From Dehalococcoidia bacterium (lineage in GTDB: Bacteria > Chloroflexota > Dehalococcoidia > Lucifugimonadales > Australimonadaceae): DNA of 64,000 bases. Each line of letters begins with the position of its first letter. Positions within the stretch are counted from its first letter, which is position 1. Below are positions 1 through 64,000 of this stretch, piece by piece. The position numbers and the translations under genes are program-made. The notes beneath the pieces were generated by a model. The model had not been told where the DNA came from and did not search any database. It was given only the letters and a program-made list of their open reading frames with translations. The stretch spans positions 212,040 to 276,039 of the forward strand of contig DAOUJO010000007.1 of the NCBI GenBank assembly GCA_034422595.1. Direction: 5' to 3'.

Positions 1-777
1 GTACGCATCGTCCACAGCGACACGTACCGCGTGCCGGTGGACAGCTCGACGACGGCGAGCCGCTCCACGTACCACATGGGCCGCGCGGTGGTCGAGGCGA
101 CCGACAATCTGAAGCCGCAGATGCTCGAAGCGGCCTCGCAACTGCTGGAGCGCGAGGCGGCCAGCCTCGCGTTCACGCCGGAGGGCATCGCACTGCCTGA
201 CGATGGCGCGGGCGTCACGTACCAGGAACTCGTGGAGCGCGTCGGTTCACCGCTCGCGGCGACGGGCGACTGCGTCGTCGGTGGCATGTACGCGGGGCCG
301 GACGGCAAGTCGTACCCCATCGCGTCGACGTTCTGGACGTTCGCGTCGTGCGCCGCCGAGGTGGAGGTCGACACGGAGACCGGCACGGTGCGCGTCGTGA
401 AGGCCGCGGCATCGGCGACGACGGGCACCGCGGTCAACCCGCACTCCATCGAGACGCAGTTGGAAGGGGGCATCGGGCAGGAGATCGGCCCCACACTGTT
501 CGAGCAACTCGTCTGGGACGACGGCGGCCAGCTCATCAACGCGGCGCTGCTTGACTACCCGCTCCCCACGATGGAGACGATGCCCGAGTACGCGCCGCGC
601 TTCGTCGACCACCCGTTCGAGGGCGGGCCGTTCGGGGCGAAGGGCATGGGCGAGATCGGCTCGGTCGTCGTGCCGGGGGCCGTCGTCAACGCCGTCTACG
701 ACGCGACGGGCGTGCTCTTCCATGAGATCCCGCTGACGCCGCACAAGGTCATCGCGGGGTTGGAGGGGCAGGCATGA
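1..777 (+). CDS. Xanthine dehydrogenase/aldehyde oxidase/CO-dehydrogenase-family molybdopterin subunit, C-terminal part (5' end lies outside the window)
   Basis: Frame 1 is open from nt 1, with no stop before the ORF-track start at 31. The C-terminal FGAKGMGEIGSVVVPGAVVNAV pattern is typical of CoxL/XdhB-like large subunits. Its stop overlaps the start of the 2Fe-2S subunit (ATGA at 774). Confidence 0.85.
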   Translation, partial: VRIVHSDTYRVPVDSSTTASRSTYHMGRAVVEATDNLKPQMLEAASQLLEREAASLAFTPEGIALPDDGAGVTYQELVERVGSPLAATGDCVVGGMYAGPDGKSYPIASTFWTFASCAAEVEVDTETGTVRVVKAAASATTGTAVNPHSIETQLEGGIGQEIGPTLFEQLVWDDGGQLINAALLDYPLPTMETMPEYAPRFVDHPFEGGPFGAKGMGEIGSVVVPGAVVNAVYDATGVLFHEIPLTPHKVIAGLEGQA

Positions 778-1244
778 ACGTCACCTTCACCGTGAACGGC
801 GAGACGCTCTCGCTCGACGTGCCACCCTCTACCACGCTCCTCGACCTGCTGCGCGACCGGCTGGGCCTGCACGGGACGAAGGAGTACTGCCACAGCGGCG
901 TCTGTGGCGCGTGCACCGTGCTCGCCGACGGCAAGGCGGTCAGCTCGTGCAGCATGCTCGCCGGACAGGTGCAGGACGCTGACGTGCTCACCATCGAGGG
1001 GCTGACGCCGGAGGAGGGGCTGCACCCGATCCAGCAGGCGTTCGTGGACAACTTCGGGCTCCAGTGCGGCTACTGCACCCCCGGCATGATCCTGCTCGCG
1101 AAGGCGCTGCTCGACGAGAACCCGGCCCCGACGCGCGAGGAGATCATCCGCTACATGGGCGGCAACATCTGCCGCTGCACCGGGTATGCGGGCATCCTGC
1201 GGTCGGTGGAAGCAGCAGCGAAGGAGCGCGGCTCGTGGAGCTGA
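774..1244 (+). CDS. [2Fe-2S]-binding small subunit of a molybdenum hydroxylase (CoxS/CutS-like)
   Basis: 156 aa. Cys clusters CHSGVCGAC, CGYCTPG and NICRCTGY are characteristic of the small FeS subunit. It is translationally coupled to the upstream Mo subunit. Confidence 0.9.
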   Translation: MNVTFTVNGETLSLDVPPSTTLLDLLRDRLGLHGTKEYCHSGVCGACTVLADGKAVSSCSMLAGQVQDADVLTIEGLTPEEGLHPIQQAFVDNFGLQCGYCTPGMILLAKALLDENPAPTREEIIRYMGGNICRCTGYAGILRSVEAAAKERGSWS

Positions 1245-1681
1245 CCGACCGCTTCGCCGTGGACGCGTCGCCCGCCGAGGCGTGGGCGTTCTTCTGGGAC
1301 CTGCCCCGCGTCGCGAAGTGCCTGCCCGGCTGCGAGAGCATCGAGGATGCAGGCAGCGGCGCGTACCGTGCGCGCATGACGCAGCGCGTAGGGCCGTTCA
1401 AGGTGACGCTGGAGATGGAGATGCGCATCGACGAGGCGGAGGAAGGGCGGCGCGTGGTCGTGAGCGGCAACGGCAGGGACCGCATGGGCAACCGGCTCCA
1501 CGTCAACCGGCTCGCGCTCGAACTGAGCGAACCGTCGCCGGGGCAGACCGAGGTGAACTACGCGATGGACTTCAATCTCTACGGGCGTCTGGCGACACTC
1601 GGCAACACGGCGGTGAAGCGCAAGTCCGAGGAGATACGCGCCGAGTTCAGCCGCCGCATCGCGGAGGAGCTGGGGGGTTGA
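1235..1681 (+). CDS. CoxG/SRPBCC-family protein (carbon monoxide dehydrogenase subunit G-like)
   Basis: Internal GTG at 1235 is preferred; the ORF-track start 1064 would overlap coxS by 180 nt. The FAVDASPAEAWAFFWDLPRVAKCLPGCE start and about 148 aa length match CoxG-like proteins. It sits after the S subunit. Confidence 0.65.
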   Translation: MELTDRFAVDASPAEAWAFFWDLPRVAKCLPGCESIEDAGSGAYRARMTQRVGPFKVTLEMEMRIDEAEEGRRVVVSGNGRDRMGNRLHVNRLALELSEPSPGQTEVNYAMDFNLYGRLATLGNTAVKRKSEEIRAEFSRRIAEELGG

Positions 1682-1691
1682 GGGGGATGGC

Positions 1692-2813
1692 ATGAGCCAG
1701 GCTGAACTGGACCGCCGCATCCACCAGGTGCTCTCCGAGTTCGAACTGGTGGGCCCGTTCTTCGCCGGCTATCCGGTCAACCAGGACTTCGACTACTCCG
1801 CGCTCTATCCCCTGCTGCGCTTCGCCGCGAACAACGTTGGCGACCCCTTCGGCTATTCACGTTACCAGGCGAACACACACGAGACGGAGCGCGAAGTGGT
1901 GCGAACGGTCGCTGAGCTGATGCGGCTGCCGCCGGAGGAGGCCTGGGGGTACGTCACAGCGGGCGGCACCGAGGGCAACATGTACGGCATCTACGTGGGG
2001 CGCGAGATGCTGCGCAACCCGGTCGCCTATTTCTCGCAGGACACGCACTACTCGGTGCTCAAGATCCTGCACATCCTGAACATACGCAACATCATGATCC
2101 GCAGCCAGGAGAACGGCGAGATCGACTACGACGACCTGCGCGAGTCCATCCGCATCAACCGCGACGCACCGGCGCTGATCGTGGCGAACATCGGCACCAC
2201 GATGAAAGGCGCCGTGGACGACCTCGAACGCATCCGGGGGATCGTCGAGGAGTTGGCGCTGACGCGCTACTACATCCACGCCGACGCGGCGCTGAGCGGG
2301 ATGATCCTGCCGTTCGTGGACGACCCGCAGCCGTTCGGCTTCGACAGCGGGATACACAGCATCGCGGTATCCGGCCACAAGATGATCGGGTCGCCGCTGC
2401 CCTGCGGCGTCGTCATAACGAGGCGGGAGTACACCGCGCAGATCGGCCGCGCCATCGAGTACGTGGGCGCCCTGGACACCACGCTGCTCGGCTCGCGCAA
2501 CGCGATCACTCCGATGATCATCTGGTACTCGCTGACCAAGCACGGGCGGGACGGGTTCCGGCAGATCATTGCGGAGATGCTCGACACCGCCGAATACGCC
2601 GTGCAACGGTTCAACGCGAACGGCATCCCCGCCTGGCGTACGAGGAACAGCCCCATCGTCGTCATCCCCCGCCCCTCCCCACAGGTGTTGTTCCAGTGGC
2701 AGCTCGCGCCCCTGGGCGACATCGCTCACCTCATCACCATGCCCCACGTCACCCGCGAGATGATCGACGAGGTCATCGCCGATTGCCTGACACAGCCGCC
2801 AGCCAACACATGA
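1692..2813 (+). CDS. hdc: PLP-dependent group II decarboxylase, histidine decarboxylase-like
   Basis: 373 aa. The lysine motif SGHKMIGSPLPCGVVI closely resembles the PLP-binding site of Gram-negative histidine decarboxylases. A GAGGGGG RBS lies upstream. Confidence 0.7.
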   Translation: MSQAELDRRIHQVLSEFELVGPFFAGYPVNQDFDYSALYPLLRFAANNVGDPFGYSRYQANTHETEREVVRTVAELMRLPPEEAWGYVTAGGTEGNMYGIYVGREMLRNPVAYFSQDTHYSVLKILHILNIRNIMIRSQENGEIDYDDLRESIRINRDAPALIVANIGTTMKGAVDDLERIRGIVEELALTRYYIHADAALSGMILPFVDDPQPFGFDSGIHSIAVSGHKMIGSPLPCGVVITRREYTAQIGRAIEYVGALDTTLLGSRNAITPMIIWYSLTKHGRDGFRQIIAEMLDTAEYAVQRFNANGIPAWRTRNSPIVVIPRPSPQVLFQWQLAPLGDIAHLITMPHVTREMIDEVIADCLTQPPANT

Positions 2814-3235
2814 ACCAGCAGCCCACAGACCAACCGGCGCGCGAACGCCGCATCATCGTCATCGTGCCCGACCAGCCGGGGCAACTGGCGCGCGTCGCCG
2901 CGGCGCTCGCCGAAGAGGAGATCAACATCGAAGCGATCGACGGGCGGCTCGCGGGCGAACTGGGAATCATCACGCTGAACACCAGCGACGACGATGCGGC
3001 GCTGCTCGCACTGCTCAAGGCGAACCTGCGCGCGGTGACGTCGGACGCCGTCGTCTTCCGCCTGCCCGACCGGCCCGGCGCGCTCGCCGGCGTCGCGCAA
3101 CTCTTCGGGCAACATGACCTGAACGTGCGCACCATCCACATCATGCACCGCCTGGCGGGACAGGCCATCGTCGCGGTCACGACCGACGACGACGACCTCG
3201 CGCGCACGCTGCTCGACAGCGAGTCGCTGCTGTAG
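2810..3235 (+). CDS. Tandem ACT-domain protein
   Basis: ATG 2810 overlaps the hdc stop (ATGA). Two ACT-like repeats are present: IIVIVPDQPGQLARVAAALAEEEINIEAI and VVFRLPDRPGALAGVAQLFGQHDLNVRTI. Confidence 0.7.
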   Translation: MNQQPTDQPARERRIIVIVPDQPGQLARVAAALAEEEINIEAIDGRLAGELGIITLNTSDDDAALLALLKANLRAVTSDAVVFRLPDRPGALAGVAQLFGQHDLNVRTIHIMHRLAGQAIVAVTTDDDDLARTLLDSESLL

Positions 3236-3263
3236 CCTACATCTGAGACAGGCCAGCGCGCGG

Positions 3264-4289
3264 CTAGGGCTCGCCGTACATGTTGCGGGCGTTCTCGCGG
3301 AGGATCAGCATCTGGTGCTCCTCCTTGATGTCCTCCCGCTCGAGGATCTCGTCGATCTCCTCCATGCAGTTCTCGATGGTAATCTCGTGCGGGAAGTCGG
3401 ACGCGAACATGAACGGGTCGGGCCCCACGCGCTCGATGGCGTAGGAGAGGGCCTTCTCGTTGCCCTCGCAGCCGATGAAGACCTGCCCACGGCGGAAGTA
3501 GTCCTCCGGGTGGTGCGGCAGCTCCAGTCCGCCGTATCCCATCTCGCGTTCGAGGCGGTCGATGAGGAGCGGGATCCACGCCGTGCCGCCCTCCATGAAG
3601 CCGAAGTGCAGGTTCGGGAAGCGGTCGAGCACGCCGTCAACGATCATGCCCGTCATGCCGCTGAGCAGCGGGATGGGCATGCCGAGCGCACGCGACGCCG
3701 GGAAGTTGGACATGCTGTCGAAGCCGAGGCGCTCGTAGTTGCCGCCGTGCACCGCGAGGACGCACCCGAGCTCCTCGGCGGCCTCGTAGAGCGGCCAGTA
3801 CTCCCGGGAGGCGATGTGCTTGATGAGGCCGTTGGACGGGATCATGCCGCCGACCATGCCGAGGTCGCGAACGCACCTGCGGAGCTCGGCAACGGCTTCG
3901 TCGACGACCTGCATCGGGAGCAGGGCGATGCCCCGCAGCCTCGGGCTCTCCTTCACGAACTTATCGTGGAGCCAGTTGTTGTACGCCCTGGCGTACGCGA
4001 TGGCCCACTCCTCGAAGACGATGCGCCCGTAGAAGAGGCCGCGCGTGGGGTAGAGGACGGCCCAGTCCGTGCCGGTGAGGTCCATGAACGACGTCCACTT
4101 CGCCGCGTCGGCGGGCTCGAACGCTCCCGGCGCCGGGTTGGCGCTCTGCACGCTCGGCGAGTGGAACTTGTCGCCGTCCGGCAGGATGTTGAGCGGCGTG
4201 CGCATCCTGTCGAAGGGCGCTTCGAGATACTGGAAGATCTCGACGGCGTTCTCGATCACGTGACCATCTGCGTCGACGTAGCCGGACAT
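3264..4289 (-). CDS. Amidohydrolase-2 (ACMSD/LigW-type metal-dependent hydrolase/decarboxylase) family protein
   Basis: 341 aa. N-terminal DADGHV metal motif and C-terminal FASDFPH motif. GGGAGG RBS upstream. Confidence 0.8.
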   Translation of the reverse strand: MSGYVDADGHVIENAVEIFQYLEAPFDRMRTPLNILPDGDKFHSPSVQSANPAPGAFEPADAAKWTSFMDLTGTDWAVLYPTRGLFYGRIVFEEWAIAYARAYNNWLHDKFVKESPRLRGIALLPMQVVDEAVAELRRCVRDLGMVGGMIPSNGLIKHIASREYWPLYEAAEELGCVLAVHGGNYERLGFDSMSNFPASRALGMPIPLLSGMTGMIVDGVLDRFPNLHFGFMEGGTAWIPLLIDRLEREMGYGGLELPHHPEDYFRRGQVFIGCEGNEKALSYAIERVGPDPFMFASDFPHEITIENCMEEIDEILEREDIKEEHQMLILRENARNMYGEP

Positions 4290-4354
4290 GGCGCACCTCC
4301 CCTGCTGTGCTGGCGCTGTACGACGGAATCCGTTCCGTCCTCAGTACATGACGG

Positions 4355-4360
4355 AGTATA
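4355..4360 (-). promoter_or_regulatory. Candidate -10 box (TATACT on the minus strand, context TATACTCC) upstream of the amidohydrolase at 4289
   Basis: The + strand reads GGAGTATA, 66 nt upstream of the start codon. Confidence 0.3.
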
Positions 4361-4394
4361 TGCGAACCTCAGGGCAGCTGCGCCACGAATGTGC

Positions 4395-4422
4395 GTGGTT
4401 CGACAGGCTCGCCATGAACGGG
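4395..4422. repeat. TCGACAGGCTC-type REP-like intergenic repeat, copy 1
   Basis: GTGGTTCGACAGGCTCGCCATGAACGG. Related copies are at 5943 and 10900. Confidence 0.6.
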
Positions 4423-4444
4423 TCCGAAGGCCGGGACCGATGCC

Positions 4445-5884
4445 CTACGGCAGGCCGAACTCGTCCCAGCGGGCTGCGACGCCCTCCATGATGTGACGGC
4501 TCACCTTGTTCACGGGCGGAAAGTCGTTGTCCTTGAACTTCATGGTTGCGTCGATGCCGACGCCGCGCCTCGGCGGGGTGAAGTCGACCTCGCCGCGCAG
4601 GCGCGGGGTTGGCTCGAACTCCCGGCCGAGAACGACGTGGTCGTCCGGCTCGGCGGCTGAGACGACGCGCCACATGACCTCTTCCCAGTCGCGAACGTTG
4701 CAGTCGTCGTCCACGACGATGATCCAGCGCCACCGCTCGACGTCCCATATCGCTTCCATGATCTCGCGCGGCTCCTCCTGGCGCTCAATATCGGCGGAGA
4801 CGATGAGCATGCCGTGGCGTCCGACCTCCGGGAAGTAGACCTCGCGGATGTTCGTCTTGCCCGTCCGGTCGATGAGGCGCGACTGCATCGAGCCTGAGCG
4901 CAGCAGCTGGCGGGGGTAGTCCTCGACGCGCTGGCAGATGAGGCCGTACGTCAGCGGGTCCTTCCGGTGGGTGATGGCCTTGACCTTGATGACGAACGCG
5001 GCCAGGTTCTGGCCGTAGAAGCCGGTGGATTCGCCGTGCGGCCCCTCCTCGGTGCGCTCGTTGGGCACGACCTCGCCCTCGATGACCACCTCCGAGTCCG
5101 CCGGCACGAGCAGGTCGCTGGTCTCGCACTTCACGAGTTTCGTTGCCTCGCCGCGCCAGCCGCCCGCGGCTTCGTACTCCATGGAGCCTTCCAGTTCGCC
5201 GCTGTTGGGCCGGACGGGGCTGCCCGCCGCGAGCGTGACGAGCGGGTCGGTGCCCATCACGATGGCGATGGGCGTGGGGCGTCCCTCCGCCTCGTTGCTC
5301 AGGATGTGGTCGCCGCCGCCGGGGCCGGTCGACGACTCCCTGCCGCGAACGCCGCCGGAGAGGCTGAGCGTCTGCTTGTCCTTGATCATGGCACGGTAGA
5401 GGCCGATGTTCAGGATGCCGGTGACCGGGTCGCGGGTCACGACGCCCGCGGTCGTGGCGAGGTACTGCCCGCCGTCGTGCTCGTGCCAGACGGGCGTGGG
5501 GATGAAGTCGAGGTCGACGTCGTCGCCGGTGACGATGACGTCCTTGCACGGCCCGGAGTCGACCTCGACGGACGGCAGGCGGTGGTCCATCCCGCCGACG
5601 ACACGCTCGTGGATCTTCGCCTCGTCCGGCTCGGTGCCGAATGCGAGCGCGACCTGCTCGATGGTGGAGAGCAGGTTCACGACCATCGGCTTGTCCGGGT
5701 AGCCCTTGACGTTGTCGAAGATGATGGCCGGGCCCTGCCGCTCCAGCGAGCGAGCGGCGACAGCACCGAGCTCGAGGTAGGGGTCGACCTCCGCCGTGAC
5801 GTGGCGCACGAGCCCCTTCTCGTCCAGCAGGCGTATGAAGTCCCGCATGTCGGTGTAGGCGACTCGTTGGCGTTCGAGGGTCAT
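4445..5884 (-). CDS. UbiD-family (prFMN-dependent) decarboxylase
   Basis: Start moved to the second ATG (5884), which has GGGAGG 7 nt upstream. The N-terminus MRDFIRLLDEKGLVRHVTAEVDP and the about 480 aa length are typical of UbiD. Confidence 0.85.
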   Translation of the reverse strand: MTLERQRVAYTDMRDFIRLLDEKGLVRHVTAEVDPYLELGAVAARSLERQGPAIIFDNVKGYPDKPMVVNLLSTIEQVALAFGTEPDEAKIHERVVGGMDHRLPSVEVDSGPCKDVIVTGDDVDLDFIPTPVWHEHDGGQYLATTAGVVTRDPVTGILNIGLYRAMIKDKQTLSLSGGVRGRESSTGPGGGDHILSNEAEGRPTPIAIVMGTDPLVTLAAGSPVRPNSGELEGSMEYEAAGGWRGEATKLVKCETSDLLVPADSEVVIEGEVVPNERTEEGPHGESTGFYGQNLAAFVIKVKAITHRKDPLTYGLICQRVEDYPRQLLRSGSMQSRLIDRTGKTNIREVYFPEVGRHGMLIVSADIERQEEPREIMEAIWDVERWRWIIVVDDDCNVRDWEEVMWRVVSAAEPDDHVVLGREFEPTPRLRGEVDFTPPRRGVGIDATMKFKDNDFPPVNKVSRHIMEGVAARWDEFGLP

Positions 5885-5920
5885 CGTGCACCTCCCCTGA
5901 TGCATCGTGGTTCAGGCGGG

Positions 5921-5926
5921 AGTATA
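5921..5926 (-). promoter_or_regulatory. Candidate -10 box (TATACT on the minus strand) upstream of UbiD at 5884
   Basis: The + strand reads GGGAGTATACGCC, about 37 nt upstream of the start. GGGAGG RBS follows. Confidence 0.4.
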
Positions 5927-5942
5927 CGCCTGCGTGTCCCGC

Positions 5943-5967
5943 GTGGTTCGACAGGTTCATGAAACGG
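5943..5967. repeat. TCGACAGGCTC-type REP-like intergenic repeat, copy 2
   Basis: GTGGTTCGACAGGTTCATGAAACGG. Confidence 0.6.
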
Positions 5968-5993
5968 CTGGCACATGGGCGGGGTATACTGCG

Positions 5994-5999
5994 CGCGCC
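5994..5999 (+). promoter_or_regulatory. Candidate -10 box TATACT upstream of tctA
   Basis: GGGGTATACTGCG, 59 nt before ATG 6058. Confidence 0.35.
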
Positions 6000-6057
6000 G
6001 GAGACAGGACACCCGCCAGCAAGCAAGCCACCAGGACGAGCTAAGGGGACACTGCCG

Positions 6058-7587
6058 ATGCTCGAGGCCACCACAAGCGCGCTACAGCAGCTGTTCAGCC
6101 TTGGACCGCTGCTGGCGTTCTTCCTCGTCATCCCCTACGCGCTGCTCGGCGGGCTGATGCCGGGCACGAACCTCCCGCTCACCGTCATCCTGCTCGGCTT
6201 CGCTCACCGCATCGACCCGCTGGTGGCGCTGGTGCTGGTCACCGCGAAGGACGCCGCCGGCGACATCACGGAGCCGGTGCCATCGATCCTGATGGGCATT
6301 CCGGGAGCGCGCGCGGCGCAGGCCACGATCCTCGACGGCTACCCGCTCGCGCAGCAGGGCAAGGCTGCGTACGCCCTCGGGGCGAGCTACACGACGACGC
6401 TGGTCGGCGGGCTGGTCGGAGCGGCAGTGCTCTACGCGTTCCTGCCCGTCGGGCGCGAAGTGCTCAAGCTGCTCGGCTCGGCGGAGTTCTTCCTGCTGTC
6501 ACTCGCGGGAATCGCGGCGGTTGCGGTGGTGAGCAGCGGAGCGCTGGTGAAGGGACTGCTGACTGCGGCGTTCGGCATCACCATCGCGTGCATGGGCAAC
6601 TCGTTCACGGGCGAGAACGTCCGCACCGACTTCGGCATCGACTACCTGTGGGACGGCGTGCCGCTCATCCCGTCGGTTGTCGGGCTGTTCGCCGTGCCGG
6701 AGGTCGTGGGCCTCGTGGTGAGCAACAAGGCGATCGCCCGCGAACACGCCGAGGACGTGCTGCACGGCAAAGCGTCGCAGCAGCAGGCGCTGGAAGGCAT
6801 GCGCGAGGCGTTCCGCCACAAGCTGCTCATGGCACGCTCCTCGATCATCGGCGTGATCGTCGGCGTCATACCGGGCGTCGGCGCCAGCGCGGCGCACTGG
6901 ATCTCCTACGCGCAGGCTCGCCAGACGGAGAAGGGCGCGACCCAGACGTTCGGAACGGGCGACATCCGGGGAGTCATCGCGGCGGACGCGCCCAACAACT
7001 CCATCGACGGTGCCGAGCTCATCCCGACGCTTGCGTTCGGCATCCCGGGCTCCGGCGGCAAGGCCATCTTCCTGGCCCTGCTCATCCTGCTGGGGTTCGT
7101 ACCTGGCCCGTCGATGCTGAACGAGCATCTGGACATCACCATCGCGCTGGTGTTCACGATCGCGCTTGCCAATGTTGTGGTCGTGCCGATCATGTTCCTG
7201 TTCGCCGGGACCATCGCCAAGTTCACGGCGCTGCGGCCCACGCTCATCGCTCCGTTCGTGGCGGGCGTGGTGCTGCTGTCGGCGTTCCAGTCGTCCGCCA
7301 GCATGGCCGACCTCGGCATCGTGGCGGCGTTCACCGCGCTTGGCCTGTTCATGAAGGCGTACGGCTGGCCGAGGACCCCCATCCTGATCGCGCTCGTGCT
7401 GATCCCGACGGTGGAGAAGAATCTCTGGACGGCTTCGCAGGCCTACGGCTGGGAGATGCTCCAGCGGCCGCAGTTCCTGCTCATTCTGATCATCGGGGTC
7501 GGGCTCGTTGTCTGGACGGCCAGGACCCAGCGCAGCGCAGAGGTCGCGGCGCAGTCGCAGGGTTTCAAGGAAGCGACGACGGACTAG
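6058..7587 (+). CDS. tctA: Tripartite tricarboxylate transporter large permease (TctA family)
   Basis: About 509 aa polytopic membrane protein. Internal ATG 6058 has an AAGGGG RBS. It is followed by small membrane and Bug/TctC-like genes. Confidence 0.8.
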   Translation: MLEATTSALQQLFSLGPLLAFFLVIPYALLGGLMPGTNLPLTVILLGFAHRIDPLVALVLVTAKDAAGDITEPVPSILMGIPGARAAQATILDGYPLAQQGKAAYALGASYTTTLVGGLVGAAVLYAFLPVGREVLKLLGSAEFFLLSLAGIAAVAVVSSGALVKGLLTAAFGITIACMGNSFTGENVRTDFGIDYLWDGVPLIPSVVGLFAVPEVVGLVVSNKAIAREHAEDVLHGKASQQQALEGMREAFRHKLLMARSSIIGVIVGVIPGVGASAAHWISYAQARQTEKGATQTFGTGDIRGVIAADAPNNSIDGAELIPTLAFGIPGSGGKAIFLALLILLGFVPGPSMLNEHLDITIALVFTIALANVVVVPIMFLFAGTIAKFTALRPTLIAPFVAGVVLLSAFQSSASMADLGIVAAFTALGLFMKAYGWPRTPILIALVLIPTVEKNLWTASQAYGWEMLQRPQFLLILIIGVGLVVWTARTQRSAEVAAQSQGFKEATTD

Positions 7588-7598
7588 ATGGTCGAACG

Positions 7599-8210
7599 AT
7601 GAGCATGGAAGAGAACAAGCAACCAGGCACCCAACCGGAGACATCCGGCCAATCCGGGCAGCCCTCCCCCGGCTTCCTGCGGAGGCTGACGCGGCCCGAG
7701 GTTGCGGGCGAGATGGTGCTCCTGGCGATAGTGGGCGTGATGTTCGGCACGATGCTGTGGGAGTCGCGCGAGTGGACGACCGCATCGGCGCTCATGCCGC
7801 GCATCGCGATCGGGGTCGGCGCGCCGCTGTGGTTCATACGGGTGTTCGGCCTCGTGCGGTACGCCCTCGGGACGCAGCCCGAACGGTACCGGGGCGTGCG
7901 GCGGGAGGAGGAGTCCAGCGGCCAGATCATGGACCTCGGGTTCTACATGGGGGACGACCAACGGGCCGCACTCGTCCGGTTCCTCAACATCACGGGAGCG
8001 CTGGTGTTCCTCCTCCTCGGCATATGGCTCTTCGGCTGGCACATAACACTGCCGCTGTGGACATTCGCCTACCTGCTGATATTCGCCAGGTTGAAGATAT
8101 GGCAGGCTGCACTTGGCGGAATCTTCTTCCTCGCGGTTATCATCGGCATCTACGGCGCCTTGTTCGACACGATATGGAACGACCCGGTCGTATTCAGGAT
8201 GTTGAGATGA
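7599..8210 (+). CDS. tctB: Small membrane subunit, TctB-like
   Basis: 203 aa with about 4 hydrophobic helices, lying between tctA and tctC. The upstream part of ORF 6588..8210 is a shadow frame over tctA. The start is uncertain (7599 or 7605). Confidence 0.55.
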   Translation: MSMEENKQPGTQPETSGQSGQPSPGFLRRLTRPEVAGEMVLLAIVGVMFGTMLWESREWTTASALMPRIAIGVGAPLWFIRVFGLVRYALGTQPERYRGVRREEESSGQIMDLGFYMGDDQRAALVRFLNITGALVFLLLGIWLFGWHITLPLWTFAYLLIFARLKIWQAALGGIFFLAVIIGIYGALFDTIWNDPVVFRMLR

Positions 8211-8259
8211 GAACTCCCGCAGGGGGCCAGCGCAACGCTGAGCACGAAAGGAGACCGAC

Positions 8260-9528
8260 ATGAAGATGTTAGGCCGAGCTCTTCTGATGATGGCGCTGAC
8301 GGCAACGCTGGCCCTCGTGGCGTGCGGCGGCGACGATCCGACACCGACCACGGCGCCTCAGCCCACGGCGACGCCGGTCCCCGAACAGGCAACAGCGGCC
8401 CCGGCGCCAGCGGCGACAGCAGCACCTGCGCCGGCGGCGACGCCCACGCCTGTCCCGCCCGGCGTCACACCCCCGCCGACCCCGACGCCGCAGCCGGTTG
8501 CGCAGCCGACCCCCACTCCCCTTCCGCCGCCGGAGACCGATCTGACCGCACACTTCGAGGGCAAGACCGTCCGCTTCATCGTCGGGTTCTCGCCGGGCGG
8601 CGGCTACGACACGATCGGACGCATCTCGGCACGCTTCATCGAGAAGTACCTGCCGGGCAATCCCCCGGTCACCATCAGCAACCTGACCGGCGGTGGCAGC
8701 GTGCGGGCGCTCCAGTTCGTGATGCGTTCGGAGCCGAACGGTCTCACCGTCGGACAGCTGCACCCGCGCTTCGCCATCCGCGAACTGCTCGGCACGGACG
8801 TTCCCGGATTCGATCTGAGAACGGCCACCTTCGTCGCGGCGCCGAACGGCGGCTCCTCGTCGAGCTACGGCTGCATCCGCAAGGAGCTCGCGGACTCGTG
8901 GGAGGACGCGCTCGAGAAAGGCATCGAGTTTAAGGTGGCGAGCTCCGAGCCCGGCGGGACCGCATCCGCGATGCAGTGGGTCCAACTGGTCGGCGGGCCG
9001 GTCAACGTCATCTTCGGGTACGCCGGCACTACGGACAACCTGGCCGCCTTCAACCGGGGCGAGACGAACCTGGTCGTCGAGTGCAGCAGCGACTCGGCGC
9101 GGACCATCTACCCCAACTGGTTCGACGGCGAAACGCTCGTCCCCGTCTACTGGAATAACTTCCCGATCCCCGATGACGAACTGGCCCTGCTCGCCGGGCC
9201 GCAGCCCAGCGAGGTGAGCCAGCTGGCCGGCATCAGCCCCACCCAGGAGCAGATCGACATCCTCCGGCTCAAGAGCTCCCCGAGCCTCAGCACGAACCGG
9301 ATGATGGTGCTGGCGCCGGACACTCCGCGAGACATCCAGAACGCGTGGATCCAGGCAGCGAGGCAGATGTTCGAAGACCCCGAGTTCGTGGCGCTCTCGG
9401 CCGCGGCCGGATATGAGACGGTGCCCGTCTACGAGGACAAGGCGCTGGCGGACTACGGCATCGTGGACACGCTCTCGCCGGCGGGAGTGGAGATGTTCAA
9501 GTCCATCGTCGGCGCCGCAGCCGACTAG
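8260..9528 (+). CDS. tctC: Lipoprotein, Bug/TctC-family tripartite tricarboxylate transporter substrate-binding protein with a long Pro/Thr/Ala linker
   Basis: Lipobox LALVACGG, then an about 65-aa PT/PA-rich linker, then the FIVGFSPGGGYDTIGR motif typical of Bug/TctC. AAAGGAG RBS. Confidence 0.75.
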   Translation: MKMLGRALLMMALTATLALVACGGDDPTPTTAPQPTATPVPEQATAAPAPAATAAPAPAATPTPVPPGVTPPPTPTPQPVAQPTPTPLPPPETDLTAHFEGKTVRFIVGFSPGGGYDTIGRISARFIEKYLPGNPPVTISNLTGGGSVRALQFVMRSEPNGLTVGQLHPRFAIRELLGTDVPGFDLRTATFVAAPNGGSSSSYGCIRKELADSWEDALEKGIEFKVASSEPGGTASAMQWVQLVGGPVNVIFGYAGTTDNLAAFNRGETNLVVECSSDSARTIYPNWFDGETLVPVYWNNFPIPDDELALLAGPQPSEVSQLAGISPTQEQIDILRLKSSPSLSTNRMMVLAPDTPRDIQNAWIQAARQMFEDPEFVALSAAAGYETVPVYEDKALADYGIVDTLSPAGVEMFKSIVGAAAD

Positions 9529-9558
9529 ACAGAGATACCGGAACGAAGGGAGGCCGAC

Positions 9559-10881
9559 ATGCTGAGCGTTGAAGAGAACGAACTGATGACCGATATCTCA
9601 CCGGGGACGCCGATGGGCAACCTGGTGCGGCGCTACTGGATACCCGTCATGCTGTCGGAGGAGCTTCCCGAACCCGACGGCAACCCGATGCGGGTGCGCC
9701 TGCTGTGCGAGGACCTCGTCATCTTCCGGGACTCGTCCGGACGCGTGGGGCTGCTCCCTGAGCGCTGCCCGCACCGGCGCGCCTCGCTCTACCTCGGCAG
9801 GAACGAGGATGACGGCCTCCGCTGCATCTACCACGGTTGGAAGTTCGACGTCACCGGCCGCTGCGTCGACATGCCGAACGAGCCGGAGGTGAGCACGTTC
9901 AAGGAGAAGATCAGGCCGTCCGCGTACCCGTGCAGGGAAGCGGCGGGGATGATCTGGGCGTACATGGGCCCGCGCGCCGAGCCGCCGCCGCTCCCCCACT
10001 TCGAGTGGATGGACGTGCCGGAGGAGCAGCGCCAGCTGGCGTCGTTCCATCGCGGATGCAACTGGGTGCAGGCGCTCGAGGGCGACATCGACACGAGCCA
10101 CTCCGGCTTCCTGCACGGCGTGCTGGAGCGCACCGCCGACGCCGTCCACACCTGGCGGAAGGAGCACCCTCCCCTCCTCGACGTCGTCACCACGCGGTAC
10201 GGCATGATGTACGGCGGACGGTACGGCGACATCGATGCCCGGCAGGCCGACAGCGGCACGGCGTCGACCTACTGGCGGGTGAGCAACTTCCTCTTCCCGT
10301 TCTACACGTTCTTCCCCAGCCGCCCCAACGGGCTCGTGCCCGGTCACATCTGGGTGCCGCAGGACAACCACAACACGATGGTGTGGTCGGTGGGCTGGAA
10401 CCCGGTGCGCGAGCTCGAACAGAGCGGAGCGTGGCGGGCGCGCTCCGGCGCGATGGTCGGCGAGTACGAGCCTGAGTCCGCCGACGGCATGGGCCGCTGG
10501 CGCCCGAAGGCGAACTGGTACAACGACTACCTGCAGGACCGAGATGCCCAGCGGACGGACACGTTCACCGGCATCCCCACCATCCCGCTGCAGGACCAGG
10601 CGGTCACCGAGACGATGGGGTCGATAACCGACCGCTCCCACGAGCACCTTGGCCAGTCCGACGCGGCCATCATCCGGATGCGGCGGCGCCTGCTCGGCGC
10701 GGTGAAGGCGCTGCGCGACGACGACGTCGAGCCGCCCTGCGTCGACACGCCCGAGTGGTACCACATACGTTCGGCGTCGGGGACGATGCCGGCGGACGCC
10801 GACTGGATCGAGGAGCTCGGCGACTGGATGGACGCGCGCACGCTGGAGATCCCCGGCGTGGGGCTGCCGTCGCCAGTTTAG
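9559..10881 (+). CDS. Rieske [2Fe-2S] aromatic ring-hydroxylating/demethylating oxygenase alpha subunit (phthalate-family type)
   Basis: Rieske motif CPHRRASLYLGRNEDDGLRCIYHGWKF. N-terminal TPMGNLVRRYWIP box. GGGAGG RBS. Confidence 0.85.
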   Translation: MLSVEENELMTDISPGTPMGNLVRRYWIPVMLSEELPEPDGNPMRVRLLCEDLVIFRDSSGRVGLLPERCPHRRASLYLGRNEDDGLRCIYHGWKFDVTGRCVDMPNEPEVSTFKEKIRPSAYPCREAAGMIWAYMGPRAEPPPLPHFEWMDVPEEQRQLASFHRGCNWVQALEGDIDTSHSGFLHGVLERTADAVHTWRKEHPPLLDVVTTRYGMMYGGRYGDIDARQADSGTASTYWRVSNFLFPFYTFFPSRPNGLVPGHIWVPQDNHNTMVWSVGWNPVRELEQSGAWRARSGAMVGEYEPESADGMGRWRPKANWYNDYLQDRDAQRTDTFTGIPTIPLQDQAVTETMGSITDRSHEHLGQSDAAIIRMRRRLLGAVKALRDDDVEPPCVDTPEWYHIRSASGTMPADADWIEELGDWMDARTLEIPGVGLPSPV

Positions 10882-10899
10882 GAGCTGTGCGGCTCGACG

Positions 10900-10927
10900 G
10901 ACTCGACAGGCTCACCGCGAACGAACG
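10900..10927. repeat. TCGACAGGCTC-type REP-like intergenic repeat, copy 3
   Basis: GACTCGACAGGCTCACCGCGAACGAACG. Confidence 0.5.
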
Positions 10928-11026
10928 CGCTGCCCCTTCCAAGGCGGCGCGTTCCCGTTTCGCCGGAACAGGAAGAGCATGACACGTCATCCTGATGAAT
11001 AGTCCCATGCCGATGGAGGCCAGCCT

Positions 11027-11542
11027 GTGGACATCGTGATACGGCCCGAGACACCTGCCGATCTCCCCGCGGTCCAGGAGGTCATCGACCTGGCCTTCCC
11101 GGACGAGGACGTGAACGGATTGGCGGAAGCGTTGCGGGGGTCCGCAGAGTACATCCCTGAACTGGCCCTGGTGGCAGTGTGCGATGGGGTTGTGATCGGC
11201 CACATCATGTTCACCACCTCCCACATCGACGATGGGGACGAGTCCGTTCCCGCCCTGACGTTGGGGCCGCTGTCGGTGCTACCCGCAAAACAGCGGCAGG
11301 GAGTGGGATCCCAACTGGTCGAACACGGCCTCTCGGTCTGCCGGCGGCTGGGACATCGGATCGTCGTGCTCATCGGTCATCCGACGTACTACCCTCGCTT
11401 CGGTTTCGTGCAAGCCGGGCCGCTTGGCATTGAGGTGCCGCTCGCCATGTCCGAAGAGAGCCAGATGGTCCTGGCGCTCACGCCGGGAACCCTGGACGGC
11501 GTGCGAGGCCTCGTGCGGTTCTCGCCGGTTGTCTACATGTGA
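11027..11542 (+). CDS. GNAT-family N-acetyltransferase
   Basis: 171 aa. Acetyl-CoA motif QRQGVGSQLV. GTG start with GGAGG 8 nt upstream. Confidence 0.75.
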   Translation: MDIVIRPETPADLPAVQEVIDLAFPDEDVNGLAEALRGSAEYIPELALVAVCDGVVIGHIMFTTSHIDDGDESVPALTLGPLSVLPAKQRQGVGSQLVEHGLSVCRRLGHRIVVLIGHPTYYPRFGFVQAGPLGIEVPLAMSEESQMVLALTPGTLDGVRGLVRFSPVVYM

Positions 11543-11559
11543 CCTGGCGGTCACCCTGG

Positions 11560-11586
11560 ATCTCAGCTTTCGCTGGCATGACGGGG
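11560..11586. repeat. AFAGMT-type hairpin repeat, degenerate copy
   Basis: ATCTCAGCTTTCGCTGGCATGACGGGG (reads ISAFAGMTG in one frame). Related to 14945..14975. Confidence 0.5.
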
Positions 11587-11602
11587 CGTAAGGCCCATCG
11601 GG

Positions 11603-11608
11603 TACAAT
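11603..11608 (+). promoter_or_regulatory. Candidate -10 box TACAAT upstream of UbiD-2
   Basis: GGGTACAATCG, 25 nt before ATG 11633. AAGGAGGA RBS lies between. Confidence 0.45.
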
Positions 11609-11632
11609 CGCGCGGGACAGAAGGAGGACGAC

Positions 11633-13114
11633 ATGCCAGTGCAGGACCTGCGAGAGTGGATCGGGCGCATCGAGGAGATGGGCGAGCTGACCCGCATCGA
11701 GGGCGCCGACCCGAACCTCGAGATCGGCGGGCTCACCGACCTCTACCAGTGGGACATGGAGAACCCCGCCCTGCTCTTCGAGAAGATCAAGGGCCACCCG
11801 GAGAGCTACCGGCTCATCTCGAACGTCCTCACGTCGCTGCCGCGCATCTGCCTGAGCCTCGACCTCCCGACGCACCTCACGCGGCAGGAGTTCGTCCGGA
11901 CGTGGCGCGACCGGCTCAAGGAGTTCTCGCCCATCGCGCCGAGGCAGGTCGAGGACGGGCCCGTGCTCGACAACCGGCAGGTCGACGCCGACGTGGACGT
12001 GACGCAGTTCCCCGCGCCGTTCTGGCACGCCGAGGACGGCGGCAACTTCCTCGGCACCGGCAACATCGTCATCATGCGCGACCCGGAGACCGGCTGGGTG
12101 AACGCGGGCACATACCGGGTGCAGGTGCATGACAGCAAGACGCTCGGCATCATGATCTCGCCCGGGAAGCACGGACGCCTCATCCGCGAGAAGTACTGGG
12201 CGAAGGGCGAGGCGTGCCCGGTCGCGGTGTCGTTCGGGCAGGACCCGCTGCTGCTGCTGCTCGGCGGGCTGGAGGTCGACTACGGCGAGGACGAGTTCGC
12301 GGTCGCGGGCGGCATCCGCAACGAGGCGCTGGACGTCGTCGCCGCGCCGCTGACCGGCCTGCCCGTCCCCGCGACGTCGGAGATCGTCATCGAGGGCGAG
12401 ATACCGCCGGACCAGTTCCACCAGGAGGGTCCGTTCGGCGAGTGGACGGGCTACTACGCGAGCGGCGAGCGCGACATGCCCATCATCAACGTGAAGTCCA
12501 TCAACTGGCGGAACGACCCCATCGTGATGGGCTGCCTGCCGGGCAAGCCGCCGAACGACAACACGTACTTCCGCAGCCCGCTGCGCGCGGCGATGCTCTG
12601 GAACGAGCTGGAGCGCGCGGGCGTGCCGGGAGTCGTCGGCGCGTGGTCGCACGAGGCCGGCGGCGGGCGCTTCCTGAACGTCATCTCCATCAAGCAGATG
12701 TACCCCGGCCATGCGAAGCAGGTGGGGCACGCGACGACCGCCGTGCACGCGGGCGCTTACGCCAACCGGTTCGTCATCGTGGTCGATGACGACATCGACC
12801 CCACCGACACGAACGAGGTGCTGTGGGCGCTCTGCACGCGCACCGAGGTGACGGACGACATCGACGTCGTGAAGCGGATGTGGAGCACGTCGCTCGACCC
12901 GATGGCGTACGCCGGCGACGAGGGCCCGCGCTACTACAACAACCGCATGATCATCGATGCCTGCCGCCCCTTCGAGCGCCTCGCGACGTTCCCGCCGGTC
13001 GCCCGCGCGACGCAGGAGCACGCCGCCGAGCTCCGCTCCAACTGGCCGCAGCTCTTCACTGCCGACGGCAAGGTCCGCAAGGACGTGCGCCAGGTGAGGA
13101 GGAACGGGGGATAG
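11633..13114 (+). CDS. UbiD-family (prFMN-dependent) decarboxylase, second paralogue
   Basis: 493 aa. N-terminus DLREWIGRIEEMGELTRIEGADP is UbiD-like. AAGGAGGA RBS and a TACAAT -10 box upstream. Confidence 0.85.
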   Translation: MPVQDLREWIGRIEEMGELTRIEGADPNLEIGGLTDLYQWDMENPALLFEKIKGHPESYRLISNVLTSLPRICLSLDLPTHLTRQEFVRTWRDRLKEFSPIAPRQVEDGPVLDNRQVDADVDVTQFPAPFWHAEDGGNFLGTGNIVIMRDPETGWVNAGTYRVQVHDSKTLGIMISPGKHGRLIREKYWAKGEACPVAVSFGQDPLLLLLGGLEVDYGEDEFAVAGGIRNEALDVVAAPLTGLPVPATSEIVIEGEIPPDQFHQEGPFGEWTGYYASGERDMPIINVKSINWRNDPIVMGCLPGKPPNDNTYFRSPLRAAMLWNELERAGVPGVVGAWSHEAGGGRFLNVISIKQMYPGHAKQVGHATTAVHAGAYANRFVIVVDDDIDPTDTNEVLWALCTRTEVTDDIDVVKRMWSTSLDPMAYAGDEGPRYYNNRMIIDACRPFERLATFPPVARATQEHAAELRSNWPQLFTADGKVRKDVRQVRRNGG

Positions 13115-13116
13115 AG

Positions 13117-13431
13117 GTGCCGCCTCTTAAGCCAGACCACATAAGCCCAACGCCGGAAGAATCGGCCGCCATTGAAGCCGCCATTGCCGGTGACCCAGAC
13201 ACCTGGGAAGCAACCGGTCCGCTGGTTCCCATCGCAAAAGCCGACCCTGAACTCCTCGCGATGTACCACGAGGGCAAGCTGACCATCGCGCCCTACCTCC
13301 GCAAGGAGCACCCCAAGACCCGCGTGACGATCCGCCTCGACGCTGATGTCGTGGCCCGGCTCCGCGTAGACGGCCCCGGCTGGCAGACCCGCGCGAACGC
13401 CGCACTCCGCGAGGCCGTGCTAGGGAAGTAG
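13117..13431 (+). CDS. BrnA/DUF4415-family antitoxin-like protein (no BrnT partner seen)
   Basis: GTG 13117 lies 2 nt after the UbiD stop. The C-terminus TRVTIRLDADVVARLRVDGPGWQTRANAALREAVL matches the DUF4415/BrnA pattern (vTiRLD..v...f...G.GyQTriN..Lr). Confidence 0.65.
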   Translation: MPPLKPDHISPTPEESAAIEAAIAGDPDTWEATGPLVPIAKADPELLAMYHEGKLTIAPYLRKEHPKTRVTIRLDADVVARLRVDGPGWQTRANAALREAVLGK

Positions 13432-13457
13432 GGATCTTACTTTTGGAAGGAACTTAC

Positions 13458-14912
13458 GTGGGAATACGAATACAACCGAGAGAGCTCCAAGTATCTGACG
13501 ATAGCCCATTCGAAAAGGACCTCCTCAGTCGCAACGATGCCATCGAGGTTCTCAGTCACATAATTCAAAACATCGAAGGGCCTTGCGTCATTGCGTTAGA
13601 TGCGCCCTGGGGAACGGGGAAGTCCACTTTCTTAGAGATGTGGAAGAAGTACCTAGGGAATCGCGGTTTTCCTGTGGTTAAGTTCAATGCTTGGGAAACA
13701 GATTTCGCTGAGGATCCCTTTATTGCCCTTACTGCAGAATTGACTGATGGTATACAAGAACATATGCCTCGCAGGAAAAAGGTGATAGTTAATCGACTGA
13801 GGGCACAGGCTGAGAGAATTCTACTGACCACGAGTTCGAATGTTATCAAGAATGTGACGCAAGGAATAGTTGACCCTGCGGCAATCATAGCAAAAAGCGA
13901 GACTAACTCCGAGTCGAAGTCGAGGATCGCAAATTATCGCGACCTGAAGGCCTATTTCTCTGAGTTCAGACAATCCTTACAGGATGCCGCGAATGCTCTC
14001 CGGCCAACCAGGGACACTCCTCCGTTAGTTGTTATAGTCGATGAACTTGACAGATGCCGGCCTTCTTACGCTGTTGAATTGCTAGAGGTAGCCAAACACC
14101 TGTTCTCAGTAGATGAGATAATCTTCGTGCTCGCTATCAACCGGTCAGAGTTGTCCCACTCCGTAAGGGTTGTATACGGGAGCCGTTTTGACGCCGAATC
14201 CTACTTGCGCAGATTCTTCGATATAGATTTCCTTCTCCCTGACCCTGACCGACAAGATTTTATCACGGCGATGATTGATGAAGTCGGCATTAGTTCCTAT
14301 TTTGAACGTACCGCAGACCGTAGAGCATCCTTCGAACGAGACTCCATACAAGACTATCTTGTGAAGTATTTCAATACATCCGACCTCAGTTTGCGGAGTA
14401 TCGCGCAGTCTATTCATCACTTCGGTTTGGTTTACGCTTCACTTGCAAGCGATCAGCGCTCATTCATTACAATGGCTACAGTTGCCTTGATTCTGCGGAC
14501 GATGAATATTGACCTCTATCGCCGTTTCGTTGAGCACCGAGCATCTGACAAGGACGTAGTCGACTATCTAATTGAAAACAGGAAACCAAATCGTTTCGTT
14601 GTCGATAGATCGGATGCACAGTTTGAGGCATTGCTCATAGCTGCTGGCCAAGAAGATAACAATTGGGCGTTCAAGGAATTTGACGCATCTCCCTTGCTCA
14701 TCCATTACAAGGCATTGATAGCTGCGTCTCCATCTCAGGACGATTCCCGTGACCCAGTTGTGGGTTATGCTAGGGCAGTAGTCGAGCTAGCAACTAGGTT
14801 CTTAACCTCCCATAGGCATGAACCAACCTTCGGGTTTCGCCATGCAACACAACGCATTGAACTTATATCGCGTGGTCTTTTGGACCAACAAAATGACGAC
14901 AACTCTTGCTAG
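13458..14912 (+). CDS. KAP-family P-loop NTPase (soluble variant, no TM insert)
   Basis: Walker A DAPWGTGKSTFL, KAP-typical FNAWETDF, and Walker B VVIVDELDRCRP. GTG 13458 has GGAAGG 7 nt upstream; the ORF-track TTG 13443 is an alternative start. Strongly low GC. Confidence 0.85.
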   Translation: MGIRIQPRELQVSDDSPFEKDLLSRNDAIEVLSHIIQNIEGPCVIALDAPWGTGKSTFLEMWKKYLGNRGFPVVKFNAWETDFAEDPFIALTAELTDGIQEHMPRRKKVIVNRLRAQAERILLTTSSNVIKNVTQGIVDPAAIIAKSETNSESKSRIANYRDLKAYFSEFRQSLQDAANALRPTRDTPPLVVIVDELDRCRPSYAVELLEVAKHLFSVDEIIFVLAINRSELSHSVRVVYGSRFDAESYLRRFFDIDFLLPDPDRQDFITAMIDEVGISSYFERTADRRASFERDSIQDYLVKYFNTSDLSLRSIAQSIHHFGLVYASLASDQRSFITMATVALILRTMNIDLYRRFVEHRASDKDVVDYLIENRKPNRFVVDRSDAQFEALLIAAGQEDNNWAFKEFDASPLLIHYKALIAASPSQDDSRDPVVGYARAVVELATRFLTSHRHEPTFGFRHATQRIELISRGLLDQQNDDNSC

Positions 14913-14944
14913 CCCATGCCTCACTGTGTGGCCCATCGCCCACG

Positions 14945-14975
14945 CTGGATTCCCGCCTTCGCGGGAATGACGAGG
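14945..14975. repeat. IPAFAGMT-type hairpin repeat between convergent genes (possible bidirectional terminator)
   Basis: CTGGATTCCCGCCTTCGCGGGAATGACGAGG. Stem ATTCCCGC/GCGGGAAT spans 14949..14968. Confidence 0.6.
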
Positions 14976-14987
14976 TTGAGGAGCCCC

Positions 14988-15731
14988 CTAGATGTCCGCC
15001 GACCGCGGCCTGAGTGACTCCGGGTTGGCGTCGACCCACTTCCAGTAGTGCTCCCACGCCTCGGAGACTTCACCGGCGGAGCGGCGGGCGAGGCCGGGCC
15101 GGAGGACGAGCTCGGGCATCGCCTCGGGCGTGCCGATCAATTGGGCGTGCCACGTCATCTCGGCCAGGTGCTCGGTCGCGATGGCGTCGATCGTGGCGGT
15201 CTCGACGTTCGGGCCGGTAAAGACCATGCCATGGTTCTGCAGGTGGCAGGCGTTCGCACCCTGCATCCGCTCGGAGACCGCCCTGCCCTGCTCGACGCTG
15301 CGTATCAGCGCCTTGTCCTCGTCGTACATGACAGGCTCGTGCGCGACGGCGGTCGCGAGCTCGGGGTCGAGGAGCGGGAGGATGGTCGCGCCCGCGAGGC
15401 CCATCATCGTCGCCCACTTCTGGTGGGTGTGGATGATGGAGCCGACGTCCGGGTGCGTGCGGTAGATCTCGGCGTGTATCGGCCACTCGCTGACCTTCGT
15501 GATCTGGCGGTCGCCGGCGCCGACGATGTTGCCGTCGAGGTCCATGACGATGAGGTCCTCGGCGCGGACGCGGTGCATCTGGATGTGGGGCCACGGCTTG
15601 ATGAAGAAGGTGTCGGTGTCCGGGATGCGCGCGCTGGTGTGGCCGCGCGTGGTGCCGAGTCCGGTGAGGTAGAGGAGGCGGTGGGAGACGGCCACCGTCT
15701 CGCGCAGGGCTGCGAGTGCGTCGTCGGTCAT
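14988..15731 (-). CDS. Class II aldolase/adducin-domain protein
   Basis: Internal ATG 15731 (MTDDALAALRETVAVSHRLLY...) is chosen. The upstream 63 codons of the ORF are Arg-rich shadow overlapping the next gene. HTHQKW metal-site motif. Confidence 0.8.
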   Translation of the reverse strand: MTDDALAALRETVAVSHRLLYLTGLGTTRGHTSARIPDTDTFFIKPWPHIQMHRVRAEDLIVMDLDGNIVGAGDRQITKVSEWPIHAEIYRTHPDVGSIIHTHQKWATMMGLAGATILPLLDPELATAVAHEPVMYDEDKALIRSVEQGRAVSERMQGANACHLQNHGMVFTGPNVETATIDAIATEHLAEMTWHAQLIGTPEAMPELVLRPGLARRSAGEVSEAWEHYWKWVDANPESLRPRSADI

Positions 15732-15733
15732 GG

Positions 15734-16501
15734 CTACAGCCCCGTGTGGCGGACGTAGGCGGCGTCGCGGTGCTCGTCGAGCCACTCCTGGTTGCCCCAC
15801 TCGCCGCGGGCGACGCCGTCGCGCACGTCGGGCTTCGGCGTCTCCCAGCGCTTCGCGACGTCGGCGGCGAGGTACTCCTCCTCGATCCACTCCGGCGTGC
15901 CGACGAGCATCGCGCGCCACGTCAGCTCAGCCTGCTCCTCGGCATCGGCGGCGGCGAGCATCGACTTCGAGACCGTCGTGCCGACGAACACCATGCCGTG
16001 CCCGCGCAAGTGGCAGGCGACGTTCCCGCCGAGCCACGAGGCGACGGCGGCGCCTTTCTCCGGCGAGTCGATAGCGTCCGGCGTGCCGGTGTAGACCGGC
16101 CACCGCTCCGCTGCAACGGACGCCGTCGGGGGGTGGATGACGGGCAGCACGTCGTGTCCGGCAAGGCCGAACACGGTGCACCACTTCTGGTGCGTGTGCG
16201 TGACGGCGTTCACCTCGGGCCGCGCCTTGTAGATCTCCGTGTGCAGCGCCCACGAGCCGACGCGCCCGGGATAGGCCTCGCTCGCCTGCACGAGGTTGCC
16301 GTCGAGGTCGATGAGCATGAGGTCGTCCGCCTCGACGCGCTCGAGGCTGACGCTGGGCGTCGCGCGGATGAGGACGAGGTCGGAGTCCGGCACGCGCGCG
16401 CTCACGTGTCCCTGGTACGCGCCGAGGCCGTAGTGGTGCAGCAGCCGGTTGGCCAGCGCCACCTGCTCGCGCAACGCCTGGAGTTGAGCGTCGTCCGCCA
16501 T
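15734..16501 (-). CDS. Class II aldolase/adducin-domain protein (paralogue)
   Basis: Internal ATG 16501 (MADDAQLQALREQVALANRLLH...). THTHQKW motif. The upstream part of the ORF runs through a hairpin repeat and is rejected. Confidence 0.8.
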   Translation of the reverse strand: MADDAQLQALREQVALANRLLHHYGLGAYQGHVSARVPDSDLVLIRATPSVSLERVEADDLMLIDLDGNLVQASEAYPGRVGSWALHTEIYKARPEVNAVTHTHQKWCTVFGLAGHDVLPVIHPPTASVAAERWPVYTGTPDAIDSPEKGAAVASWLGGNVACHLRGHGMVFVGTTVSKSMLAAADAEEQAELTWRAMLVGTPEWIEEEYLAADVAKRWETPKPDVRDGVARGEWGNQEWLDEHRDAAYVRHTGL

Positions 16502-16525
16502 GGCGCGGATGCTACCACAGGCCAT

Positions 16526-16637
16526 GTCATGCTGAGCGGAGCCGGAGGCGCAGTCGAAACATCTCTCAGGGAAGGCTTGGGGCAAGTAACGCTCCCCGAG
16601 AGATTTCTCGACTCCGCTATGCTCCGCTCGAAATGAC
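16526..16637. repeat. About 112-bp MITE-like long hairpin element
   Basis: Outer arms are GTCATGCTGAGCGGAGC and GCTCCGCTCGAAATGAC. Inner arms are GTCGAAACATCTCTC and GAGAGATTTCTCGAC. It lies in the divergent aldolase/monooxygenase spacer. Confidence 0.7.
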
Positions 16638-16652
16638 ACACGGGGCGTGTGG

Positions 16653-16658
16653 TAGATT
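16653..16658 (+). promoter_or_regulatory. Candidate extended -10 box (TGGTAGATT) upstream of the FAD monooxygenase
   Basis: 31 nt before ATG 16689, immediately after the hairpin element. Confidence 0.35.
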
Positions 16659-16688
16659 GCCGCCGAGAACGTCCGGAGCGAGCGAGGC

Positions 16689-18344
16689 ATGGCTGAGCGC
16701 TACCAGGTGGTCATCGTCGGCGGGGGGCCAGTGGGCGTGGCGCTCGGCGTCGAGCTCGGCATGCGGGGCGTCTCGTGCGCGGTCGTGGAGCGCTTCCCGG
16801 AGCCGCAGCGCATCCCCAAGGGGCAGAACCTCACCGCGCGCACGCTGGAGCACTTCTACTTCTGGGGCATCGTCGACGAGCTGCGCGCCGCCCGCGTGAT
16901 GCCGAACAACTACCCCATCGCCGGTGTCACGGCGTACAAGCACCTGATGAGCGACTACTGGTACCTGCCGCCGGGCCGTGAGACCGTCCGCTCCTTCTAC
17001 TACGAGACGAATGACCGCCTGCCGCAGTACTGCACGGAAGCGGTGCTGCGCAGGAAGATGGCGACGCTCCCCAGCGTGACGGGACTGTTCGGCTGGAACG
17101 TGGAGAGCGTCGAGCAGGACGAGCACGCGGTCCGCGTCGAGATCGTCGAGACGAGCGGCGAGCGGGACGGCTACGCGTGGGGCGGGTTCACCGCCCGGCA
17201 GGGTGAGCCGTTCAGCACGGGCGGGGAGCGGCGCACGCTCGAAGCGGAGTACGTCGTGGGGTGCGACGGCGCGCGGTCGCTGGTGCGGGAGACAGCGGGG
17301 ATAGCGTCGAGCGGCGAGGACTTCGACCAGAAGATGCTGCTGGCGGTATTCAGGTCGCGTGAGCTGCACGAGGCGTTCAGCCGCTTCCCGGAGGTGACGA
17401 CGTACCGCGCGCTCGACCCGGAACTGCAGGGCTACTGGATGTTCTTCGGTCGCGTGGACGTCGGCGAGGGGTGGTTCTTCCACGCGCCGGTGCCGAACGA
17501 CGCCAACCTGGAGGACTACGACTTCCAAGCGCTGCTGGACCGCGCCGCCGGATTCGAATTCAGGGCCGAGTTCGACCACGTCGGGTTCTGGGACCTGCGC
17601 GTCACCGTGGCGGACGCCTACCGCAGCGGTCGGCTGTTCATCGCGGGAGACTCGGCGCACAGCCATCCGCCGTACGGCGGCTTCGGGCTGAACAACGGGC
17701 TGGAGGACATCGTCAATCTCGGCTGGAAGCTGGCGGCGGTGCTGCAGGGTTGGGGCGGCGAATCGTTGCTGGACTCGTACGGGGAAGAGCGGCGGGCCGT
17801 CTTCTGGGAGACGGGGCAGGACTTCATCGCGGCAGGCATCAGGTCGGACCGCGAGTTCCTGGAACGGTACAACCCCGAGCACGACAGGGCGGAGTTCGAG
17901 GAGGCGTGGCAGCGGATAGGACGCGGCACTCGCGTCGGCACCTACGAGCCGAACTACGAGGGCTCACCCGTGGTGTGGGGACCGCCCGGCGGGGTGTGCA
18001 GCGCGCACGGCAGCCACACGTTCACCGCGCGCGCCGGTCACCACCTGCCGCCAAGCATGCTGTCGAACGGTCGCGGCGTCCAGGAGGAGTTCGGCGCGTG
18101 GTTCACGCTGCTGGCGTTCGACGCGCCGGAGGCGGACGTCGCCGGGTTCGAGCGCGCGGCGCGTGAGCAGGGCGTTCCGCTGAAGGTCGTGCGCGACACG
18201 TTCGAGGAGAGCCGCGCGGCGTACGAGTCGCGCCTCATCCTCGTGCGTCCGGACCAGTACGCCGTCTGGTGCGGCGACGGCCTGCCCTCCGGCGTCGACG
18301 CCATGACACTGCTCGCGAGAACCGTCGGGCGGGCCAGCCTGTAA
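16689..18344 (+). CDS. FAD-dependent aromatic-ring monooxygenase (PheA/TfdB/MhpA-like)
   Basis: Dinucleotide fold VVIVGGGPVGVALGVELG. Second FAD motif GRLFIAGDSAHSHPPYGGFGLNNGLEDIVNLGWKL. 551 aa. Confidence 0.85.
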   Translation: MAERYQVVIVGGGPVGVALGVELGMRGVSCAVVERFPEPQRIPKGQNLTARTLEHFYFWGIVDELRAARVMPNNYPIAGVTAYKHLMSDYWYLPPGRETVRSFYYETNDRLPQYCTEAVLRRKMATLPSVTGLFGWNVESVEQDEHAVRVEIVETSGERDGYAWGGFTARQGEPFSTGGERRTLEAEYVVGCDGARSLVRETAGIASSGEDFDQKMLLAVFRSRELHEAFSRFPEVTTYRALDPELQGYWMFFGRVDVGEGWFFHAPVPNDANLEDYDFQALLDRAAGFEFRAEFDHVGFWDLRVTVADAYRSGRLFIAGDSAHSHPPYGGFGLNNGLEDIVNLGWKLAAVLQGWGGESLLDSYGEERRAVFWETGQDFIAAGIRSDREFLERYNPEHDRAEFEEAWQRIGRGTRVGTYEPNYEGSPVVWGPPGGVCSAHGSHTFTARAGHHLPPSMLSNGRGVQEEFGAWFTLLAFDAPEADVAGFERAAREQGVPLKVVRDTFEESRAAYESRLILVRPDQYAVWCGDGLPSGVDAMTLLARTVGRASL

Positions 18345-18379
18345 GCACACCACTGCAGGCAGACGGCCAAACCGACAGG

Positions 18380-18410
18380 AGGGGACGGTTCACGAATCGC
18401 CCCCTTTCTT
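18380..18410 (+). terminator. Hairpin plus T-rich tail after the FAD monooxygenase (also a GRFTNRP-type repeat)
   Basis: AGGGGACG-GTTCACGAAT-CGCCCCCT with one mismatch, followed by TTCTT. Confidence 0.45.
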
Positions 18411-18436
18411 GGTACCGTGTACGGACACCCTCACCC

Positions 18437-18475
18437 GCGCATCGGAGATGCGCACCCTCTCCCTGAGGGAGAGGG
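18437..18475. repeat. Twin hairpin repeat (GCGCATC-GGA-GATGCGC and CCCTCTCCC-TGA-GGGAGAGGG), copy 1
   Basis: Perfect 7-bp and 9-bp stems. The second hairpin is the same family as 62619..62639. Confidence 0.6.
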
Positions 18476-18499
18476 GAGAACGCTTTTCCAGTAGCGCCC

Positions 18500-20020
18500 A
18501 TGGACATCCAGCCCGTCATCATCGCCGTTTTCGCAGCGTACTTCCTCGCGCTGATCGCCATAGCCCTCGTCGGCGCGGTACGGATGCGCGAGATGGCCGA
18601 CTACGTGCTCGCCGGCAGGCGGATGAGCAGCATCACGTCGGCGCTCAGCGCCAGCTCGTCCACGACCAGTGGCTGGACGATGCTCGTCTTCCCGGCCCTG
18701 GCGTTCTCCGAGGGCACCGTGCATCTGTGGACGCTCGTGTCCATCGTGCTGGGCGCGTGGTTCAACTGGACGTTCGTGGCAAGGCGGTTGCGGCGCTACA
18801 CGATAGCAACGGAATCGCTCACGCTCCCGGACTTCTTCGAGAAGCGGTTCGCCGACCGGACGGGCGCGCTGCGGACGGTGGCGTCAGCGCTGACGCTCCT
18901 CTTCATCATGTTCTACGTCAACTCCGGGCTGATCGGCGGCACGAAACTGCTGGGGACGATCTTCGGCGTGGAGCACAACGTCGGCGTGCTGATAACGCTC
19001 GCCGCGGTCACGTCGTACACGTTCATCAGCGGCTTTATGGCCGTTTCTCGCACGGACGTCTTCCAGTCGATAGTGATGCTGTCGTGCTTCATCATCCTGC
19101 CGCTCACGCTCATCTCCACCACCACCTCCCCCTTCAGCGGGGAGGGACAGCCCGCGGGATTCCTCAACCCGTTCACCGGCGCGGGGAACGAGGCCATCAC
19201 CGCCGTATTCGTCCTCTCGACCGCGGGCTGGGGTCTGGGCGCGTTCGGATCGCAGCGCGTGCTGCAGCGCTTCATGGCGATAGAGAACGAGGGGAGAGTC
19301 ACCCAGAGCCGCAACTTCGCCGTCACCTGGATCGTCCTCATCTTCTCGTTCGGGTTCCTGTTCGGCATCGTGGCGCGCCCGGCCCTCATGGAGATGGGCC
19401 TGCTGGGCGGAGAGAGCCTCTTCGACCCGGAGCGCGTCTATTTCGTGGTCTCTGAGGCGTTCTTCAACCCAGTCTTCACCGGCCTGCTGCTCACGGGCGT
19501 GGTCGCCGCCATCATGAGCACGGCGGACTCGCAACTCCTGCTCGGCTCCGCCATCGCCACGGACGACGTTCCGCTCATCAGGCGGCTCGGGCGCCGGCTG
19601 GAGCCCGTACGCGTGCTGTGGGCGTCCGGCAGAGTGTGGCTGGGGCGCACGCTGCTGCTGGTCATCGGCGGTATCGCGGGAGCGCTGGCGATCGCCTGGC
19701 CGGACTCGATAGCGAGCCTGGTCGCCTACGCGTGGGGCGGCATGGGGGCCTCGTTCGGGCCGGTGACCATCCTCGCGCTCTGCTGGCGCAGGTTCAACTT
19801 CCCGGGCGCGCTCGCCGCCATCGTGACGGGAGCGACGACGGTCAGCGTGTTCCAGTTCACCTCGGGCGGTCCGTGGGGGATGTTCGACATGGCCATCGCC
19901 AGCGCGCCCGGCTTCATCCTCGCGTTGCCCGTCGCCGTCGTCGTCACGCTGCTCACTTCGCCGCCTTCCGCCGAGGTCACGGAGCGGTTCGACCGCGTCA
20001 ACGCGGCGCCGGCGGCGTAG
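18500..20020 (+). CDS. Sodium:solute symporter family transporter (PutP-like)
   Basis: 506 aa with about 13 hydrophobic segments. N-terminal layout is typical of SSF/PutP proteins. Confidence 0.75.
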   Translation: MDIQPVIIAVFAAYFLALIAIALVGAVRMREMADYVLAGRRMSSITSALSASSSTTSGWTMLVFPALAFSEGTVHLWTLVSIVLGAWFNWTFVARRLRRYTIATESLTLPDFFEKRFADRTGALRTVASALTLLFIMFYVNSGLIGGTKLLGTIFGVEHNVGVLITLAAVTSYTFISGFMAVSRTDVFQSIVMLSCFIILPLTLISTTTSPFSGEGQPAGFLNPFTGAGNEAITAVFVLSTAGWGLGAFGSQRVLQRFMAIENEGRVTQSRNFAVTWIVLIFSFGFLFGIVARPALMEMGLLGGESLFDPERVYFVVSEAFFNPVFTGLLLTGVVAAIMSTADSQLLLGSAIATDDVPLIRRLGRRLEPVRVLWASGRVWLGRTLLLVIGGIAGALAIAWPDSIASLVAYAWGGMGASFGPVTILALCWRRFNFPGALAAIVTGATTVSVFQFTSGGPWGMFDMAIASAPGFILALPVAVVVTLLTSPPSAEVTERFDRVNAAPAA

Positions 20021-20111
20021 CTGGCTGCCCGGTAGCCGCCAGCCGTCCTCTCCCCTAAACTGCCCCACAGCAGGCGCAGTCCCTGTTCCCCTTACGCACG
20101 AGGAGGGCAAC

Positions 20112-21161
20112 GTGGAATACCGAGAAGTTGGGAATACCGGTGTCCAGGTCTCTGAGATCGGGTTCGGCGGAGGCGGCAACGCAGGGCTGATGGTGCGCGG
20201 CACGCCCGAGCAGCAGCGCGAGGCCGTCGCACGTGCCATCGAGCTGGGCATCAACTACTTCGACCAGTCGCCCGACTACGGCGACGGCGTCTCGGAGGCG
20301 AACCTCGGCCGTTTGATGAAGGAGCTCGCCTTCCGGCCGTACCTCACCACGAAGATCGAGGTGCGCGCCGAGAACCTGGACGACATCGCCGGTCACGTGA
20401 CCCGCTCGCTCGACGAGAGCCTGGAGCGCCTCGGCGTCGACTACGTCGACTTCCTCCAGATACACAACGGTCCGCTCATGGAGCGTCCCGAGCTGTCAGG
20501 ACGCGCCTACGCCCGGCTCTGGATCGAGGACTACCTCAGGCCCGGCGGGGCGCTTGAAGGTCTGCAGCGCGCCCAGAAGAGCGGGAAGGCGCGCTTCATC
20601 GGGTTCATCACGCGGGGCGGCGACGGCGACGCTGCGCGCCAACTCATCGACACCGGCGTCTTCAGCCTGATCAACGTCTCGGTGCACCTGCTCAACCCGT
20701 CGGCCAGCATCAAGCCCGACGGAATGCGCTTCGACGCCGACTGGGACGGCATCCTGGACTATGCGGCAGCGAACGGCGTCGGAGCCGCTATCTACTCTCC
20801 GCTGGCAGGCTGGTTCCTGACCGACAACGCGGCGGAGGGAGGAGCGGCGCACCCCCTCGCCCGGGGGTCGCGCAGCCCGGAGGTTGACGCGGAGGGGCTC
20901 CATTGCGCGCGGGCGCTGAGGTTCCTCTCGCGGAACCTCAGCCCCGACACCCAGGAGGACGACCACAACCTTGCGGAGGCCGCGCTCCGGTTCGTACTCT
21001 CGCTCAACGGAGTGTCGACGGTGCTCGGCGGCTTCTCGGACGCCCACCAGGTCGAGGAGAACGCCGCCTGCTCCGGCAAGGGTCCGCTCTCCGTGCAGAA
21101 CATGAAGCGCATCGAGATGGTCTGGCGCGCTAACTTCGGGCTGGACGCGGCGGGGGAGTAG
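20112..21161 (+). CDS. Aldo/keto reductase
   Basis: GTG start after GAGGAGGG. N-terminus REVGNTGVQVSEIGFGG and YVDFLQIHN are AKR signatures. Confidence 0.8.
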   Translation: MEYREVGNTGVQVSEIGFGGGGNAGLMVRGTPEQQREAVARAIELGINYFDQSPDYGDGVSEANLGRLMKELAFRPYLTTKIEVRAENLDDIAGHVTRSLDESLERLGVDYVDFLQIHNGPLMERPELSGRAYARLWIEDYLRPGGALEGLQRAQKSGKARFIGFITRGGDGDAARQLIDTGVFSLINVSVHLLNPSASIKPDGMRFDADWDGILDYAAANGVGAAIYSPLAGWFLTDNAAEGGAAHPLARGSRSPEVDAEGLHCARALRFLSRNLSPDTQEDDHNLAEAALRFVLSLNGVSTVLGGFSDAHQVEENAACSGKGPLSVQNMKRIEMVWRANFGLDAAGE

Positions 21162-21171
21162 GACGGCCCCA

Positions 21172-21573
21172 CTAGAACGGGTTGAGGACCGGGACGCCCG
21201 TGGGCTCGAAGTGGCGGACGTTCCGGGTCACGACCGTCAGGCCGTGCTCGAGAGCAGTAGCGGCGATGATCAAGTCATCGTTCTGGTGACCAAGCACAGC
21301 GCACAAGCGACCCCAGCGCTTCGCCACAGGGAGGTCGACGGGCAGGATGCGGTCGCCGTACACGGCCAGCACGTCATCCAGCCAGGAGGCCAGAGTAAGC
21401 GCAAAGGCAGGATTACGACGCTCCTGGCGGGTTACCCCTCGCTCCACCTCCGCGATTGACACCACGCTTATGTACAGGTCCGGCATCCGCTGGGCCGACA
21501 TCCATCGTGTCAGGTTGGAGGCGCCCTCGTCTTTTCGCAACACCGAAATCACATCGGTATCAAGGAGGAACAT
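21172..21573 (-). CDS. vapC: PIN-domain type II toxin VapC
   Basis: 133 aa. N-terminal LLDTDVIS (PIN Asp). Its start overlaps the stop of the upstream antitoxin by 1 nt. Confidence 0.85.
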   Translation of the reverse strand: MFLLDTDVISVLRKDEGASNLTRWMSAQRMPDLYISVVSIAEVERGVTRQERRNPAFALTLASWLDDVLAVYGDRILPVDLPVAKRWGRLCAVLGHQNDDLIIAATALEHGLTVVTRNVRHFEPTGVPVLNPF

Positions 21574-21827
21574 CAGAAGTCAAACTCCCGGAGCCTCAGC
21601 GGCAACCGCTCGAACTCCTCGCCGTCCTTGGGGATAGCAAGCAGCATCTCGACGAACGTCGGCGCTGCCGCCTTTCCATTGCGGCGCAGGCGCTCGTAAT
21701 CCTCGACCGCCAGCACGACCACTGCGGGCTTGCCGCGCCGGGTCACGCATTGCGGCGAGCCCGCCAGCGCGGCGTCTACCACCGCGCTGAACCTGTTCTT
21801 GGCGTCCTGCAACTGCCACTCGGTCAT
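21573..21827 (-). CDS. Phd/YefM-type antitoxin (VapB-equivalent)
   Basis: The WQLQDAKNRFSAVVDAAL...PAVVVLAVEDYERL pattern. ATG 21827 is preferred (AGGA 8 nt upstream); the ORF-track start is 21845. Confidence 0.8.
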   Translation of the reverse strand: MTEWQLQDAKNRFSAVVDAALAGSPQCVTRRGKPAVVVLAVEDYERLRRNGKAAAPTFVEMLLAIPKDGEEFERLPLRLREFDF

Positions 21828-21945
21828 GGAACACATCCTGTCCATCTGTTCTGTCTAGATTGTCGTACTGGCCAGTTACGTATGTCAATCACTGCTTCCT
21901 CATCCCCCAGTGCTACACTCCCGCCATCCATAGCCGGAGTAGAAG

Positions 21946-23661
21946 ATGACCGACGCCACACCGACCCGGATGACCATCAGCAAGAGCGAGGCGCGCGCGT
22001 CGCGGGGGATGGTCGCGACGAAGGACGTCCACGCCACGCGGGCCGGTCTGCAGATGCTCGAGAGCGGCGGCAACGCGGTCGACGCTGCGGTCGCGGCGTG
22101 CTTCGCGGTCGGTGTCGTGGAGCCGGAGTCGAGCGGCATCGGCGGAGGCGGCTACCTCGTCTTCCAGATCGGGGACAGGGGCGGCGTCATCGGCTTCCCG
22201 ATGCGCGGGCCGCTCGACGCCAAGCCCGACATGTACGAGCTCACCGGCGAGGCCGCGGTCGGCAACTTCGGCTGGCCCGGCGTCGTCGACAACGAGAACC
22301 TCGACGGGCCGCGGTCGATCGCGACGCCCGGCGCGGTCGCAGGGCTGTGCGAGGCGCACCGGCTGCTCGGCAGGCTGCCGCTGCGCGAGGTGCTTGCGCC
22401 TGCGGTGTCGCTCGCGCGGGACGGCCACTCGCCCGGCTGGGAGAACATCTACTCGTGGGGGCTCCTCTCGCACCGCCTCTTCGCGTTCGAGGAGCTGCGC
22501 CGCATCCTGATGCCCGGCGACCGGCTTCCCGCGGGCGACGCGACCACTCCCTCATTCCTCCGACAGCCGGAGCTGGCCGACGTGCTGGAGGCCGTCGGGC
22601 GCGACGGTCCGCAGGCGTTCTACACCGGCGACGTCGCCAGCGCGCTCCTGTCGAGCATCCGCGACAACGGCGGCATCCTCTCCGAGCGGGACCTCGCGGA
22701 GTACCGCCCGTTCGTATGGGAGAACGAGCTGGAGTTCCCGTACGCCGGTCACACGGTGCGCGTGCCGCCGTTCGCCTGCGCCGGGACGACCTCCGCGATG
22801 ACGCTGCGCCTGCTGGACGGCTTCGACGTGCGTTCGATGGGCCACAACTCGCCTGACGCGCTCCACGCCTACATCTGCAGCGCCCGCCTCGCGTACGCAG
22901 ACCGGTTCGCGTACCTCGCCGACCCCGCGTTCGTCAGCGTGCCGTGGCAGGGCCTCGTCTCCAACGGCTACAGCGATCTGCGGCGCGGCCTGATCGACAT
23001 GCAGCGTCTCAACCCCGCTGAGCCGGGCGATCCGTGGGCGTTCGACGACGGCGCGCCGGGCGAGCGGCTGCCTGCGAGCGCTCCGGCGCTCGACACGGGC
23101 ACGACGCACCTGTGCGTCATCGACGGCGACGGCAACGCGGTGTCGCTCACGAACACGCTCATGGCGGGCTTCGGCTCCGGGTTCGTGCCGAAGGGCACCG
23201 GTGTCGTGATGAACAACGGCATGATGTGGTTCGACCCGGTGCCCGGGCGCGTGAACTCGATCATGCCCGGCAAGTATCCGCTCAACAACATGACCCCTGC
23301 CCTCGTGCTCGACGGGAACAGCGTCCGCATGGCGGTAGGCGCAACCGGCGGGCGGCGGATCACGAACTGCGTCACGCAGCTCATCTCCAAGGTGGTCGAC
23401 TTCGGCATGGGTCCGCAAGAGGCGATAGACGCGCCGCGTGTCGACTGCTCGCAGCCCGCCACGCTCGTCCACCGGGACCTGCCCGCCGGTGTGGCCGCCG
23501 AGCTCGAACGGCGCGGACACCGTATCCAGGTGATCGGTGAAGGCCACGTGCAGGGCGGTTTCGCCAGCTTCGCAAGCCCTGTCGCCATCGTGCGCGACCC
23601 GGACGGCGCCCTCCGCGCAGGCGTGGACACGTTCCACTCCGCGTACGCCGAGGGGCTGTGA
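21946..23661 (+). CDS. ggt: Gamma-glutamyltransferase family protein
   Basis: 571 aa. Autoprocessing/nucleophile region DTGTTHLCVIDGDGNAVSLTNT. Confidence 0.85.
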   Translation: MTDATPTRMTISKSEARASRGMVATKDVHATRAGLQMLESGGNAVDAAVAACFAVGVVEPESSGIGGGGYLVFQIGDRGGVIGFPMRGPLDAKPDMYELTGEAAVGNFGWPGVVDNENLDGPRSIATPGAVAGLCEAHRLLGRLPLREVLAPAVSLARDGHSPGWENIYSWGLLSHRLFAFEELRRILMPGDRLPAGDATTPSFLRQPELADVLEAVGRDGPQAFYTGDVASALLSSIRDNGGILSERDLAEYRPFVWENELEFPYAGHTVRVPPFACAGTTSAMTLRLLDGFDVRSMGHNSPDALHAYICSARLAYADRFAYLADPAFVSVPWQGLVSNGYSDLRRGLIDMQRLNPAEPGDPWAFDDGAPGERLPASAPALDTGTTHLCVIDGDGNAVSLTNTLMAGFGSGFVPKGTGVVMNNGMMWFDPVPGRVNSIMPGKYPLNNMTPALVLDGNSVRMAVGATGGRRITNCVTQLISKVVDFGMGPQEAIDAPRVDCSQPATLVHRDLPAGVAAELERRGHRIQVIGEGHVQGGFASFASPVAIVRDPDGALRAGVDTFHSAYAEGL

Positions 23662-23667
23662 GTACAG

Positions 23668-24393
23668 GTGAACCTCACCGTCATCGTCCCTGCGTTCAAC
23701 GAGGCCGAGTACCTCCCCGCGACGCTGGACGCCATCGAGGCCGCGGCAGGACACCTGCGCCCTCGCTCCGGCGCTGAGGTCGAGACGATCGTCGTCGACA
23801 ACAACAGCACGGACGAGACAGCCGCCATCGCCCGAGGCAAGGGCGCCGCAGTCGTGTACGAGCCAGTGCAGGGCATCGCACGGGCCCGCAATGCCGGAGC
23901 GCGTCACGCCCAGGGCGACGTGCTGGTGTTCGTCGATGCGGACGCCCTCGTGCCCCCTGCCCTCTTCGAGGCCATCCACGAAGCGATGAGCGACCCTGCC
24001 TGCGTGGGCGGCGGCGTGGACGTCGAGTACCGTCCCCAACGACGCGTCATGCGGCTCTACCTGCGCGCATGGCGATCGCTCGCGCGGCGGATGCGGCTGG
24101 TGCAGGGCGCGACGCAGTTCTGCCGCAGAGACGCCTTCGAGCAGATCGGAGGCTACGACGAGCAGGCGTGGATAGGCGAAGACGTGGACTTCTACAGGAG
24201 CATGGAGCGACTCGCCGGGAGCACGGGTGGCACGGTGCGGTTCATCGAGCAGCCGCGCGTCCAGGCATCGTCGCGGCGCTTCGACAGGTGGCCGCAGTGG
24301 AAGACGCTGCTCTGGACGAACCCACTCTTCATCGCGCTGTTCCGGCGACGTAAGGCGTTCTGGGCAGGCTGGTACCGGCGTCCAGTGCGATAG
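23668..24393 (+). CDS. Family 2 glycosyltransferase
   Basis: IVPAFNEAEYLPATLDAI start and a VFVDADA (DxD) motif. Confidence 0.75.
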   Translation: MNLTVIVPAFNEAEYLPATLDAIEAAAGHLRPRSGAEVETIVVDNNSTDETAAIARGKGAAVVYEPVQGIARARNAGARHAQGDVLVFVDADALVPPALFEAIHEAMSDPACVGGGVDVEYRPQRRVMRLYLRAWRSLARRMRLVQGATQFCRRDAFEQIGGYDEQAWIGEDVDFYRSMERLAGSTGGTVRFIEQPRVQASSRRFDRWPQWKTLLWTNPLFIALFRRRKAFWAGWYRRPVR

Positions 24394-24411
24394 AACGCAC
24401 CGCCGGTCTCC

Positions 24412-25683
24412 TCACGAAGCGTCCGGCACATTCTCGTACGGGACCACGCAGGTTACGGTCGTGCCGTGTCCCGATTCGCCCGAAGACACTTCGAGCGTGC
24501 CTCCCATCTGCTCGGCGTCCGCTTCCATGTTCGTGAAGCCACGGCCGCGCTCCGCGTAGTCGGACGGAAGGCCGATGCCGTCGTCGGATATCGACATGTG
24601 AAGCGCGTCGTCCTGGAAGTCGAGCGTGATGGTTATCTTCCCGGCCGACGCGTGCCGAAGCGCGTTCGCCATCGCGTTATGTGCGATGGCGAAGAGCAGC
24701 CCTCGGGCCACCGTGGAGAGCGGCGGTTCCTCGCCGGAGCACACCACCTCGGTGGGGATCGAGGTGATGTTGGTGAAGGTCGAGGCGTGCGCCTCGAGCA
24801 CCGTGCCGAGTTCCCTGCCCCTGAATATGAGGTCGATGTCTATGGGGTGCCTCAGATCCCACATGGTCGATCTCGACAGTGCGTGCATCGCCTGGAGCCG
24901 GGCGATCTGATCTCGGTTCTCCGGGTCCTCGGCTTGTATGGCCGATTCGATACCCAGCCCAAGCACGTACGCAGACTGTGCAATGGTGTCATGGATGATC
25001 TGCGAGACACGGAGCCGTTCCATCTGGAGCTGGCGCTCCCGCTCCTGCTGACGCACCCGCTCGACGGCTTCCAGTCTCCTGATGCGTTCGAACCCGGAGA
25101 TCAGAGTGACCACTACCGCCACTCCGTACATGGCGGCGATCCTCGCGATCAGCACCTTCTCTTCCTTCGCAGCCATATCGAGCCCATCTCCGGTCATCAG
25201 TACCACCATGCTGTACAGGACGGCAGCCATCGTCACCCAGACGAAGCTGATCCTGAAAGAAGCGAAGACGACGGCGAACATGGCCAGAGCCGGGTAGTAC
25301 AGCAGGAAGCACAACGTCCCCAGCTCCCCACCCACGGCGACGCCCCCCGTGATCAGGGCCACGTCCATCGCACTCAACATGAGCAGGCTCTGCCACTTCA
25401 CGTCCCTGCCGGTCCGCAGCAGGAAATGGACGTAGGCGTTGTAGGACATCGCAAGCAAAGCGAGCAGGGTGTAAGAGACGTGGATGGCAAGCGAGTAGTC
25501 CGGGCGGTAAGCCATCAGGCCCAGGGCCACCACCAAGATCAACCAACGTCCCCACACGGAGACCGCCGCCGCGTGGCGCAGGCCATCAGGATCGGTCCAC
25601 TCGGCCATGCGAGCGCGCTGCGAAAGAGAGTCGATCGGGATGTTCATGGAGTCGAAGTCCTTGGGGGAGCAGGGTTCGCCCAC
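24412..25683 (-). CDS. Membrane sensor histidine kinase, HisKA_3 (NarX/DegS-like) class
   Basis: N-terminal half has about 5 TM helices. H-box IHDTIAQSAY. ATPase boxes ISDDGIGL and GFTNMEADAEQMGGTLEV. No response regulator is adjacent. Confidence 0.8.
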   Translation of the reverse strand: MGEPCSPKDFDSMNIPIDSLSQRARMAEWTDPDGLRHAAAVSVWGRWLILVVALGLMAYRPDYSLAIHVSYTLLALLAMSYNAYVHFLLRTGRDVKWQSLLMLSAMDVALITGGVAVGGELGTLCFLLYYPALAMFAVVFASFRISFVWVTMAAVLYSMVVLMTGDGLDMAAKEEKVLIARIAAMYGVAVVVTLISGFERIRRLEAVERVRQQERERQLQMERLRVSQIIHDTIAQSAYVLGLGIESAIQAEDPENRDQIARLQAMHALSRSTMWDLRHPIDIDLIFRGRELGTVLEAHASTFTNITSIPTEVVCSGEEPPLSTVARGLLFAIAHNAMANALRHASAGKITITLDFQDDALHMSISDDGIGLPSDYAERGRGFTNMEADAEQMGGTLEVSSGESGHGTTVTCVVPYENVPDAS

Positions 25684-25772
25684 GTACGCGGTTGCGCTAT
25701 GCCATTATCACACGGGTGTGCAAACCCTTACCCGGCCGGAGGACAGAGCGAGGTCGTTCTCAACGCGCTCCC

Positions 25773-26450
25773 CTAGCCCAGCAGGAGCGGTCCGACCTCG
25801 CTGACGTGCGAAACCTCATGGTCCGGCGGTTCGACGCCGTCCAGCCACGACTGCCCGTTCGTCACCCACGCGGTCGAGAGCCCTACCCCTTTCGCGCCGC
25901 CCATGTCCGCTGCGACGTCGTCGCCCACGAACAGCACTTCGCGGCTGGCAGGCATTCCGAGGCACTCGAGCGCCACGTGGAATATCGCGGGGTCGGGCTT
26001 CCGGCAGCCTGCCTCCTCGGAGACGATAACGCACCCGGTCAGCCCCTCCAGCCCGCGCGACCTGATCGTCAAGTGCTGCCCCGACGATGGTCCGTTGGTG
26101 ACGATGCCCCATGGCACTCCCGCAACGTTGAGGTCGTGCAGCAGCGGGAAGACGTCCGGGTCCTGCGGGAGGACGGCGCGCGACACCTGCAGGTACCACT
26201 CGGCCAATGCCTCGGGCGACAGTCCGATGCCAGGCCATTCTTCGAGCGTGCGGGCCATCAGCCGCTCCCTGCCCGCCAGGCCTCTTTCATCGAACGCGGC
26301 GAACTTCGCCTCAGCCTCGTCGGCGGACGCTGCGGCGCGCACGGCGGGCCACGTCTCGTGCAGCAGCCGCCCGGTCGCGCGTATCGCGCCGTCGCGGTCC
26401 CAGAGCGTGTTGTCGAGGTCGAAGAGCGCGGCGGTGTACAGGGGTGGCAT
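25773..26450 (-). CDS. HAD-superfamily hydrolase
   Basis: Motif I FDLDNTLWD. Motif IV FVGDD. Confidence 0.75.
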   Translation of the reverse strand: MPPLYTAALFDLDNTLWDRDGAIRATGRLLHETWPAVRAAASADEAEAKFAAFDERGLAGRERLMARTLEEWPGIGLSPEALAEWYLQVSRAVLPQDPDVFPLLHDLNVAGVPWGIVTNGPSSGQHLTIRSRGLEGLTGCVIVSEEAGCRKPDPAIFHVALECLGMPASREVLFVGDDVAADMGGAKGVGLSTAWVTNGQSWLDGVEPPDHEVSHVSEVGPLLLG

Positions 26451-27154
26451 CAGATAACTCCTCGGTTCATTTGCGCCTGCTCCGCTCCGTTGATCCCGAG
26501 CAGCATAGGCAGCAAGGCCATATCGGTGAACCGCACAACTCCCCTCCTGTCGGCGACGTCACACGTTGGGCTCGCAACGTATGCCAGTACCCTCATCCCC
26601 GCTGCCAGCCCGGCTTGAACGCCTGAATCGCTGTCCTCGACGACCACGCACTCCGACGGAGAGAACCCCATCGTCTCCGCGGCGTGCAGGAACACGTCGG
26701 GGTGGGGCTTGCGTCGCGGGACCATCCCCCCACTGAACAGCCGCCCTTCGAACCAGGCGTAGAGGCCCGTGAGCTTCAGCCGCTGTTCTATCGCAGGGAG
26801 AGAGCCGTTCGAGCCTACGCAGACCATTGTCCCCGAAGCGGCGACCGAACGCACTGCGTCAGCAACGCCAGGAACAGCACGGAGCCCATCTTCCACCGCG
26901 ACGCGTTCTGCTTCTTCGATAAGGCTCACTATGTTATCCGGCAACCGCACGCCCCAATGCTTAAGCACTGCATCCTGCAGGGTGTCAAACGAAACTCCAC
27001 GGAAGAGAGCGTGCAGCTCCTCCAACTCTGCTTGCAGGCCGTAACGTGCAAGAACAGTTCCCAGGGCACGCACGATCAGCGGTTCGCTGTCGACCAGCAC
27101 GCCGTCACAATCGAAGATGACCAGTCTGGGCATAGTCTGAGGATTGTTTGTCAT
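26450..27154 (-). CDS. HAD-superfamily hydrolase (beta-phosphoglucomutase/phosphatase-like)
   Basis: Motif I VIFDCDGVLVDSE. ATG 27154 is preferred to the TTG at 27187. Confidence 0.75.
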   Translation of the reverse strand: MTNNPQTMPRLVIFDCDGVLVDSEPLIVRALGTVLARYGLQAELEELHALFRGVSFDTLQDAVLKHWGVRLPDNIVSLIEEAERVAVEDGLRAVPGVADAVRSVAASGTMVCVGSNGSLPAIEQRLKLTGLYAWFEGRLFSGGMVPRRKPHPDVFLHAAETMGFSPSECVVVEDSDSGVQAGLAAGMRVLAYVASPTCDVADRRGVVRFTDMALLPMLLGINGAEQAQMNRGVI

Positions 27155-27213
27155 CGTTCGTTCCGGCGCGTAGCTGCGACTCCTCAAGGAGGAACGGCAA
27201 CCTGGTGCCTTCG

Positions 27214-27558
27214 CTATCCTCCGCCACTCAGCATGAGAACCATCAACGGCCAGAGCAATACAGAGAGGATGCCCTCAAGGCTGAACAGGTTGCCCATCCA
27301 CCTGTCGGAGTCCCAAAAGAAGTTTATGGGACCACCCCAGTAAGCCGGAACGATCAAGAATCCAAGAACGAGATAGGCGCCTGCTGAGACGGGGATGCCT
27401 ATCGGAATGAGGATTCTATTCCACCTCCACCCGCGCCATACATACGAGGGTGCCAACAGAGCGCACGAGAGCGTTGTCCACGCGACAAACATCGAGAGGC
27501 CAAAGAGAGGGCCACCGAAGTTCCGCGTGAAGAATCCATACGTCCAGAAGTCGTCCAT
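27214..27558 (-). CDS. Small hypothetical membrane protein
   Basis: 114 aa with 3-4 hydrophobic helices and no recognisable family. Lies in a lower-GC patch. Confidence 0.45.
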   Translation of the reverse strand: MDDFWTYGFFTRNFGGPLFGLSMFVAWTTLSCALLAPSYVWRGWRWNRILIPIGIPVSAGAYLVLGFLIVPAYWGGPINFFWDSDRWMGNLFSLEGILSVLLWPLMVLMLSGGG

Positions 27559-27662
27559 GGAACCCGCCTTCGCTCCTCAGCAGCCAACTTGTTCCCTGAC
27601 CGGGAGCAATCAGCTGTCCCAGTCTCGTCTTCGGTTCCGTAGGGTCCCGCCCACCGGGAAAG

Positions 27663-29183
27663 CTAGTCCTGGTGGTAGTACTCCAGGCCGAGGTGGGTGA
27701 TCTGCTCCTCGCCCATCATCCAGCGCAGCGTGTTCTTGAGCTTCGTCTGCTGGATGAACAGGTCGTGCTCCGGATAGAGGTTCCGCGCATGGTGCGGGCT
27801 CTTGAAGTAGAACGAGAGCCACTCCTGGATGCCGGACATCCCGGCGCGCTGCGCCAGGTCCATGAAGAGGATGAGGTCCAGCACGATGGGCGCGGCGAGG
27901 ATGGAGTCGGAGCAGAGGAAGTCAATCTTCATCTGCATCGGATGCCGCAGCCACCCGAACAGGTCGACGTTGTCCCAGCCCTCCTTGGCGTCCCCGCGCG
28001 GCGGGTAGTAGTTGATACGCACCTTGTGATAGGCGTCGCCGTAGAGGCCCGGGTACATCTCCGGCTGCAGGATGTGCTCCAGCACGCCGAGCTTCGACTC
28101 CTCTTTCGTGCGGAAGTTCTCGGGCTCGTCGAGCACTTCGCCGTCGCGGTTGCCGAGGATGTTGGTGGAGAACCAGCCGTTCAGCCCCAGCATCCGCGCC
28201 TTCAGCATCGGGCCGATGACCGTCTTCACGAGCGTCTGGCCGGTCTTGAAGTCCTTGCCGCAGACGGGTACGCCTCTGTCCCGCGCCAGCCGTTCGAGCG
28301 CGGGGATGTCGACCGTCAGGTTAGGCGCGCCGTTGATATACGGAACGCCCTCCTGCAGCGCGGCGTAGGCGTAGATCATCGACGGCGCGATGTTCGGGTC
28401 GCTCGCATGGAGCGCGGAGACGAAGCCCTCGATGTCCTGGTGTATCTCTTCCTCGGTAATGAATTTCTCGGTGGATGCGCACCAGATCATCACCAGCCTG
28501 TCGCAGCCGTTCTCAGCCTTGAACCGGCGCATGTCCTCGCGGATGGCGTCGACGGCGCTGAGCTTGCTCTCGACCGTTTTGACGTTCGCGCCCTCGATGC
28601 GCTTGGCGTAGTCCTGGTCGAAGACCGCCGGCATCGGCTCGATCGACCTGAGATAGTCCGCGATGGGTTCGATCTCGGCGTAGCGGTCGAGCACCCCTGC
28701 CCGGAGCGCCGCCTCGTACGCATTGTCCGGGATCGGGTCCCACGCGCCGAAGACCAGCTGGTCGAGCTCCGCGAGCGGTACGAACTCCTTGATGAACGGC
28801 GCACGGCTGTCAGTGCGCCTCCCGAGGCGGATCGTCGCCATCTGCGTGAGCGAGCCAACCGGCTCGCCGGAGCCGCGTCGTATGTGCTCGACGCCCGCGA
28901 TCACGGTCGACGATACGGCGCCCAGGCCCACCATCAGCACGCCGAGTTTCCCGTCCGCGGGTCCGACGCCATTCGAGACCGACTCCATGAAGTCACTCGG
29001 GTCGAGGCCGATGCCGCGCCTGCGGGCGAGGTCCATCAGCGTGCCGTGCCACTGCGCGGGGATCCTCCCCGTCCGCGCCCAGTGCTGCACGGTGCTCTGA
29101 CGCCTGCCCAGCAGTCCCGCGAGCGCGGACTGCCCTCCGAACCGGTCGATGATCTGCTTTGCGGTGTTGTGTTGTGTGCTCAT
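27663..29183 (-). CDS. Inositol-3-phosphate synthase (MIPS) family protein with an N-terminal Cro/YdaS-like HTH extension
   Basis: Residues from about 78 (KLGVLMVGLGAVSSTVIAGVEHIRRG...) to the end follow the bacterial/archaeal MIPS layout. Residues 8-60 (AKQIIDRFGGQSALAGLLGRRQSTVQHWARTGRIPAQW) look like a Cro/YdaS helix-turn-helix. Confidence 0.7.
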   Translation of the reverse strand: MSTQHNTAKQIIDRFGGQSALAGLLGRRQSTVQHWARTGRIPAQWHGTLMDLARRRGIGLDPSDFMESVSNGVGPADGKLGVLMVGLGAVSSTVIAGVEHIRRGSGEPVGSLTQMATIRLGRRTDSRAPFIKEFVPLAELDQLVFGAWDPIPDNAYEAALRAGVLDRYAEIEPIADYLRSIEPMPAVFDQDYAKRIEGANVKTVESKLSAVDAIREDMRRFKAENGCDRLVMIWCASTEKFITEEEIHQDIEGFVSALHASDPNIAPSMIYAYAALQEGVPYINGAPNLTVDIPALERLARDRGVPVCGKDFKTGQTLVKTVIGPMLKARMLGLNGWFSTNILGNRDGEVLDEPENFRTKEESKLGVLEHILQPEMYPGLYGDAYHKVRINYYPPRGDAKEGWDNVDLFGWLRHPMQMKIDFLCSDSILAAPIVLDLILFMDLAQRAGMSGIQEWLSFYFKSPHHARNLYPEHDLFIQQTKLKNTLRWMMGEEQITHLGLEYYHQD

Positions 29184-29244
29184 GGCAGGGCAATCTACCG
29201 ATAAAATCGTTAGGTGTCAAGCCGCCAACGCTCGCCGCGATTGG

Positions 29245-29250
29245 TATGAT
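29245..29250 (+). promoter_or_regulatory. Candidate extended -10 box (TGGTATGAT) 6 nt before the Rieske-2 ATG (leaderless-type)
   Basis: TTGGTATGATGCGCGCATG. There is no RBS. It lies in the 73-bp divergent spacer with the MIPS gene. Confidence 0.4.
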
Positions 29251-29256
29251 GCGCGC

Positions 29257-30555
29257 ATGCTGAGCCTCGAGGACAACGAACTCCTCACCCGCGTCGGCAG
29301 GGGCAGGCCGATGGGCGAGCTGCTCCGCCGCTTCTGGCACCCTGTCCTGCTGTCGAGCGAGCTGCCGGAGCCCGACTGCCCGCCGGTGCGCGTGCGGCTC
29401 ATGGGCGAGCGCCTCGTCGCCTTCCGCGACACGAGCGGCCGGGTCGGCCTGCTGGCCGAGGCCTGCCCTCACCGCAGGGCGAGCCTCTTCTTCGGGCGCA
29501 ACGAGGAGAACGGCCTGCGCTGCATCTACCACGGATGGAAGTACGACGTCGAGGGCCGCTGCGTCGACATGCCCAGCGAACCCGCGGGCAGCAACTTCGC
29601 CTCCAAGGTGCGCACGACCGCCTATCCGTGCCGCGAGACGAACGGCGTTATCTTCGCCTACCTCGGCCCGCCGGAGCTGCAACCGGAACTGCCAGGCATC
29701 GAGTGGCTCGGGCTGCCGGAGGGCCACGTCTACTTGACCAAGCGGTACGAGTTCGCGAACTGGGTGCAGGGACTCGAGGGCGGCATCGACTCCTGCCATT
29801 CCAACTTCCTGCACACCACCGTCCCGGCGTTCCGGCGGACGGCCGAGTTCTTCGACGGCCTCCGCGACAGGCTCCAGTTCGACGCGAGGCTGGTCGAATA
29901 TTTCATCAGCGACCTCTCTCCCCGCTTCTGCCTGCGCGACACCGACTACGGCGTGTTGATCGGGACGCAGCGCGACGCCGGGGAGGACAGCTTCTACTGG
30001 CGCATAACGCACTGGCTGCTGCCGCACGCGAACATCTTCGGAGGCGTGCGCGAAGACGGCCAGACCCGCCTCGGCAGAGGGCTCATCTGGTCCGCGGTCG
30101 ACGACCACACCACCGCCGTCTTCTCGGTCAGCTGGGCGCTGGAGTCGCCGCTGACGGAGAGTGAACGCGCCGCCTGCGAGGCGTTCAGCGGGGCCGTCGT
30201 TCCGGGCACGTCCATGATGGTGCAGACGATGGCCAACGACTACCTGATAGACCGCGAGCGGCAGGCGACGGAGACGTTCACCGGCATCGAGTCGCTCCAG
30301 GCGCAGGACCTCGCCGCCCAGGAGGGCATGGGGAGCATCGTCGACAGGACGGAGGAGCACCTCGGCTCGTCCGACTCTGCCATCATCCGCGTGCGCCGCG
30401 CCCTGATCCGCGCGGCCAGGGATCTCATGGAAGGCACCGAGCCCCCGCAGGCAACCCGCCCGGCCTCCTACAAGCTCCGTACCGTCGACCTCATCAGGCC
30501 GCGCGCCGACGGCTTCGACGGAGAGGAGATCGAGGCGCTCTGCCGGTTGGGGTAG
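29257..30555 (+). CDS. Rieske [2Fe-2S] oxygenase alpha subunit (paralogue 2)
   Basis: Internal ATG 29257 (MLSLEDNELLTRVGRGRPMGELLRRFWHP). Rieske motif CPHRRASLFFGRNEENGLRCIYHGWKY. Confidence 0.85.
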   Translation: MLSLEDNELLTRVGRGRPMGELLRRFWHPVLLSSELPEPDCPPVRVRLMGERLVAFRDTSGRVGLLAEACPHRRASLFFGRNEENGLRCIYHGWKYDVEGRCVDMPSEPAGSNFASKVRTTAYPCRETNGVIFAYLGPPELQPELPGIEWLGLPEGHVYLTKRYEFANWVQGLEGGIDSCHSNFLHTTVPAFRRTAEFFDGLRDRLQFDARLVEYFISDLSPRFCLRDTDYGVLIGTQRDAGEDSFYWRITHWLLPHANIFGGVREDGQTRLGRGLIWSAVDDHTTAVFSVSWALESPLTESERAACEAFSGAVVPGTSMMVQTMANDYLIDRERQATETFTGIESLQAQDLAAQEGMGSIVDRTEEHLGSSDSAIIRVRRALIRAARDLMEGTEPPQATRPASYKLRTVDLIRPRADGFDGEEIEALCRLG

Positions 30556-30569
30556 CACATCTCCACTAA

Positions 30570-30619
30570 CACCCGCCGCTTCCCTCATCGCCCTCTGCCC
30601 ACGTACCCTATGTTCATGC
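30570..30619 (+). repeat. Left copy of an about 50-bp imperfect direct repeat bracketing low-GC island 2
   Basis: ACACCCGCCGCTTCCCTCATCGCCCTCTGCCCACGTACCCTATGTTCATG. I counted 35/50 ungapped identities with 31796..31845. Confidence 0.55.
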
Positions 30620-31790
30620 AGTGGTAACGCCGTCGACAGCGCAGTGCTGACATCATATGCCGGAAGCCAAAGTCAACTCGTGTCAGGTGATTCGCGGCGT
30701 GCCACCAATGCAACTCGACACTCACACTGGGGAGCGACCGAATGACCAATGAGATTACAACATGCCGGATCTGGGGTGATGATTTCACAGCCGTCGGAGA
30801 AAACATCCCCGAGCTCGACAGGATTACAGTAACTGAGTCCCCTCGCGCAGGTGGAGGATACACAGTCTCTAGTGGCATCGTTCGACACCTCGACAATCTT
30901 GATGACGGAGGGAAGGCTCAGCTCACTTCTTGGTTAGTAGATCAGCGAGAGCAGGGAAATAACTGTCCCATTGTGACGGAGGAAGCAATTGAATACGCGA
31001 CCCGCAAGCATAGGCTTCCAGTTTATGAGCGTGCTGAAAGATTGCTTAAGTTCCTTTCCAAACAAACTATAGTAGCAGGAGAAGGCATTTCATTAATCAA
31101 ACACTCCAGGGGCTGGGAGGAGTTCCCTCAGAATTCAAACGGTCAGCCAATCTTTCCGGATGTGCCGACAAACCCGTTTGTGCTAGGTGCGATGGCTTGG
31201 TCAGAGTCCATTACAGATAATGAAGTTTCATATTTGGTCGACTACCTAGAGGATGAGGGTTGGGTACGGGAGACTTTCAAGCGAAGTGGTGTATTCTCTC
31301 GTTCGCATCGATATTTGGTCACTGTTGGCGGGCATGTCCGAATCTCTGAAGAGGCAGCCAATGTAGATTCTTCTCAAGTCTTTGTGGCAATGTGGTTCGA
31401 TGACTCCCTTTCGCAGGTATACGATGAAGGAATCGCACCTGCGATCTATGACTGCGGATTTGAGCCAAAGAGAATCGACCGCGATTCTACGGTCGACAAG
31501 ATTGATGATGCCATAATTGCAGAGATTAGGCGGTCACGCTTTCTTGTCGCTGACTTCACACATGGCGACGATGGAGCAAGAGGGGGAGTGTACTACGAAG
31601 CTGGTTTTGCACATGGTCGCGGCATTCCCGTTATCTTTACCTGCCGTGGCGACATGATTGAAAAGATCCATTTCGATACACGCCAATACGCTCATATCAC
31701 CTGGAACAGTACGTCTGAACTACGCGAAAGCCTACGCGATAGAATATTGGCGCGGATCGGAGAAGGTCCGACCATAGCGCAGTAGTGGGC
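30620..31790. other. Compositional (low-GC) island 2
   Basis: The 60-nt lines I counted are 38-52% G+C, against about 72% in a counted flanking line. Contains one ORF only. Confidence 0.75.
30742..31785 (+). CDS. Hypothetical protein: unassigned N-terminal region + winged-helix-like segment + C-terminal nucleoside 2-deoxyribosyltransferase/TIR-like domain
   Basis: 347 aa with GGGGAG RBS 8 nt upstream. The C-terminus VFVAMWFDD...RFLVADFTHGDDGARGGVYYEAGFAHGRGIPVIF fits the NDT/deoxyribohydrolase/TIR-like Rossmannoid pattern. SYLVDYLEDEGWVRE...YLVTVGGHVRISE is wHTH-like. Confidence 0.6.
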   Translation: MTNEITTCRIWGDDFTAVGENIPELDRITVTESPRAGGGYTVSSGIVRHLDNLDDGGKAQLTSWLVDQREQGNNCPIVTEEAIEYATRKHRLPVYERAERLLKFLSKQTIVAGEGISLIKHSRGWEEFPQNSNGQPIFPDVPTNPFVLGAMAWSESITDNEVSYLVDYLEDEGWVRETFKRSGVFSRSHRYLVTVGGHVRISEEAANVDSSQVFVAMWFDDSLSQVYDEGIAPAIYDCGFEPKRIDRDSTVDKIDDAIIAEIRRSRFLVADFTHGDDGARGGVYYEAGFAHGRGIPVIFTCRGDMIEKIHFDTRQYAHITWNSTSELRESLRDRILARIGEGPTIAQ

Positions 31791-31795
31791 TCGCG

Positions 31796-31845
31796 ACACC
31801 CGCCCCTTTCGCAGTCGTCCCCTGCCCGCGTACGCTGGTCCCATG
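31796..31845 (+). repeat. Right copy of the about 50-bp imperfect direct repeat bracketing low-GC island 2
   Basis: ACACCCGCCCCTTTCGCAGTCGTCCCCTGCCCGCGTACGCTGGTCCCATG. It begins 11 nt after the island gene's stop. Confidence 0.55.
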
Positions 31846-31890
31846 AACGGAGCGACGGATACAGGACGCCCACTCACCCCACCGGCGCGG

Positions 31891-32016
31891 GTGAGCAGGG
31901 ATGAGGCGGTTTCGGGTGGTTCTGAGCGGAAATGAGCTGCGGATGAGCGGTTTTGAGCAGTTGAACCGCTCATCGGAAGGGCCGGTCCCAGAGGTGGATT
32001 CCTGCCCGATGAGCGG
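31891..32016 (+). repeat. Array of helically phased nTGAGCGG motifs with an embedded perfect 11-bp inverted repeat
   Basis: TGAG cores at 31892, 31902, 31923, 31933, 31944, 31954 and 32010. An inverted copy has CTCA at 31969. Hairpin GATGAGCGGTT-N11-AACCGCTCATC spans 31942..31974. The shared 11-mer CAGAGGTGGAT is at 31989..31999. Confidence 0.7.
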
Positions 32017-32107
32017 TAATGCACAGCATTTCCCCCGGAACTTTCGCTGGCGCGCCGGTTTTGCTAGCCTCACACGCAGGCAGACACCAGATGCCACGGA
32101 GGAACGG

Positions 32108-33118
32108 ATGGCCACAACAGCAGGGACCGCGCAGGAGGAGTTGGCGCAGCTGACGCCGGAGGAGCTCTACGCCCTCTACATGGAGAAGCAGGTGAACTTC
32201 GGGCGCGCCGCGCTCGCGCTCGACAAGCGCAGGAAGCTGGGCCGCGTCCACGTCCCCGCCGAGGAGGCCGACGTACCGAACGCCGGGCCGAACCAGCGCA
32301 TGATCGTGGGGCCGGAGCTCGGCTTCAACGTCCACAACCTGCACGTCTTCACCTCGGGGCGCGCGGGCGGCTCGGAGCGCTACCACACCCACGGCGACGC
32401 GCTCAAGTTCTACGTCAAGGGCGGCGGACAGGAGCTCATCGAGGACGTGCGCTTCGACGTGAAGGTCGGCGACTTCTGCCACATCCCCGCAAACATCTGG
32501 CACGGCACCGAGAACCCGCACCCGGAACCGCTCGTCTTCCTCGCCGCGCAGCAGTTCCCCGGCACATACCGGCAGGTGCCGACGCCGTTCGTCCACCTCA
32601 CCGCGCCCCACAAGGCACCGGAGGTGAGCGACCTCTCGGACGAGGAGCTGGCAAAGCTGGAGCCGTGGCCGCTATACCTCCGCTACCTGGAGGAGCAGAT
32701 GGCGTTCGGGCGCATCGCGATGGAGATGCAGCGCAGGCGCGAGCAGAAGCGCCTCCACGTCCCGGCGGAGGAGGCGCCCATCATGGAGTGGGGCCCCGGC
32801 AGGCACCACGTCATATCGCCGGAGCTCGGCTTCGACATCTACTCGTTCCAACTGTTCATGGAGAACGTCCCCGCGCACACGGAGAACGGCGCGCCCCAGA
32901 CCTCCGGCGACGCCGTCCGCTACTACATCAGCGGCGAGGGCGTCGAGATCATCGGCGAGGAGCGCGTCCGCGTGCGCGCGGGCGACTTCACCTGCATCCC
33001 CGCAGGAACCCGCCACGAGACGACGAACGCGCACGACGAGGACCTGCGCTTCATCTGCTGGCAGCAGATACCAGGCACCTACGTGCAGGTGCACTTGCCC
33101 GTCCTGCCCGTGGAGTAA
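32108..33118 (+). CDS. Bicupin protein (gentisate/quercetin dioxygenase-like fold)
   Basis: ATG 32108 after GGAGGA. There are two internally homologous halves (LGRVHVPAEEA... / KRLHVPAEEA...). The first cupin has HTHGD...H metal ligands; the second is degenerate (QTSGD). Confidence 0.7.
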   Translation: MATTAGTAQEELAQLTPEELYALYMEKQVNFGRAALALDKRRKLGRVHVPAEEADVPNAGPNQRMIVGPELGFNVHNLHVFTSGRAGGSERYHTHGDALKFYVKGGGQELIEDVRFDVKVGDFCHIPANIWHGTENPHPEPLVFLAAQQFPGTYRQVPTPFVHLTAPHKAPEVSDLSDEELAKLEPWPLYLRYLEEQMAFGRIAMEMQRRREQKRLHVPAEEAPIMEWGPGRHHVISPELGFDIYSFQLFMENVPAHTENGAPQTSGDAVRYYISGEGVEIIGEERVRVRAGDFTCIPAGTRHETTNAHDEDLRFICWQQIPGTYVQVHLPVLPVE

Positions 33119-33120
33119 CC

Positions 33121-35286
33121 ATGACCACCTACCGCGGCCAGGGCATGGCGCGCATGGAGGACGAGCGGCTGCTGCGCGGCGGCGGTACGTTCGTCGACGA
33201 CATCCAGCTCGACGGGATGCTCCACGCCGCCGTGCTCCGCAGCACCGAGCCGCACGCCCGCATCCGCTCCGTCGACACCGCCGCCGCGATCGCGAGTCCG
33301 GGCGTCGCCGTTGTCTACACCGGTGCAGACCTGGACGGCGTCGTGCCCGACATCGGCGCGATACGGCGCGAGGGCATGGGGGAGACGCCCGTCCCCGAGC
33401 ACCCCGTGCTGGCGAAGGGCCGCGTCTGCTACGTCGGCCAGCCCGTCGCCATCGTCGTGGCCTCGACCCGGTCGCAGGCCTTCGACGCGCGCGACCGCAT
33501 CGCCGTCGACTACGAGCCGCTCCCGCCCCTGCTCGACCCGCGCGAGTCGGCATCGGACGCCAGCCCGCTGCACCCGGACATCGGCACGAACGTCGTGATG
33601 CGCACCGAGGCGGGCGAAGGCAACGTCGCCGAGGCGTTCGAGAACGCCGACGCGATCGTCGAGGCCTCGTACGAGATACCCCGCCTCGTCGCGATGCCGA
33701 TGGAGACCCGGGGCATCGTCGTCGCGCCGGACGCGGCGAGCGGTCGGGTCACCGTCTGGACGTCGACGCAGGTGCCGCACCGCGTCAAGACGTTCCTCGC
33801 GATGCTCCTCCCCGGCGACCTGGACATGCGCGTCATCACGCCGGACGTGGGCGGAGGCTTCGGGCGCAAGATCGAGGTCTGGCCGGAGGAGGTTGCGGCG
33901 GCGTACGCGGCGGTCCAGCTCGGCGCGCCGGTCAAGTGGACGGAGCAGCGCTCGGAGAGCACGCTCGCGTCGCACGGTCGCGGCTTCACGGCTGACGTGG
34001 AGGCCGCCGTGCGCGCGGACGGCACGATGCTCGGCGTCCGCATCCGCATGCTGGCCGACATGGGCGCGTACTTCCTCACGTCCAGCGGCGGGCCGCTCGG
34101 CAACGCCGTGCAGCGCGTCGCCGGGCCGTACGCCATCCCCGCGATGGACGTCGAGTGTCTCGGCGTGACGACGAACCGCCCGCCCACCGGCCCCTACCGC
34201 GGCGCAGGCGGGCCCGAGGCCGCCGTGCCCATCGAGCGCATCATGGACGACGCCGCGCGCACGCTCGGGATGGACCCCGCCGAGATACGGCGACGCAACT
34301 TCATCCCCACCGACGCATTCCCCTACCGGACGGCCACCGGCCTCGAGTACGACTCCGGCGACTTCCACACCGCGTTCGACCGCGCGCTCGGCATGGCCGG
34401 GTACGCCGGTCTGCGCGAGCGGCAGGCGTCTGAGCGCGGCCCATTCCGCACCGGCATCGGCGTTGCCACGGTCACGAAGGCGTCCGGGGGCAAGGCGAAC
34501 GTGCGCAAGAGCCTCGCCCGCGTCGAGGTGAAGCCGGACGGGCGCGTCGTCATCGTCACGGACGTGTCGCCGCACGGACAGGGCACGGCCACGTCGTTCT
34601 CCCAGATCGCGGCCGACACGCTCGGTGTGGCGCCGGAGATGGTCGAGCTGCACCACGGCGACACCGACGAACTCGCGTCGGGCGGCGGCACCACGTCGAG
34701 CCGCGGCCTCGCGGTCGGCGGCAACGCGGCCTACGTGGCGCTGCGGGAGGTGAAGCGCCGGTTGGAAGCCGCGGGCGGGCGCATCCCCGCGAACGGCATC
34801 ACCGTGGAGCTGGAGTGGGAGCTGCCCGCCAACCCGTTCGGCTTCGCCGCGCACGTCGCGGTCGTGGAACTGGACGAGGGCACCGGCGACGTGCGCCTCA
34901 CCGACTACGCGGCGGTCCACGACTGCGGGCCGATGATCAACCCGGTCATCGTGCGCGGGCAGATACAGGGCGGCATCGCGCAGGGCATCGGCCAGGCGCT
35001 GAGCGAGGGGATGCTCTACACGGCGGCGGGCCAGCCGCAGACCGCCAGCTTCATGACCTACGGCATCCCCATCGCGGAGTCGCTGCCCTCATTCGCGCTG
35101 GAGAACCAGCAGACGCCGTCGCCGACCAACCCGCTGGGCATCAAGGGCATCGGCGAACTGCCGACGGTCGCTGCGCCGGTGGCGGTCACGAACGCCGTCG
35201 CGGACGCGCTCGCCCGCTCCGGTGCGGACGTGAGCGGCGTCGACATGCCGCTCCTCACCGAGCGCGTCTGGCGCGCCCTGGGGTAG
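33121..35286 (+). CDS. Molybdopterin-binding subunit of the xanthine dehydrogenase/aldehyde oxidase/CoxL family (no adjacent FeS/FAD subunits)
   Basis: ATG 33121, 721 aa. The N-terminus RMEDERLLRGGGTFVDDIQLDGMLHAAVLRS and the C-terminus GIKGIGELPTVAAPVAVTNAV are typical of the family. Confidence 0.85.
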   Translation: MTTYRGQGMARMEDERLLRGGGTFVDDIQLDGMLHAAVLRSTEPHARIRSVDTAAAIASPGVAVVYTGADLDGVVPDIGAIRREGMGETPVPEHPVLAKGRVCYVGQPVAIVVASTRSQAFDARDRIAVDYEPLPPLLDPRESASDASPLHPDIGTNVVMRTEAGEGNVAEAFENADAIVEASYEIPRLVAMPMETRGIVVAPDAASGRVTVWTSTQVPHRVKTFLAMLLPGDLDMRVITPDVGGGFGRKIEVWPEEVAAAYAAVQLGAPVKWTEQRSESTLASHGRGFTADVEAAVRADGTMLGVRIRMLADMGAYFLTSSGGPLGNAVQRVAGPYAIPAMDVECLGVTTNRPPTGPYRGAGGPEAAVPIERIMDDAARTLGMDPAEIRRRNFIPTDAFPYRTATGLEYDSGDFHTAFDRALGMAGYAGLRERQASERGPFRTGIGVATVTKASGGKANVRKSLARVEVKPDGRVVIVTDVSPHGQGTATSFSQIAADTLGVAPEMVELHHGDTDELASGGGTTSSRGLAVGGNAAYVALREVKRRLEAAGGRIPANGITVELEWELPANPFGFAAHVAVVELDEGTGDVRLTDYAAVHDCGPMINPVIVRGQIQGGIAQGIGQALSEGMLYTAAGQPQTASFMTYGIPIAESLPSFALENQQTPSPTNPLGIKGIGELPTVAAPVAVTNAVADALARSGADVSGVDMPLLTERVWRALG

Positions 35287-35290
35287 CAGT

Positions 35291-35316
35291 GGCGGGCGCC
35301 CAAAGGGACGCCCGCC
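35291..35316. terminator. GC-rich hairpin between convergent genes (possible bidirectional terminator, no U-tract)
   Basis: GGCGGGCG-CCCAAAGGGA-CGCCCGCC: an 8-bp perfect stem plus a possible CCC/GGG extension. Confidence 0.4.
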
Positions 35317-35336
35317 GGTAGCGTTATCGCTGAGAC

Positions 35337-35798
35337 TTACTTCGCGCCGAAGAACTTGCCCTCGATCTCCACGGGGTCGACGTGGAAGTTCTCGGCGGAG
35401 TCGGCGGGGATGGCGTTGCCGTCCGGCTTCACCCGCGTTTGGATGCCTCCGCTGGTGTCCATCTGTGCGCCGACGCGCAGCATGAAGAGGTTCCGCCCGC
35501 CGGTGTTCAGGTACCGGTAGTAGGCGCCCTTCGGGATCATGATGCCCTCGTACTCGCCGAGCACCTTCCCGTTGCCCTTGTCGTCGAAGAACGTGACCTC
35601 GCCTTCCAGGATGACGAACGCATGGTCCTCGTCCGTGTGGGCGTGCACCGCGTTCTCGCCGCCCTCCGCGTTGACCTTGAAGCTCAGCCAGAGCAGGTCG
35701 GTGCGGGCAAGGTCGATGTTCGTGCGTCCTGCCGACAGGTACGGGCCCTTGATGGCGAACGTGGACGTCTGGGGCGTCGTCTGCGTCTCGGTGGTCAT
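35337..35798 (-). CDS. Cupin-domain protein
   Basis: 153 aa. Cupin motifs GENAVHAHTDEDHAFVILEG and GIMIPKGAYYRY. Confidence 0.7.
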   Translation of the reverse strand: MTTETQTTPQTSTFAIKGPYLSAGRTNIDLARTDLLWLSFKVNAEGGENAVHAHTDEDHAFVILEGEVTFFDDKGNGKVLGEYEGIMIPKGAYYRYLNTGGRNLFMLRVGAQMDTSGGIQTRVKPDGNAIPADSAENFHVDPVEIEGKFFGAK

Positions 35799-35849
35799 GG
35801 CATCCTCCCTCGTTCTGTGTGGCGCTATCTTACTCCGTCTGGCAAGCCC

Positions 35850-37376
35850 TTACCCAACCAGTCCCTTCACGATGTCTGAGAGGCGCTCGCCGATCATGAT
35901 GGACGTGACGTTGGTGTTCGCGTGCGGGATGGTCGGCATGATGGACGCGTCCGCCACGTACAGGTTGTCGATCCCGTGCACCTTCAGGTTGGCGTCCACG
36001 ACGGCCATGGGGTCGGACGCCGGGCCCATCTTGCAGGTGCCAATGCCGTGGTGGTAGCTGCCGTGCGCGCTGCGGGCGAACTCGCCCCAGTCCTCGTCGC
36101 GCGTCGGCGAGATGAGCGGGCCGTAGAACTCCCGCATCGATTCGTCCTGAACGAGCTCGTAGATGAACTCCATCGCCGTGAGCATCGCCTTCAGGTCGTC
36201 CGGGTGGCGCAGCATCGCGTCCTCGATCTCCGGCAGGTCCTCGGGGTCCGTGCTCACGAGGCGGATGCGGCCCCTGTCCCGTTGCTCCAGCAGGTTGGCC
36301 GACACGGGCCACATGGTCTTCAAGCCCTCCACCACTGTCGGCGGGCGCTGGAAGATGTGGAAGTCGCCGTCCGGCCTGTTCGGGTCGCTCTTGTACATCA
36401 GGCGGAAGCGCGGGATGACCCAGTCCGGGTTGAAGTCGCTGTTCCCCTCGAACGTCATCTCTATCGTGGCGTGGTCCTGGTAGTTCCCGCCCACGCCCTC
36501 CAACGCCTGAACGACGGGGATGCCGTGGCGTTCCAGCTCGCCCGCCGGGCCGATGCCGGAGAGCATGAGGATCTGGGGGCTGTGGTAGACGCCCGCGCAG
36601 AGCACGACGACGTCCGCCGCCACCGTGCTCACCTCGCCCTCGTGCTTGTAGACGACGCCGTTGACGCGGCCGTTCGCGATGGAGAGCGACTGCACCTGCG
36701 CGTCGGCGATGACGTCCAGGTTCGGGCGTCCCCGCGCGGGGTCGAGGTACGCGACCGTCGTGTTCTGCCGCACGCCGTCCTTGACGTTGTACGCCGAACT
36801 GCAGATGCCGTACGGGTCCGGCACGTTCAGGTCAGGGCACATGGGCAGCCCCATGCTCAGGGCGCGGGCGATGAACGCGCGCACCGGCGCGTCCGCGCTC
36901 TCCTCCTCGTCCACCCTGAAGGCCCGGTAGACGTAGAGCGGCCCGTCCTCTCCATGGATGTCGTTGCCGCCATAGTCCGAGTCCGTTTCGATCCTCCGGA
37001 GGAGGGGCAGGCACTCGTCGAACGACCAGCCGGGGTTGCCGAGCCCGGCCCACGTATCGAGGTCGTGCTTCGTGGGGCGGACGACGGCCATCGCGTTGAC
37101 GGACGAGCCGCCGCCCATCACGCGGCCGCTCACCTTGTAGAACGTGCTGCCGTCGCCTGCGCGGGGCGTGGGGTAGAGCATGACATACGGCGACTCGAGC
37201 ACGACGCGCGCCACCCGGCTCCCGTCGGCAATCTCCTCCGGGATGGGATTAGGGTCGGGGCCGGCTTCGAGCAGCAGCACCTCTCTGTCCGCATCCTCGC
37301 TCAGCCGGGCGGCGGCGGCGCATCCCGCCGAGCCTCCGCCTATCACAACGACGTCGTAGGAACGTTTCGCCTGCAC
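35850..37376 (-). CDS. GMC-family FAD oxidoreductase (choline/alcohol dehydrogenase-like)
   Basis: YDVVVIGGGSAGCAAAARLSED at the N-terminus. C-terminal HHGIGTCKMG active-site region. Confidence 0.85.
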   Translation of the reverse strand: MQAKRSYDVVVIGGGSAGCAAAARLSEDADREVLLLEAGPDPNPIPEEIADGSRVARVVLESPYVMLYPTPRAGDGSTFYKVSGRVMGGGSSVNAMAVVRPTKHDLDTWAGLGNPGWSFDECLPLLRRIETDSDYGGNDIHGEDGPLYVYRAFRVDEEESADAPVRAFIARALSMGLPMCPDLNVPDPYGICSSAYNVKDGVRQNTTVAYLDPARGRPNLDVIADAQVQSLSIANGRVNGVVYKHEGEVSTVAADVVVLCAGVYHSPQILMLSGIGPAGELERHGIPVVQALEGVGGNYQDHATIEMTFEGNSDFNPDWVIPRFRLMYKSDPNRPDGDFHIFQRPPTVVEGLKTMWPVSANLLEQRDRGRIRLVSTDPEDLPEIEDAMLRHPDDLKAMLTAMEFIYELVQDESMREFYGPLISPTRDEDWGEFARSAHGSYHHGIGTCKMGPASDPMAVVDANLKVHGIDNLYVADASIMPTIPHANTNVTSIMIGERLSDIVKGLVG

Positions 37377-37387
37377 TCAGCGCCTCC

Positions 37388-37837
37388 TCAAGCCGGGACT
37401 TCGACCTTCTTCCGCAAGCGGTTGAAGAACTCCTCGATCACCTGCACGCCGGTCGCCCGCAGGATCATGTCGCCGACGATGCCCAAGCGGCCCTTGATGT
37501 TCACCTCGGCCACGTATGCCAGCTCGGTGGCGGACCCGTCCGGAGCGAGGGTCATCGTGATGTCCGAGGTCATCGTGCTCTTCGTCAGCGAGTCCTCACC
37601 CTCCACGTGCGCGGTCAGGCTCACGTGGGGGTCCACGTCCACGATCTGCGAGCGGAACCTGATGTCGCCCGCGACCGGCCCGACCTTCGCGCTCATGCCG
37701 CCCTCGAACGTCCGGTCGTCTATCTTCACGAGGTCCTGCATGCCGGGCATACAGTCCGCGAACTGCTCTATATCGAGCACCACGTCCCAGACCGTCTCGG
37801 CCGTGGCCTGCAGCGACACCTTTCCCTGGTACTTCAT
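37388..37837 (-). CDS. CoxG/SRPBCC-family protein
   Basis: Internal ATG 37837 with GAAAGGGG RBS. The 86 upstream codons of the ORF are rejected. The MKYQGKVSLQATAETVWDVVLDIEQFADCMPG start parallels the CoxG-like gene at 1235. Confidence 0.65.
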   Translation of the reverse strand: MKYQGKVSLQATAETVWDVVLDIEQFADCMPGMQDLVKIDDRTFEGGMSAKVGPVAGDIRFRSQIVDVDPHVSLTAHVEGEDSLTKSTMTSDITMTLAPDGSATELAYVAEVNIKGRLGIVGDMILRATGVQVIEEFFNRLRKKVEVPA

Positions 37838-37965
37838 CCCGCCCCTTTCACGGATGGATTGCGCACCGGAGACTATCGCAAGCGGCCCCCGCGCACAAAC
37901 GAAGACCACCCCGCCCGCAGGCGAGGTGGTCTGTTTCACGATGACGTTCGAGCCGTGTGGACGTC

Positions 37966-38601
37966 CTAGTCCTCCGGGAACATCTCCACTTCCCGCTGGA
38001 CCGGGCCGAGGCCCTCCCAGTACGCTCCCGTCTCGAGGTTGTAGCGGCCCTGCATGAAGTCGCCGGACTTCTGGCTGCGGATGATGACCGCACACGTCTG
38101 CTCGCCGAGGCTGCGCTCCGCGTGGATCTCGTACGGGCGCACCAGGTCGACGCAGCCCGGCTCGACCTTGAAGTTGCCGACCTCCTCGATGGGCACGTAG
38201 TCGTCACGGCGCTCGGCGCCCTCGACGGCGCGGTAGCGCTCGATCATCTCATGGCCCACGAGTACGCCGTAGAGCGTGTAGATATGCGCGTGGTCGTGGA
38301 TGCCGCGCCAGCCCGGATACTTCGGAGGCTCGACGGGCCTCCCGGTCGGCTCGCGCTTCAGCGCGTTGACCACGAAACCGTAGTCCGGGTCTTCGTAGAA
38401 GAGCAGGTTCTCCGCGCGGTCGGTGAAAACATTCACCGGCCACTTGGCCGACGCTTCCTGCACGGTGGGGTCCGCGAGGAACTCCTGCAGCACCGGCGTC
38501 AGCGCGACCCAGCGCTTCTCGAGGTCCGGCTCGCTGGCGAACAGCTCGCGCGTCTGCTTGATGAACCTGTCTAGGGCCGTCTCAGTCGTTACCGTGGTCA
38601 T
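37966..38601 (-). CDS. Cupin-fold protein, cysteine-dioxygenase-type-I-like
   Basis: ATG 38601 after GGAGAAAGAGGAG. His cluster GIHDHAHIYTLYGVLVGHE, with a later HAE. The family call is tentative. Confidence 0.45.
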   Translation of the reverse strand: MTTVTTETALDRFIKQTRELFASEPDLEKRWVALTPVLQEFLADPTVQEASAKWPVNVFTDRAENLLFYEDPDYGFVVNALKREPTGRPVEPPKYPGWRGIHDHAHIYTLYGVLVGHEMIERYRAVEGAERRDDYVPIEEVGNFKVEPGCVDLVRPYEIHAERSLGEQTCAVIIRSQKSGDFMQGRYNLETGAYWEGLGPVQREVEMFPED

Positions 38602-38621
38602 GGCTTCTCCTCTTTCTCCGG

Positions 38622-39773
38622 CTAAGCGTTGGCCGGAACTTCCGCGAGGTTGTAGAGGCTGGCGCAATTATCCCAGAGGATCTTCCTCTTGTCCTCATCC
38701 GGTATGCCGAGTTCGAGGAAACTCGACACCGCGTCCGGGTACTTGGAGTCCCCGTGCGGGTAGTCCGTCGAGAACACCATCTTGTCGCTGCCGACCCAGT
38801 CGATGGCGTACTTCGCGGGCTCCTCGTCCGGCTCGACGGATATCCAGCACTGCCGCTTGAAGTACTCCGTCGGCGCCATCTTGAGTTCGGGAACGAATAC
38901 GTCCGCTTCCCGCTCGTACGCCTCGTCCAGCCGCCAGAGCAGCCACGGCGCCCACGCGCAGTTCGCCTCCAGGAAGGCGGCCCGCAGCTTCGGGTGACGC
39001 TCCAGCACGCCCCCGCCGCAGAAGCTGGCGAGCGCCATCATCTGCTCGACGGGCTGCGCGAACACCCGGCGCAACATGAAGTTGGGTTCGAAGTGCTGGC
39101 CCACCTGCCGCGCGCCGGACGACGACGACTCGTGGAACCCGATGGCGACGTCGTACTCCTCGAGCACGCTCCACAGGGGGTCGTAGTACGGGTCGTGCCA
39201 GGTCTTGTCGGTCATCTGGTTGGAGCGCATGAACACCGCCCGGAAGCCGAGCTCCTTCACGGCGCGCTCAACCTCGGTAACGGCATCCTCAACGTCGAAC
39301 GGCGAGACCATCGCCGCGCCGAGAAGCCTGTCCGGCGCCGGGGCGCAGAAGTCGTACATCCAGTCGTTGTACGCCCGCGCTATCGCCGCGGCGAACGGTG
39401 GGTCCATGAACGGCTCGGCCAGTGTGTGCAGCCCGCGGGTGGGGAAGAGCACCGCGATGTCGAGCCCTTCCACGTCCATCGCCTCCAGCTGCACCTCGGT
39501 GGACCACCCACGGGCGGCATGGCTCTCGTAGAGCTTCTGGTTCCGCTCGTAGTTGTGCCCGCCCGCCTGGTTGGGGTTGCGCGACCGCACGCCCGTCGTA
39601 GTGCCCCACGGCGTGCCGTCCGGGTGGACCGTACGGAGGTCGCGGACGTTCTCGGAGAGAACGCCAACCTGCGCGTAGTCGCGGTACTTCTTGTCCGTGT
39701 ACCGCTGCCACAGGTCCGGCGGCTCCATGATGTGCATGTCGCTGTCGATGATCCTGAACCCACCCTTGGCCAT
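38622..39773 (-). CDS. Amidohydrolase-2 family protein (tandem paralogue A)
   Basis: IIDSDMHIMEPPDLW metal motif and STDYPHGDS near the C-terminus. Nearly identical to the next gene. Confidence 0.8.
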   Translation of the reverse strand: MAKGGFRIIDSDMHIMEPPDLWQRYTDKKYRDYAQVGVLSENVRDLRTVHPDGTPWGTTTGVRSRNPNQAGGHNYERNQKLYESHAARGWSTEVQLEAMDVEGLDIAVLFPTRGLHTLAEPFMDPPFAAAIARAYNDWMYDFCAPAPDRLLGAAMVSPFDVEDAVTEVERAVKELGFRAVFMRSNQMTDKTWHDPYYDPLWSVLEEYDVAIGFHESSSSGARQVGQHFEPNFMLRRVFAQPVEQMMALASFCGGGVLERHPKLRAAFLEANCAWAPWLLWRLDEAYEREADVFVPELKMAPTEYFKRQCWISVEPDEEPAKYAIDWVGSDKMVFSTDYPHGDSKYPDAVSSFLELGIPDEDKRKILWDNCASLYNLAEVPANA

Positions 39774-39799
39774 CGCCGTCCTCCTGTCTCTCTACTTGT

Positions 39800-40948
39800 C
39801 TAAACGCTGGCTGGGACTTCCGCGAGCTTGTAGAGGCTGGCGCAATTGTCCCAGAGTATCTTCTTCTTGTCCTCATCGGGAAGCGCGAGTTCGATGAAGC
39901 TGGATACCGCGTAGGGGTATTTCGAGTCCCCGTGCGGGTAGTCCGTCGAGAAGACCATCTTGTCGCTGCCGACCCAGTCGATGGCGTACTTCGCGGGCTC
40001 CTCGTCCGGCTCGACCGATATCCAGCACTGCCGCTTGAAGTACTCCGTCGGCGCCATGCTGAGTTCGGGAACGAATACGTCAGCCTCGCGCTCGTACCCC
40101 TCGTCCAGCCGCCAGAGCAGCCACGGCGCCCATGCGCAGTTCGCCTCCAGAAAGGCTGCCCGCAGCCTGGGGTGGCGCTCCAGCACGCCTCCGCCGCAGA
40201 AGCTGGCGAGCGCCATCATCTGCTCGACAGGCTGCGCGAACACGCGGCGCAGCATGGTGTTCGACCCGAAGTGGTCGCCCGCCTGCTTCGCGCCCGACGA
40301 TGAAGCCTCGTGGAACCCTATGGGGATGTCGTACTCCTCGAGCGCGCTCCACAGCGGGTCATAGAACGGGTCGTGCCAGGGTTTGTCCGTCATCTGGTTG
40401 GAGCGCATGAAGACGGTGCGGAAACCCAGCTCCTTCACCGCCCGCTCGACCTCGGCGACGGCGTCGTCCATGTCGAACGGCGAGACCATCGCCGCGCCGA
40501 TGAGCCGGTCCGGCGCCGGAGCGCAGAAGTCGTACATCCAATCGTTGTAGGCCCGCGCCAGCGCCGCCGCGAACGGCGGGTCCATGAACGGCTCGGCCAG
40601 CGTGTGCAACCCGCGCGTGGGGAAGAGCACCGCGACGTCCAGCCCTTCCACGTCCATCGCCTCCAGCTGCACCTCGGTGGACCAGCCGCGCTCCGCGTGA
40701 GTGACGTAGAGCTTCTGATTGCGCTCGTAGTTGTGGCCGCCCGCCTGGCTCGGTCTGCTCGCGGCGCGCACAGGCGCTCCCCAAGGTCTGCCATCCGGAT
40801 GGACCGTACGGAGGTCGCGCACGTTGTCCGACGTCACGCCCACCTGGGCGTGGTCGCGGTACTTCTTGTCCGTGTACCGCTGCCACAGGTCCGGCGGCTC
40901 CATGATGTGCATGTCGCTGTCGATGATCCTGAATCCACCCTTGGCCAT
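39800..40948 (-). CDS. Amidohydrolase-2 family protein (tandem paralogue B)
   Basis: Same motifs as paralogue A. Most residues are identical to 38622..39773, including the first 32 aa apart from one change. Confidence 0.8.
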   Translation of the reverse strand: MAKGGFRIIDSDMHIMEPPDLWQRYTDKKYRDHAQVGVTSDNVRDLRTVHPDGRPWGAPVRAASRPSQAGGHNYERNQKLYVTHAERGWSTEVQLEAMDVEGLDVAVLFPTRGLHTLAEPFMDPPFAAALARAYNDWMYDFCAPAPDRLIGAAMVSPFDMDDAVAEVERAVKELGFRTVFMRSNQMTDKPWHDPFYDPLWSALEEYDIPIGFHEASSSGAKQAGDHFGSNTMLRRVFAQPVEQMMALASFCGGGVLERHPRLRAAFLEANCAWAPWLLWRLDEGYEREADVFVPELSMAPTEYFKRQCWISVEPDEEPAKYAIDWVGSDKMVFSTDYPHGDSKYPYAVSSFIELALPDEDKKKILWDNCASLYKLAEVPASV

Positions 40949-40958
40949 CGCCGCTCTC

Positions 40959-42056
40959 CTATCGCGCAGGTTCGCCGTTGGGCAAAATCACCGCCACCAT
41001 CGCCTCGAGCCGCTCGTGCGCCCCGAAGCCTTCGTTCACGTCTTCCAGCTCGTACTTGTGCGTGATGAGCTTCTCCACGGGCCTGTCAACCATTGTACGC
41101 ATGGCCTGCAACGACCGGATGATATGCCTCGGGCCGGCCGAGAAGACACCCTGCACGCGGATGACCTTGCGCGTCAGCAGCGCCGGGTTCGCCTCGAGCA
41201 GGCCGTAGTCCGTCCACTGCCCTATCACGAGGTAGCGCCCGCCGAAGCGCACCATCTCCAGCCCCTCGCGGAACGCCGTCAGCCCGCCGGACGCCTCGAC
41301 GATGAGGTCGCCCCCGCGTCCGTCGGTCAGTTCCATCACGCGTTCGATGCGGGCCTCCGGGGTGTTCCACTCCGAGATGTCCACCGTTTCGGTCGCGCCA
41401 AGCTCGCGTGCGAGCTCGAGCCTGCTCTCGGGCGCGCCGACCACGATGACCCGCCCTGCCCCGCCGAGCAGCACCTGGTTGAGCACGCCCATGCCGATGG
41501 GGCCGGAGCCCTGCACGACCACCGTGTCGCCGAGGTCGACGCCGCCGATGCGGTCGACGCCGTTCAGCGCCGTGTGGTTGCCGATGACGCTCAGCAGCGC
41601 GCGCTCGTTCGAGACGTCGTCGGGGACGCGCAGCAGCCACGGCGTCGCGCTCAACTGGATGTACTGTCCGAAGCCGCCGCGCAGGAACGGCGGCTCGTCG
41701 CAGCGGGTCGTCCCGTACGACCGCGTGTTCTGGCACGATTCGCCCACGGCGCAGCGGACGCAGCGCCCGCACGACGCGTCGCGGAAGATGACGCGGTCGC
41801 CGGGGCGCAGCGGCTCCCCAAGCACGTCGGTCTTCAACTCCGGCGAGATCTCCTCTATGACACCCACGTTCTCGTGGCCGAAGATCATCGGCGCGGGCGT
41901 GGCGTCCAGGTGCCACGCGTGCACATCCGTGCCGCAGATGGCGGCCATCTGCATCTGCACGAGCGCACCGCCCGGCTCCATCGGCAGGACGGGGAACTCC
42001 TGCACCTCCAGCGGTCTGTTCGCTCCAACGAATACGGCAGCCTTGCACGTCGTCAT
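40959..42056 (-). CDS. Zinc-dependent medium-chain alcohol dehydrogenase/reductase
   Basis: GHENVGVIEE catalytic-Zn motif, structural Cys cluster CGRCVRCAVGESC, and Rossmann motif VQGSGPIGMG. Confidence 0.85.
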   Translation of the reverse strand: MTTCKAAVFVGANRPLEVQEFPVLPMEPGGALVQMQMAAICGTDVHAWHLDATPAPMIFGHENVGVIEEISPELKTDVLGEPLRPGDRVIFRDASCGRCVRCAVGESCQNTRSYGTTRCDEPPFLRGGFGQYIQLSATPWLLRVPDDVSNERALLSVIGNHTALNGVDRIGGVDLGDTVVVQGSGPIGMGVLNQVLLGGAGRVIVVGAPESRLELARELGATETVDISEWNTPEARIERVMELTDGRGGDLIVEASGGLTAFREGLEMVRFGGRYLVIGQWTDYGLLEANPALLTRKVIRVQGVFSAGPRHIIRSLQAMRTMVDRPVEKLITHKYELEDVNEGFGAHERLEAMVAVILPNGEPAR

Positions 42057-42060
42057 GCGC

Positions 42061-43041
42061 TTAACCCTCCGTCAGTTCCAGGCGTTCCGTCCATTCGAGC
42101 CAGTCACGTATCGCCGCCTCCGGCGGGTACTGGGGCTCGTAGCCCAGCTCGCGGCGGGCGCGGCCGATGTCGAGCGCATAGTACGCCAGCGGGCCCATGC
42201 CGCGCGGGTCGAGCCCCGGCCCTACCTCTATCTGCGCGCCGGGGATGACGGCGCGGATGGCGTCCGCGAAGTCGTTGAGCGTGTAGGTGCGGCCGCTGCC
42301 GATATGGAAGACGTGGCTCTCGAATCTGTCCGCCAAGCACCCCTTGACGACGCTCTGCGCCACGTCGCGCGCGTAGGTGAGGTCGAGCCGCTGGTCGCCG
42401 CCCTGCGGGATGACGATGGGACGTCCCGCGATGGCGCTCCGGATCAGCTCGCCCCAGATCATGTTGTGGCTGCCGTGGCGCTCCGCACCCTTGCCGAGGC
42501 CGTAGATGGCGGCGAACCGCATGGCGGCGAAGTCGATGCCGAAGAGCCGCTTGTACTGGATGCCCATGAGTTCGGAGGCCGTCTTGGCCGCGCCGTAGAC
42601 GCTCCCCATGGGGTACGCCGGGAAGTCTTCGTTCACGGGGACCATCTGCGGTTCGAGGTGCTCTTCCGTCATCCGCGAGAGCGCGCCTATCGAACTCGTG
42701 AACGAGACGCGGTCGATGCCGTTGCGCTTCGCCGCTTCGAGCACGTAGACCGTCGCGAGCGCGTTGACCGAGAAGCCGAGCAAGGGGTCGGCATCGGCAG
42801 TGTCGGGGTAGACCGCGGCGAGGTGACAGATGCGTTCGATGTGGTGCTCCCTGCACGCGCGGTCCAACTGCTCCAGCGACGTGATGTCGCCCTCGACGAA
42901 CGCGAACTCGTCGCTCACGTCGCGCAGCAGCGTGAAGTCGGGACGGTTGTCGAAGACGACAGGCTCATGCCCCATCGTGAGCAGGTCGCGGGTGACCCAG
43001 CACCCGTTCACTCCCAACCCGCCTGTTACGAGGATGCGCAA
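42061..43041 (-). CDS. NAD-dependent epimerase/dehydratase (extended SDR)
   Basis: MRILVTGGLGVNG start and YGAAK catalytic motif. Confidence 0.8.
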   Translation of the reverse strand: MRILVTGGLGVNGCWVTRDLLTMGHEPVVFDNRPDFTLLRDVSDEFAFVEGDITSLEQLDRACREHHIERICHLAAVYPDTADADPLLGFSVNALATVYVLEAAKRNGIDRVSFTSSIGALSRMTEEHLEPQMVPVNEDFPAYPMGSVYGAAKTASELMGIQYKRLFGIDFAAMRFAAIYGLGKGAERHGSHNMIWGELIRSAIAGRPIVIPQGGDQRLDLTYARDVAQSVVKGCLADRFESHVFHIGSGRTYTLNDFADAIRAVIPGAQIEVGPGLDPRGMGPLAYYALDIGRARRELGYEPQYPPEAAIRDWLEWTERLELTEG

Positions 43042-43056
43042 CCCTGCCTCCCGGTA

Positions 43057-44751
43057 TCAGATGCTGACCGCGGCTTCGACCTCTTCCCTGCTCATGCCGT
43101 ACACGTCGAGCGCCGTCTCCACGGAGATGTAGCCGTTGCGGAGGTCGGATGCGACGCGCTTGCGCTCGCGCTCCTTCGGGTCGCCAACACCCGCCGCGGA
43201 TGCCGTTTCCATGCGCACGACATCGCCCGGAGCCATGGGAACGTTGGAGATGAGGCCGGTGTAGGCCTTCTCCGTGTCGGTCCCCGGGTTCATCACGACG
43301 CGGCCCGGCCTGCCGTTGCCACCGCCGTTCACGCCGCGCGCCGGAGCGAGCGTCCTCGGTGTACCGCCCGCGTACTGCGCCTGCGAGCGGACGCGGTACT
43401 CGCGCCGGAGCGCGAGGCCCCCCCGGTACTTCCCTGCCCCGCCGGTGTCCGGCACGAGGCAGAACTGCTCCATATCCACGTCGAACTCGGACTCGATGAT
43501 CTCGACGCCCGTGTACTTCGCGCCGCCGGTCCAGGAGTGCGCGGTGCCCGTGTAGCCGTCGCCGCCGTCGTATGCGCCGTTGCCGGAGACGATGATCTCG
43601 TACTGCACGTACCGCTTCGCCGCGGGGCCGCTCGTGCCCAGCACCACCATGCCGGAGACGCTGTTGTGCGCAACTGCGGGGTTGCCCGAGACCTTGCTCA
43701 GCACCTCGAACACCACGTCCTCCACGACGGGCATCGTCATCGAGTAGAAGCCCACGGGCGCGGGGAACGTCGGGCAGATGACGCTGCCCTCCCGGAACCG
43801 GCACTCGATGGCGCGCGCGAGGCCGTAGTTATTGGGCATGTCGGAGCCCATCATCGCTATCGCCGCGTAGTTCACCATGCCGCGCACGAACGGCGGACGG
43901 GCGTTCACCGGCCCCAGCGACTGATCGCCCGAGCCGCTGAAGTCCATGACAAGCCTGTCGCCCTCCTTGATGGCCGCGACGTGGATCCGGATCGTCTCGG
44001 TGGGGTTGGCAACATCGTCGATGAACGCTTCGACCTCCACCGTGCCGTCCGGCCACTGTTCGATGGCCTGGCGGGCGCGCACCTCGGTGCGGTCCCCGAT
44101 GCCCTTGAACGCGTCCAGCACGGCTTCCTTGCCGTAGGTTTCCACCGTGTGGCCGAGGCGCCGGACGCCGATGCTCCAGAGCGCGCCCGCCTGCGCCTCC
44201 AGGTCCCCCAGCACGAGTTCCGGCGTGCGCGTGTTGGAACGCAGGAACTGTACGACCTCCTTGTGCAACACGCGCTGCCGCATGAACTGCACCGGCAGTA
44301 TCGAGAGTCCCTCGCCGAACAGGTCCCGCGCTATCGCGTTGCGCGAGCCGGGCGATTGCCCGCCGATGTCCACCTTGTGGCCCATGCTGGCGCAGAATGC
44401 GATGACTTCATCTCCGGCGAAAACGGGCATGACAACGACCATGTCGCTCGGATGGGGGCACCCGGAATGGTACGGGTGGTTCGTGAGGAAGCAGTCTCCC
44501 TCTCGCATCTCCTCGACGTCGTAGAACTCCAGCACGCCGCGCACGCAGTCCGGGTATGCGCCGAGATGTGTCGGCAGCGGCGAATGCTGGCCGACAACGT
44601 TGCCGTAGCGGTCGGTGATGCCGGCGGAGAAATCGTGGGACTCGCGGATGATGGTGGAATAGCCGGTGCGGAGGACGGCGGCCTGCATCTCGCGAACGAT
44701 GCCGTCCAGCCGGGCTCGTATGACTTCCTGCGTTATGACGTCCGTCGCCAT
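43057..44751 (-). CDS. hyuB: Hydantoinase B/oxoprolinase/acetone-carboxylase-alpha family protein (paralogue 1)
   Basis: ATG 44751 after GGGAGGGA. DVITQEVIRARLDGIVREMQAAVLRTGYSTIIRESHDFSAGITD is the canonical HyuB N-terminus. 564 aa. Confidence 0.85.
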   Translation of the reverse strand: MATDVITQEVIRARLDGIVREMQAAVLRTGYSTIIRESHDFSAGITDRYGNVVGQHSPLPTHLGAYPDCVRGVLEFYDVEEMREGDCFLTNHPYHSGCPHPSDMVVVMPVFAGDEVIAFCASMGHKVDIGGQSPGSRNAIARDLFGEGLSILPVQFMRQRVLHKEVVQFLRSNTRTPELVLGDLEAQAGALWSIGVRRLGHTVETYGKEAVLDAFKGIGDRTEVRARQAIEQWPDGTVEVEAFIDDVANPTETIRIHVAAIKEGDRLVMDFSGSGDQSLGPVNARPPFVRGMVNYAAIAMMGSDMPNNYGLARAIECRFREGSVICPTFPAPVGFYSMTMPVVEDVVFEVLSKVSGNPAVAHNSVSGMVVLGTSGPAAKRYVQYEIIVSGNGAYDGGDGYTGTAHSWTGGAKYTGVEIIESEFDVDMEQFCLVPDTGGAGKYRGGLALRREYRVRSQAQYAGGTPRTLAPARGVNGGGNGRPGRVVMNPGTDTEKAYTGLISNVPMAPGDVVRMETASAAGVGDPKERERKRVASDLRNGYISVETALDVYGMSREEVEAAVSI

Positions 44752-44845
44752 CAACCATCCCTCCCGCCTGGGTGGTGATAACCTATGCGCGCCACGAGGG
44801 GCTGTCAAACCTGCGCAGCGCTTTGCGCGAACGCCTGGGCGCCCC

Positions 44846-44851
44846 TATAGT
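44846..44851 (+). promoter_or_regulatory. Candidate -10 box (TATAGT) for hyuA
   Basis: Lies in the 136-bp divergent hyuB1/hyuA spacer, 36 nt before the ATG and upstream of the AAGGAAGG RBS. Confidence 0.3.
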
Positions 44852-44887
44852 TCGCGTTCGATCCCACGCAAGGAAGGCTGGTTCCAG

Positions 44888-46936
44888 ATGAAGACGGTTG
44901 CAGTAGACACGGGCGGAACGTTCACCGACATGGTCGTGCTCGAGCACGAGTCCGGCGAAGTCGACGTGCTGAAGGTACCGTCCACGCCCCAGGACCCCGG
45001 ACGCGCAATCATCGACGGCCTGCGCGAGCTGCTCGACGCCAACCTCGAGGCCGACGAAGTGGCTTCGTTCACCCACGGAACGACAGTCGGTACGAACATC
45101 CTCGTGCAGGACAAGGGCGCGCGCGTGGGGCTGCTCATCACGGACGGCTTCAGCGGCGTGAACGACGTCTGGCACATCCCGCGGTTCGGCAGCGACCTGT
45201 CCGACATCTACGTGGAGAAGAACCCGCCCGTGGAGCCGTGGCTGCGCGAGGAGATCGTGGAGCGCGTCGACTACAAGGGCAACGTGAAGAAGCCGCTGGA
45301 CGTGGAGCAGGCGCGTGAAGCCGTGAAGCGTCTCAAGAAGAAGGGCGCGGAGTCCGTTGCCGTCGTGCTGCTGTTCTCGTTCCTGAACCCGGAGCACGAG
45401 CGGGCGCTCGGCGAGATGATCAAGGAGGAGTTCCCGGACGGTTCGGTCTCGCTCTCGTCGGAGATACTGCCGCAGATACGCGAGTTCCCCCGCCTGAGCA
45501 CCACAGTCGCGAACGCGCGGCTTGCTCCCGCGATGATCGACTACCTCGGCAAGCTGGCCGCCGGGCTTCGCGGCCTCGGCATCACCACCGAGCAGCTCTA
45601 CATCATGCAGAGCAACGGGGGCGTCGCGAAGATCACGAGCGTCATCCCCATCACCACCCTGCTCTCCGGCCCGTGCGCCGGTTCCGAGGCGGGGATGCAG
45701 ATAGCCGATTCCGCCGGGTTCTCCAACATGGTGTCGTTCGACATGGGCGGCACGAGCAGCGACATCGCGCTCGGCGAGAACGGCTCCGTGCTCGAGCAGA
45801 CGTCCGTGCTCGTCGGCGACTGGGAGATAGCGGCGCCGATGCTGATGATCAACACCATCGGCGCGGGCGGCGGCACCATCGCGTGGATAGACGGCGGCGG
45901 CGCGCTGCAGGTCGGCCCACACAGCGCGGGCGCGGACCCCGGCCCGGTTGCCTACGACAAGGGAGGCACCCAGCCGACCGTGACCGACGCCAACCTGCTG
46001 CTCGGCTTCCTGCACCCGGAGTACCTGCTGGGCGGCAAGGTGAAGACGAACAGGCAGAAGGCGTACGAGGCCGTCGCGGACATGGGCAGGCAACTCGGCA
46101 TCGAGCCGATGGCCACTGCCGAGGGCATCATCCGCATCATCAACGCGAAGATGGAGGAGGGCATCCGCGAAGTCTCGACCGAGCGCGGGTACGACCTCCG
46201 CAACTTCGTGCTCGTCGCGTTCGGCGGCGCGGGGCCGGTACATGCCGGACGACTCGCCGCCGACCTCGGCATGAGCAAGGTTGTCGTCCCGCCGATGCCG
46301 GGCGTGAGCTCGGCGCTCGGCCTCATCATGGCGGACCCGCGCCGCGACTTCGTGCGCTCCCGCCTGACCGACCTCGAACAGCTGGGCGCGGGCGAGCTGG
46401 GCTCCATCTTCGGGGCGTTGCGCGACCACGCGATCGGTGAGTTCAAAGCGGACGGCTTCGACGAGGACTCCATCGGCTGTTCGTTCTCGGTGGACCTGCG
46501 GTACCAGGGCCAGGGCTACGAGCTGAACGTCCCCGCGGGGGACGACGTCAACCTGAGCGCGCAGGCCATCGCCGACATACGCGAGCGGTTCGACCAGGCG
46601 CACGAGCAGCTGTTCGGTCACAGCGCAAAGACGGAGCCGGTGGAGGCGGTGAACTACCGCGTCCGCGCGACGGTGCGCGTGCCGAAGTTCTCCATGAAGC
46701 GCCATGAACGCGCCACGGGGTCGGCGGACAGCGCGAAGATAGGCGAGCGCGAGGTGTACTTCGACCGTGCGTCCGGAATGACGCCGACGCCGGTGTTCGA
46801 GCGCACGCTGCTCGCGCCCGGCCACGAGGTCGGAGGCCCGGCCATCGTCGAGCAATTGGACAGCACGACGGTCGTCTACCCCGGCCAGCAAGCGCTCGTG
46901 GACGACTACGGCAACCTCATCATCTCCATCGGCTGA
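44888..46936 (+). CDS. hyuA: Hydantoinase A/oxoprolinase family protein (ATP-binding subunit)
   Basis: ATG 44888. VAVDTGGTFTDMVVL actin-like ATPase motif, with a second motif SFDMGGTSSDIAL. 682 aa. Confidence 0.85.
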   Translation: MKTVAVDTGGTFTDMVVLEHESGEVDVLKVPSTPQDPGRAIIDGLRELLDANLEADEVASFTHGTTVGTNILVQDKGARVGLLITDGFSGVNDVWHIPRFGSDLSDIYVEKNPPVEPWLREEIVERVDYKGNVKKPLDVEQAREAVKRLKKKGAESVAVVLLFSFLNPEHERALGEMIKEEFPDGSVSLSSEILPQIREFPRLSTTVANARLAPAMIDYLGKLAAGLRGLGITTEQLYIMQSNGGVAKITSVIPITTLLSGPCAGSEAGMQIADSAGFSNMVSFDMGGTSSDIALGENGSVLEQTSVLVGDWEIAAPMLMINTIGAGGGTIAWIDGGGALQVGPHSAGADPGPVAYDKGGTQPTVTDANLLLGFLHPEYLLGGKVKTNRQKAYEAVADMGRQLGIEPMATAEGIIRIINAKMEEGIREVSTERGYDLRNFVLVAFGGAGPVHAGRLAADLGMSKVVVPPMPGVSSALGLIMADPRRDFVRSRLTDLEQLGAGELGSIFGALRDHAIGEFKADGFDEDSIGCSFSVDLRYQGQGYELNVPAGDDVNLSAQAIADIRERFDQAHEQLFGHSAKTEPVEAVNYRVRATVRVPKFSMKRHERATGSADSAKIGEREVYFDRASGMTPTPVFERTLLAPGHEVGGPAIVEQLDSTTVVYPGQQALVDDYGNLIISIG

Positions 46937-47013
46937 CGGTTACCGCGCCCCTGCGCAGTCCGGGCTGAACGGTCGGCTCCGGCTGCCTGTCCGCATGCGC
47001 AGATCTACCCCTA

Positions 47014-47031
47014 AAGTGAAATCTTTCACTT
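47014..47031. promoter_or_regulatory. Perfect 18-bp palindrome AAGTGAAATCTTTCACTT overlapping a TTGACT -35-like hexamer: candidate operator
   Basis: Lies in the only AT-rich stretch of the hyuA/ABC intergenic region. TTGACT is at 47030..47035. A second hairpin TATCCGG-N7-CCGGATA is at 47070..47090. Confidence 0.45.
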
Positions 47032-47123
47032 GACTTTCAAGCGCATGACTGATATGCGTTTTCCACCTGTATCCGGTTAACAGCCGGATAAGGAAATCAC
47101 ATGGATAGCAGGGGGAGGACCTG

Positions 47124-48431
47124 ATGCACTTCGGACCCATTCGCGCAAGAATCCTGCTGGCGTTCGCCGCACTGATGAGCATCTCGCTCATCGCTTCGGC
47201 GTGCGGCGCAGACCCAACGGCAACGCCCGTGCCGCCCACCGCGACGCCGACACCGGCTCCGGCCATGGACGATAAGCCGGATCCGACGCCGACGCCCGTG
47301 CCCCCGACGCCAACCCCGGAGCCTGAGCCGCAGGTGCTCAAGCTCGGTTTCACCGTCCCGCAGTCCGGCTCCTACGCCCACTGGGGACGGCTCGTCTCCG
47401 CCATGCAGTGCGCCATCGACGAAGTACACGCGAGCGGCGACCTCGGTTCCACGACTATCGAACTCCTCCCCGAGGACTCGAAGGCAGACCAGGCGGAGGG
47501 CGTCTCCGGACTCCGCAAGCTGGCCACAGTGAACGACGCTCCGGTCGTCATGACCATCTTCACCGGCATCGGGCTTGCCCAGAAGCCGGTCGCTTCCGAA
47601 CTCGAAGTTGTGCTGTTCAGCTCCGGCATCCAGAACCCCATGTTCGCTTACGACAGCCCGTGGGTGTTCCGCAACGCGCTGAACACGACGCTCAACGCTG
47701 ACGCGCTGGTCCGCTGGCTGGACGACTACGCGGGCGGCTCCGGTGAGGACCTCAGCGGCCTGCGCTACGCCTACATCAAGGAGGAGGGCAACGACTCGAT
47801 CGACCTGCAGGTTGACCGGCTGCACGTGCTCTCCGACGCGCTGGGCTTCGAGATCGTCGCCGAGGAGACGTTCCAGAAGGATGACGTCTCGTTCGACACG
47901 CAGATCACGAAGATGAAGGCCGCCGAACCGGACGTCGTTCAGCTGATGTCGCTCGGCAAGGAGATGGGCCTCATCATCAACACGATGGCCCAGCAAGGGC
48001 TCGAGCCCAAGTACACCATCTCCGGCGGCGGAGCCGAGGGCAACACGGAGCTGATCGACGTGGCCGGCGCAGCCGCGAACGGCCTGGTCTACTCCGCCCC
48101 GGGCCAGTTCGACAAGGAAGCCGACGCGCGCGCTCCGCGCTTCATCGACTGCTACGCGGGCAAGGAAGGCAACGACCCCGACACCTACGCCACGCACTTC
48201 TACGACGGCACGCTCGTCATCGCCGAGGCGCTGAAGATGGGCGCAGACGCGACCTCTTCCGAGTCGATGCGCGACCACCTCGCAGAAGTCCGGGAGATCA
48301 CCGGCCTCGCCGGACTCTGGGTCTTCGACGAGGGCGGCGACGCCTGGGCGCCGCCGGGTATCGGCCATGTCGTGAACGGCGAGTTCGTCAACCTCGTCCC
48401 GCAGATCGAGCCGTACCGGGACATCCAGTAG
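47124..48431 (+). CDS. Lipoprotein, ABC transporter substrate-binding protein (Leu/Ile/Val-binding, type I PBP fold) with a PT-rich linker
   Basis: Lipobox LIASACG, then the linker PTATPVPPTATPTPAPAMDDKPDPTPTPVPPTPTPEPEP. It is followed by livHMGF-type genes. GGGGGAGG RBS. Confidence 0.8.
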   Translation: MHFGPIRARILLAFAALMSISLIASACGADPTATPVPPTATPTPAPAMDDKPDPTPTPVPPTPTPEPEPQVLKLGFTVPQSGSYAHWGRLVSAMQCAIDEVHASGDLGSTTIELLPEDSKADQAEGVSGLRKLATVNDAPVVMTIFTGIGLAQKPVASELEVVLFSSGIQNPMFAYDSPWVFRNALNTTLNADALVRWLDDYAGGSGEDLSGLRYAYIKEEGNDSIDLQVDRLHVLSDALGFEIVAEETFQKDDVSFDTQITKMKAAEPDVVQLMSLGKEMGLIINTMAQQGLEPKYTISGGGAEGNTELIDVAGAAANGLVYSAPGQFDKEADARAPRFIDCYAGKEGNDPDTYATHFYDGTLVIAEALKMGADATSSESMRDHLAEVREITGLAGLWVFDEGGDAWAPPGIGHVVNGEFVNLVPQIEPYRDIQ

Positions 48432-48446
48432 GATCGATTGACACGA

Positions 48447-48475
48447 GGGGCTCCTCCGGTCGGAGGAGCCCCTTT
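48447..48475 (+). terminator. Rho-independent-type hairpin between the SBP and permease genes (intra-operon attenuator)
   Basis: GGGGCTCCTCCG-GT-CGGAGGAGCCCC: a perfect 12-bp stem followed by TTT. Confidence 0.6.
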
Positions 48476-48486
48476 AAGACTACTCA

Positions 48487-49398
48487 GTGGAAACCTTCAT
48501 CCAGATAGGCATCAACGCCCTCTCGCTCGGGGCCATCTATGCCCTGCTGTCGCTGGGGTTCGCGGTCATCTACAACACCGTGCGCATCTTCCACGTGCTG
48601 CACGGCGCGGCGTTCCTCATCGCGGGCTACGCCACGTGGTGGCTGGCACAGGAGCAGGGGCTGCCCATCTTCTTCGCGGCCTCCATCGCAGTCATCCTCG
48701 CGGGCGCATCGGGCATCTTCATGGAGCTCGCCGTCTACCGGCGGTTGCGGGTACGCGGCGCGGGCTTCCTCGTCTCGTTCCTGGGTTCGCTCGCGGCGCT
48801 CTTCTTCTTCGAGGGCCTGCTGCTCACCATCGCCCGCACGACTGCCCGGCTGCCCCGGCCCGGAGGGCCCCTGCCGACGTTCAACCTGCAGATCGAGGCG
48901 CTCGACATCGACCTCTTCATCAAGTGGCACGCGGTCAACACCATCGTGCTGGTCGCCATCCTCGTGGTCGCCGTGACGCTTTTCTTCCGCTACACGAAGT
49001 GGGGACGCATGATCCGCGCCATCGCCTCGAACCCAGACCTTGCGGTCGCGGTGGGCATCAACGCCTCGCAGGTCTACCTGATGGTGTTCGTGCTCGGCTC
49101 GACGCTCGCCGGCATCGGCGGTGTCATGCAGACGTACGAGGGCGGCGTCATCCCGAACGTCGGCATCCGGCTGGCCATCACGGCGGCGGGCGGAGTCATC
49201 ATCGGCGGCATCGGGAGCATGCCCGGCGCGGTTGTGGGCGGACTGGCGCTTGGACTGGCGCAGACCATCGCGAGCTATTACTTCGGCGGCAACTGGGCGA
49301 TACCCGCGGGGTTCATCCTGTTGCTGCTCGTCATCCTGTTCCGGCCCTACGGACTTCTGGGAACGCGGGAACACCGCGAACTGCGGAGGCTGCTGTGA
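48487..49398 (+). CDS. livH: Branched-chain amino acid-type ABC transporter permease (LivH family)
   Basis: 303 aa polytopic protein. GTG start. Sits in SBP-permease-permease-ATPase-ATPase order. Confidence 0.8.
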   Translation: METFIQIGINALSLGAIYALLSLGFAVIYNTVRIFHVLHGAAFLIAGYATWWLAQEQGLPIFFAASIAVILAGASGIFMELAVYRRLRVRGAGFLVSFLGSLAALFFFEGLLLTIARTTARLPRPGGPLPTFNLQIEALDIDLFIKWHAVNTIVLVAILVVAVTLFFRYTKWGRMIRAIASNPDLAVAVGINASQVYLMVFVLGSTLAGIGGVMQTYEGGVIPNVGIRLAITAAGGVIIGGIGSMPGAVVGGLALGLAQTIASYYFGGNWAIPAGFILLLLVILFRPYGLLGTREHRELRRLL

Positions 49399-50660
49399 CC
49401 ACCGACGCACAGGAACCGCAAGCGCTCAGCGACGGAGAGGTCGACGAGGAGCAGGCCGGGGCTGTCGAGCCACTGGAAGGCTGGCGCGCCGTCGTAACTC
49501 CGAACCGGACGCTCGTCGCCTTCGGCGCATTGATGCTGCTGGCGCTCATCCCATTCGGCACGGGGCACGTCACCGGGGCGTTCGTAACAACGGTCCACGC
49601 CGTCGGCAGCGTCGCGGTGCTGATCGTCGCAGCGCTGCAACAGAAGTACGGCCTGGGGGCGTTCGCGCTCTTCATCCTGGTCCTCTCTCTGCTGTGGCGC
49701 TTCGAGCTGGGGCTGAGCGACGAATACATGGCGCACCTCATCGTCGTGGCCAGCGTCTTCTCCATACTGGCATCCTCGCTGAACATGTCGGTCGGCTACA
49801 CGGGACTGATGAGCCTGTCGCACGCCGGGTTCATGGGCATCGGCGCGTACGCGTTCGCCGTCCTGACGACGGAGACGCTCAACCCGCCGCCCGGCGCAGA
49901 GGTGTTCAGCCTCCCCTACTGGCCGTCAATCATTGTCGCTGGCCTCGTCGCTTCGGTCGTGGCCTTCATCGTCTCGCCGATCCTGCGGTTGCGCGGTCAC
50001 TTCTTCGTGCTGGCGACCGTAACGGTGATGCTGAGCCTCTCGCAGGTGATACTCGCGTGGCGTTGGATGACGAACGGCTCGCTCGCCATCCGCGAGGTGC
50101 CGCGCCCGGTGATCTTCGGCTACGCGTTCGACACCGCCGACAAGTTCCTGCTGTTCAGCATCCCCATCGCCATCATCTGCATCATCATCCTCTGGCGGCT
50201 AGTGGAATCTCCCTACGGGCGCGTGCTGACGACGATCCGCGCGAACCCGGCGGTCGCAGAGAGCATCGGCAAGAACGTCGGCTTCGTGCGGCTGCGCGTC
50301 TACGTCATCACCGCGTTCTTCGCGGGGGTGGCCGGCGCGGTGTACGTCTCGTATGTCACGGTCGCGGCGCACTCGCAGTACCTCGTCGAGTTCAGCACGT
50401 TCCTGCTCATCATGGTGGTGCTGGGCGGCTCCGGTCGGTGGCTCGGCGCGGTGCTGGGCGCGCTCGCCTATGTGACGGTCTCGGAAGTGGTGCGCTACGT
50501 GCCGGAGATCACCGAGTGGTTCCACTCCTACGTCTCGTTCTTCCCGGTCATCCCCGGCGAGAAGACGGGCGGCATCACCACGATGACCTGGGGCGCGCTG
50601 CTCTTCTTCCTCATGCTGTTCAGGCCGCAGGGCATCATCGGCAGGTACCGGCTGGAGTAA
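49395..50660 (+). CDS. livM: Branched-chain amino acid-type ABC transporter permease (LivM family)
   Basis: GTG 49395 overlaps the livH stop (GTGA). An acidic N-terminal tail is followed by about 9 TM helices. The upstream part of ORF 48438..50660 is shadow. Confidence 0.75.
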   Translation: MTTDAQEPQALSDGEVDEEQAGAVEPLEGWRAVVTPNRTLVAFGALMLLALIPFGTGHVTGAFVTTVHAVGSVAVLIVAALQQKYGLGAFALFILVLSLLWRFELGLSDEYMAHLIVVASVFSILASSLNMSVGYTGLMSLSHAGFMGIGAYAFAVLTTETLNPPPGAEVFSLPYWPSIIVAGLVASVVAFIVSPILRLRGHFFVLATVTVMLSLSQVILAWRWMTNGSLAIREVPRPVIFGYAFDTADKFLLFSIPIAIICIIILWRLVESPYGRVLTTIRANPAVAESIGKNVGFVRLRVYVITAFFAGVAGAVYVSYVTVAAHSQYLVEFSTFLLIMVVLGGSGRWLGAVLGALAYVTVSEVVRYVPEITEWFHSYVSFFPVIPGEKTGGITTMTWGALLFFLMLFRPQGIIGRYRLE

Positions 50661-50663
50661 CGC

Positions 50664-51437
50664 ATGGCGATACTTGAAGTCAGGAACGTCAACAAGAGTT
50701 TCGGCGGGAACCTCGTGCTCGAGGACGTGAGCATGAACGCCGAACTCGGCCAGGTGACGAGCCTCATCGGACCGAACGGCGCGGGCAAGTCCACGCTGCT
50801 CAACATCATCTCCGGGTTCCTCAAGGCGGACTCCGGCAGCGTCGTGATGGACGGGCACGAGATCATCGGCTCCCCGCCGTTCAAGTGCTTCAAGGCCGGC
50901 ATCGCGCGCACCTTCCAGGACTCGCAGGTGCTCTTCTACATGAACGGGCTGGACAACGTCGTCGTCTCGTCGCCGGGCCAGAAGGGCGAACTGGAGTACA
51001 ACGCGCTCCTGCGTCCGGTGATGGTCGCCGCGGAGGAGAGCGAGCGCCGCGCCGAGGCGATGGGGCACCTGACCGACCTGAACATCCAGTCCAAGGCTAC
51101 GAGCCTGTCGCAGGCGCTCTCCTATGGCCAGCAGAAGCTTCTCGAGTTCGCACGGATGCTGAACTCGCGCGCGCAGGTGTTCCTGCTGGACGAACCGATG
51201 GCCGGCATCCACCCGGACCTCATCGCGGGACTGAGTGCGATGATCCGCTCCGCCGCGGTGGACCACGGCAAGGCCGTCATCCTCGTCGAGCACAACCTGA
51301 AGGTCGTCATGGACGTGTCGGACTACGTCGTGGTGGTGCGCGGGGAGGTCGTCGTGGAGGGCCCGCCGTCCGAAGTCGAGAACGACGAACGCCTCACGAG
51401 CGCGTTCCTGGGATTCGTGTCGAATGCCGCTACTTGA
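50664..51437 (+). CDS. livG: ABC transporter ATP-binding protein (LivG family)
   Basis: Walker A GPNGAGKST, signature LSYGQQKLLEFAR, and Walker B FLLDEP. Confidence 0.85.
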   Translation: MAILEVRNVNKSFGGNLVLEDVSMNAELGQVTSLIGPNGAGKSTLLNIISGFLKADSGSVVMDGHEIIGSPPFKCFKAGIARTFQDSQVLFYMNGLDNVVVSSPGQKGELEYNALLRPVMVAAEESERRAEAMGHLTDLNIQSKATSLSQALSYGQQKLLEFARMLNSRAQVFLLDEPMAGIHPDLIAGLSAMIRSAAVDHGKAVILVEHNLKVVMDVSDYVVVVRGEVVVEGPPSEVENDERLTSAFLGFVSNAAT

Positions 51438-52134
51438 GACTACCGACCTGCTCGTCTCCTACGGCCCGAAGCAGATCCTGAACGGGGTCAGCATGGGCGT
51501 GGAGGCCGGGAAGGTAACGACCATCGTCGGCCACAACGGCGCGGGCAAGTCCACGCTCATCAAGGGCGTCTACGGCATCGCGCGGGTCACGGGCGGCTCC
51601 GTCACGTTCGACGGCCACGACATCACGAACCACGCGCCGTACGACAACATCAAGGACGGCATCGGCTACCTTGCGCAGGGCGGACAGGTCTTCGCCGACC
51701 TCCCGGTGGAGGACAACCTGAAGCTCGGCGGCTACGCGCTGCCGAACGAAGTCGTCCCCGAGCGCCTCGAGCAGGCGTACCAGATGTTTCCCATCCTCGA
51801 CCGGCGCCGCCGCTCCGACGCCGACACGCTCTCCGGCGGCGAGCGGCAGATGCTCGCGATCGCCATGACGCTGATGCTCAAGCCGAAGCTGATGCTCATG
51901 GACGAGCCGTCCGGCGCTCTCGCGGGCCCGATCCTTGAGCAGATATCAGCCATCATCCGCAACCTCGTGGAGGAGGTCGGCATCGGCATCCTGCTTGTGG
52001 AGCAGAACGTGGAGCTGGGCATCCGGGTCGCGGACAACGTCCACGTTGTGGAGGCGGGCAAGGTCATCTTCAGCGGCACGCCGGACGACCTGAGCGACCC
52101 CGAGGCCCGCAGACGACTGCTCGGTCTGGCGTAA
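51424..52134 (+). CDS. livF: ABC transporter ATP-binding protein (LivF family)
   Basis: Walker A GHNGAGKST, signature LSGGERQMLAIA, and Walker B LMLMDEPS. It overlaps livG by 14 nt. Confidence 0.85.
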   Translation: MPLLETTDLLVSYGPKQILNGVSMGVEAGKVTTIVGHNGAGKSTLIKGVYGIARVTGGSVTFDGHDITNHAPYDNIKDGIGYLAQGGQVFADLPVEDNLKLGGYALPNEVVPERLEQAYQMFPILDRRRRSDADTLSGGERQMLAIAMTLMLKPKLMLMDEPSGALAGPILEQISAIIRNLVEEVGIGILLVEQNVELGIRVADNVHVVEAGKVIFSGTPDDLSDPEARRRLLGLA

Positions 52135-52171
52135 GCGGCCGTAACCACCTGCCCCGCGCGTCGGTTGCTGG

Positions 52172-52177
52172 TAGTAT
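52172..52177 (+). promoter_or_regulatory. Candidate -10 box TAGTAT 7 nt before the hyuB2 ATG (leaderless-type promoter)
   Basis: TTGCTGGTAGTATCCGGCACATG. There is no RBS between the box and the ATG. A homologous block occurs before hyuB3. Confidence 0.4.
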
Positions 52178-52184
52178 CCGGCAC

Positions 52185-53885
52185 ATGGCCACCACCGACG
52201 TCATCACCCAGGAAGTTATCCGCGCCAGGCTGGACGGCATCGTCCGCGAGATGCAGGCCGCCGTGCTCCGCACCGGCTTCTCCACCATCATCCGCGAGTC
52301 CCACGACTTTTCCGCCGGCATCACGGACATCTCCGGCGCTGTTGTCGGCCAGTACTCTCCCCTGCCCACGCACCTCGGCGCGTACCCGGACTGCGTGCAG
52401 GGCGTCCTCGATTTCTACCCCCTCGACGAGATGGAGGAGGGCGACTGCTACCTGGCCAACCACCCCTACTACTCCGGTTGCCCCCACCCGAACGACATGG
52501 TCGTGGTGCTGCCGGTGTTCCACGAGGGCGAGGTCATCGCCTTCTGCGCCAGCATGGGGCACAAGGCCGACATCGGCGGGCAGTCGCCCGGCTCGCGGAA
52601 CACCATCGCGCGGGACGTGTTCGGCGACGGCCTGCAGATCATGCCCGTGCTCTTCCAGCGCGGCGGCGAGATGAACAAGGAGGTCGCGCAGTTCCTGCGG
52701 GCGAACAGCCGGACGCCAGAGCTGGTCATCGGCGACCTCGGCGCGCAGGCAGGCGCGCTGCGGAGCATCGGCGCGGCGCGGTTGAAGACGCTCGCGAACG
52801 AGTACGGAGGAGAGACGCTCACCGCCGCGTTCGGCGACATCATCGAGCGCGTCGAGGCGCGCGTCCGAGGTCACTTCGCCGAGTGGGCCGACGGCATCGC
52901 CGAGGCGGAAGCGCTCGTCGACGACATCGTCGACCCATCGACGACGATCCGGCTGCACGTCGCGGCCATCAAGCAGGGTAACCGGCTCACGCTCGACTTC
53001 TCCGGCTCCGGCGACCAGAGCGCCGGGCCCATCAACGTGCGACCACCCTTCATACGCGGGATGGCCTACTTCGCCGCCATCGCCATGATGGACCCGAGCG
53101 TCCCCAACAACGGCGGGCTCGCGCGGGCGGTCGAGTGCCGCTTTCGTGAGGGGAGCGTCATGGACCCGCGCTTCCCCGGCCCGGTGGGGTTCTACTCGAC
53201 GACGATGGCCGCGATAGAGGACGTGGTATTCGAAGCGATGAGCAAGGTCGCCGGACGCCCCGCCGTCGCACACAACGCCGCTTCCTCGATGGTCGTGCTC
53301 GGCACGTCCGGCGAGGGGCGCGCCCGCTACGTGCAGTACGAGCTGCTCCGCTCCGGCAACGGCGCGCACACCGGCGGCGACGGTTACACCGGCACCGGTC
53401 ATTCGTGGGCGGGCGGCGCGAAGCTGACGAGCGTGGAGATACTCGAGTCCGAGTTCGACGTGGAGCTGCAGCGGTTCGCCCTCATCCCTGACTCCGGCGG
53501 GCCGGGAGCGAACCGGGGCGGGCACGGCATGCGGCGGGAGTACAAGGTGCTCAAGGAGAGTAAGTACTCCGGCGGCACCGCGCGCCAGAACGACCCTCCC
53601 CACGGCGTGGAGGGCGGACTGCCTGGACGCCCCGGCGTCATCACCATCAACCCGGATACTGAGGACGCCGTCGAGTACCGCGGACTCGTCTCCAACCTGC
53701 TGCTCAACGAGGGCGACGTTATCCGCATCGACACCGGCAGTTCAGGCGGCGCCGGCGACCCCAAGGAACGCGACCCCGCGCTCGCGGCGTCGGACCTGCG
53801 CAACGGCTACGTCACGCCGGAGCAGTCCGCGAGTGTCTACGGCCTCGACGCGGCGTCCATCGAGCAGGCGCTATCGTTGGAGTAA
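52185..53885 (+). CDS. hyuB: Hydantoinase B/oxoprolinase family protein (paralogue 2)
   Basis: 566 aa. The N-terminus MATTDVITQEVIRARLDGIVREMQAAVLRTGFSTIIRESHDFSAGITD is almost identical to paralogues 1 and 3. Confidence 0.85.
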   Translation: MATTDVITQEVIRARLDGIVREMQAAVLRTGFSTIIRESHDFSAGITDISGAVVGQYSPLPTHLGAYPDCVQGVLDFYPLDEMEEGDCYLANHPYYSGCPHPNDMVVVLPVFHEGEVIAFCASMGHKADIGGQSPGSRNTIARDVFGDGLQIMPVLFQRGGEMNKEVAQFLRANSRTPELVIGDLGAQAGALRSIGAARLKTLANEYGGETLTAAFGDIIERVEARVRGHFAEWADGIAEAEALVDDIVDPSTTIRLHVAAIKQGNRLTLDFSGSGDQSAGPINVRPPFIRGMAYFAAIAMMDPSVPNNGGLARAVECRFREGSVMDPRFPGPVGFYSTTMAAIEDVVFEAMSKVAGRPAVAHNAASSMVVLGTSGEGRARYVQYELLRSGNGAHTGGDGYTGTGHSWAGGAKLTSVEILESEFDVELQRFALIPDSGGPGANRGGHGMRREYKVLKESKYSGGTARQNDPPHGVEGGLPGRPGVITINPDTEDAVEYRGLVSNLLLNEGDVIRIDTGSSGGAGDPKERDPALAASDLRNGYVTPEQSASVYGLDAASIEQALSLE

Positions 53886-53936
53886 GCTGAAGCCTGAGCA
53901 TCCGACAAGGAACGCTCCGCAAGAGGAGGAACGGCG

Positions 53937-55181
53937 ATGCTTTCGCAGCAGGACAACGAACGGTACACGCGCGTCGGCAAGGGCACGCCGATGGGCGAGC
54001 TGATGCGCCGCTACTGGCACCCCATCGCCGGAACGTCCCAGATGATGGGCGAAGACCCCACGATGGCAGTCCGGCTCCTCGGCGAGGACCTCGTTCTCTA
54101 CCGGACGCCGGACAACGAGTTCGGCCTCATCGAGCAGCGCTGCGCCCATCGCGGCGTCGACATGCTCTACGGCATCCCGGAGAAGGAGGGCATCCGCTGC
54201 TGCTACCACGGCTGGCTGTACGACTTCAACGGCCAGTGCCTGGAGCAGCCCTCCGAGCCGACGGGCAGCACGTACAAGGAGAAGATCAGGCTGACCGCCT
54301 ACCCGGTGCAGGAGCTGCACGGGCTCATCTGGGCGTACCTCGGACCGGAGCCCGCGCCCCTGCTCCCCCGATGGGACGTCTTCGCGTGGGAGGAGGACGT
54401 CACCCGGCGCATCCAGGCGACCACGCTCCCCTGCAACTGGCTGCAGTGCGTCGACAATGCGCTCGACCCGGCGCACTTCGAGCACCTGCACGGCTACTAC
54501 GGCACCTGGATCAACGCGCAGAAGGGACAGGGCGAGGAGTGGACGAACCGCCTGCCGCAACGGGCGAAGCACCACCTGAAACTGGGGTTCGAGCGGTTCG
54601 AGCACGGCGTCATCAAGCGACGGGTCACCGCAGGCATCGACGAAACGCACCCCGACTGGCAGACCGGCCACCCGATCGTCTTCCCGTATACGCTGAAGAT
54701 CGGCGGTCTGGAAGGCGCGCATCGATTCCTGCTCCGCGTCCCCATCGACGACGAGCACACGTGGTACGTGCGCTACACGACGACCGTGCATCCAGCCGGC
54801 GCCAACGTGCCGGTGCAGGCGTTCGGCTCCATCCCGGTCGAGGGGCAGCCGCTCTACGACGAGAAGGGGCGACTGGTCAGCACGGACGTGCCGGGGCAGG
54901 ACCAGATGACGTGGGTCGCGCAGGGCCCCATCGTGGACCGGACGCGCGAGAACCTCGGGGTGACCGACGCGGGCATCATCCTCTACCGGAAGGTGATGGA
55001 GGAGAACCTCCGCATCGTCGAGGATGGCGGCGACCCGATGAACACGTTCCGCGACCCCGCGCAGAACGAGTGCATCCTGCTGCCGAACGAGGCAGCCCCG
55101 TTCCCCGGCTTCGACGAGCCGGGTGGGCCGTGGTACGGCGTCATGCCGCGCAAGCCGGACGTGGAGGTATCGCTCCTCTGA
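53937..55181 (+). CDS. Rieske [2Fe-2S] oxygenase alpha subunit (paralogue 3)
   Basis: Rieske motif CAHRGVDMLYGIPEKEGIRCCYHGWLY. N-terminal GTPMGELMRRYWHP. GAGGAGGA RBS. Confidence 0.85.
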   Translation: MLSQQDNERYTRVGKGTPMGELMRRYWHPIAGTSQMMGEDPTMAVRLLGEDLVLYRTPDNEFGLIEQRCAHRGVDMLYGIPEKEGIRCCYHGWLYDFNGQCLEQPSEPTGSTYKEKIRLTAYPVQELHGLIWAYLGPEPAPLLPRWDVFAWEEDVTRRIQATTLPCNWLQCVDNALDPAHFEHLHGYYGTWINAQKGQGEEWTNRLPQRAKHHLKLGFERFEHGVIKRRVTAGIDETHPDWQTGHPIVFPYTLKIGGLEGAHRFLLRVPIDDEHTWYVRYTTTVHPAGANVPVQAFGSIPVEGQPLYDEKGRLVSTDVPGQDQMTWVAQGPIVDRTRENLGVTDAGIILYRKVMEENLRIVEDGGDPMNTFRDPAQNECILLPNEAAPFPGFDEPGGPWYGVMPRKPDVEVSLL

Positions 55182-55187
55182 CCTCCG

Positions 55188-56018
55188 TCAGCCGGGGCCG
55201 CGCGCGAGCTGCCTCCAGGCGGCGGGCGCCGACGAGCGTTGGAGATTTTCCTCGACGCTGAGGGCCGTGTCCCAGTCGTTGGCGATGACGCGCATGCCGT
55301 TGAAGCCGTCCGACTCCCCGGACGCGAGCCAGACGGCGGGCGGGCCCATGACCTCCGGCTGCACGAGCGCGGAGAAGTCGCGGCTGGGGTCGCGGTCGAC
55401 GAACATGGTGTTCGTGCCGCCGCCGGGGAGCAGCGCGTTCGTCGTTACCCCGGTGCCTTCCAATTCAGGCGCCATCGCCGACACCATCGCCTCGTGGGTC
55501 GCCTTGCTCGGGCCGTAGGGGATGTTGCGCGTCATGGTGTCGAGGCTGGTCGTGACGCCGATGACGCGGCCCCAGCCACGCTCAAGCATGCCCGGCACCG
55601 CCGCGCGCGCCATCAGGAACGGGCCGGTCGAGTTGACCGCGATCATCCGCTCCCAGACCTCCACCGGCTGCTCCCAGAAGTGGAGCGGTCTGTCCGACGG
55701 CGGGAGGAGCGAGCGATGGTGTACCCCGGCCAGGTTCACGAGGACGTCCAGGCTCCCGTGCGTATCGACCGTGCTCTGCACGACGCGCTGCGCCTCGTCC
55801 CACCGGCTGGTGTCGGCCACGAGCGTGGAGACCGCAGCGTCGCCTGCTATCTCGCGGGCCTCGTTCGCGGTCTGCTGGAGCCAATCGGCCTTGATGTCCA
55901 GCATCGCAACCCGTGCCCCGGCGCGGAGCATCGCGAGCGCAATCACCCGCCCCATGCCGATGGGGCTGCCCGCGCCCGTCACGAGCGCCACCTTCCCGTC
56001 GAGCCTTACGTCAGCCAT
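55188..56018 (-). CDS. Short-chain dehydrogenase/reductase (SDR)
   Basis: VALVTGAGSPIGMG cofactor motif and YGPSK catalytic motif. Confidence 0.85.
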   Translation of the reverse strand: MADVRLDGKVALVTGAGSPIGMGRVIALAMLRAGARVAMLDIKADWLQQTANEAREIAGDAAVSTLVADTSRWDEAQRVVQSTVDTHGSLDVLVNLAGVHHRSLLPPSDRPLHFWEQPVEVWERMIAVNSTGPFLMARAAVPGMLERGWGRVIGVTTSLDTMTRNIPYGPSKATHEAMVSAMAPELEGTGVTTNALLPGGGTNTMFVDRDPSRDFSALVQPEVMGPPAVWLASGESDGFNGMRVIANDWDTALSVEENLQRSSAPAAWRQLARGPG

Positions 56019-56056
56019 GAGCGCGCCCTCCTTGTCCGCGACTGGAACCCTGATGA

Positions 56057-56620
56057 TTACCCTGCGGACAGCACGCCGCAGGCGACGCGCCCCCCTGCCC
56101 CACCGATGGGCTGCGTAATGTGGTCGTCGCGGTTCTCGTGGACGACGATAGCCGAGCCGTCGTCGTCCATGAGCATGTCCGCGTCCACGAGCGTCGTGAA
56201 CATCTCCGCCTGCGCCGTCCCGTCCGCGGCGACGTAGATGTTCGGCAGATCGCCGTTATCCGGTCCCTCGGGATTGAGCAGCCCGTGCTGCTTGTCGTGC
56301 ACGTTGATGTGCCCACCGGACGCCTTGAAGTCCGGGCTGCACGAACCGATCGTGTGGATGTGGATGCCGTGGAAACCCGGTTCGAGCCCTTCCAGCATGA
56401 CTGTCACCAGGAAGCCGCGCGTCGGCGACTGCTCCATGACGACCGTGCCGATGGCGTCGCCGTCCACGTTCTGCATCCGAGCGGTCAGGCGCGCGTCGCC
56501 CCCGCTGCTCTCCGATCCCACGGAAACCGAGAGATTGCACGCGGCAGACGCGAGCGCGATAAGCGATATAATCAGAACGATCCCTGTCGTTACGGATACC
56601 AAGCGGTTTCTGGGCCCCAT
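56057..56620 (-). CDS. sodC: Cu/Zn superoxide dismutase-family protein with an N-terminal membrane anchor/signal
   Basis: GFHGIHIHTIGSC copper-site motif and C-terminal GGAGGRVACGVL. Hydrophobic N-terminus IVLIISLIALASAAC. Confidence 0.8.
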   Translation of the reverse strand: MGPRNRLVSVTTGIVLIISLIALASAACNLSVSVGSESSGGDARLTARMQNVDGDAIGTVVMEQSPTRGFLVTVMLEGLEPGFHGIHIHTIGSCSPDFKASGGHINVHDKQHGLLNPEGPDNGDLPNIYVAADGTAQAEMFTTLVDADMLMDDDGSAIVVHENRDDHITQPIGGAGGRVACGVLSAG

Positions 56621-56682
56621 GCGTACTCCTAAGTAATGACGATGCTCAAAGCATAACAGCGCATCTGAATCCCCGTGAAAAA

Positions 56683-56807
56683 CCGCTCATCTGCGCTCAT
56701 TCCGCGCTCATCCACCTCTGTTTCCGCGCCCTGCTCAACCTCCCCAAATCGCGCGAAACCGCTCATTACCGCCTCATTCCCGCGCGAAACCGCCGATAGC
56801 CGCTCAC
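56683..56807 (-). repeat. Second, inverted copy of the phased ATGAGCGG-motif array
   Basis: CTCA cores at 56686, 56696, 56707, 56734, 56762, 56773 and 56803 on the + strand. The 11-mer ATCCACCTCTG at 56710..56720 is the reverse complement of CAGAGGTGGAT at 31989. Confidence 0.65.
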
Positions 56808-57046
56808 GCTATTGCACTCCTGTGACCACAACCTGCGGCGCGGCGTTCCGCCGGACAACCGCCGTAGCTGCAACATTCTGTAACACTTCGCAACATCCCT
56901 CTCCCGCGACCCGGCCCCGCGCCCGGGCAGCCCCACGCCGACGCCACGCCGCCGAAGACAGCGTACGCGGCCAGGGCGCGACCGCGAAAGAGGCGCGTGT
57001 CACCGATCGCAGCAAAGGGAGGGATGTGGAAGTGCGGCGATTGCGG

Positions 57047-57052
57047 TAGCAT
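57047..57052 (+). promoter_or_regulatory. Candidate -10 box TAGCAT 7 nt before the hyuB3 ATG (leaderless-type promoter)
   Basis: TTGCGGTAGCATCCGGCGCATG. It is homologous to the block before hyuB2. Confidence 0.35.
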
Positions 57053-57059
57053 CCGGCGC

Positions 57060-58763
57060 ATGAGCACAGCAGACGTCATCACCCAGGAAGTCATCCGCGC
57101 CCGGTTGGACGGCATCGTGCGCGAGATGCAGGCCGCCGTGCTCCGCACCGGCTTCTCCACCATCATCCGCGAATCGCACGACTTCTCCGCCGGCATCACC
57201 GACCGCGACGGCAACGTCGTCGGCCAGTACTCACCGCTCCCTCCGCACCTCGGCGCGTACCCGGAGTGCGTCAAGGGCGTCCTCCAGTTCTACTCGTTCG
57301 AGGAGATGGAGGAGGGCGACTGCTTCCTCATCAACCACCCGTACTACTCCGGTTGCCCGCACCCCAACGACATGGTCGTCGTGCTGCCGGTCTTCCACGG
57401 GGGGCGCGTCGTCGCGTTCTGCGCCAGCATGGGGCACAAGAGCGACATCGGCGGGCAGTCGCCCGGAAGCCGGAACACCCTAGCGCGGGACGTATTCGGC
57501 GAGGGGCTGCAGATCATGCCGGTCAAGTTCCTCAGCAGGCGCGAACCGCTGTACGAGACGCACCAGATGCTGCGCGCGAACAGCCGCACGCCCGAGCTCG
57601 TCATCGGCGACCTCGGCGCGCAGGCGGGGGCGCTGTGGAGCATCGGCTCGACGCGGCTGAAGAACCTCATGGACGAGTATGGCCAGGAGACCGTGGTCGA
57701 CGCGTTCGAGCAGATCGGCCTCCGCACGGAGGCCCGCGTCCGCCAGGAGATACGGCAGTGGCCGGACGGCGTCTACGAGGCAGAGGCGTTCACCGACGAC
57801 ATCGTCGACCCCAACCGCAAGCTGCGCCTGCACGTCTCCGCTATCAAGCAGGGCGACTCGCTCACCCTCGACTTCTCCGGAACCGACGACCAGAGCCCCG
57901 GCCCCATCAACGTGCGCCCCCCGTTCATCCACGGCATGGCCTACTACGCCGTCATCGCGATGATCGACCCTGGCGTGCCGAACAACTTCGGGCTCGCGCG
58001 GGCGGTCGAGTGCCGCTTCCGCGAGGGGACGGTGCTGAACCCGACGTTCCCGACGCCGGTGGGCTTCTACTCGATGACGCTCTCCACCGTCGAGGACATC
58101 ATCTTCGAGGCGCTGAGCCAGGCCGCGGGACGCCCCGCCGTCGCGCACAACGCCAGCAGCGGCATGGTGGTCATGGGCACGGTCGGCGGCGGACGGCGCT
58201 ACGTGCAGTACGAGCTGATGATGTCCGGCAACGGCGCACACCACGGCGGCGACGGCTGGACCGGCACCGGCCACTCCTGGGGAGGCGGCAGCAAGATCAC
58301 GAGCGCGGAGATCCTCGAGTCCGAGTTCGACGTCGAGATGCAGCGCTTCGAACTCGTGCGGGACACCGGCGGGCCGGGCGAATACCGGGGCGGGCTCGCG
58401 ATGCGGCGCGAGTACCTCGTCAAGCAGCCGAGCCGCTACGCCGGAGGCAGCCCGCGCAACCTCGCACCCGCGCACGGCGTCGTGGGCGGCATGGACGGCG
58501 TCGGCGGCGCAGTGACGGTCAACCCCGGCGCGGACGACGAGCGGCGCTACGTCGGCATCATCTCGAACGTCATGGTCGAGCAGGGCGACGTCGTGCGCGT
58601 CGAGACCGGCAGCGCGGGCGGCGCGGGCGATCCCGTCGAGCGCGATCGCGAGCGTGTCGTGAGCGACCTGCGCAACGGCTACATCAGCACGGAGGCCGCC
58701 GTCCGGATCTACGGACTGGACGAGGAGGCCATCAGCGAGGCCCTCGCGGTTCAGGCGGAATGA
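57060..58763 (+). CDS. hyuB: Hydantoinase B/oxoprolinase family protein (paralogue 3)
   Basis: ATG 57060 was chosen by alignment with the paralogues (MSTADVITQEVIRARLDGIVREMQ...). 567 aa. Confidence 0.85.
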   Translation: MSTADVITQEVIRARLDGIVREMQAAVLRTGFSTIIRESHDFSAGITDRDGNVVGQYSPLPPHLGAYPECVKGVLQFYSFEEMEEGDCFLINHPYYSGCPHPNDMVVVLPVFHGGRVVAFCASMGHKSDIGGQSPGSRNTLARDVFGEGLQIMPVKFLSRREPLYETHQMLRANSRTPELVIGDLGAQAGALWSIGSTRLKNLMDEYGQETVVDAFEQIGLRTEARVRQEIRQWPDGVYEAEAFTDDIVDPNRKLRLHVSAIKQGDSLTLDFSGTDDQSPGPINVRPPFIHGMAYYAVIAMIDPGVPNNFGLARAVECRFREGTVLNPTFPTPVGFYSMTLSTVEDIIFEALSQAAGRPAVAHNASSGMVVMGTVGGGRRYVQYELMMSGNGAHHGGDGWTGTGHSWGGGSKITSAEILESEFDVEMQRFELVRDTGGPGEYRGGLAMRREYLVKQPSRYAGGSPRNLAPAHGVVGGMDGVGGAVTVNPGADDERRYVGIISNVMVEQGDVVRVETGSAGGAGDPVERDRERVVSDLRNGYISTEAAVRIYGLDEEAISEALAVQAE

Positions 58764-60469
58764 GCGCGACGGCGCCGGACGTCATCACGCAGGAGGTGGT
58801 CCGCGCGCGGGTGGACGGCATCATGCGCGAGATGCAGGCCGCCGTCATGCGCACCGGCTTCTCCACCATCATCCGCGAGTCCCACGACTTCTCCGCAGGC
58901 ATCACCGACCGCGACGGCAACACCGTCGGCCAGCACTCGGCGCTCCTCCAGCACCGCGGCGCGTACCCGGACTGCGTCGCGGGTGTCCTCCGTCACTACC
59001 CGCGCGAGGCGATGGAGGACGGCGACTGCTACCTCATCTCCGACCCGTACTCGTCCGGCTGCCCACACCCCAACGACATGGTCGTCGTGACGCCCGTCGT
59101 CGTGGACGGCGAGGTCGTCGCGTTCTGCTCCTCGATGGGCCACAAGAGCGACATCGGCGGGCAGTCGCCCGGCAGCCGGAACGCGATAGCGCGCGACGTG
59201 TTCGGCGAGGGGCTGAACATCGCGCCCGTGCGCTTCCACCGCCGCCGCGAGCCCGTGAAGGAGGTCATGCAGTTCCTCACGGCCAACAGCCGCACGCCGG
59301 AGCTGGTCATCGGCGACCTGAACGCGCAGGCTGGCGCGATGTACACCATCGGCGCGGGACGGTTGAAGGAGCTGTTCGCGCAGTTCGGCACGGAGACGGT
59401 CACCGGCGCGTTCGCGGACACCGCGCGGCGCACGGAGATGCGCGTGCGGGCCGCCATCGCCGAGTGGCCGGATGGCGAAGCCGAGGCCGAGGGCTACGTG
59501 GACGACATCGTGGACAAGAGCAAGGCGGTGCGCATCCACGTCCGCATCGAGAAGTCGGGCGACGGCCTGCTCGCCGACTTCTCCGGCTCCGACGACCAGA
59601 GCCCCGGCCCCATCAACGTGCGCCCGCCGTTCATCTACGGCATGGCACAGTTCGCCCTCATCGCGATGATCGACCCGGACCTGTACGGCAACGCGGGGCT
59701 CGCGCGGACGATACGGTTCCGCTTCCGCCCCGGCAGCGTCGTCAACCCCACCTACCCTGCGCCAGTCGGCTTCTACTCGATGACCATCCCGGTCGTCGAG
59801 GACGTGCTGTTCGAGGCGATGAGCAAGGTGGCGGGGCGTCCGCTCGTGGCGCACAACGCGCCGCCGAACCTCGTCGTCATCGGCAACGTCTCCGGCCGGG
59901 GAAAGCGCTACGTGCAGTACGAGTTGCTGCGCTCCGGCAACGGCGCGTACGACGGCGGCGACGGCTGGACGGGCACCGCGCACTCGGCGAGCGGCGGCTC
60001 CAAGTTCACGAGCGTCGAGATAATCGAGTCCGAGTTCGACGCGGAGGTCGAGCGGTTCGAGATCATCCCGGACTCCGGCGGCGCGGGGAAGCACCGGGGC
60101 GGCAACGGCCTGCTGCGCCGCTACCGCATCCACTCGGAAAGCCGGTTCGCGGGCGGCAACCCGCGCAACCTGCGCCCTCCGCACGGGCTCGCGGGCGCGG
60201 GCGACGGCGCGCCGGGCGGCGTCACCGTCAACCCCGGCGCCGAGAACGAGGAGACGCACCTGGGCCTGATCTCCAACGTACCGCTGCCCGAGGACTGCAT
60301 CATCGAGGCGCGCACGAGCGGCGCGGGCGGCGTCGGCCCGCCGAAGGAGCGCGACCGCCGCAAGGTGGTCCGCGACCTGCGCAACGGCCTCATCAGCAGG
60401 CAGGCCGCGATAGACGTCTACGGCCTCGACCCGCAGACCGCGGATGCCGCGCTCGTGCCTGGGCTGTAG
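58760..60469 (+). CDS. hyuB: Hydantoinase B/oxoprolinase family protein (paralogue 4)
   Basis: ATG 58760 overlaps the hyuB3 stop (ATGA). MSATAPDVITQEVVRARVDGIMREMQAAVMRTGFSTIIRESHDFSAGITD. 569 aa. The first about 1.5 kb of ORF 57266..60469 is shadow. Confidence 0.85.
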   Translation: MSATAPDVITQEVVRARVDGIMREMQAAVMRTGFSTIIRESHDFSAGITDRDGNTVGQHSALLQHRGAYPDCVAGVLRHYPREAMEDGDCYLISDPYSSGCPHPNDMVVVTPVVVDGEVVAFCSSMGHKSDIGGQSPGSRNAIARDVFGEGLNIAPVRFHRRREPVKEVMQFLTANSRTPELVIGDLNAQAGAMYTIGAGRLKELFAQFGTETVTGAFADTARRTEMRVRAAIAEWPDGEAEAEGYVDDIVDKSKAVRIHVRIEKSGDGLLADFSGSDDQSPGPINVRPPFIYGMAQFALIAMIDPDLYGNAGLARTIRFRFRPGSVVNPTYPAPVGFYSMTIPVVEDVLFEAMSKVAGRPLVAHNAPPNLVVIGNVSGRGKRYVQYELLRSGNGAYDGGDGWTGTAHSASGGSKFTSVEIIESEFDAEVERFEIIPDSGGAGKHRGGNGLLRRYRIHSESRFAGGNPRNLRPPHGLAGAGDGAPGGVTVNPGAENEETHLGLISNVPLPEDCIIEARTSGAGGVGPPKERDRRKVVRDLRNGLISRQAAIDVYGLDPQTADAALVPGL

Positions 60470-60493
60470 CCCCCTCCCTTCCTCCCACGGGCG

Positions 60494-60499
60494 TATACT
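60494..60499 (+). promoter_or_regulatory. Candidate -10 box TATACT(CC) upstream of the amidohydrolase at 60530
   Basis: GGCGTATACTCCCC is the exact reverse complement of the 13-mer at 5918..5930. GAAGGAGG RBS follows. Confidence 0.4.
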
Positions 60500-60529
60500 C
60501 CCCGCACGCACCAGCGAAGGAGGCGCATC

Positions 60530-61600
60530 ATGCCGGTCGTCGACGCCGACACCCACGTGGACGAGAACGAGGAGACGTGGTCGTACCTGCTGCCGGAGCA
60601 CGAGCGGTTCCGCCCAATCACCATCGAACCGCCCGACGGCTGGGTCGACCCCTCGCTCGCCCCGAAGGGCTACAACCGCTTCTGGAGCATCGATGGCGCG
60701 CTCCGCATCCGCCGCAACCGCGACGACATCCGCACCGGCACGACCGTCGGGACACGCGAGTTGACCGACGTCGCCGGACGGTTGCGCGACATGGACCAAC
60801 TGGGCGTCGACGTGCAGGTGATGTACCCCACCCTCTTCCTCACCACGGTCAGCGCGAAGCCGGACGTGGAGTACGCGCTCGTCCGCGCCTACAACCGCTG
60901 GCTCGGCGCGAAGTCGGAGGAGAGCGGCTGGCGTCTCCGCTGGGTCGTCATCCCGCCCATCCTGAGCATGGACAAGGCCGCGGAAGAGATCGAGTGGGGC
61001 AAGGAGCACGGTGCGTGCGGCGTGTTCAAGCGCGGCGTCGAGGCGGGCAACCGCTCGGCGAACGATCCGTACTTCTTCCCGCTGTACGAGGCGGCGGAGC
61101 GGCTGGACATGCCGGTCTGCGTTCACATCGCCGCAGGCGACCCGGCCATCACCGACACGCTCATGTCCCATCTGACGATGTACAACTTCAGCCTCTCCCC
61201 GATCGACGCGTTCATCTCCATGGTCCTGGCAGGCATACCGGCGCGCTTCCCGAAGCTGCGCGTGGGCTTCATCGAGACGATGTCGTCCTGGGCGCCGTAC
61301 GCGATGGCGGAGCTGCAGGCGCGGCACGAGCGCTCAGGCTGGATGGGGCAGTTCGAGTTGGGACAGGACCTCTTCCGCGAAGGACGGCTCTACCTCGCCT
61401 GCCAGACACACGAGGACCTGCCATACATCATGAAGTGCACCGGCGAGGACAACCTCGTCATCGGCACCGACTACACGCACGCCGACCAGTCCGCCGAGAT
61501 CGAGGCGCACGCCATCCTGCGCAGGCGCGAGGACATACCCGCGCACGTGGCCGACAAGATCGTGCGCGACAACCCCACGCGGTTCTACGGTCTTGACTGA
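60530..61600 (+). CDS. Amidohydrolase-2 family protein
   Basis: MPVVDADTHVDENEETW metal motif and GTDYTHAD near the C-terminus. 356 aa. Confidence 0.8.
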   Translation: MPVVDADTHVDENEETWSYLLPEHERFRPITIEPPDGWVDPSLAPKGYNRFWSIDGALRIRRNRDDIRTGTTVGTRELTDVAGRLRDMDQLGVDVQVMYPTLFLTTVSAKPDVEYALVRAYNRWLGAKSEESGWRLRWVVIPPILSMDKAAEEIEWGKEHGACGVFKRGVEAGNRSANDPYFFPLYEAAERLDMPVCVHIAAGDPAITDTLMSHLTMYNFSLSPIDAFISMVLAGIPARFPKLRVGFIETMSSWAPYAMAELQARHERSGWMGQFELGQDLFREGRLYLACQTHEDLPYIMKCTGEDNLVIGTDYTHADQSAEIEAHAILRRREDIPAHVADKIVRDNPTRFYGLD

Positions 61601-61642
61601 CGCGCCCCCGCCGGGGAATGACGGGCGCACGGACGCGCCGAG

Positions 61643-62563
61643 GTGAGCACCGAGCTCACCGGCGTCCTCTTCGCCGTCGGCACTTCCATCGCGTTCGGGC
61701 TTGGCTCCACCGTCGCGCGGCTCGGGCTCGTTGGCACGCCGGTCGTCACCGGCACCGTGGTCTCGATGATCGCGGGCACGACACTCATCGTAGCGGTCGC
61801 GGCGCCCAGCTACGCCTCCACGCTCGGCGGGATCCAGGCTTCCGGCTGGGCGCTCATCGTGTTCACCTCCGTCATCAACTATCCCATCGGGCGGCTGCTG
61901 GTGTTCAACGCGATGCTGCGTATCGGTGTCGCGCGGGGCAACACCATCGTCTCCGCGAACCCCGTGGTCGCCGGCACCATCGCCATCATCTGGCTCGGTG
62001 AGGTGCTCGGCTTCCAGAAAGGGTTGGGTATGTTCGCCTGTGTCGGCGGAGGGGTGCTCGTCGCGTGGGCCGCGCGGCAGGGACCGTCCGCCGACGAGTC
62101 CGCGCTCGCCGAGGACCCGCGACTCGCAGAGACGACCAAGGGCCTCCTCGCCGCGCTTGGCGCGATGCTCTCCTACGGAACAGTGAGCGCGCTCGTCAAG
62201 AAGATCGTGACGGACGTGACGGAGCCCATCATCGGGGCGTCGCTCGTGTTCTCGTTCGGCACGGCGATGGTCGCGATGCTGTCGCTGCCGCGTCTTAGGA
62301 AAGACCTGCGGCGGATCACGTTCCGGCGCGGCTGGCAGCTCGTGCTGGGCGGCTCCGGCATGTCGCTCGGCGTCCTGCTCTTCTACAACGCAGCGAGCCG
62401 TGCGCCCGTCACGGCGGTCGCGCCGGTCGTGGCGCTATCGCCCATCATCGCGATCCTCTTCGCGCAGGTCATCGCGCGGCGCTTCGAACTCATGGACAAG
62501 CGCATCTGGATAGGCGCGGCGTCGGTCGTGGTGGGCGTCGCGCTCATCGGCACGTCGCTCTGA
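61643..62563 (+). CDS. DMT-superfamily (EamA-like) transporter
   Basis: 306 aa with about 10 TM helices arranged as two similar halves. Confidence 0.7.
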   Translation: MSTELTGVLFAVGTSIAFGLGSTVARLGLVGTPVVTGTVVSMIAGTTLIVAVAAPSYASTLGGIQASGWALIVFTSVINYPIGRLLVFNAMLRIGVARGNTIVSANPVVAGTIAIIWLGEVLGFQKGLGMFACVGGGVLVAWAARQGPSADESALAEDPRLAETTKGLLAALGAMLSYGTVSALVKKIVTDVTEPIIGASLVFSFGTAMVAMLSLPRLRKDLRRITFRRGWQLVLGGSGMSLGVLLFYNAASRAPVTAVAPVVALSPIIAILFAQVIARRFELMDKRIWIGAASVVVGVALIGTSL

Positions 62564-62618
62564 GCGCACACTCGAATGTTGCGCCCCTCTCCCCCACGGG
62601 ATACCCTCCGCACGCGCG

Positions 62619-62639
62619 CCCTCTCCCTCCAGGAGAGGG
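62619..62639. repeat. CCCTCTCC-loop-GGAGAGGG hairpin repeat (copy 2)
   Basis: 8-bp perfect stem. Same family as 18455..18475. Confidence 0.55.
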
Positions 62640-62663
62640 GATTCGAGCGAGAGGAGCGAAATC

Positions 62664-63614
62664 ATGACCAGCCTGATCACCGGAGCGGGACTCGTCGGAA
62701 CGTCGTACGCGCGGGAGGCCATCGCGCAGGGAGACCCCGTCGTCTTCTACGACGTGCGCCCGGACGCGAACTACATCAACGTGAAACTCGACGGCGCAGC
62801 GTACGAGACCGCGCAGGGCGACCTGCGCGACCTGCCCGCGCTCGTGACCGCGATGCAGAAGCACCAGCCGGAGATCGTCGTGCACACGGCGGGGCTCATC
62901 GGCAACAGCGTCAGCAGCCCGGTCTACACCGGCATGCAGATCAACGTGCAAGGCACCATCAACGTGCTGGAGGCCGCGCGGCTCACCGGCGTGAAGCGGT
63001 TCATCCACGTGAGCACCTACGGCGTCTACGACCGCCGCTCCGAGGCCGGCGGGACGATACCCGAGAACTATCCCCGCGCAGGCGAGGGCAACCCCTACTC
63101 CGCGTCCAAGGTGGCGAACGAGCACATCGCCGAGGCGTACGCGACGTACTACGGCTTCGAGTTGGTGTTCGTACGCCCGTCCAACGTCTTCGGCTACAAC
63201 CACTTCCGGGGCGGCTCCGGCGGCGGCATGACCGTCCACAGCGTCGTCGAGGCCGGGCTCACCGGCGAGCCGCTGGTCGTGCCCGCCATCCGCGGCCGGG
63301 CGTTCGAGTACGTGTACGGCAAGGACCTGGGGCGTCTCATCCGCCGCGCGGCGGGCATCCCGCTCTCCGGCGTCACGGCGTTCAACGGCGGCAACGGCTA
63401 CATCACCACGTTCGAGGAGCTGGTGGAGGCGGTGCGCACGGTGTTCCCTGACCTCAACGTGACCGTCGAATCGCCGGACCGGCCCATCCCCGACGCCACA
63501 ACGCCGCTCGACATCTCCAACGCCAAGGCACTGCTCGACTGGCAGCCGGAGTTCTCGGTGCCCGAGGCGTTCGCCGACTACGTCGCGGAGATGCGCCGCG
63601 CCGAGGGGCGGTAG
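62664..63614 (+). CDS. NAD-dependent epimerase/dehydratase (extended SDR)
   Basis: LITGAGLVGTS cofactor motif and YSASK catalytic motif. GAGGAG RBS. Confidence 0.8.
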   Translation: MTSLITGAGLVGTSYAREAIAQGDPVVFYDVRPDANYINVKLDGAAYETAQGDLRDLPALVTAMQKHQPEIVVHTAGLIGNSVSSPVYTGMQINVQGTINVLEAARLTGVKRFIHVSTYGVYDRRSEAGGTIPENYPRAGEGNPYSASKVANEHIAEAYATYYGFELVFVRPSNVFGYNHFRGGSGGGMTVHSVVEAGLTGEPLVVPAIRGRAFEYVYGKDLGRLIRRAAGIPLSGVTAFNGGNGYITTFEELVEAVRTVFPDLNVTVESPDRPIPDATTPLDISNAKALLDWQPEFSVPEAFADYVAEMRRAEGR

Positions 63615-63633
63615 GGGCTGCGCTGCAGTATCC

Positions 63634-64000
63634 TCACCCCTCCTGCAGGAACTCCCTGACGATCCCGGCCACGAGGTCGGGTTGGTCGCTCTGGACCTGG
63701 TGGCCCGCGTTCGGGATCCAGTGGAAGGGGACGTGCGGCAGCATCTTCTCGAGCTGCTTCCCGTACTCCGGAGAAGCGAAGTGGTCTTGCTCGCCCCACA
63801 GGAAGATCGTCGGGATGCGTTCCGTTACCCAGGGAAGCGTCTCGCGCAGGTCATAGCCGATCCTGAGCAGCGGGTCGTTCTGGAACCGCTGGTTCGCCTC
63901 CTGGAAGGCCTTGTTCGTCTCCGGGACTCCGGGCCGGTTCGCAACCGCCAGTCGCTGGTCGATGACCTCGTCGGTAATCATCTCATCCCGGTGGATGATG
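63634..64000 (-). CDS. Alpha/beta-fold hydrolase, C-terminal part (5' end lies outside the window)
   Basis: The frame stays open to nt 64000 (…IIHRDEMITDE…). LWGEQDHFASP and IPNAGHQVQSDQP (catalytic His region) resemble meta-cleavage-product hydrolases/esterases. Confidence 0.7.
   Translation of the reverse strand, partial: IIHRDEMITDEVIDQRLAVANRPGVPETNKAFQEANQRFQNDPLLRIGYDLRETLPWVTERIPTIFLWGEQDHFASPEYGKQLEKMLPHVPFHWIPNAGHQVQSDQPDLVAGIVREFLQEG

What the first reader, a model, noticed from the sequence alone, without database searches (positions are those of the whole stretch)
13117..14912. Low-GC soluble KAP-family NTPase placed directly behind an orphan BrnA/DUF4415 antitoxin-like gene: a possible two-gene conflict module
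A second abrupt compositional island begins within a few nt of the BrnA-like stop codon at 13431. Counted lines are about 43-47% G+C. It contains one gene with unmistakable KAP P-loop signatures: GTGKST, FNAWETDF and VVIVDELDRCRP.

Classical KAP NTPases carry transmembrane helices inserted in the NTPase domain. Here the about 140 aa between Walker A and Walker B contain no hydrophobic stretch, so this is a soluble variant. KAP NTPases recur in defence islands but are mostly uncharacterised.

The gene immediately upstream (13117..13431) is on the same strand, with a 26-nt gap to the preferred GTG. It has the DUF4415/BrnA antitoxin C-terminus (TRVTIRLD…GWQTRANAALREAVL). It has host-like GC and no BrnT/DUF497 toxin partner; the upstream neighbour is a UbiD gene ending 2 nt earlier.

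One possibility is that a BrnT toxin was replaced by the KAP NTPase, giving an antitoxin-like regulator plus an NTPase effector. The other is that the island simply inserted next to an orphan antitoxin.
Basis: partly seen in the sequence, partly recalled or inferred. Interest (0 to 1): 0.7.

Follow-up and report, generated by a model that had tools for sequence, protein, structure and literature searches.

The report
Defence-gene slot beside a decayed toxin–antitoxin
The low-GC gene is a stand-alone candidate anti-phage ATPase sitting in a slot where related bacteria carry other defence genes, and the antitoxin gene next to it is a leftover of an ordinary toxin–antitoxin pair, not its partner.

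Summary
ORF 13117-13431 is a BrnA antitoxin (Pfam 3e-17). ORF 13458-14912 is a KAP P-loop NTPase with no membrane helices, at 47% G+C against 66-70% in its neighbours. No brnT lies anywhere in the window.

The proposed BrnA+KAP module is not supported:
- In syntenic relatives, mostly from sponge metagenomes, brnT lies upstream of brnA. It is intact in L086, L087, L092 and L096, so KAP did not take its place. The window lost brnT by a deletion that leaves 2 nt between UbiD and brnA.
- The KAP protein matches PADLOC PDC-S20 full-length (5e-117), an untested single-gene defence candidate.
- Only 1 of 160 other KAP loci has a BrnA nearby, and it is not adjacent.
- A solo relative (50% identity) sits between yajQ and a PNPOx gene.
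- Between brnA and the convergent aldolase, relatives carry KAP alleles of 42-56% identity, a SIR2 gene (PDC-S65) or an AbiP2 reverse transcriptase.
- BrnA and KAP divergence do not co-vary.

This is a defence-cassette hotspot next to a decaying brnTA locus. It is a new member of a known kind and of modest interest. Why every cargo abuts the brnA stop codon is unexplained.

The parts
11633..13114 (+). UbiD-family decarboxylase gene. It is the conserved left flank of the variable locus.
   Evidence: Pfam UbiD, UbiD_N and UbiD_C. It is 89-99% identical in syntenic relatives.
13115..13116 (.). Deletion scar. Only 2 nt lie where relatives have 200-800 nt of spacer plus the 261-nt brnT gene.
   Evidence: Compared with L086, L087, L092 and L096. 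No BrnT is found in the window.
13117..13431 (+). brnA, an orphan BrnA (DUF4415) ribbon-helix-helix antitoxin gene with an intact ORF. It is a relic of a brnT-brnA pair.
   Evidence: Pfam PF14384, E 3.3e-17. Full-length homologues are 60-84% identical. Intact brnT lies upstream in L086, L087, L088, L092 and L096. dN/dS is about 0.2.
13432..13457 (+). 26-nt spacer holding a ribosome-binding site, GGAAGGAA, at 13445-13452. There is no room for a promoter.
   Evidence: Sequence. Spacers are similar in six KAP alleles at this locus, and a like 5' leader is present in the solo KAP of L173. No promoter-like site is found here.
13458..14912 (+). Soluble KAP-family P-loop NTPase (484 aa), a member of the PADLOC candidate single-gene defence family PDC-S20. 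It is the low-GC cargo.
   Evidence: Pfam PF07693, E 3.6e-41. PADLOC PDLC04959, E 5e-117, full length. G+C 47.4%. dN/dS 0.13 against the 89%-identical orthologue in L002. AF2 model with pLDDT 76; best PDB fold match is RdrA.
13611..13628 (+). Walker A motif, GTGKST (aa 52-57).
   Evidence: Translation. G52, G54 and K55 are invariant in 37 homologues.
14025..14063 (+). Walker B and KAP signature, LVVIVDELDRCRP (aa 190-202).
   Evidence: Translation. D195-P202 are invariant in 37 homologues.
14950..14971 (.). REP-like palindrome TTCCCGCCTTCGCGGGAATGAC between the KAP stop and the aldolase stop. It is absent from the orthologous site in L002.
   Evidence: One match in the window, none in 100 shuffles. 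The window/L002 alignment shows it is extra here. The same element follows KAP in L083, and a diverged copy follows KAP in L171.
14988..15731 (-). Class II aldolase gene, convergent with KAP. It is the conserved right flank of the variable locus.
   Evidence: Pfam Aldolase_II, E 7.6e-37. Orthologues of 247-248 aa flank the cargo in L002, L083, L085, L086, L087, L091 and L092.

Best explanation
The segment 13432-14987 is the cargo of a small defence-gene hotspot. The hotspot lies between two convergent conserved genes, brnA and a class II aldolase.

The cargo is one gene. It encodes a soluble KAP-family P-loop NTPase of the candidate single-gene anti-phage family PDC-S20, with a short leader and ribosome-binding site and no promoter of its own. 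It is probably transcribed by read-through from UbiD and brnA (inferred).

By analogy with tested KAP NTPases, it probably blocks phage replication on its own. Activity would depend on the Walker motifs and on the less conserved helical C-terminal part, perhaps as a ring-forming ATPase (inferred).

brnA is the surviving antitoxin half of an ordinary brnT-brnA toxin-antitoxin pair. The toxin gene, which lies upstream in relatives, was deleted in this lineage. BrnA is a neighbour of KAP, not its specific partner.

Among related genomes the slot is refilled with other KAP alleles, a SIR2 gene or an AbiP2 reverse transcriptase. The likeliest route is homologous recombination in the conserved flanks (inferred).
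For: **KAP identity**
- Pfam KAP_NTPase E 3.6e-41.
- PADLOC PDC-S20 E 5e-117 over 10-477 of 489 aa.
- PDC families are candidates found by embedding in RM type I, BREX and DISARM systems. Eight of 80 homologue loci have a type I R-M specificity-subunit (HsdS) gene within about 4 kb of KAP, and several also hold HsdM or HsdR.
- More than 340 relatives lie on IMG/VR viral contigs.
- Other KAP NTPases were shown to defend as single genes, and defence needs Walker B (PMC13552941).
- KAP is under purifying selection, dN/dS 0.13.

**Hotspot**
- The UbiD...aldolase synteny is shared. The cargo is KAP in the window, L002, L083, L092, L096 and L171. L097 also has KAP after brnA, but its flanks are not on the contig.
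- The cargo is SIR2/PDC-S65 (3.8e-193) in L085 and AbiP2 (3.6e-197) in L091. L086 and L087 hold small or RAYT-like ORFs.
- The KAP and SIR2 cargo and the L086 insert are at 47-53% G+C, against 66-70% for the flanking genes.
- KAP alleles are 42-56% identical where UbiD is 89-99% identical.

**brnA as a relic**
- brnT is intact upstream in L086, L087, L088, L092 and L096. It is truncated or fused in L084, L085, L089 and L097. It is absent in the window, L083, L091 and L171.

**No specific pairing**
- One of 80 genome loci and 0 of 80 viral loci of KAP homologues have a BrnA.
- A solo KAP exists in L173.
- BrnA and KAP identities are uncorrelated, rho -0.31.
- About 39 of 43 other BrnA loci are not followed by a defence-family gene; most are followed by housekeeping genes or ORFs with no family match.
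Against: - No experiment shows that PDC-S20 defends against phage. The family is an untested candidate.
- All six KAP alleles at this locus keep a 25-31 nt spacing after brnA. Every identified defence cargo (KAP, SIR2, AbiP2) is co-oriented with brnA and starts within -19 to +75 nt of its stop. Some functional coupling, such as co-transcription or regulation by BrnA, is therefore not excluded.
- BrnA stays intact and under purifying selection after brnT loss. It may have a role that I have not identified.
- Co-transcription rests only on the absence of sigma-70-like promoters and intrinsic terminators in a simple scan. That scan may not suit this organism.
- The recombination route is inferred. 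No recombinase or att site was found.
Confidence: 0.72

Rival explanations
1. brnA (with or without brnT) and the downstream gene form a functional operon. BrnA, a DNA-binding ribbon-helix-helix protein, controls transcription of whichever promoterless defence cassette sits behind it. The brnTA locus would then be an expression and regulation platform, not just a neighbour.
For: - The KAP, SIR2 and AbiP2 cargo (KAP in at least five alleles) are co-oriented with brnA and start -19 to +75 nt from its stop.
- The spacers leave no room for a promoter, and none is predicted.
- brnT-brnA-KAP triads exist in L092 and L096.
- BrnA is kept intact after brnT loss, with dN/dS about 0.2, and 0.05 for the window against L002 over 54 codons.
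Against: - In the window the whole brnTA promoter region is deleted. brnA starts 2 nt after UbiD, so any BrnA operator is probably gone.
- The solo KAP in L173 has the same kind of leader behind yajQ.
- BrnA loci elsewhere are mostly followed by housekeeping genes or ORFs with no family match.
- KAP homologues elsewhere lack BrnA.
Confidence: 0.15
2. BrnA is the antitoxin-like neutraliser of a toxic KAP NTPase that took over the role of BrnT, giving a toxin-antitoxin-like abortive-infection pair.
For: - The two genes are adjacent on the same strand with a 26-nt gap.
- brnT is absent from the window.
- brnA-KAP adjacency recurs in seven contigs.
Against: - brnT and KAP lie on opposite sides of brnA and co-exist in L092 and L096.
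- Nearly identical BrnA alleles precede different cargo: L085 (SIR2) and L097 (KAP) are 92% identical, and L083 (KAP) and L091 (AbiP2) are 97% identical.
- There is no co-variation.
- All seven adjacencies are at one syntenic locus, or have unknown flanks (L097).
- 159 of 160 other KAP loci lack BrnA.
- A solo KAP exists in the closest subclade.
Confidence: 0.05
3. The KAP gene is not a defence gene. It is a horizontally acquired NTPase with a housekeeping or mobile-element function that happens to lie in a permissive intergenic site.
For: - PDC-S20 is untested.
- No effector domain is recognisable. Pfam covers only residues 31-332, and no PDB sequence match exists.
- The fold matches are generic AAA+ proteins apart from RdrA.
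Against: - The alternative occupants of the same slot are SIR2/PDC-S65 and AbiP2, both defence families.
- Homologues lie next to type I R-M subunit genes, restriction enzymes, PIN toxins and integrases.
- Other KAP NTPases were shown to defend.
Confidence: 0.08

Closest known systems
PADLOC PDC-S20 (phage defence candidate, single gene)
   Same: Full-length HMM match: E 5e-117, residues 10-477 against profile positions 3-461 of 464. It is one gene with low G+C. Homologues lie next to type I R-M subunit genes, which fits how PDC families were found.
   Different: Nothing structural. The family itself has no published functional test in the texts I could read.
Experimentally tested KAP P-loop NTPase defence proteins (EF_KAP and three gut-metagenome KAPs, PMC13552941), and Tmn
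   Same: KAP NTPase domain followed by a region of unknown function. They act as single genes, and Walker B and the C-terminal region are needed for defence.
   Different: EF_KAP and Tmn have transmembrane helices, one of them inside the NTPase domain. This protein has none. The C-terminal region here is shorter, about 150 aa, and all-helical. Sequence relatedness to EF_KAP was not tested.
PifA (F plasmid, T7 exclusion) and QatA (Qat system ATPase)
   Same: They share the KAP NTPase domain: PADLOC PifA 1.9e-21 and QatA 2.5e-17.
   Different: The matches are partial only. NCBIfam QatA scores 62 bits against a cutoff of 600. The neighbours are UbiD, brnA and an aldolase, not QatBCD genes.
BrnTA type II toxin-antitoxin system
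   Same: brnA matches PF14384. Orthologous loci have brnT upstream with a 14-nt overlap, which is the usual order.
   Different: The toxin gene is deleted here, so the window holds no functional pair.
Defence hotspots between conserved core genes (as described for E. coli, Pseudomonas and Vibrio pangenomes and for P2/P4 elements; from my own knowledge, not checked here)
   Same: Conserved flanks and mutually exclusive defence cargo among close relatives (KAP, SIR2, AbiP2). The cargo has atypical G+C and highly divergent alleles.
   Different: The slot is very small and holds one gene. It is bounded by two convergent stop codons. No integrase is present, and a decaying toxin-antitoxin gene forms the left edge. 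The hosts are bacteria from sponge metagenomes.
RdrA, the ATPase of the RADAR defence system
   Same: Best structural match of the AF2 model: Foldseek E 1.8e-5 to heptameric RdrA rings.
   Different: The TM-score is only 0.41 and identity about 13%. No RdrB adenosine deaminase gene is adjacent.

Membership tests
KAP family P-loop NTPase (Pfam PF07693) | Profile match above the curated cutoff, with Walker A and the DELDR-type Walker B | tested here: met
   141.8 bits against a cutoff of 20. GTGKST and VDELDRCRP are present and invariant in 37 homologues.
KAP family P-loop NTPase (classical, membrane-anchored form) | Transmembrane helices inserted in the NTPase domain | tested here: not met
   The maximum 19-residue Kyte-Doolittle hydropathy is 1.49 overall and 0.77 between Walker A and B. 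The AF2 model shows amphipathic helices only.
PADLOC PDC-S20 | Full-length match to the family HMM, encoded as a single gene | tested here: met
   PDLC04959, E 5e-117, coverage 10-477 of 489. There are no conserved partner genes across 80 loci.
PADLOC PDC-S20 | Demonstrated anti-phage activity | not testable with these tools
   PDC systems are described as untested candidates. No paper mentions PDC-S20.
BrnA antitoxin (PF14384 / DUF4415) | Profile match above the cutoff | tested here: met
   63.1 bits against a cutoff of 26.1, residues 58-101.
BrnTA type II toxin-antitoxin system | Adjacent cognate BrnT (PF04365) toxin gene | tested here: not met
   No BrnT in the window; best tblastn E 0.045. 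UbiD ends 2 nt before brnA. brnT is present in the orthologous loci L086, L087, L092 and L096.
Hypothetical BrnA-KAP two-gene module | Co-occurrence of the two genes across unrelated loci and taxa | tested here: not met
   One of 80 genome loci (2 kb away, opposite strand) and 0 of 80 viral loci have a BrnA. All adjacent pairs sit at one syntenic locus or on short contigs.
Hypothetical BrnA-KAP two-gene module | Co-divergence of the partners, and exclusivity of the partner | tested here: not met
   Spearman rho is -0.31 over 10 pairs. BrnA alleles 92-97% identical precede KAP, SIR2 or AbiP2.
Defence hotspot / defence island | Conserved flanking genes with alternative defence cargo in related genomes | tested here: met
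   UbiD and aldolase flanks are 89-99% identical. The cargo is PDC-S20, PDC-S65 or AbiP2.
Qat system (QatA) | Equivalog-level match and QatBCD neighbours | tested here: not met
   NCBIfam QatA scores 62 bits against a cutoff of 600. The neighbours are UbiD, brnA and an aldolase.
RADAR (RdrA) | RdrA-type ATPase next to an RdrB adenosine deaminase | tested here: not met
   Only weak fold similarity, TM 0.41. No deaminase gene is adjacent.

The most novel reading that the evidence does not exclude
The 3' end of brnA in this clade of bacteria from sponge metagenomes may be a dedicated docking and expression slot. Promoterless one-gene defence cassettes (KAP, SIR2, AbiP2) would be exchanged exactly at the brnA stop codon and transcribed, and perhaps regulated, through the brnTA unit. 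That would be a minimal, integron-like arrangement without an integrase. It would also explain why brnA is kept after brnT is lost.
Probability: 0.12. Interest if true: 0.6.

Novelty: new member of a known kind. Interest (0 to 1): 0.33.

Why it matters
- It adds positional evidence that the untested PDC-S20 family of soluble KAP NTPases is a defence gene. It shares one genomic slot with SIR2 and AbiP2 genes.
- It gives a compact natural set of alleles (42-100% identity) for testing specificity.
- It is a caution for genome scans: a toxin-antitoxin remnant next to a defence gene is not evidence of a new two-gene system.
- The tight, co-oriented placement of every defence cargo at the brnA stop codon is a small open question about how such slots are refilled and expressed.

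Tried and rejected
- **Flanking repeats or att-like sites around the KAP gene.** Only chance-level short repeats were found.
- **Sigma-70-like promoters and intrinsic terminators.** None lies between UbiD and the KAP start. The hits inside KAP are in its AT-richer sequence.
- **PDB sequence search with the KAP profile.** No match.
- **Literature search for PDC-S20.** No paper.
- **Matching contig lengths in the two hit lists to find further pairs.** This found one true BrnA-KAP pair (P0111/P0177, L171). The other match (P0097/P0181, L172) was a coincidence: that KAP sits beside a restriction enzyme.
- **Microhomology at the brnT deletion junction.** None convincing.
- **Link between brnT loss and the presence of cargo.** Rejected. 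brnT is intact with KAP in L092 and L096, and is truncated at cargo-free paralogous loci L084 and L089.
- **Conserved brnA-KAP spacer as proof of an old pair.** Weakened, because the solo KAP in L173 carries a similar leader.
- **Taxonomy of the window's organism.** Not determined.
Full report
**1. The observation**

- UbiD (11633-13114) ends 2 nt before a 104-codon GTG-initiated ORF at 13117-13431. That ORF matches Pfam BrnA_antitoxin (E 3.3e-17) through its C-terminal ribbon-helix-helix part.
- After a 26-nt spacer with a GGAAGGAA ribosome-binding site comes a 484-codon ORF at 13458-14912. It matches Pfam KAP_NTPase (E 3.6e-41) and carries GTGKST, FNAWETDF and VVIVDELDRCRP.
- The GTG start is confirmed by the identical database protein P0001 and by the conserved MGIRIQP N-terminus of homologues.
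- G+C falls from 66-70% in UbiD, brnA and the aldolase to 47.4% in KAP, starting right after the brnA stop.
- No 19-residue window has membrane-helix hydropathy, so the protein is predicted soluble.
- No BrnT-like sequence exists in the 64 kb window.

**2. What the KAP gene is**

- It matches the PADLOC model PDC-S20 over its full length (E 5e-117). It matches PifA and QatA only weakly and partially.
- PDC families are candidate systems proposed because they are embedded in type I R-M, BREX or DISARM loci, and they are described as untested.
- In line with that, 8 of 80 homologue loci from reference genomes have a type I R-M specificity-subunit (HsdS) gene within about 4 kb of KAP, several also hold HsdM or HsdR, and others lie beside PIN toxins, integrases or resolvases.
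- One homologue sits beside a type II restriction enzyme.
- More than 340 relatives are on IMG/VR viral contigs.
- Other KAP NTPases, which have membrane helices, were recently shown to protect as single genes, and they need Walker B and the C-terminal region (PMC13552941).
- The gene is under purifying selection: dN/dS is 0.13 against an 89%-identical orthologue.
- An AF2 model (pLDDT 76) shows a P-loop core and an all-helical C-terminal third. Its best PDB fold matches are the ring-forming RADAR ATPase RdrA (E 1.8e-5, TM 0.41) and generic AAA+ proteins.
- No PDB sequence relative exists.

**3. What the brnA gene is**

Close BrnA homologues (60-84% identity over the full length) are numerous, with several paralogues per genome. 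In the loci I could read, the usual arrangement is brnT followed by brnA with a 14-nt overlap.

| brnT state | Loci |
|---|---|
| Intact | L086, L087, L088, L092, L096 |
| 5'-truncated | L084, L089 |
| First 34 codons fused in frame to brnA | L085, L097 |
| Absent | window, L083, L091, L171 |

The window's brnA is therefore the surviving half of an ordinary brnTA pair. The toxin gene lay on the UbiD side. It was removed by a deletion that leaves 2 nt between the UbiD stop and the brnA start. BrnA alleles show dN/dS of about 0.2.

**4. The locus is a hotspot**

The order Rieske oxygenase, (GNAT), UbiD, [brnT] brnA, cargo, aldolase (-), aldolase (-), FAD monooxygenase is shared by the window and several metagenomic contigs. 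Three of these (L091, L092, L096) carry accessions of marine sponge metagenomes.

| Cargo between brnA and the aldolase | Loci |
|---|---|
| KAP/PDC-S20 | window; L002 (89% identical); L083 (42-46%, split into two ORFs); L092 (44%); L096 (53%); L171 (47%, with IS21 beyond) |
| KAP after brnA, flanks not on the contig | L097 (56%) |
| SIR2 gene, PDC-S65 (E 3.8e-193) | L085 |
| AbiP2 reverse transcriptase (E 3.6e-197) | L091 |
| Small or RAYT-like ORFs | L086, L087 |

- The KAP and SIR2 cargo and the L086 insert have 47-53% G+C.
- The flanks are far less diverged than the cargo. UbiD dS is 0.11-0.13 and identity 97-99% for four relatives, while KAP alleles are 42-56% identical. brnA is intermediate, with dS 0.45-0.64.
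- The cargo fills the whole space between the two convergent stop codons. It starts -19 to +75 nt from the brnA stop and ends 4-109 nt from the aldolase stop or a duplicated fragment of the aldolase 3' end.

**5. Test of the proposed BrnA-KAP module**

- With a BrnA profile that detects relatives down to about 38% identity, only 1 of 80 genome loci of KAP homologues has a BrnA. It lies 2 kb away on the other strand and has its own brnT. None of the 80 viral loci has one.
- In a neighbour-joining tree of 197 KAP proteins, the brnA-linked ones fall in a clade of 15. That clade also holds P0003-P0009.
- The one member of that group I could inspect (P0005, 50% identity to the window's KAP) is a solo low-GC gene between yajQ and a PNPOx gene. 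It has a similar RBS-bearing leader.
- BrnA and KAP identities are uncorrelated (rho -0.31, 10 pairs).
- BrnA alleles 92-97% identical precede KAP, SIR2 or AbiP2.
- Of 43 other BrnA loci with a co-directional downstream ORF, about four are followed by defence-like genes. Most of the rest are followed by housekeeping genes or ORFs with no family match.
- brnT, brnA and KAP co-exist in L092 and L096, so KAP did not replace BrnT.

**6. Mechanism**

Shown:
- The identity and integrity of the KAP NTPase.
- Its membership of a defence-candidate family.
- Its position in a slot used by other defence genes.
- The relic status of brnA.

Inferred:
- KAP acts alone as an NTP-dependent anti-phage protein.
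- It is transcribed by read-through from UbiD and brnA. There is no room for a promoter, and no promoter or terminator is predicted.
- Cargo is exchanged by homologous recombination in the conserved brnA and aldolase ends.

Not excluded: BrnA or the brnTA promoter contributes to cargo expression in relatives that still have it.

**7. Unexplained**

- Every identified defence cargo abuts the brnA stop and points the same way.
- brnA is kept after at least four different kinds of brnT loss.
- REP-like palindromes (14950-14971 here) and RAYT-like genes recur in the slot.

**8. Verdict**

The BrnA-KAP module is not supported. The simpler reading, a cassette next to an orphan antitoxin, is right and can be sharpened to a defence-cassette hotspot beside a decaying brnTA locus. 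This is a new member of known kinds (PDC-S20, a defence hotspot and a toxin-antitoxin relic), of modest interest.

Noticed in passing
window 30742-31785 (+): A second low-GC island (about 48% against 67%) holds a 347-aa ORF between a Rieske-type oxygenase gene and a cupin-like gene. Its C-terminus matches a PADLOC TIR-type 'Effector' model (2.1e-9). It matches Pfam Nuc_deoxyrib_tr only weakly (0.0034, below the cutoff). It may be another one-gene defence cassette.
   Followed up: partly
window 14950-14971; L083 about 5830-5850; L084 about 4395: The palindrome TTCCCGCCTTCGCGGGAATGAC follows the KAP stop in the window and in L083, and a diverged copy follows it in L171. Its beginning is seen just downstream of brnA in L084. 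It is missing at the orthologous site of L002. RAYT-like (IS200-type Y1 transposase, weak Pfam hits) genes lie in the same slot in L083 and L087, and a similar ORF without a Pfam hit lies there in L091.
   Followed up: partly
L083 about 5860-5880; L091 about 6955-7005: Fragments of the aldolase 3' end (CTAGATATCCGCCGACC...) are duplicated directly after the cargo gene. The RAYT-like segment and the real aldolase gene lie further on. This suggests recombination or insertion within the aldolase end.
   Followed up: no
L083 4341-5770: The KAP gene at the orthologous site is split into two overlapping ORFs (4254-4928 and 4889-5770). It is either a frameshift pseudogene or an assembly error in a long-read contig.
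   Followed up: no
L085 4001-4411; L097 223-615: The first 34 codons of brnT are fused in frame to brnA from codon 9, giving a 136-aa protein. The same fusion allele (92% identical) precedes SIR2 in one contig and KAP in the other.
   Followed up: partly
L003, L007, L040, L065, L074, L080, L021: KAP/PDC-S20 homologues in Binatia, Dehalococcoidia and other MAGs lie inside or beside type I restriction-modification operons (HsdM, HsdS, HsdR), sometimes with a PIN toxin gene.
   Followed up: partly
L173 2356-2404: A run of 13 G lies immediately upstream of the solo KAP cassette, between yajQ and KAP.
   Followed up: no
same 1.63 Mb contig as the window, outside it: A second BrnA paralogue (P0243, in the cluster of P0137) is encoded elsewhere on the contig that carries the window's KAP. 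BrnA is therefore multi-copy in this genome, which could explain why an orphan copy is retained.
   Followed up: no
L091 3137-4590: The UbiD gene of this relative matches as two tblastn pieces (residues 1-237 and 246-493). This indicates a frameshift or assembly error.
   Followed up: no

Follow-up and report, generated by a model that had tools for sequence, protein, structure and literature searches.

A single gene in the 64-kb window (the whole stretch of DNA analysed here) is best explained, with a probability that we put at roughly 0.65, as a horizontally acquired, self-contained sensor-effector N-glycosidase of the Abi type and a candidate stand-alone defence gene. Its coding sequence (30742..31785, + strand), delimited from the list of open reading frames, homologues, GC3 and an AF2 model (pLDDT 87.5), starts with ATG and encodes a 347-aa protein in which a predicted sensor module precedes a nucleoside 2-deoxyribosyltransferase (NDT)-like effector domain; the translation contains every peptide string quoted in the initial annotation. 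On direct reading, a Shine-Dalgarno-like GGGGAG (30729..30734, +) lies 7 nt 5' of the ATG, and the start codon is taken as correct because the N-terminus of the protein, MTNEITTCRIWG, lines up with the N-termini of homologues.

Origin and setting of the gene

The low-GC single-gene island was found as initially described, with exactly the same reading frame. Its G+C content is 0.46–0.53 over 30700–31800 (in 200-nt steps), against 0.66–0.76 on either side, and that of the gene is 0.494, compared with 0.669 in the remainder of the window; GC3 is 0.48 in the gene and 0.8–0.97 in 46 host ORFs (host about 0.9). The gene is preceded by a Rieske/LigXa_C oxygenase gene (29149..30555) and followed by genes for a protein with two Cupin_2 domains (32108..33118) and a Mo-hydroxylase. 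These neighbours are purely metabolic, which counts against a defence reading. ORFs and domain annotation of the neighbours revealed no reverse transcriptase (RT), cyclase, SIR2 or ATPase gene adjoining it. The window lacks Rfam matches and tRNA genes, the latter ruling out tRNA-linked integration, and a promoter and terminator scan of the low-GC island gave no score above those of shuffled sequences.

A close relative from a sponge metagenome (L089, MKWU01000970.1) shares ~91% identity in the inositol-phosphate synthase, Rieske, cupin and Mo-hydroxylase genes and wholly lacks the gene, with an empty site corresponding to 30553–31795 of the window. Since the GC3 is foreign and the site in this relative is empty, the horizontal acquisition proposed in the initial annotation is borne out, and the foreign origin is directly demonstrated. 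A lower-GC leader of 132 nt (30610..30741, +), absent from L089, arrived with the gene; in about 80 homologue loci, nothing similar precedes the gene. The insert is bordered by two copies of a ~43-nt host element in direct repeat: the upstream copy (30569..30609, +), which is the duplicated target and corresponds by homology to the one copy that L089 has, and the downstream, native copy (31796..31836, +), 10 nt past the stop codon. The copies are 76% identical, a level reached in 0 of 200 shuffles, a third lies at 56960–57001 (−), and homology with L089 is unbroken from 31795 onward. The insertion left host regulatory sequence duplicated, and the upstream copy is possibly the source of a promoter that may drive the gene.

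The idea that adjacent non-coding repeats might serve the gene as a partner did not hold. Both the 43-nt element and the palindromes at 31923–32024, which are host operator-like repeats, are host DNA, since they are found in L089, where the gene is missing, and recur upstream of a Cu/Zn SOD gene. A transposon or integron cassette was likewise ruled out: the insert carries neither transposase nor integrase, and the flanking repeats, which vary among loci, are copies of host sequence. Target duplications flank the gene in five loci, and in one locus (L069) the relic 3' end of an hsdS gene was carried along with it; the insertion junctions look like those of one-sided homologous capture.

Domain architecture of the predicted protein

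The C-terminal domain (aa 209–340; 31366..31761, +) was assigned by Foldseek, Pfam and PADLOC to the NDT/DNPH1/CMP-hydrolase/TIR fold and is the predicted N-glycosidase effector. In the AF2 model it forms a flavodoxin-like three-layer alpha/beta fold with five strands in strand-helix order. Foldseek against the PDB matched it at a probability of 1.0 to NDTs, DNPH1 and BcmB (TMt 0.55–0.73, with 0.72 for BcmB 4jen and 0.71 for DNPH1; E-values only about 2e-3), and the TIR domains of SPARTA, SARM1 and AbTir ranked as high as NDTs among the structural matches. In the BFVD the best viral match was a CMP/hydroxymethyl-CMP (hmCMP) hydrolase (E=1.5e-5), and NDTs were matched as well. Structure searching, one of the checks proposed with the initial annotation, thus placed the domain in the NDT/TIR-class fold.

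Sequence similarity to these families is marginal. Pfam PF05014 matched residues 244–301 only and below its cut-off (E=0.0034, 17.9 bits vs a gathering threshold of 28.8), although a few homologues have a precomputed match to this model; a profile search of PDB sequences gave a marginal match to Rcl/DNPH1 (E=0.023), and a single-protein sequence search of the PDB gave none. No NCBIfam model matched the 347-aa protein. The Pfam TIR (PF13676, PF01582), SEFIR and DUF4062 (PF13271) models found no match at E up to 10; the DUF4062/NIR family was dropped on this account, and for TIR the missing Pfam match stands beside the structural matches above and the PADLOC match that follows. The best sequence-profile match of the domain was PADLOC PDLC00733 ‘Effector/TIR’ (E=2e-9), a 388-aa model of which positions 256–376 alone match, whereas the first ~250, presumably another sensor, do not; relatives matched it at 2e-17 to 4e-10 (phage SM1 gp11, 2e-17; a Bacillus plasmid protein, 2e-13).

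The predicted catalytic residue, E286 (codon 31597..31599, +) in the motif GGVYYEAGFA, aligns in profile comparison with the Glu of GVGYELGRA in rat Rcl/DNPH1, and does not vary among 50 family members or in remote relatives from Bacillus and a Streptococcus phage. The assignment of aa 209–340 to the NDT/DNPH1/TIR superfamily, with Glu retained at the catalytic position, as the initial annotation had it, is therefore supported by the Foldseek matches, the E286 alignment and the PADLOC match. Within the NDT/TIR superfamily the domain makes up a branch of its own, and it is a predicted enzyme. With DNPH1/Rcl, NDTs and the CMP hydrolases BcmB/MilB it shares the fold and a Glu, in G-x-x-x-E-x-G after the third strand, that aligns to their catalytic nucleophile; it differs from them in its marginal sequence similarity, in an additional N-terminal module of 205 aa and in its mobile, defence-type contexts. 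The phosphate loop of DNPH1, of GS(I)RGG type, is not evident in the FVAMWFDD of this protein.

The N-terminal part gave no match in a Pfam scan, which we assume to include the AbiJ_NTD3–5 models. Its first 90 residues (30742..31011, +), delimited by secondary structure and invariant columns (C8, I10, W11, R35 and G38), form four beta-strands and three helices; Foldseek of the N-terminal half against the PDB returned no solved structure for them. They are probably a degenerate zinc ribbon with a helical part: the homologue from Bacillus mycoides carries CxxC...CxxC in the corresponding place, although that stretch itself did not align. Residues 94–205 (31021..31356, +), with a variable ~35-aa insert at aa 109–144, resemble a winged helix-turn-helix. 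The matches are weak but consistent with one another (profile against PDB sequences: the N-terminal region of P1 ParA, E=0.015, and MarR, E=0.1; Foldseek: GntR/MarR/IclR/FixK2-type regulators only, E 0.09–1), and they agree with the winged helix noted earlier at about residues 150–205. The first ~100 residues, previously left unassigned, belong with this putative winged helix to one conserved module of residues 1–205 that is exchanged among effectors, for which the role of a DNA-binding sensor is predicted as probable.

A profile of residues 1–208 matched 1,231 representative clusters (at 50% identity). Among predicted proteins, the module precedes bSEFIR in P0207 (bSEFIR 2.8e-64), a ThsB-like TIR / PDC-S66 domain in P0193, AbiJ HEPN / Abi_C in P0129, and Schlafen with AbiC/AbiP in P0195, the module itself being matched at E 1e-39 to 1e-57 in these fusions to bSEFIR, TIR_2, Abi_C and Schlafen+putAbiC. 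Judging from such proteins, evolution recombines the module of residues 1–205 with different toxic effector domains.

Distribution of the family and its linkage to restriction-modification systems

Full-length homologues, at 45–72% identity, gave over 6,510 matches, and the whole-protein family, with more than 6,500 clusters (90% identity), is spread over many phyla and is also found in prophages and on plasmids. The gene has a lower G+C content than its flanks, i.e. the host level, in 83 of 84 loci. Relatives occur on 52 IMG/VR contigs, on plasmids and in the lysogeny module of a Streptococcus prophage, and PHROG 16139 is matched at E=3e-40.

When the neighbourhoods of homologues were surveyed, as the initial annotation had suggested, restriction-modification (R-M) clusters lay within five ORFs of the gene in 29 of 81 loci and directly adjacent in 19 of these 81. 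Nine loci have hsdS at position −1 on the same strand and hsdR downstream, and the order hsdS-gene-hsdR recurs in divergent members. With a scoring database that was itself made from the target loci, R-M linkage was found in 31/78 target loci and 0/22 controls, which were few and from other habitats (Fisher p=1.3e-4). The R-M-linked copies of the gene are divergent (median identity 47%). Across about 80 homologous loci there was neither a conserved partner gene, in agreement with the partnerless state first reported, nor a conserved non-coding element or small ORF or RNA flanking the gene, and RT was absent from the recurrent neighbour clusters and from the 25 commonest Pfam families of adjacent ORFs. 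The gene is of foreign origin, stands alone, has been transferred widely and shows linkage to R-M systems.

A candidate defence role and its alternatives

Because the family is large, highly mobile and often found within R-M operons, we favour an anti-phage function exerted by one protein. The defence role put forward in the initial annotation is thereby supported, as that of a candidate, by genomic context and domain shuffling. The N-terminal module would silence the enzyme domain and release it only on binding an infection cue, which may be a nucleic acid or a protein of the phage; the freed enzyme would then cut the N-glycosidic bond of a small molecule that the cell cannot do without, with NAD+ as the likeliest substrate and (d)NMPs as the alternative, and phage replication would be halted to the detriment of host growth. 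A precedent exists in NADase defences that consist of one protein with a catalytic Glu (10.64898/2026.09.04.749371). A literature search found no experimentally characterised equivalent, which does not prove that none exists.

The architecture had been thought impossible to map to a described system; fusions of AbiJ-NTD modules to HEPN, TIR, REase or nucleoside 2-deoxyribosyltransferase domains were, however, noted computationally in 2013 (Anantharaman et al. 2013, PMC3710099). The protein resembles Abi-type modular proteins in that a toxic enzyme domain, exchangeable between proteins, forms the C-terminus behind an N-terminal module, and in its frequent linkage to R-M operons. In the sister protein P0129 the AbiJ HEPN/Abi_C domain follows the N-terminal module of this family; the match of the PADLOC AbiJ model, however, is confined to the HEPN part of P0129 and does not extend to the shared module. 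It has in common with the bSEFIR, TIR-only and NIR (DUF4062) defences, such as Vulcan, the combination of a sensor and a flavodoxin-like N-glycosidase domain with a single essential Glu in one polypeptide, and P0207 has the module ahead of a bSEFIR domain. Those systems are associated with defence islands (10.64898/2026.09.04.749371). Unlike in them, the effector is of another family and its NADase activity is a prediction, and unlike in Vulcan, where the effector is N-terminal, it is C-terminal here.

Operons of the Thoeris or CBASS kind were ruled out by the absence of partner genes; a ThsA-type partner (SIR2/SLOG or Macro) was found neither here nor among the recurrent neighbour families. 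Published structures of the type II retron Ec86 effector are reported to show, as is predicted here, a nucleic-acid-binding N-terminal part and an NDT-like C-terminal domain. In contrast to type II retrons (St85/Ec86), the window has no RT gene, no RT and no msr/msd-like conserved RNA lies beside the gene here or in about 80 loci, and hhalign of the family profile with the E. coli St85-family effector gave a probability of 0.2%. The kinship to type II retron effectors suggested earlier is thus not detectable, and a retron was ruled out by the missing RT, Rfam match, conserved flanking RNA and Ec86/St85 effector similarity.

An unlikely alternative is that the protein restricts phages non-abortively, as a base- or nucleotide-directed factor that complements the R-M systems travelling with it; its zinc-ribbon/winged-helix half would bind DNA, and the NDT/CMP-hydrolase-like domain would strip bases from phage DNA or destroy modified nucleotides peculiar to phages, such as hm-dCMP. 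The CMP/hydroxymethyl-CMP hydrolase as top viral structural match, BcmB and DNPH1 among the PDB matches, the resemblance of the N-terminal half to nucleic-acid-binding domains and the embedding of the gene between hsdS and hsdR all speak for this, as does the proposal that Abi-linked NDT domains act on DNA (Anantharaman et al., PMC3710099). No NDT-fold DNA glycosylase, however, appeared among the structural matches, and the same N-terminal module precedes toxic domains of NADase type (bSEFIR, TIR) as well as RNase type (HEPN, Schlafen); a generic sensor therefore fits better than a DNA-targeting guide. We regard as similarly improbable the composite proposal of a nucleic-acid-guided N-glycosidase, rather than an NADase, which would perform base-excision restriction inside type I R-M operons or destroy modified (d)NMPs specific to phages and would spread as a one-gene cassette by one-sided homologous capture, with duplication of a 40–67 bp target.

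Less likely still is a selfish toxin/addiction gene or mobile cassette persisting without protecting against phages. It would account for the universally foreign composition (83/84 loci), the target duplications in five loci and the isolated position among metabolic genes in the window, but no antitoxin-like partner, conserved small ORF or RNA was found, the element has no recombinase gene, the junctions look like one-sided homologous capture (with the relic hsdS end in L069), and validated defence effectors also carry the module. We give very little credence to a transcription factor, with the winged helix regulating and the Rossmannoid domain binding a ligand, or to a housekeeping nucleoside 2-deoxyribosyltransferase. 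PGAP does give the latter name to Bacillus and Leptospira relatives, and a winged helix and a nucleotide-binding fold do meet in one protein; the domain nevertheless falls under the Pfam NDT cut-off without an NCBIfam match, no conserved neighbour offers itself as a target of regulation, the codon usage is foreign, the gene is missing in a close relative, and toxins fill the C-terminal position in the sister architectures.

The family is large and uncharacterised, even if the fusion of an NDT domain to an Abi-type module was itself on record. Neither Pfam nor NCBIfam nor PADLOC 2.0 covers it as a unit, and present defence annotation therefore misses it, for example in sponge-symbiont genomes. 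Such genomes are rich in defence genes. If confirmed, the stand-alone defence function would add a widespread single-gene family to the known systems; and, since bSEFIR, TIR, HEPN and Schlafen effectors are found behind the same sensor module, the cue of one member, once identified, could explain how several systems are triggered.

The inserted gene and its host context

The open reading frame at 30742..31785 (+), 347 aa long, carries in translation all the motifs quoted in the initial annotation, and the GGGGAG ribosome-binding site described there lies 7 nt before its ATG. The abrupt change in composition was likewise confirmed, with a G+C content of 0.46–0.53 in the gene against 0.66–0.76 on either flank and a GC3 of 0.48 vs 0.8–0.97 in 46 host ORFs of the window. 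The surrounding genes encode a Rieske/LigXa-type oxygenase, a two-cupin protein, a molybdenum hydroxylase, a GMC oxidoreductase and inositol-phosphate synthase and, as had been claimed, no reverse transcriptase, cyclase, SIR2 or ATPase gene adjoins it. Neither tRNA genes nor matches to Rfam families were detected anywhere in the 64-kb window.

Two other segments of the window deviate in composition. The islet at 13117–14912 (G+C 0.48–0.55 vs ~0.68) encodes a 489-aa KAP-family P-loop NTPase (13443..14912 (+); PADLOC candidate PDC-S20 at 5e-117, Pfam KAP_NTPase at 4e-41), directly preceded by a BrnA-antitoxin-like ORF (13117..13431), and both are flanked by metabolic genes. Positions 26450–27600, with moderately low G+C (0.56–0.62), harbour a second HAD-hydrolase paralogue (26450..27187 (-)) and a hydrophobic 114-aa ORF (27214..27558 (-)) with no Pfam match.

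Horizontal acquisition, previously suggested from composition, is proven as an insertion by a relative's contig, L089 (MKWU01000970.1; the accession belongs to an Aplysina aerophoba sponge metagenome, PMC5099237, PMC5649159). In its inositol-phosphate synthase, Rieske, cupin and Mo-hydroxylase genes L089 shares 90–93% identity with the window; it lacks the inserted gene, homology ending at window position 30553 and restarting at 31795. The site is occupied in L089 by a different 200-nt segment (6394–6595) encoding a 59-aa ORF (MRDRQLINSIHNAGYVDWYRHG...) with no Pfam match, and may thus be a recurrent insertion point.

A direct repeat of 41 nt brackets the gene (30569–30609 and 31796–31836, 76% identity), with a score matched by none of 200 shuffles. 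L089 has a single copy, continuous with the downstream flank. A third copy (56960–57001 (-)) precedes a Cu/Zn superoxide dismutase gene elsewhere in the window; the repeat element is a dispersed host sequence. Upstream of both the bicupin gene (31796–32024) and the dismutase gene (56660–57001 (-)) the element (~43 nt, GACACCCGCC...CCCTGCCCGCGTACGCT) leads into a series of palindromic ATGAGCGG / CCGATGAGCGGT repeats, a shared architecture that suggests a common regulon and is also kept in L089. Because the element is single in L089 and recurs in the host upstream of the dismutase gene, the 'adjacent non-coding repeats' once raised as a possible partner are regulatory DNA of the host together with a duplicated target, and not a partner of the gene. 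On direct reading the element contains a TTTCGC-18 nt-TACGCT layout that looks promoter-like and was not called by a promoter scan; if it is a promoter, the gene may be transcribed from the upstream copy.

Domain organisation and module swapping

In an AlphaFold2 model of the whole protein, built on a 50-sequence alignment (pLDDT 87.5), residues 209–340 form a five-stranded alpha/beta domain. Its Foldseek matches are nucleoside 2-deoxyribosyltransferases (NDTs), the CMP N-glycosidase BcmB (TM 0.72 on target), DNPH1 (TM 0.71) and the TIR domains of SPARTA, SARM1 and AbTir, and in a viral structural library a CMP/hydroxymethyl-CMP hydrolase ranks first (E=1.5e-5), ahead of NDTs. The sequence evidence for this assignment is weaker than the fold evidence: Pfam PF05014 scored under the cut-off (E=0.0034), the domain profile reached rat Rcl/DNPH1 among PDB sequences at E=0.023, and the PADLOC model PDLC00733 'Effector/TIR' matched the protein at 2e-9. 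In the Rcl/DNPH1 alignment E286 of GGVYYEAGFA pairs with the catalytic Glu of GVGYELGRA, as the initial annotation had placed it. Across 50 family members E286, D271, D312 and the FD(T/V) motif vary little or not at all, and they are retained in distant relatives from a Bacillus plasmid and a Streptococcus phage. By model and alignment, the domain is an NDT/TIR superfamily member with its catalytic Glu intact, and NAD+ and nucleotides are both candidate substrates.

The N-terminal half, modelled separately, reached a pTM of 0.84. Residues 94–205, of which about 160–205 had been annotated earlier as winged-helix-like, gave weak, yet uniformly winged-helix matches, to the P1 ParA N-terminus and MarR by profile and to GntR, MarR, IclR and FixK2 by fold; residues 109–144 are a variable insert in the family alignment. 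Residues 1–90 comprise four strands and three helices, with C8, I10, W11, R35 and G38 invariant, and matched no structure in the fold search of the N-terminal half. In a homologue on a Bacillus mycoides plasmid, which hhalign aligns from residue 52 onward over the whole remaining length (E=2.7e-47), the corresponding N-terminal stretch is a CxxC...CxxC zinc ribbon, so residues 1–50 probably represent a degenerate zinc ribbon.

The strongest functional evidence for the gene is module swapping. Searched against 1.84 billion proteins, a profile of residues 1–208 detected 1,231 representative clusters, most with the architecture of the gene and some with other C-terminal domains: bSEFIR (P0207; PADLOC 2.8e-64), TIR_2/PDC-S66/ThsB-like (P0193; PADLOC, Pfam), Abi_C, the HEPN part of AbiJ (P0129; PADLOC 8e-15), and Schlafen AlbA_2 with putAbiC/AbiP (P0195; PADLOC, Pfam). 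With bSEFIR, TIR, HEPN and Schlafen domains behind the same module, the C-terminal position is a slot for effectors, occupied by toxic domains that are known, or have been proposed, in defence systems or Abi-type proteins, and the common N-terminal half presumably has a sensing role. The architecture, once considered unmappable, resembles in its described logic the AbiJ-NTD modules of Anantharaman et al. (PMC3710099), in which one N-terminal module is joined to interchangeable C-terminal effectors and an NDT fusion is also listed.

Distribution, movement and genomic neighbourhoods

The family is large and widespread. A protein search that scored 8,000 candidates found more than 6,510 clusters; the 120 top matches listed were mostly full-length, 45–72% identical, and none was named. 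A genome scan gave at least 572 relatives; the top 80 are from Dehalococcoidia/Chloroflexota, Latescibacterota, Poribacteria, Acidobacteria, Nitrospirales, Binatia, Alpha- and Gammaproteobacteria, Opitutales and others; judged by isolate names, many of these genomes appear to be sponge-associated MAGs. Relatives also occur on 52 IMG/VR viral contigs (some full-length), in the lysogeny module of Streptococcus phage SM1 and on Bradyrhizobium, Bacillus and Leptospira plasmids, and PHROG 16139 matches the protein (E=3e-40). The low G+C noted in the window is a family trait: the gene lies below its flanks in 83 of 84 loci (median difference -0.098), at ~45–58% G+C across hosts of 0.48–0.72, and this unusually uniform signature indicates foreignness and ongoing transfer. 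One homologue (P0035), 72% identical over 81% of the query and predicted to be 573 aa long, also contains a DDE transposase domain (PF13701); possible causes are a true fusion, an artefact of gene calling or an IS that inserted beside the gene.

Four further loci carry a footprint like that of the window (around positions 9780–11030 of each). Direct duplications of 42–67 nt from the adjoining host gene bracket the homologous gene. In L023 and L069 it is the hsdR 5' end that is repeated upstream of the homologous gene; in L021 and L024 the Type ISP gene that lies upstream has its 3' end repeated directly after the stop of the homologous gene. The downstream duplicate always begins 5–20 nt past the stop codon. 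The upstream junction of L069 retains a relic hsdS 3' end (...LVSGEVRV*), which indicates an hsdS'-gene-'hsdR donor fragment, captured through two crossovers, one homologous and the other illegitimate. We read such footprints as probable homology-facilitated illegitimate recombination of a one-gene cassette, staggered-cut insertion being the alternative.

Clustering of five ORFs on either side of the gene in 81 loci yielded no single conserved partner family, in agreement with the stand-alone character proposed earlier. Recurrent neighbours are HsdS (13 loci, in 9 at -1 on the same strand), HsdR (11 loci), HsdM, a HEPN-type NTase_sub_bind protein, N6_N4 methylases (some with HNH), Type ISP enzymes and AAA_21 ATPases; individual loci have MvaI/BcnI with a methylase, DndB, HNH or transposases nearby. 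Restriction-modification (R-M) clusters lie within five ORFs in 29/81 loci and directly adjoin the gene in 19/81. Under the same procedure, R-M neighbours were present in 31/78 target vs 0/22 Rieske-centred control loci (p=1.3e-4), with a small control and a scoring database derived from the target loci themselves. Copies linked to R-M genes have diverged from one another (median identity 47%, none ≥80%), so the linkage does not stem from one clonal locus.

Proposed function

A protein with the established fold, conserved Glu, modularity, mobility, R-M linkage and lack of partners would, on the precedent of the TIR, SEFIR and NIR single-protein NADases (10.64898/2026.09.04.749371), be held autoinhibited by its N-terminal module until activated by a phage cue; the active domain would then cleave the N-glycosidic bond of NAD+ or nucleotides, leading to growth arrest or abortive infection. 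The main rival reading is a DNA- or nucleotide-directed glycosidase, suggested by the CMP-hydrolase-like structural matches and by an N-terminus that looks nucleic-acid-binding. Known systems were also considered. A type II retron effector was rejected (no RT, no RNA, and a null hhalign comparison with the E. coli St85-family effector), Thoeris and CBASS were ruled out because their partners are absent, and NIR/DUF4062 was ruled out by the Pfam scan.

The initial annotation stands in observation and interpretation, with two exceptions: the role given to the repeats and the statement that the architecture could not be mapped. The candidate defence gene has no mechanistically unprecedented feature; on sequence and model evidence it is a credible candidate for a widespread single-protein defence that belongs to a known general kind. 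Its sensor module is new, and its NDT-like effector forms a distinct family.

Follow-up and report, generated by a model that had tools for sequence, protein, structure and literature searches.

The cluster of TGAG-containing motifs in the 322-bp non-coding gap in front of the bicupin operon is a genuine phased array, and it forms the middle of a modular non-coding element of about 260 nt (31795-32052) which recurs upstream of functionally unrelated genes in related genomes. We consider it most likely, although the judgement is a tentative one, that this element is a reused promoter-plus-operator cassette carrying head-to-tail putative sites of the OmpR/PhoB/SARP kind. The window referred to below is the whole stretch of 64,000 nucleotides that was analysed; the features located in it are listed in Table 1, and homologous loci in other sequences are given by their numbers (L053 and the like).

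Phased array in the gap upstream of the bicupin operon

On the two strands of the gap, eight matches to TGAGSNG were counted, against a mean of 0.53 and a maximum of 4 in 2,000 dinucleotide-preserving shuffles. Elsewhere in the window the density of this motif is 0.40 per 322 bp, and the window as a whole shows no enrichment (70 matches, 59 +/- 7.6 expected). The cores in the gap are spaced by 10, 11 or 21 nt and include a perfect 11-nt inverted repeat, and shuffled sequences reached the A/T periodicity of about 10 bp in 2 of 500 cases for this array and in 0 of 500 when the second copy of the element in the window was shuffled. An earlier note on this DNA had described the array as phased with the helix and non-coding, and both points are borne out, the second also by indels which break the reading frame between orthologs. 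Its consensus, TGAG(C/G)(G/A/T)G, does not cover the unit at 31902, TGAGGCG. No Chi-like orientation bias of TGAGCGG in the window was apparent in the match list.

A position matrix compiled from 113 units in 21 homologous copies has the consensus G-R-R-A-TGAGC-G-G-W-W, in which TGAGC is invariant by ascertainment. The next position is G in 75 of the 113 units and the one after it in 92; the two positions following the core are A or T in 73 and 69 units, respectively, and the position preceding it is A in 92. Core-to-core spacings in these copies were 10 nt (29 cases), 11 nt (20 cases) and 20-22 nt (9 cases). A 21-nt super-unit is seen both as repeat family D1 in the window and as a 21-nt duplication in L053.

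The proposal that the array resembles operator sites set along a single face of the helix agrees with these spacings. Sites of the OmpR/PhoB/SARP type combine a conserved core of 6-7 bp with a less conserved, often A/T-rich linker of 3-5 bp, lie about one helical turn (10-11 bp) apart from centre to centre, and have extra repeats at one or two turns; each of these features was found in the array. The last array units end about 15-30 bp 5' of the TTTCGC that would serve as -35 in the window, the promoters being predicted from sequence, and the other copies have no -10 at the right distance.

Modules of the element and their conservation

The boundaries of the element are fixed, and its modules always follow in the same order: the TTTCGC-N18-TACGCT 5' module, the phased array, the CAGAGGTGGAT box, two more units and a 3' end containing TTTCGC. 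The 5' module is kept in 36 distinct copies, in all of which the spacer is 18 nt long while its sequence varies; covariation was looked for in a putative hairpin of this spacer and none was found. The invariant length and free sequence of the spacer, together with TTCCGC-N18-TATAAT in front of the gene at L122 and TTTCGC-N17-TAGCCT in the window, suggest that the 5' module is a promoter, with a probable start near A31843, although TTTCGC matches TTGACA poorly. The 5' and 3' modules were also compared by eye with sigma-54 and ECF promoters; spacing and consensus gave no consistent fit, and these readings were rejected.

Among eight orthologous copies the mean pairwise identity of the 5' module is 0.90, compared with 0.805 at the 4-fold sites of the bicupin gene, while the spacers of the element have identities of 0.41-0.65. 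The core blocks evolve more slowly than the neighbouring 4-fold synonymous sites, and at least nine copies from different species and loci share an identical 23-nt block, GGAATGAGCGCAGATGAGCGGTTT. In the conserved array core about 20 columns have identities of 0.93-1.0, and its inverted arm has been retained as a motif, not through compensatory change. The two window copies together contain the arrangement AATGAG-N5/6-ATGAGCGGTTT three times; the box, which reads CAGRRGTGRAT in all copies, lies at a constant distance of 45-46 nt from ATGAGCGGTTT in subtypes A and B alike. The number of units in the upstream half of the array differs among species, the duplication in L053 being one case, and the 3' end directly repeats the -35 part of the 5' module (repeat D2, 31799-31817 and 32034-32052).

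It would be conceivable that a small protein beginning at ATGAGCGGTTT (MSGFE...) is encoded in the array, or that the array extends the bicupin at its N-terminus, a reading to which we give hardly any credence. All copies have an open MSGFE frame, ORF 31901-33118 of the window shares its frame with the bicupin gene, and in subtype B the variable columns are distributed 4/5/9 over the codon positions, with a pN/pS of 0.37 against 2.04 and 0.94 in the other frames. In subtype A, however, the distribution is 10/10/11 and pN/pS is 0.66 against 0.79 and 0.84, without a codon signature; single-nucleotide indels shift frame or stop between orthologs, the lengths ranging from 19 to more than 46 codons; in-frame stops occur in L033, L061, L074 and L113; and the start lacks a conserved ribosome-binding site.

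Table 1. Features of the element and of related sequences in the window
Feature	Position	Strand	Sequence or remark
Lone diverged 5' module	30569..30609	+	TTCCCT-N18-TACCCT; between Rieske gene stop and island gene
5' module	31795..31839	+	GACACCCGCCCC, then TTTCGC (31807-31812), 18-nt spacer, TACGCT (31831-31836)
Fast-evolving spacer, 5' module to array	31840..31884	+	identity 0.44-0.79, indels
Upstream half of array, poorly conserved	31885..31922	+	units 31892, 31902 and degenerate units; identity 0.41-0.66
Conserved array core	31923..31974	+	direct units 31923, 31933, 31944, 31954, then inverted CCGCTCA; identity 0.875
Forward TGAG cores	31892, 31902, 31923, 31933, 31944, 31954, 32010	+	TGAGCAG, TGAGGCG, TGAGCGG, TGAGCTG, TGAGCGG, TGAGCAG, TGAGCGG, in this order
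Inverted core copy	31966-31972		CCGCTCA
Perfect 11-nt inverted repeat	31942-31952 / 31964-31974		GATGAGCGGTT, N11, AACCGCTCATC
Second perfect inverted pair, 12 nt	31965-31976 / 32006-32017
Box, Shine-Dalgarno-like	31989..31999	+	CAGAGGTGGAT; exact in both window copies; identity 0.83
3' cluster, two units	32009..32026	+	ATGAGCGG, AATGCACAG; repeat family D1
3' end of element	32027..32052	+	TTTCCCCCGGAACTTTCGCTGGCG; identity 0.84
Putative hybrid bicupin promoter	32042..32070	+	TTTCGC (32042-32047) from element, 17-nt spacer, TAGCCT (32065-32070) from ancestral bicupin promoter
Second element copy, subtype B, diverged, inverted	56660..57001	-	upstream of sodC
Second copy, 5' module	57001-56959	-
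Second copy, mini-array	56896-56868	-	AATGTTRC
Second copy, main array	56806-56680	-
Second copy, box	56720-56710	-

Distribution of the element family

A genome scan of contigs found at least about 25 Dehalococcoidia/Chloroflexota loci and an independent scan with the 5' module a further 15. At least about 35 copies beyond the window occur in Dehalococcoidia/Chloroflexota MAGs and sponge-metagenome contigs. The family is confined to a clade of uncultured, largely sponge-associated Dehalococcoidia. One MAG carries at least four copies, all chromosomal, and copies are retained at orthologous loci across species-level divergence. Viral contigs gave chance matches only and searches of phages and plasmids were empty, on which grounds a phage or plasmid origin was discarded; a literature search found no relevant description of such a repeat from Chloroflexi or sponge symbionts.

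The element and the gene downstream of it have the same orientation in about 14 of 18 independent loci. These are housekeeping or catabolic genes of unrelated function: they include bicupin/XDH, sodC, Rieske oxygenase, SAM decarboxylase, binding protein, aminotransferase, glyoxalase, MutS2 and NAD kinase genes, among others, so that homologous upstream regions stand before non-homologous genes. Sibling elements share the 5' module and have different units (TGAGCAG, TGTCYCA or TTTGGCNCA), and every subfamily combines forward units with at least one inverted unit. In a sibling subfamily the same 5' module is accompanied by hairpins. An IS110 bridge RNA was considered for this hairpin subfamily and rejected; no recombinase gene lies downstream, and the downstream gene appears by sequence to be a NAD kinase gene.

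These data bear on an unlikely alternative, that the element is a mosaic repeat with no function beyond carrying a promoter, spread by duplication and recombination, whose units are by-products of slippage or unequal crossing-over (concerted evolution). Consistent with it, the array flanks change rapidly in unit number and sequence, the whole element is tandemly duplicated at L133, the unit sequences differ among subfamilies, the same genomes hold several other interspersed palindromic repeats, and homologous upstream regions before non-homologous genes are a known phenomenon (PMC3575422). Against it, the central units, the box and the 3' end are conserved above 4-fold sites, the GGAATGAGCGCAGATGAGCGGTTT block is shared by different species and loci, and copies are held at orthologous loci; moreover, about 190 kb of flanking sequence contained no extra copies, which shows that the family is not a high-copy one. 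The family has a moderate copy number and a positional association. The suggestion that the region might belong to an abundant repeat family without such association is therefore right in that the family is multi-copy, but the copies lie upstream of genes and are co-oriented with them, their number is moderate and their blocks are under purifying selection. The element is not REP-like filler.

Putative hybrid bicupin promoter and neighbouring genes in the window

The placing of the array in the regulatory region of the bicupin operon stands; the 3' end of the element overlaps the putative hybrid bicupin promoter (Table 1). TTGACA-N17-TAGCCT is present at the bicupin promoter in L002-L005, L015, L053, L074 and L112, and the TTGACA is lost in the window, L033, L061 and L113. 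From this comparison we infer that in the window the 3' TTTCGC of the element has replaced the -35 of the bicupin promoter.

It had also been suggested that the array binds the protein of the preceding island gene through a winged-helix segment. At L113 the element follows the Rieske stop directly and there is no island gene, and the island protein itself scores as a TIR-like effector and not as a DNA binder, which speaks against this suggestion. Among the 117 neighbouring proteins no regulator was recurrent, and neither was any integrase or transposase family.

The neighbours of the element copies in the window are Rieske, TIR-like, bicupin, XDH and sodC genes. The second copy precedes sodC (Cu/Zn superoxide dismutase; 56620..56057, minus strand), and an ortholog of this subtype B copy is carried by L119. 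The idea that the two inverted copies are the ends of a transposon of 25 kb was dismissed: the DNA between them consists of ordinary catabolic and transport genes without a transposase, and in other species each of the two is conserved along with the gene downstream of it.

The 5' edge of the element deserves separate mention. In every orthologous group synteny breaks exactly at GACAC, and the gene upstream of the bicupin-locus element varies by species (Rieske, TIR-like, TIR-STAND, VapBC, DUF4160 and lipoprotein genes); the inserted genes of the window and of L074 are flanked by a diverged extra 5' module, L074 (1738-1777) repeating the window layout of extra 5' module, inserted genes and full element. 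The variable, defence-rich DNA abutting this edge marks a reproducible insertion hotspot. One could imagine that the edge is an attachment or recombination site which receives foreign genes, mostly of defence and toxin-antitoxin systems, and that the array provides arm-type sites for a recombinase or accessory factors. We think this very improbable, since no integrase or transposase recurs near the copies, target-site duplications and inverted termini are absent, the extra 5' modules precede the inserted genes like ordinary promoters, and a break just upstream of a promoter is expected at any operon boundary.

The absence of a recurrent integrase or transposase and of viral, phage and plasmid matches likewise argues that the element is not the end of a mobile element. 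Its ends are direct rather than inverted (D2), no target-site duplication is present at GACAC and the orthologous copies are fixed, unlike MITEs or transposon ends. No attC or integrase att core sites (RYYYAAC...GTTRRRY) were found in the 5' module, although islands do abut its edge. Tn7- or Mu-like ends do not fit in unit length or terminal sequence, and no tRNA or tmRNA att site was present in the search.

Recognition of the array as DNA or as RNA

A promoter in the 5' module would mean that the array is transcribed. A serious rival to the cassette, possible though doubtful in our estimate, is accordingly that the 5' module drives a largely unstructured purine-rich RNA of about 200 nt, whose AUGAGCGG units and GAGGUG boxes bind or titrate an RNA-binding protein or the 30S subunit in the manner of CsrB or the TRAP leader, or that alternative hairpins with the inverted unit control the gene in cis. 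In CsrB/RsmZ and the TRAP-binding trp leader, many short purine-rich motifs lie in a transcript with its own promoter; the element resembles them in having many copies of such a motif behind a putative promoter of its own.

Several observations are compatible with a role at the RNA level. The promoter-like 5' module stands at a fixed upstream distance in all copies, the orientation to the downstream gene is consistent, and across 31850-32150 both GC skew and AT skew are strongly positive. Purines predominate in the sense strand, the units contain AUG, the boxes CAGAGGTGGAT and CAGGAGTGGAATG look like extended Shine-Dalgarno sequences, and forward units are accompanied by inverted ones in every subfamily. 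In the sibling hairpin subfamily 9 of 30 pairs show compensatory changes, a count that comes from only four sequences.

The array subfamily itself behaves otherwise. It shows no covariation, the hairpin arm having decayed without compensation in L074, L112 and L053; its folding energy is no better than that of shuffles (z-scores -0.85 and -1.19); and the RNAalifold covariation term of +0.53 lends no support to a conserved fold. At gathering thresholds Rfam gave no match in the window, the only hit being a chance snoRNA match (E 0.42), and neither a covariance-model match nor compensatory changes point to a riboswitch or other Rfam-type RNA; the earlier idea of a structured RNA is thus not upheld. 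Nor does the array look like a CsrB-type sponge: the GGA expected for CsrA precedes only some units, the motifs are not presented in hairpin loops, their period is 10-11 nt and not 5, and no terminator is present. A period of 10-11 nt with A/T linkers is the helical repeat of DNA and has no obvious meaning in RNA.

The orientation of the array points the same way. L122 is an ortholog of the L034/L091 copy and stands before the same Rieske oxygenase gene, but the 8 units of its central array run in the opposite direction, with both the 5' and the 3' module in the usual orientation; at L066, in the same genome, the array is likewise reversed. Such arrays would yield the complementary RNA, and the inversion therefore favours recognition as double-stranded DNA, although it comes from one species and forward and reverse units could still pair in RNA.

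Proposed reused promoter/operator cassette

Under the favoured explanation, a reused promoter/operator cassette, the 5' module would be a sigma-70-type promoter (TTTCGC-N18-TACGCT) and the phased units would be double-stranded DNA sites to which a regulator binds head-to-tail on one helix face. Each unit would consist of the 7-bp core TGAGCGG and a 3-4-bp A/T-rich linker, paired units making 21-bp dimer sites, and binding would follow the mode of OmpR/PhoB/ArcA/SARP-type winged-helix regulators. It may be nucleated at two or three strong sites in the centre and extended by the weaker, fast-evolving flanking units, and the bound array, lying between the promoter of the element and that of the downstream gene, would set the transcription that reaches the gene. 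The whole cassette would have been copied to new genes by promoter reuse, and in the window its 3' TTTCGC would have taken over as the bicupin -35. Against this explanation, the downstream genes form no obvious regulon, and the differing units of the siblings would require more than one regulator, or else selection that acts on the period and not on a single recognition sequence.

A broader and rather improbable conception is that of portable cassettes of an undescribed class, in which a shared promoter module is joined to interchangeable "address" modules, copied before unrelated operons and read by a family of matching DNA- or RNA-binding factors, the 5' edge doubling as a preferred landing site for defence genes. 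The address modules would be either phased arrays (of TGAGCGG, TGAGCAG, TGTCYCA or TTTGGCNCA units, depending on the subfamily) or hypervariable covarying hairpins.

In the uncultured sponge-associated Dehalococcoidia the cassette offers a handle on gene regulation: it could be used as a DNA or RNA bait for finding the putative binding factor, it is a probable strong promoter for this lineage, and the element may serve as a marker of operon starts in the annotation of MAGs.

Comparison with known repeat systems

Plasmid iterons and type Ib/II centromeres, such as the 11-bp repeats of R1 parC, lie beside rep or par genes on their replicon. The element shares with them short tandem direct repeats at about one helical turn, which are bound cooperatively in iterons and parC, but it is chromosomal, has at least four copies in a genome and precedes metabolic genes with no rep or par gene nearby. 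Iterons are, moreover, 17-22-bp repeats accompanied by a rep gene and an A/T-rich unwinding element at an origin, whereas the units here measure 10-11 nt and the plasmid search gave no copies, so that the comparison with iterons made earlier is not supported.

REP/BIME sequences and other small intergenic repeats are modular, and some are bound by DNA-binding proteins (PMC2817692, PMC3333891). Like REP/BIME, ERIC, BOX and Correia elements, the present element is intergenic and multi-copy with modules in a fixed order. Unlike REP/BIME, which are high-copy palindromes of 20-40 nt in alternating orientation, it has direct repeats with one inverted unit, lacks a REP-type palindrome unit and any apparent RAYT association, and lies upstream rather than 3' of genes in a strict orientation.

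ArcA direct repeats are spaced 11 or 22 bp from centre to centre, with two to five repeats per site (PMC3798270), and SARP sites consist of heptamers with 4-nt or 3-nt spacers (PMC10972967). As in ArcA sites, pho boxes and SARP operators, the element has cores of about 7 bp with 3-4-bp linkers, spacings of 10-11 or 21-22 bp in direct orientation, two strong and additional weaker repeats, and perhaps a position at or upstream of the -35, which is here a predicted one. It differs from these operators, which have 2-5 repeats evolved in place, in that 8-12 units lie in a cassette of about 260 nt copied between genes, in a design that also comprises one inverted unit and, at a distance of 55 bp, a second cluster, and in that its putative sites are known from sequence.

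Reused or putative mobile promoters are highly similar upstream regions before non-homologous genes within and between related genomes (PMC3575422), as is the case here. The present element is much longer than a core promoter, modular and equipped with a phased array, and its copies, instead of being nearly identical, are old and have diverged. On the proposed reading it would be a clear case in nature of an entire promoter/operator region being reused before unrelated genes, a region which in the window appears to have replaced an existing -35.

The phased array and its element

The TGAG cores and the perfect inverted repeat that the earlier note had described in the gap between the low-GC island gene and the bicupin gene were confirmed at their positions and are real and non-random. 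The sole error in that observation was the consensus TGAG(C/G)(G/A/T)G, from which TGAGGCG at 31902 departs; the array unit consensus is G-R-R-A-TGAGC-G-G-W-W. Compared with shuffled sequence, as the earlier note had proposed, the cluster stood far above chance: the gap has 8 motif matches, and 2000 dinucleotide-preserving shuffles averaged 0.53 and reached 4 at most. The motif density elsewhere in the window was 0.40 per 322 bp, and no window-wide enrichment was found. The units, spaced by 10, 11 or 21 nt, pair into 21-nt super-units (repeat family D1), and the A/T content of the array has a period of about 10 bp, at a value matched by 2 of 500 shuffles.

Self-comparison of the window revealed a second, diverged copy of the whole element. 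Both copies are composed, in the same order, of a 42-nt 5' module, GACAC(C/G)CGCC(C/T)CTTTCGC-N18-TACGCTG; a spacer; an array of (A)ATGAGCGG units; an exact CAGAGGTGGAT box with ATGAGCG 9 nt on; and a 3' end with TTTCNC...TTCGC. The window's third copy is partial and comprises only the 5' module. Within the second copy there is also a distinct mini-array, in which about three AATGTTRC units repeat every 10 nt; the copy at the related locus L034 has it too.

Locations of the element and associated features (L-numbers are related loci on other contigs)
Feature	Position	Strand	Remark
myo-Inositol-1-phosphate synthase ORF	window 27663-29183	-	
Partial copy, 5' module alone	window 30569-30609		between Rieske gene stop and low-GC gene
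Low-GC island gene	window 30742-31785	+	
Gap	window 31786-32107		322 bp
TGAG cores	window 31892, 31902, 31923, 31933, 31944, 31954, 32010		in the gap
Perfect inverted repeat	window 31942-31974		GATGAGCGGTT-N11-AACCGCTCATC
Inverted unit	window 31966-31972		CCGCTCA
Bicupin gene	window 32108-33118		
Second element copy	window 57001-56660	-	diverged
AATGTTRC mini-array	window 56868-56896	-	inside second copy
Array-less siblings	L129:7344-7543	-	
	L132:421-620	-	
	L135:1337-1536	+	
	L142:7181-7380	+	
Tandem element	L133:6635-7620	+	
Array in Planctomycetota MAG	L085:6017-6127	+	JBBRPR010000002
Diverged element in Chloroflexota MAG	L021:2990-3260	-	JAPOOH010000087

Distribution, position and conservation

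Judged by its bicupin homologues, the window belongs to uncultured Dehalococcoidia/Chloroflexota. When one genome per species was scanned with the pattern AATGAG-N5/6-ATGAGCGGTTT, the matches listed were mostly due to chance; among them, at least about 25 from Dehalococcoidia/Chloroflexota MAGs carry the same element, module for module, and one fragmentary MAG holds at least 4 copies. Metagenome contigs were scanned independently for the 5' module alone, and 15 loci emerged, most of them in the WGS sets LXNJ, LXNI and MKWU, which we take to be sponge metagenomes. The viral contigs, phage records and plasmids searched yielded no real matches. About 190 kb flanking the ascertained copies contained no additional ones, which suggests a moderate copy number.

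Two main subtypes were distinguished. Subtype A, to which the copy in the gap belongs, precedes the bicupin/XDH operon in eight species. Subtype B, that of the second window copy, stands in front of sodC in the window and at L119, and elsewhere in front of genes for a Rieske oxygenase, SAM decarboxylase/agmatinase and others. A co-oriented gene comes next downstream in about 14 of 18 independent loci, starting 20-260 nt past the element. The downstream genes are functionally unrelated (bicupin/XDH, Cu/Zn SOD, Rieske oxygenase, SAM decarboxylase, binding protein, aminotransferase, glyoxalase, MutS2, NAD kinase, amidohydrolase, M20 peptidase and carboxylase). Element and downstream gene stay together across species while the upstream neighbour changes, and homology ends exactly at GACAC on the upstream side. 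The bicupins of eight element-bearing genomes are 92-97% identical to that of the window, and in genomes with 80-85% bicupin identity (L002-L006) the element is missing and a plain TTGACA-N17-TAGCCT promoter stands in its place; thus, the element at the bicupin locus has long been kept by vertical descent in a genus-level clade and is not a recently mobile repeat.

Mean pairwise identity among eight orthologous copies was 0.90 for the 5' module, 0.875 for the central units with the inverted unit (about 20 columns being near 1.0), 0.83 for the box and 0.84 for the 3' end, as against 0.805 at 4-fold degenerate sites of the adjacent bicupin gene and 0.41-0.65 in the spacers and the upstream half of the array. 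The latter regions also hold indels; in L053, for example, two units (21 nt) are duplicated. The element is thus built as a mosaic, its blocks under constraint and its linkers free. At least nine subtype-B copies, drawn from different species and loci, share the block GGAATGAGCGCAGATGAGCGGTTT without a mismatch. Such constrained blocks make it unlikely that the element is a purely selfish or neutral mosaic repeat. It belongs to an undescribed, clade-specific family of reused upstream cassettes, which falls under known kinds (multi-repeat operators, reused promoters and mosaic intergenic repeats) and forms no new category.

Several related arrangements were also observed. At L133 the whole element (5' module and TTTGGCNCA array) is tandemly duplicated, about 492 nt apart, upstream of an apparent biotin carboxylase gene. 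Other interspersed palindromic repeats, for example CCCCTCTCCC-N-GGGAGAGGG hairpins and GTCATKYYGAGCGGAGCCG...CTCTCGGG-type palindromes, adjoin elements at L015, L074, L093, L103, L133 and other related loci, often wedged between element and downstream promoter. At L085, in a different phylum, (G)AATGAGC recurs about 13 times, every 10-11 nt, just upstream of a DUF7021/DUF2262 protein gene; the Dehalococcoidia 5' module is absent there. The diverged element at L021 lies directly upstream of a 97-aa ORF (MAEINVSTLRRWQQDPVFRDEL...) whose sequence pattern recalls phage small-terminase/HTH proteins; a Pfam search with it gave no match.

Nature of the array

The structured RNA suggested in the earlier note found no backing: Rfam gave no match to the element, folding energies were ordinary (z-scores -0.85 and -1.19), the RNAalifold covariation term for ten subtype-A copies was positive, and one palindrome arm decays uncompensated in three species. 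A coding role is likewise unsupported. An ORF starting MSGFE at ATGAGCGGTTT is open in all copies; there is no codon-position signal in subtype A and a weak one in subtype B, and single-nucleotide indels shift frame and stop between orthologues.

The most discriminating fact on DNA versus RNA is an inversion. L122, the orthologue of the L034/L091 copy before the same Rieske oxygenase, has its eight-unit central array inverted (CCGCTCA), with 5' module, box and 3' units in the usual orientation, and the array of L066, a second copy in that genome, is likewise reversed. A double-stranded DNA site tolerates inversion; an RNA motif does not. Because of this inversion, the helical period and the A/T linkers, recognition as double-stranded DNA is ranked before an RNA reading as the best available interpretation of the sequences.

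Among the options in the earlier note, an operator array is the best available, and the iteron reading is wrong. Winged-helix ArcA (PMC3798270) and SARPs (PMC10972967) bind head-to-tail repeats with the same geometry as the array: a 7-bp core with a 3-4-bp linker, 10-11 bp from centre to centre, and a few strong repeats with weaker extras at one or two turns. No recurrent regulator gene was found among 117 neighbouring proteins, whose recurrent families are Rieske/LigXa, cupins, DNA methylases, AAA_21 and PIN. This, together with the differing modules found behind a shared 5' module, lowers our confidence in the operator reading.

The 5' module and its sibling modules

In 36 distinct copies the 5' module keeps TTTCGC (variants TTCCGC and TTGCGC) and TACGCT (pattern TAnnnT), separated by exactly 18 nt of free sequence; judged on sequence, this conservation is the pattern of a promoter. 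A possible hairpin in its spacer showed no covariation. TTCCGC-N18-TATAAT precedes the L122 gene, and in the window, L033, L061 and L113 TTGACA is gone and the element's 3' TTTCGC has become joined to the ancestral TAGCCT, 17 nt upstream of it; other relatives still have TTGACA. From these arrangements we infer that TT(T/C)CGC is a putative -35 hexamer.

In the metagenome scan, differing modules turned up downstream of the same 5' module: TGAGCAG arrays; AATGTCYCA arrays with inverted TGAGAY/TGGGAC units further on; TTTGGCNCA arrays; and an array-less subfamily with 10-13-nt stems. The AATGTCYCA or TTTGGCNCA arrays stand behind the same CAGGAGTGGAATG-type box. Array-less members have two CCATAGAC...GTCTATGG palindromes and then a conserved scaffold (CGCGGGAAGCAGGCCACGGCC, ACTCGT) holding the variable stems, which are fully different between orthologues yet complementary, with compensatory changes at 9 of 30 pairs among four sequences; the gene downstream of the element in L129 and L142 appears, by eye, NAD kinase-like. 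This sibling looks like a transcribed, structured leader RNA and is a candidate for one. Should the shared module be a promoter, the array would be transcribed too; its sense strand is purine-rich and the boxes resemble Shine-Dalgarno sequences. On these grounds a leader-RNA role for the array, though the less probable reading, is a serious rival to DNA recognition.

The site upstream of the element

The island protein (347 aa) has a TIR-like effector score in its C-terminal domain (PADLOC PDLC00733, E 2e-9) and a weak Nuc_deoxyrib_tr match. The array had been proposed as its binding site; at L113, however, the element directly follows the Rieske gene stop, and in other species the island gene's place is taken by a TIR-STAND protein (L015), a VapBC pair (L074), a DUF4160 protein (L053) or elsewhere a lipoprotein, so the array is not the site of the island protein. 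Immediately 5' of the element lies an insertion hotspot for foreign genes, most of them of defence or toxin-antitoxin type. In the window and L074 the inserted genes have a diverged extra 5' module in front, which may be their promoter. That the 5' edge is an att site has little support, since no recombinase, duplication or inverted ends were found.

The N-terminal 40 or so residues of the myo-inositol-1-phosphate synthase ORF in the window match Cro/YdaS-type helix-turn-helix models (E 6e-5 and 1.6e-3), which could reflect an unusual fusion or a mis-called start.
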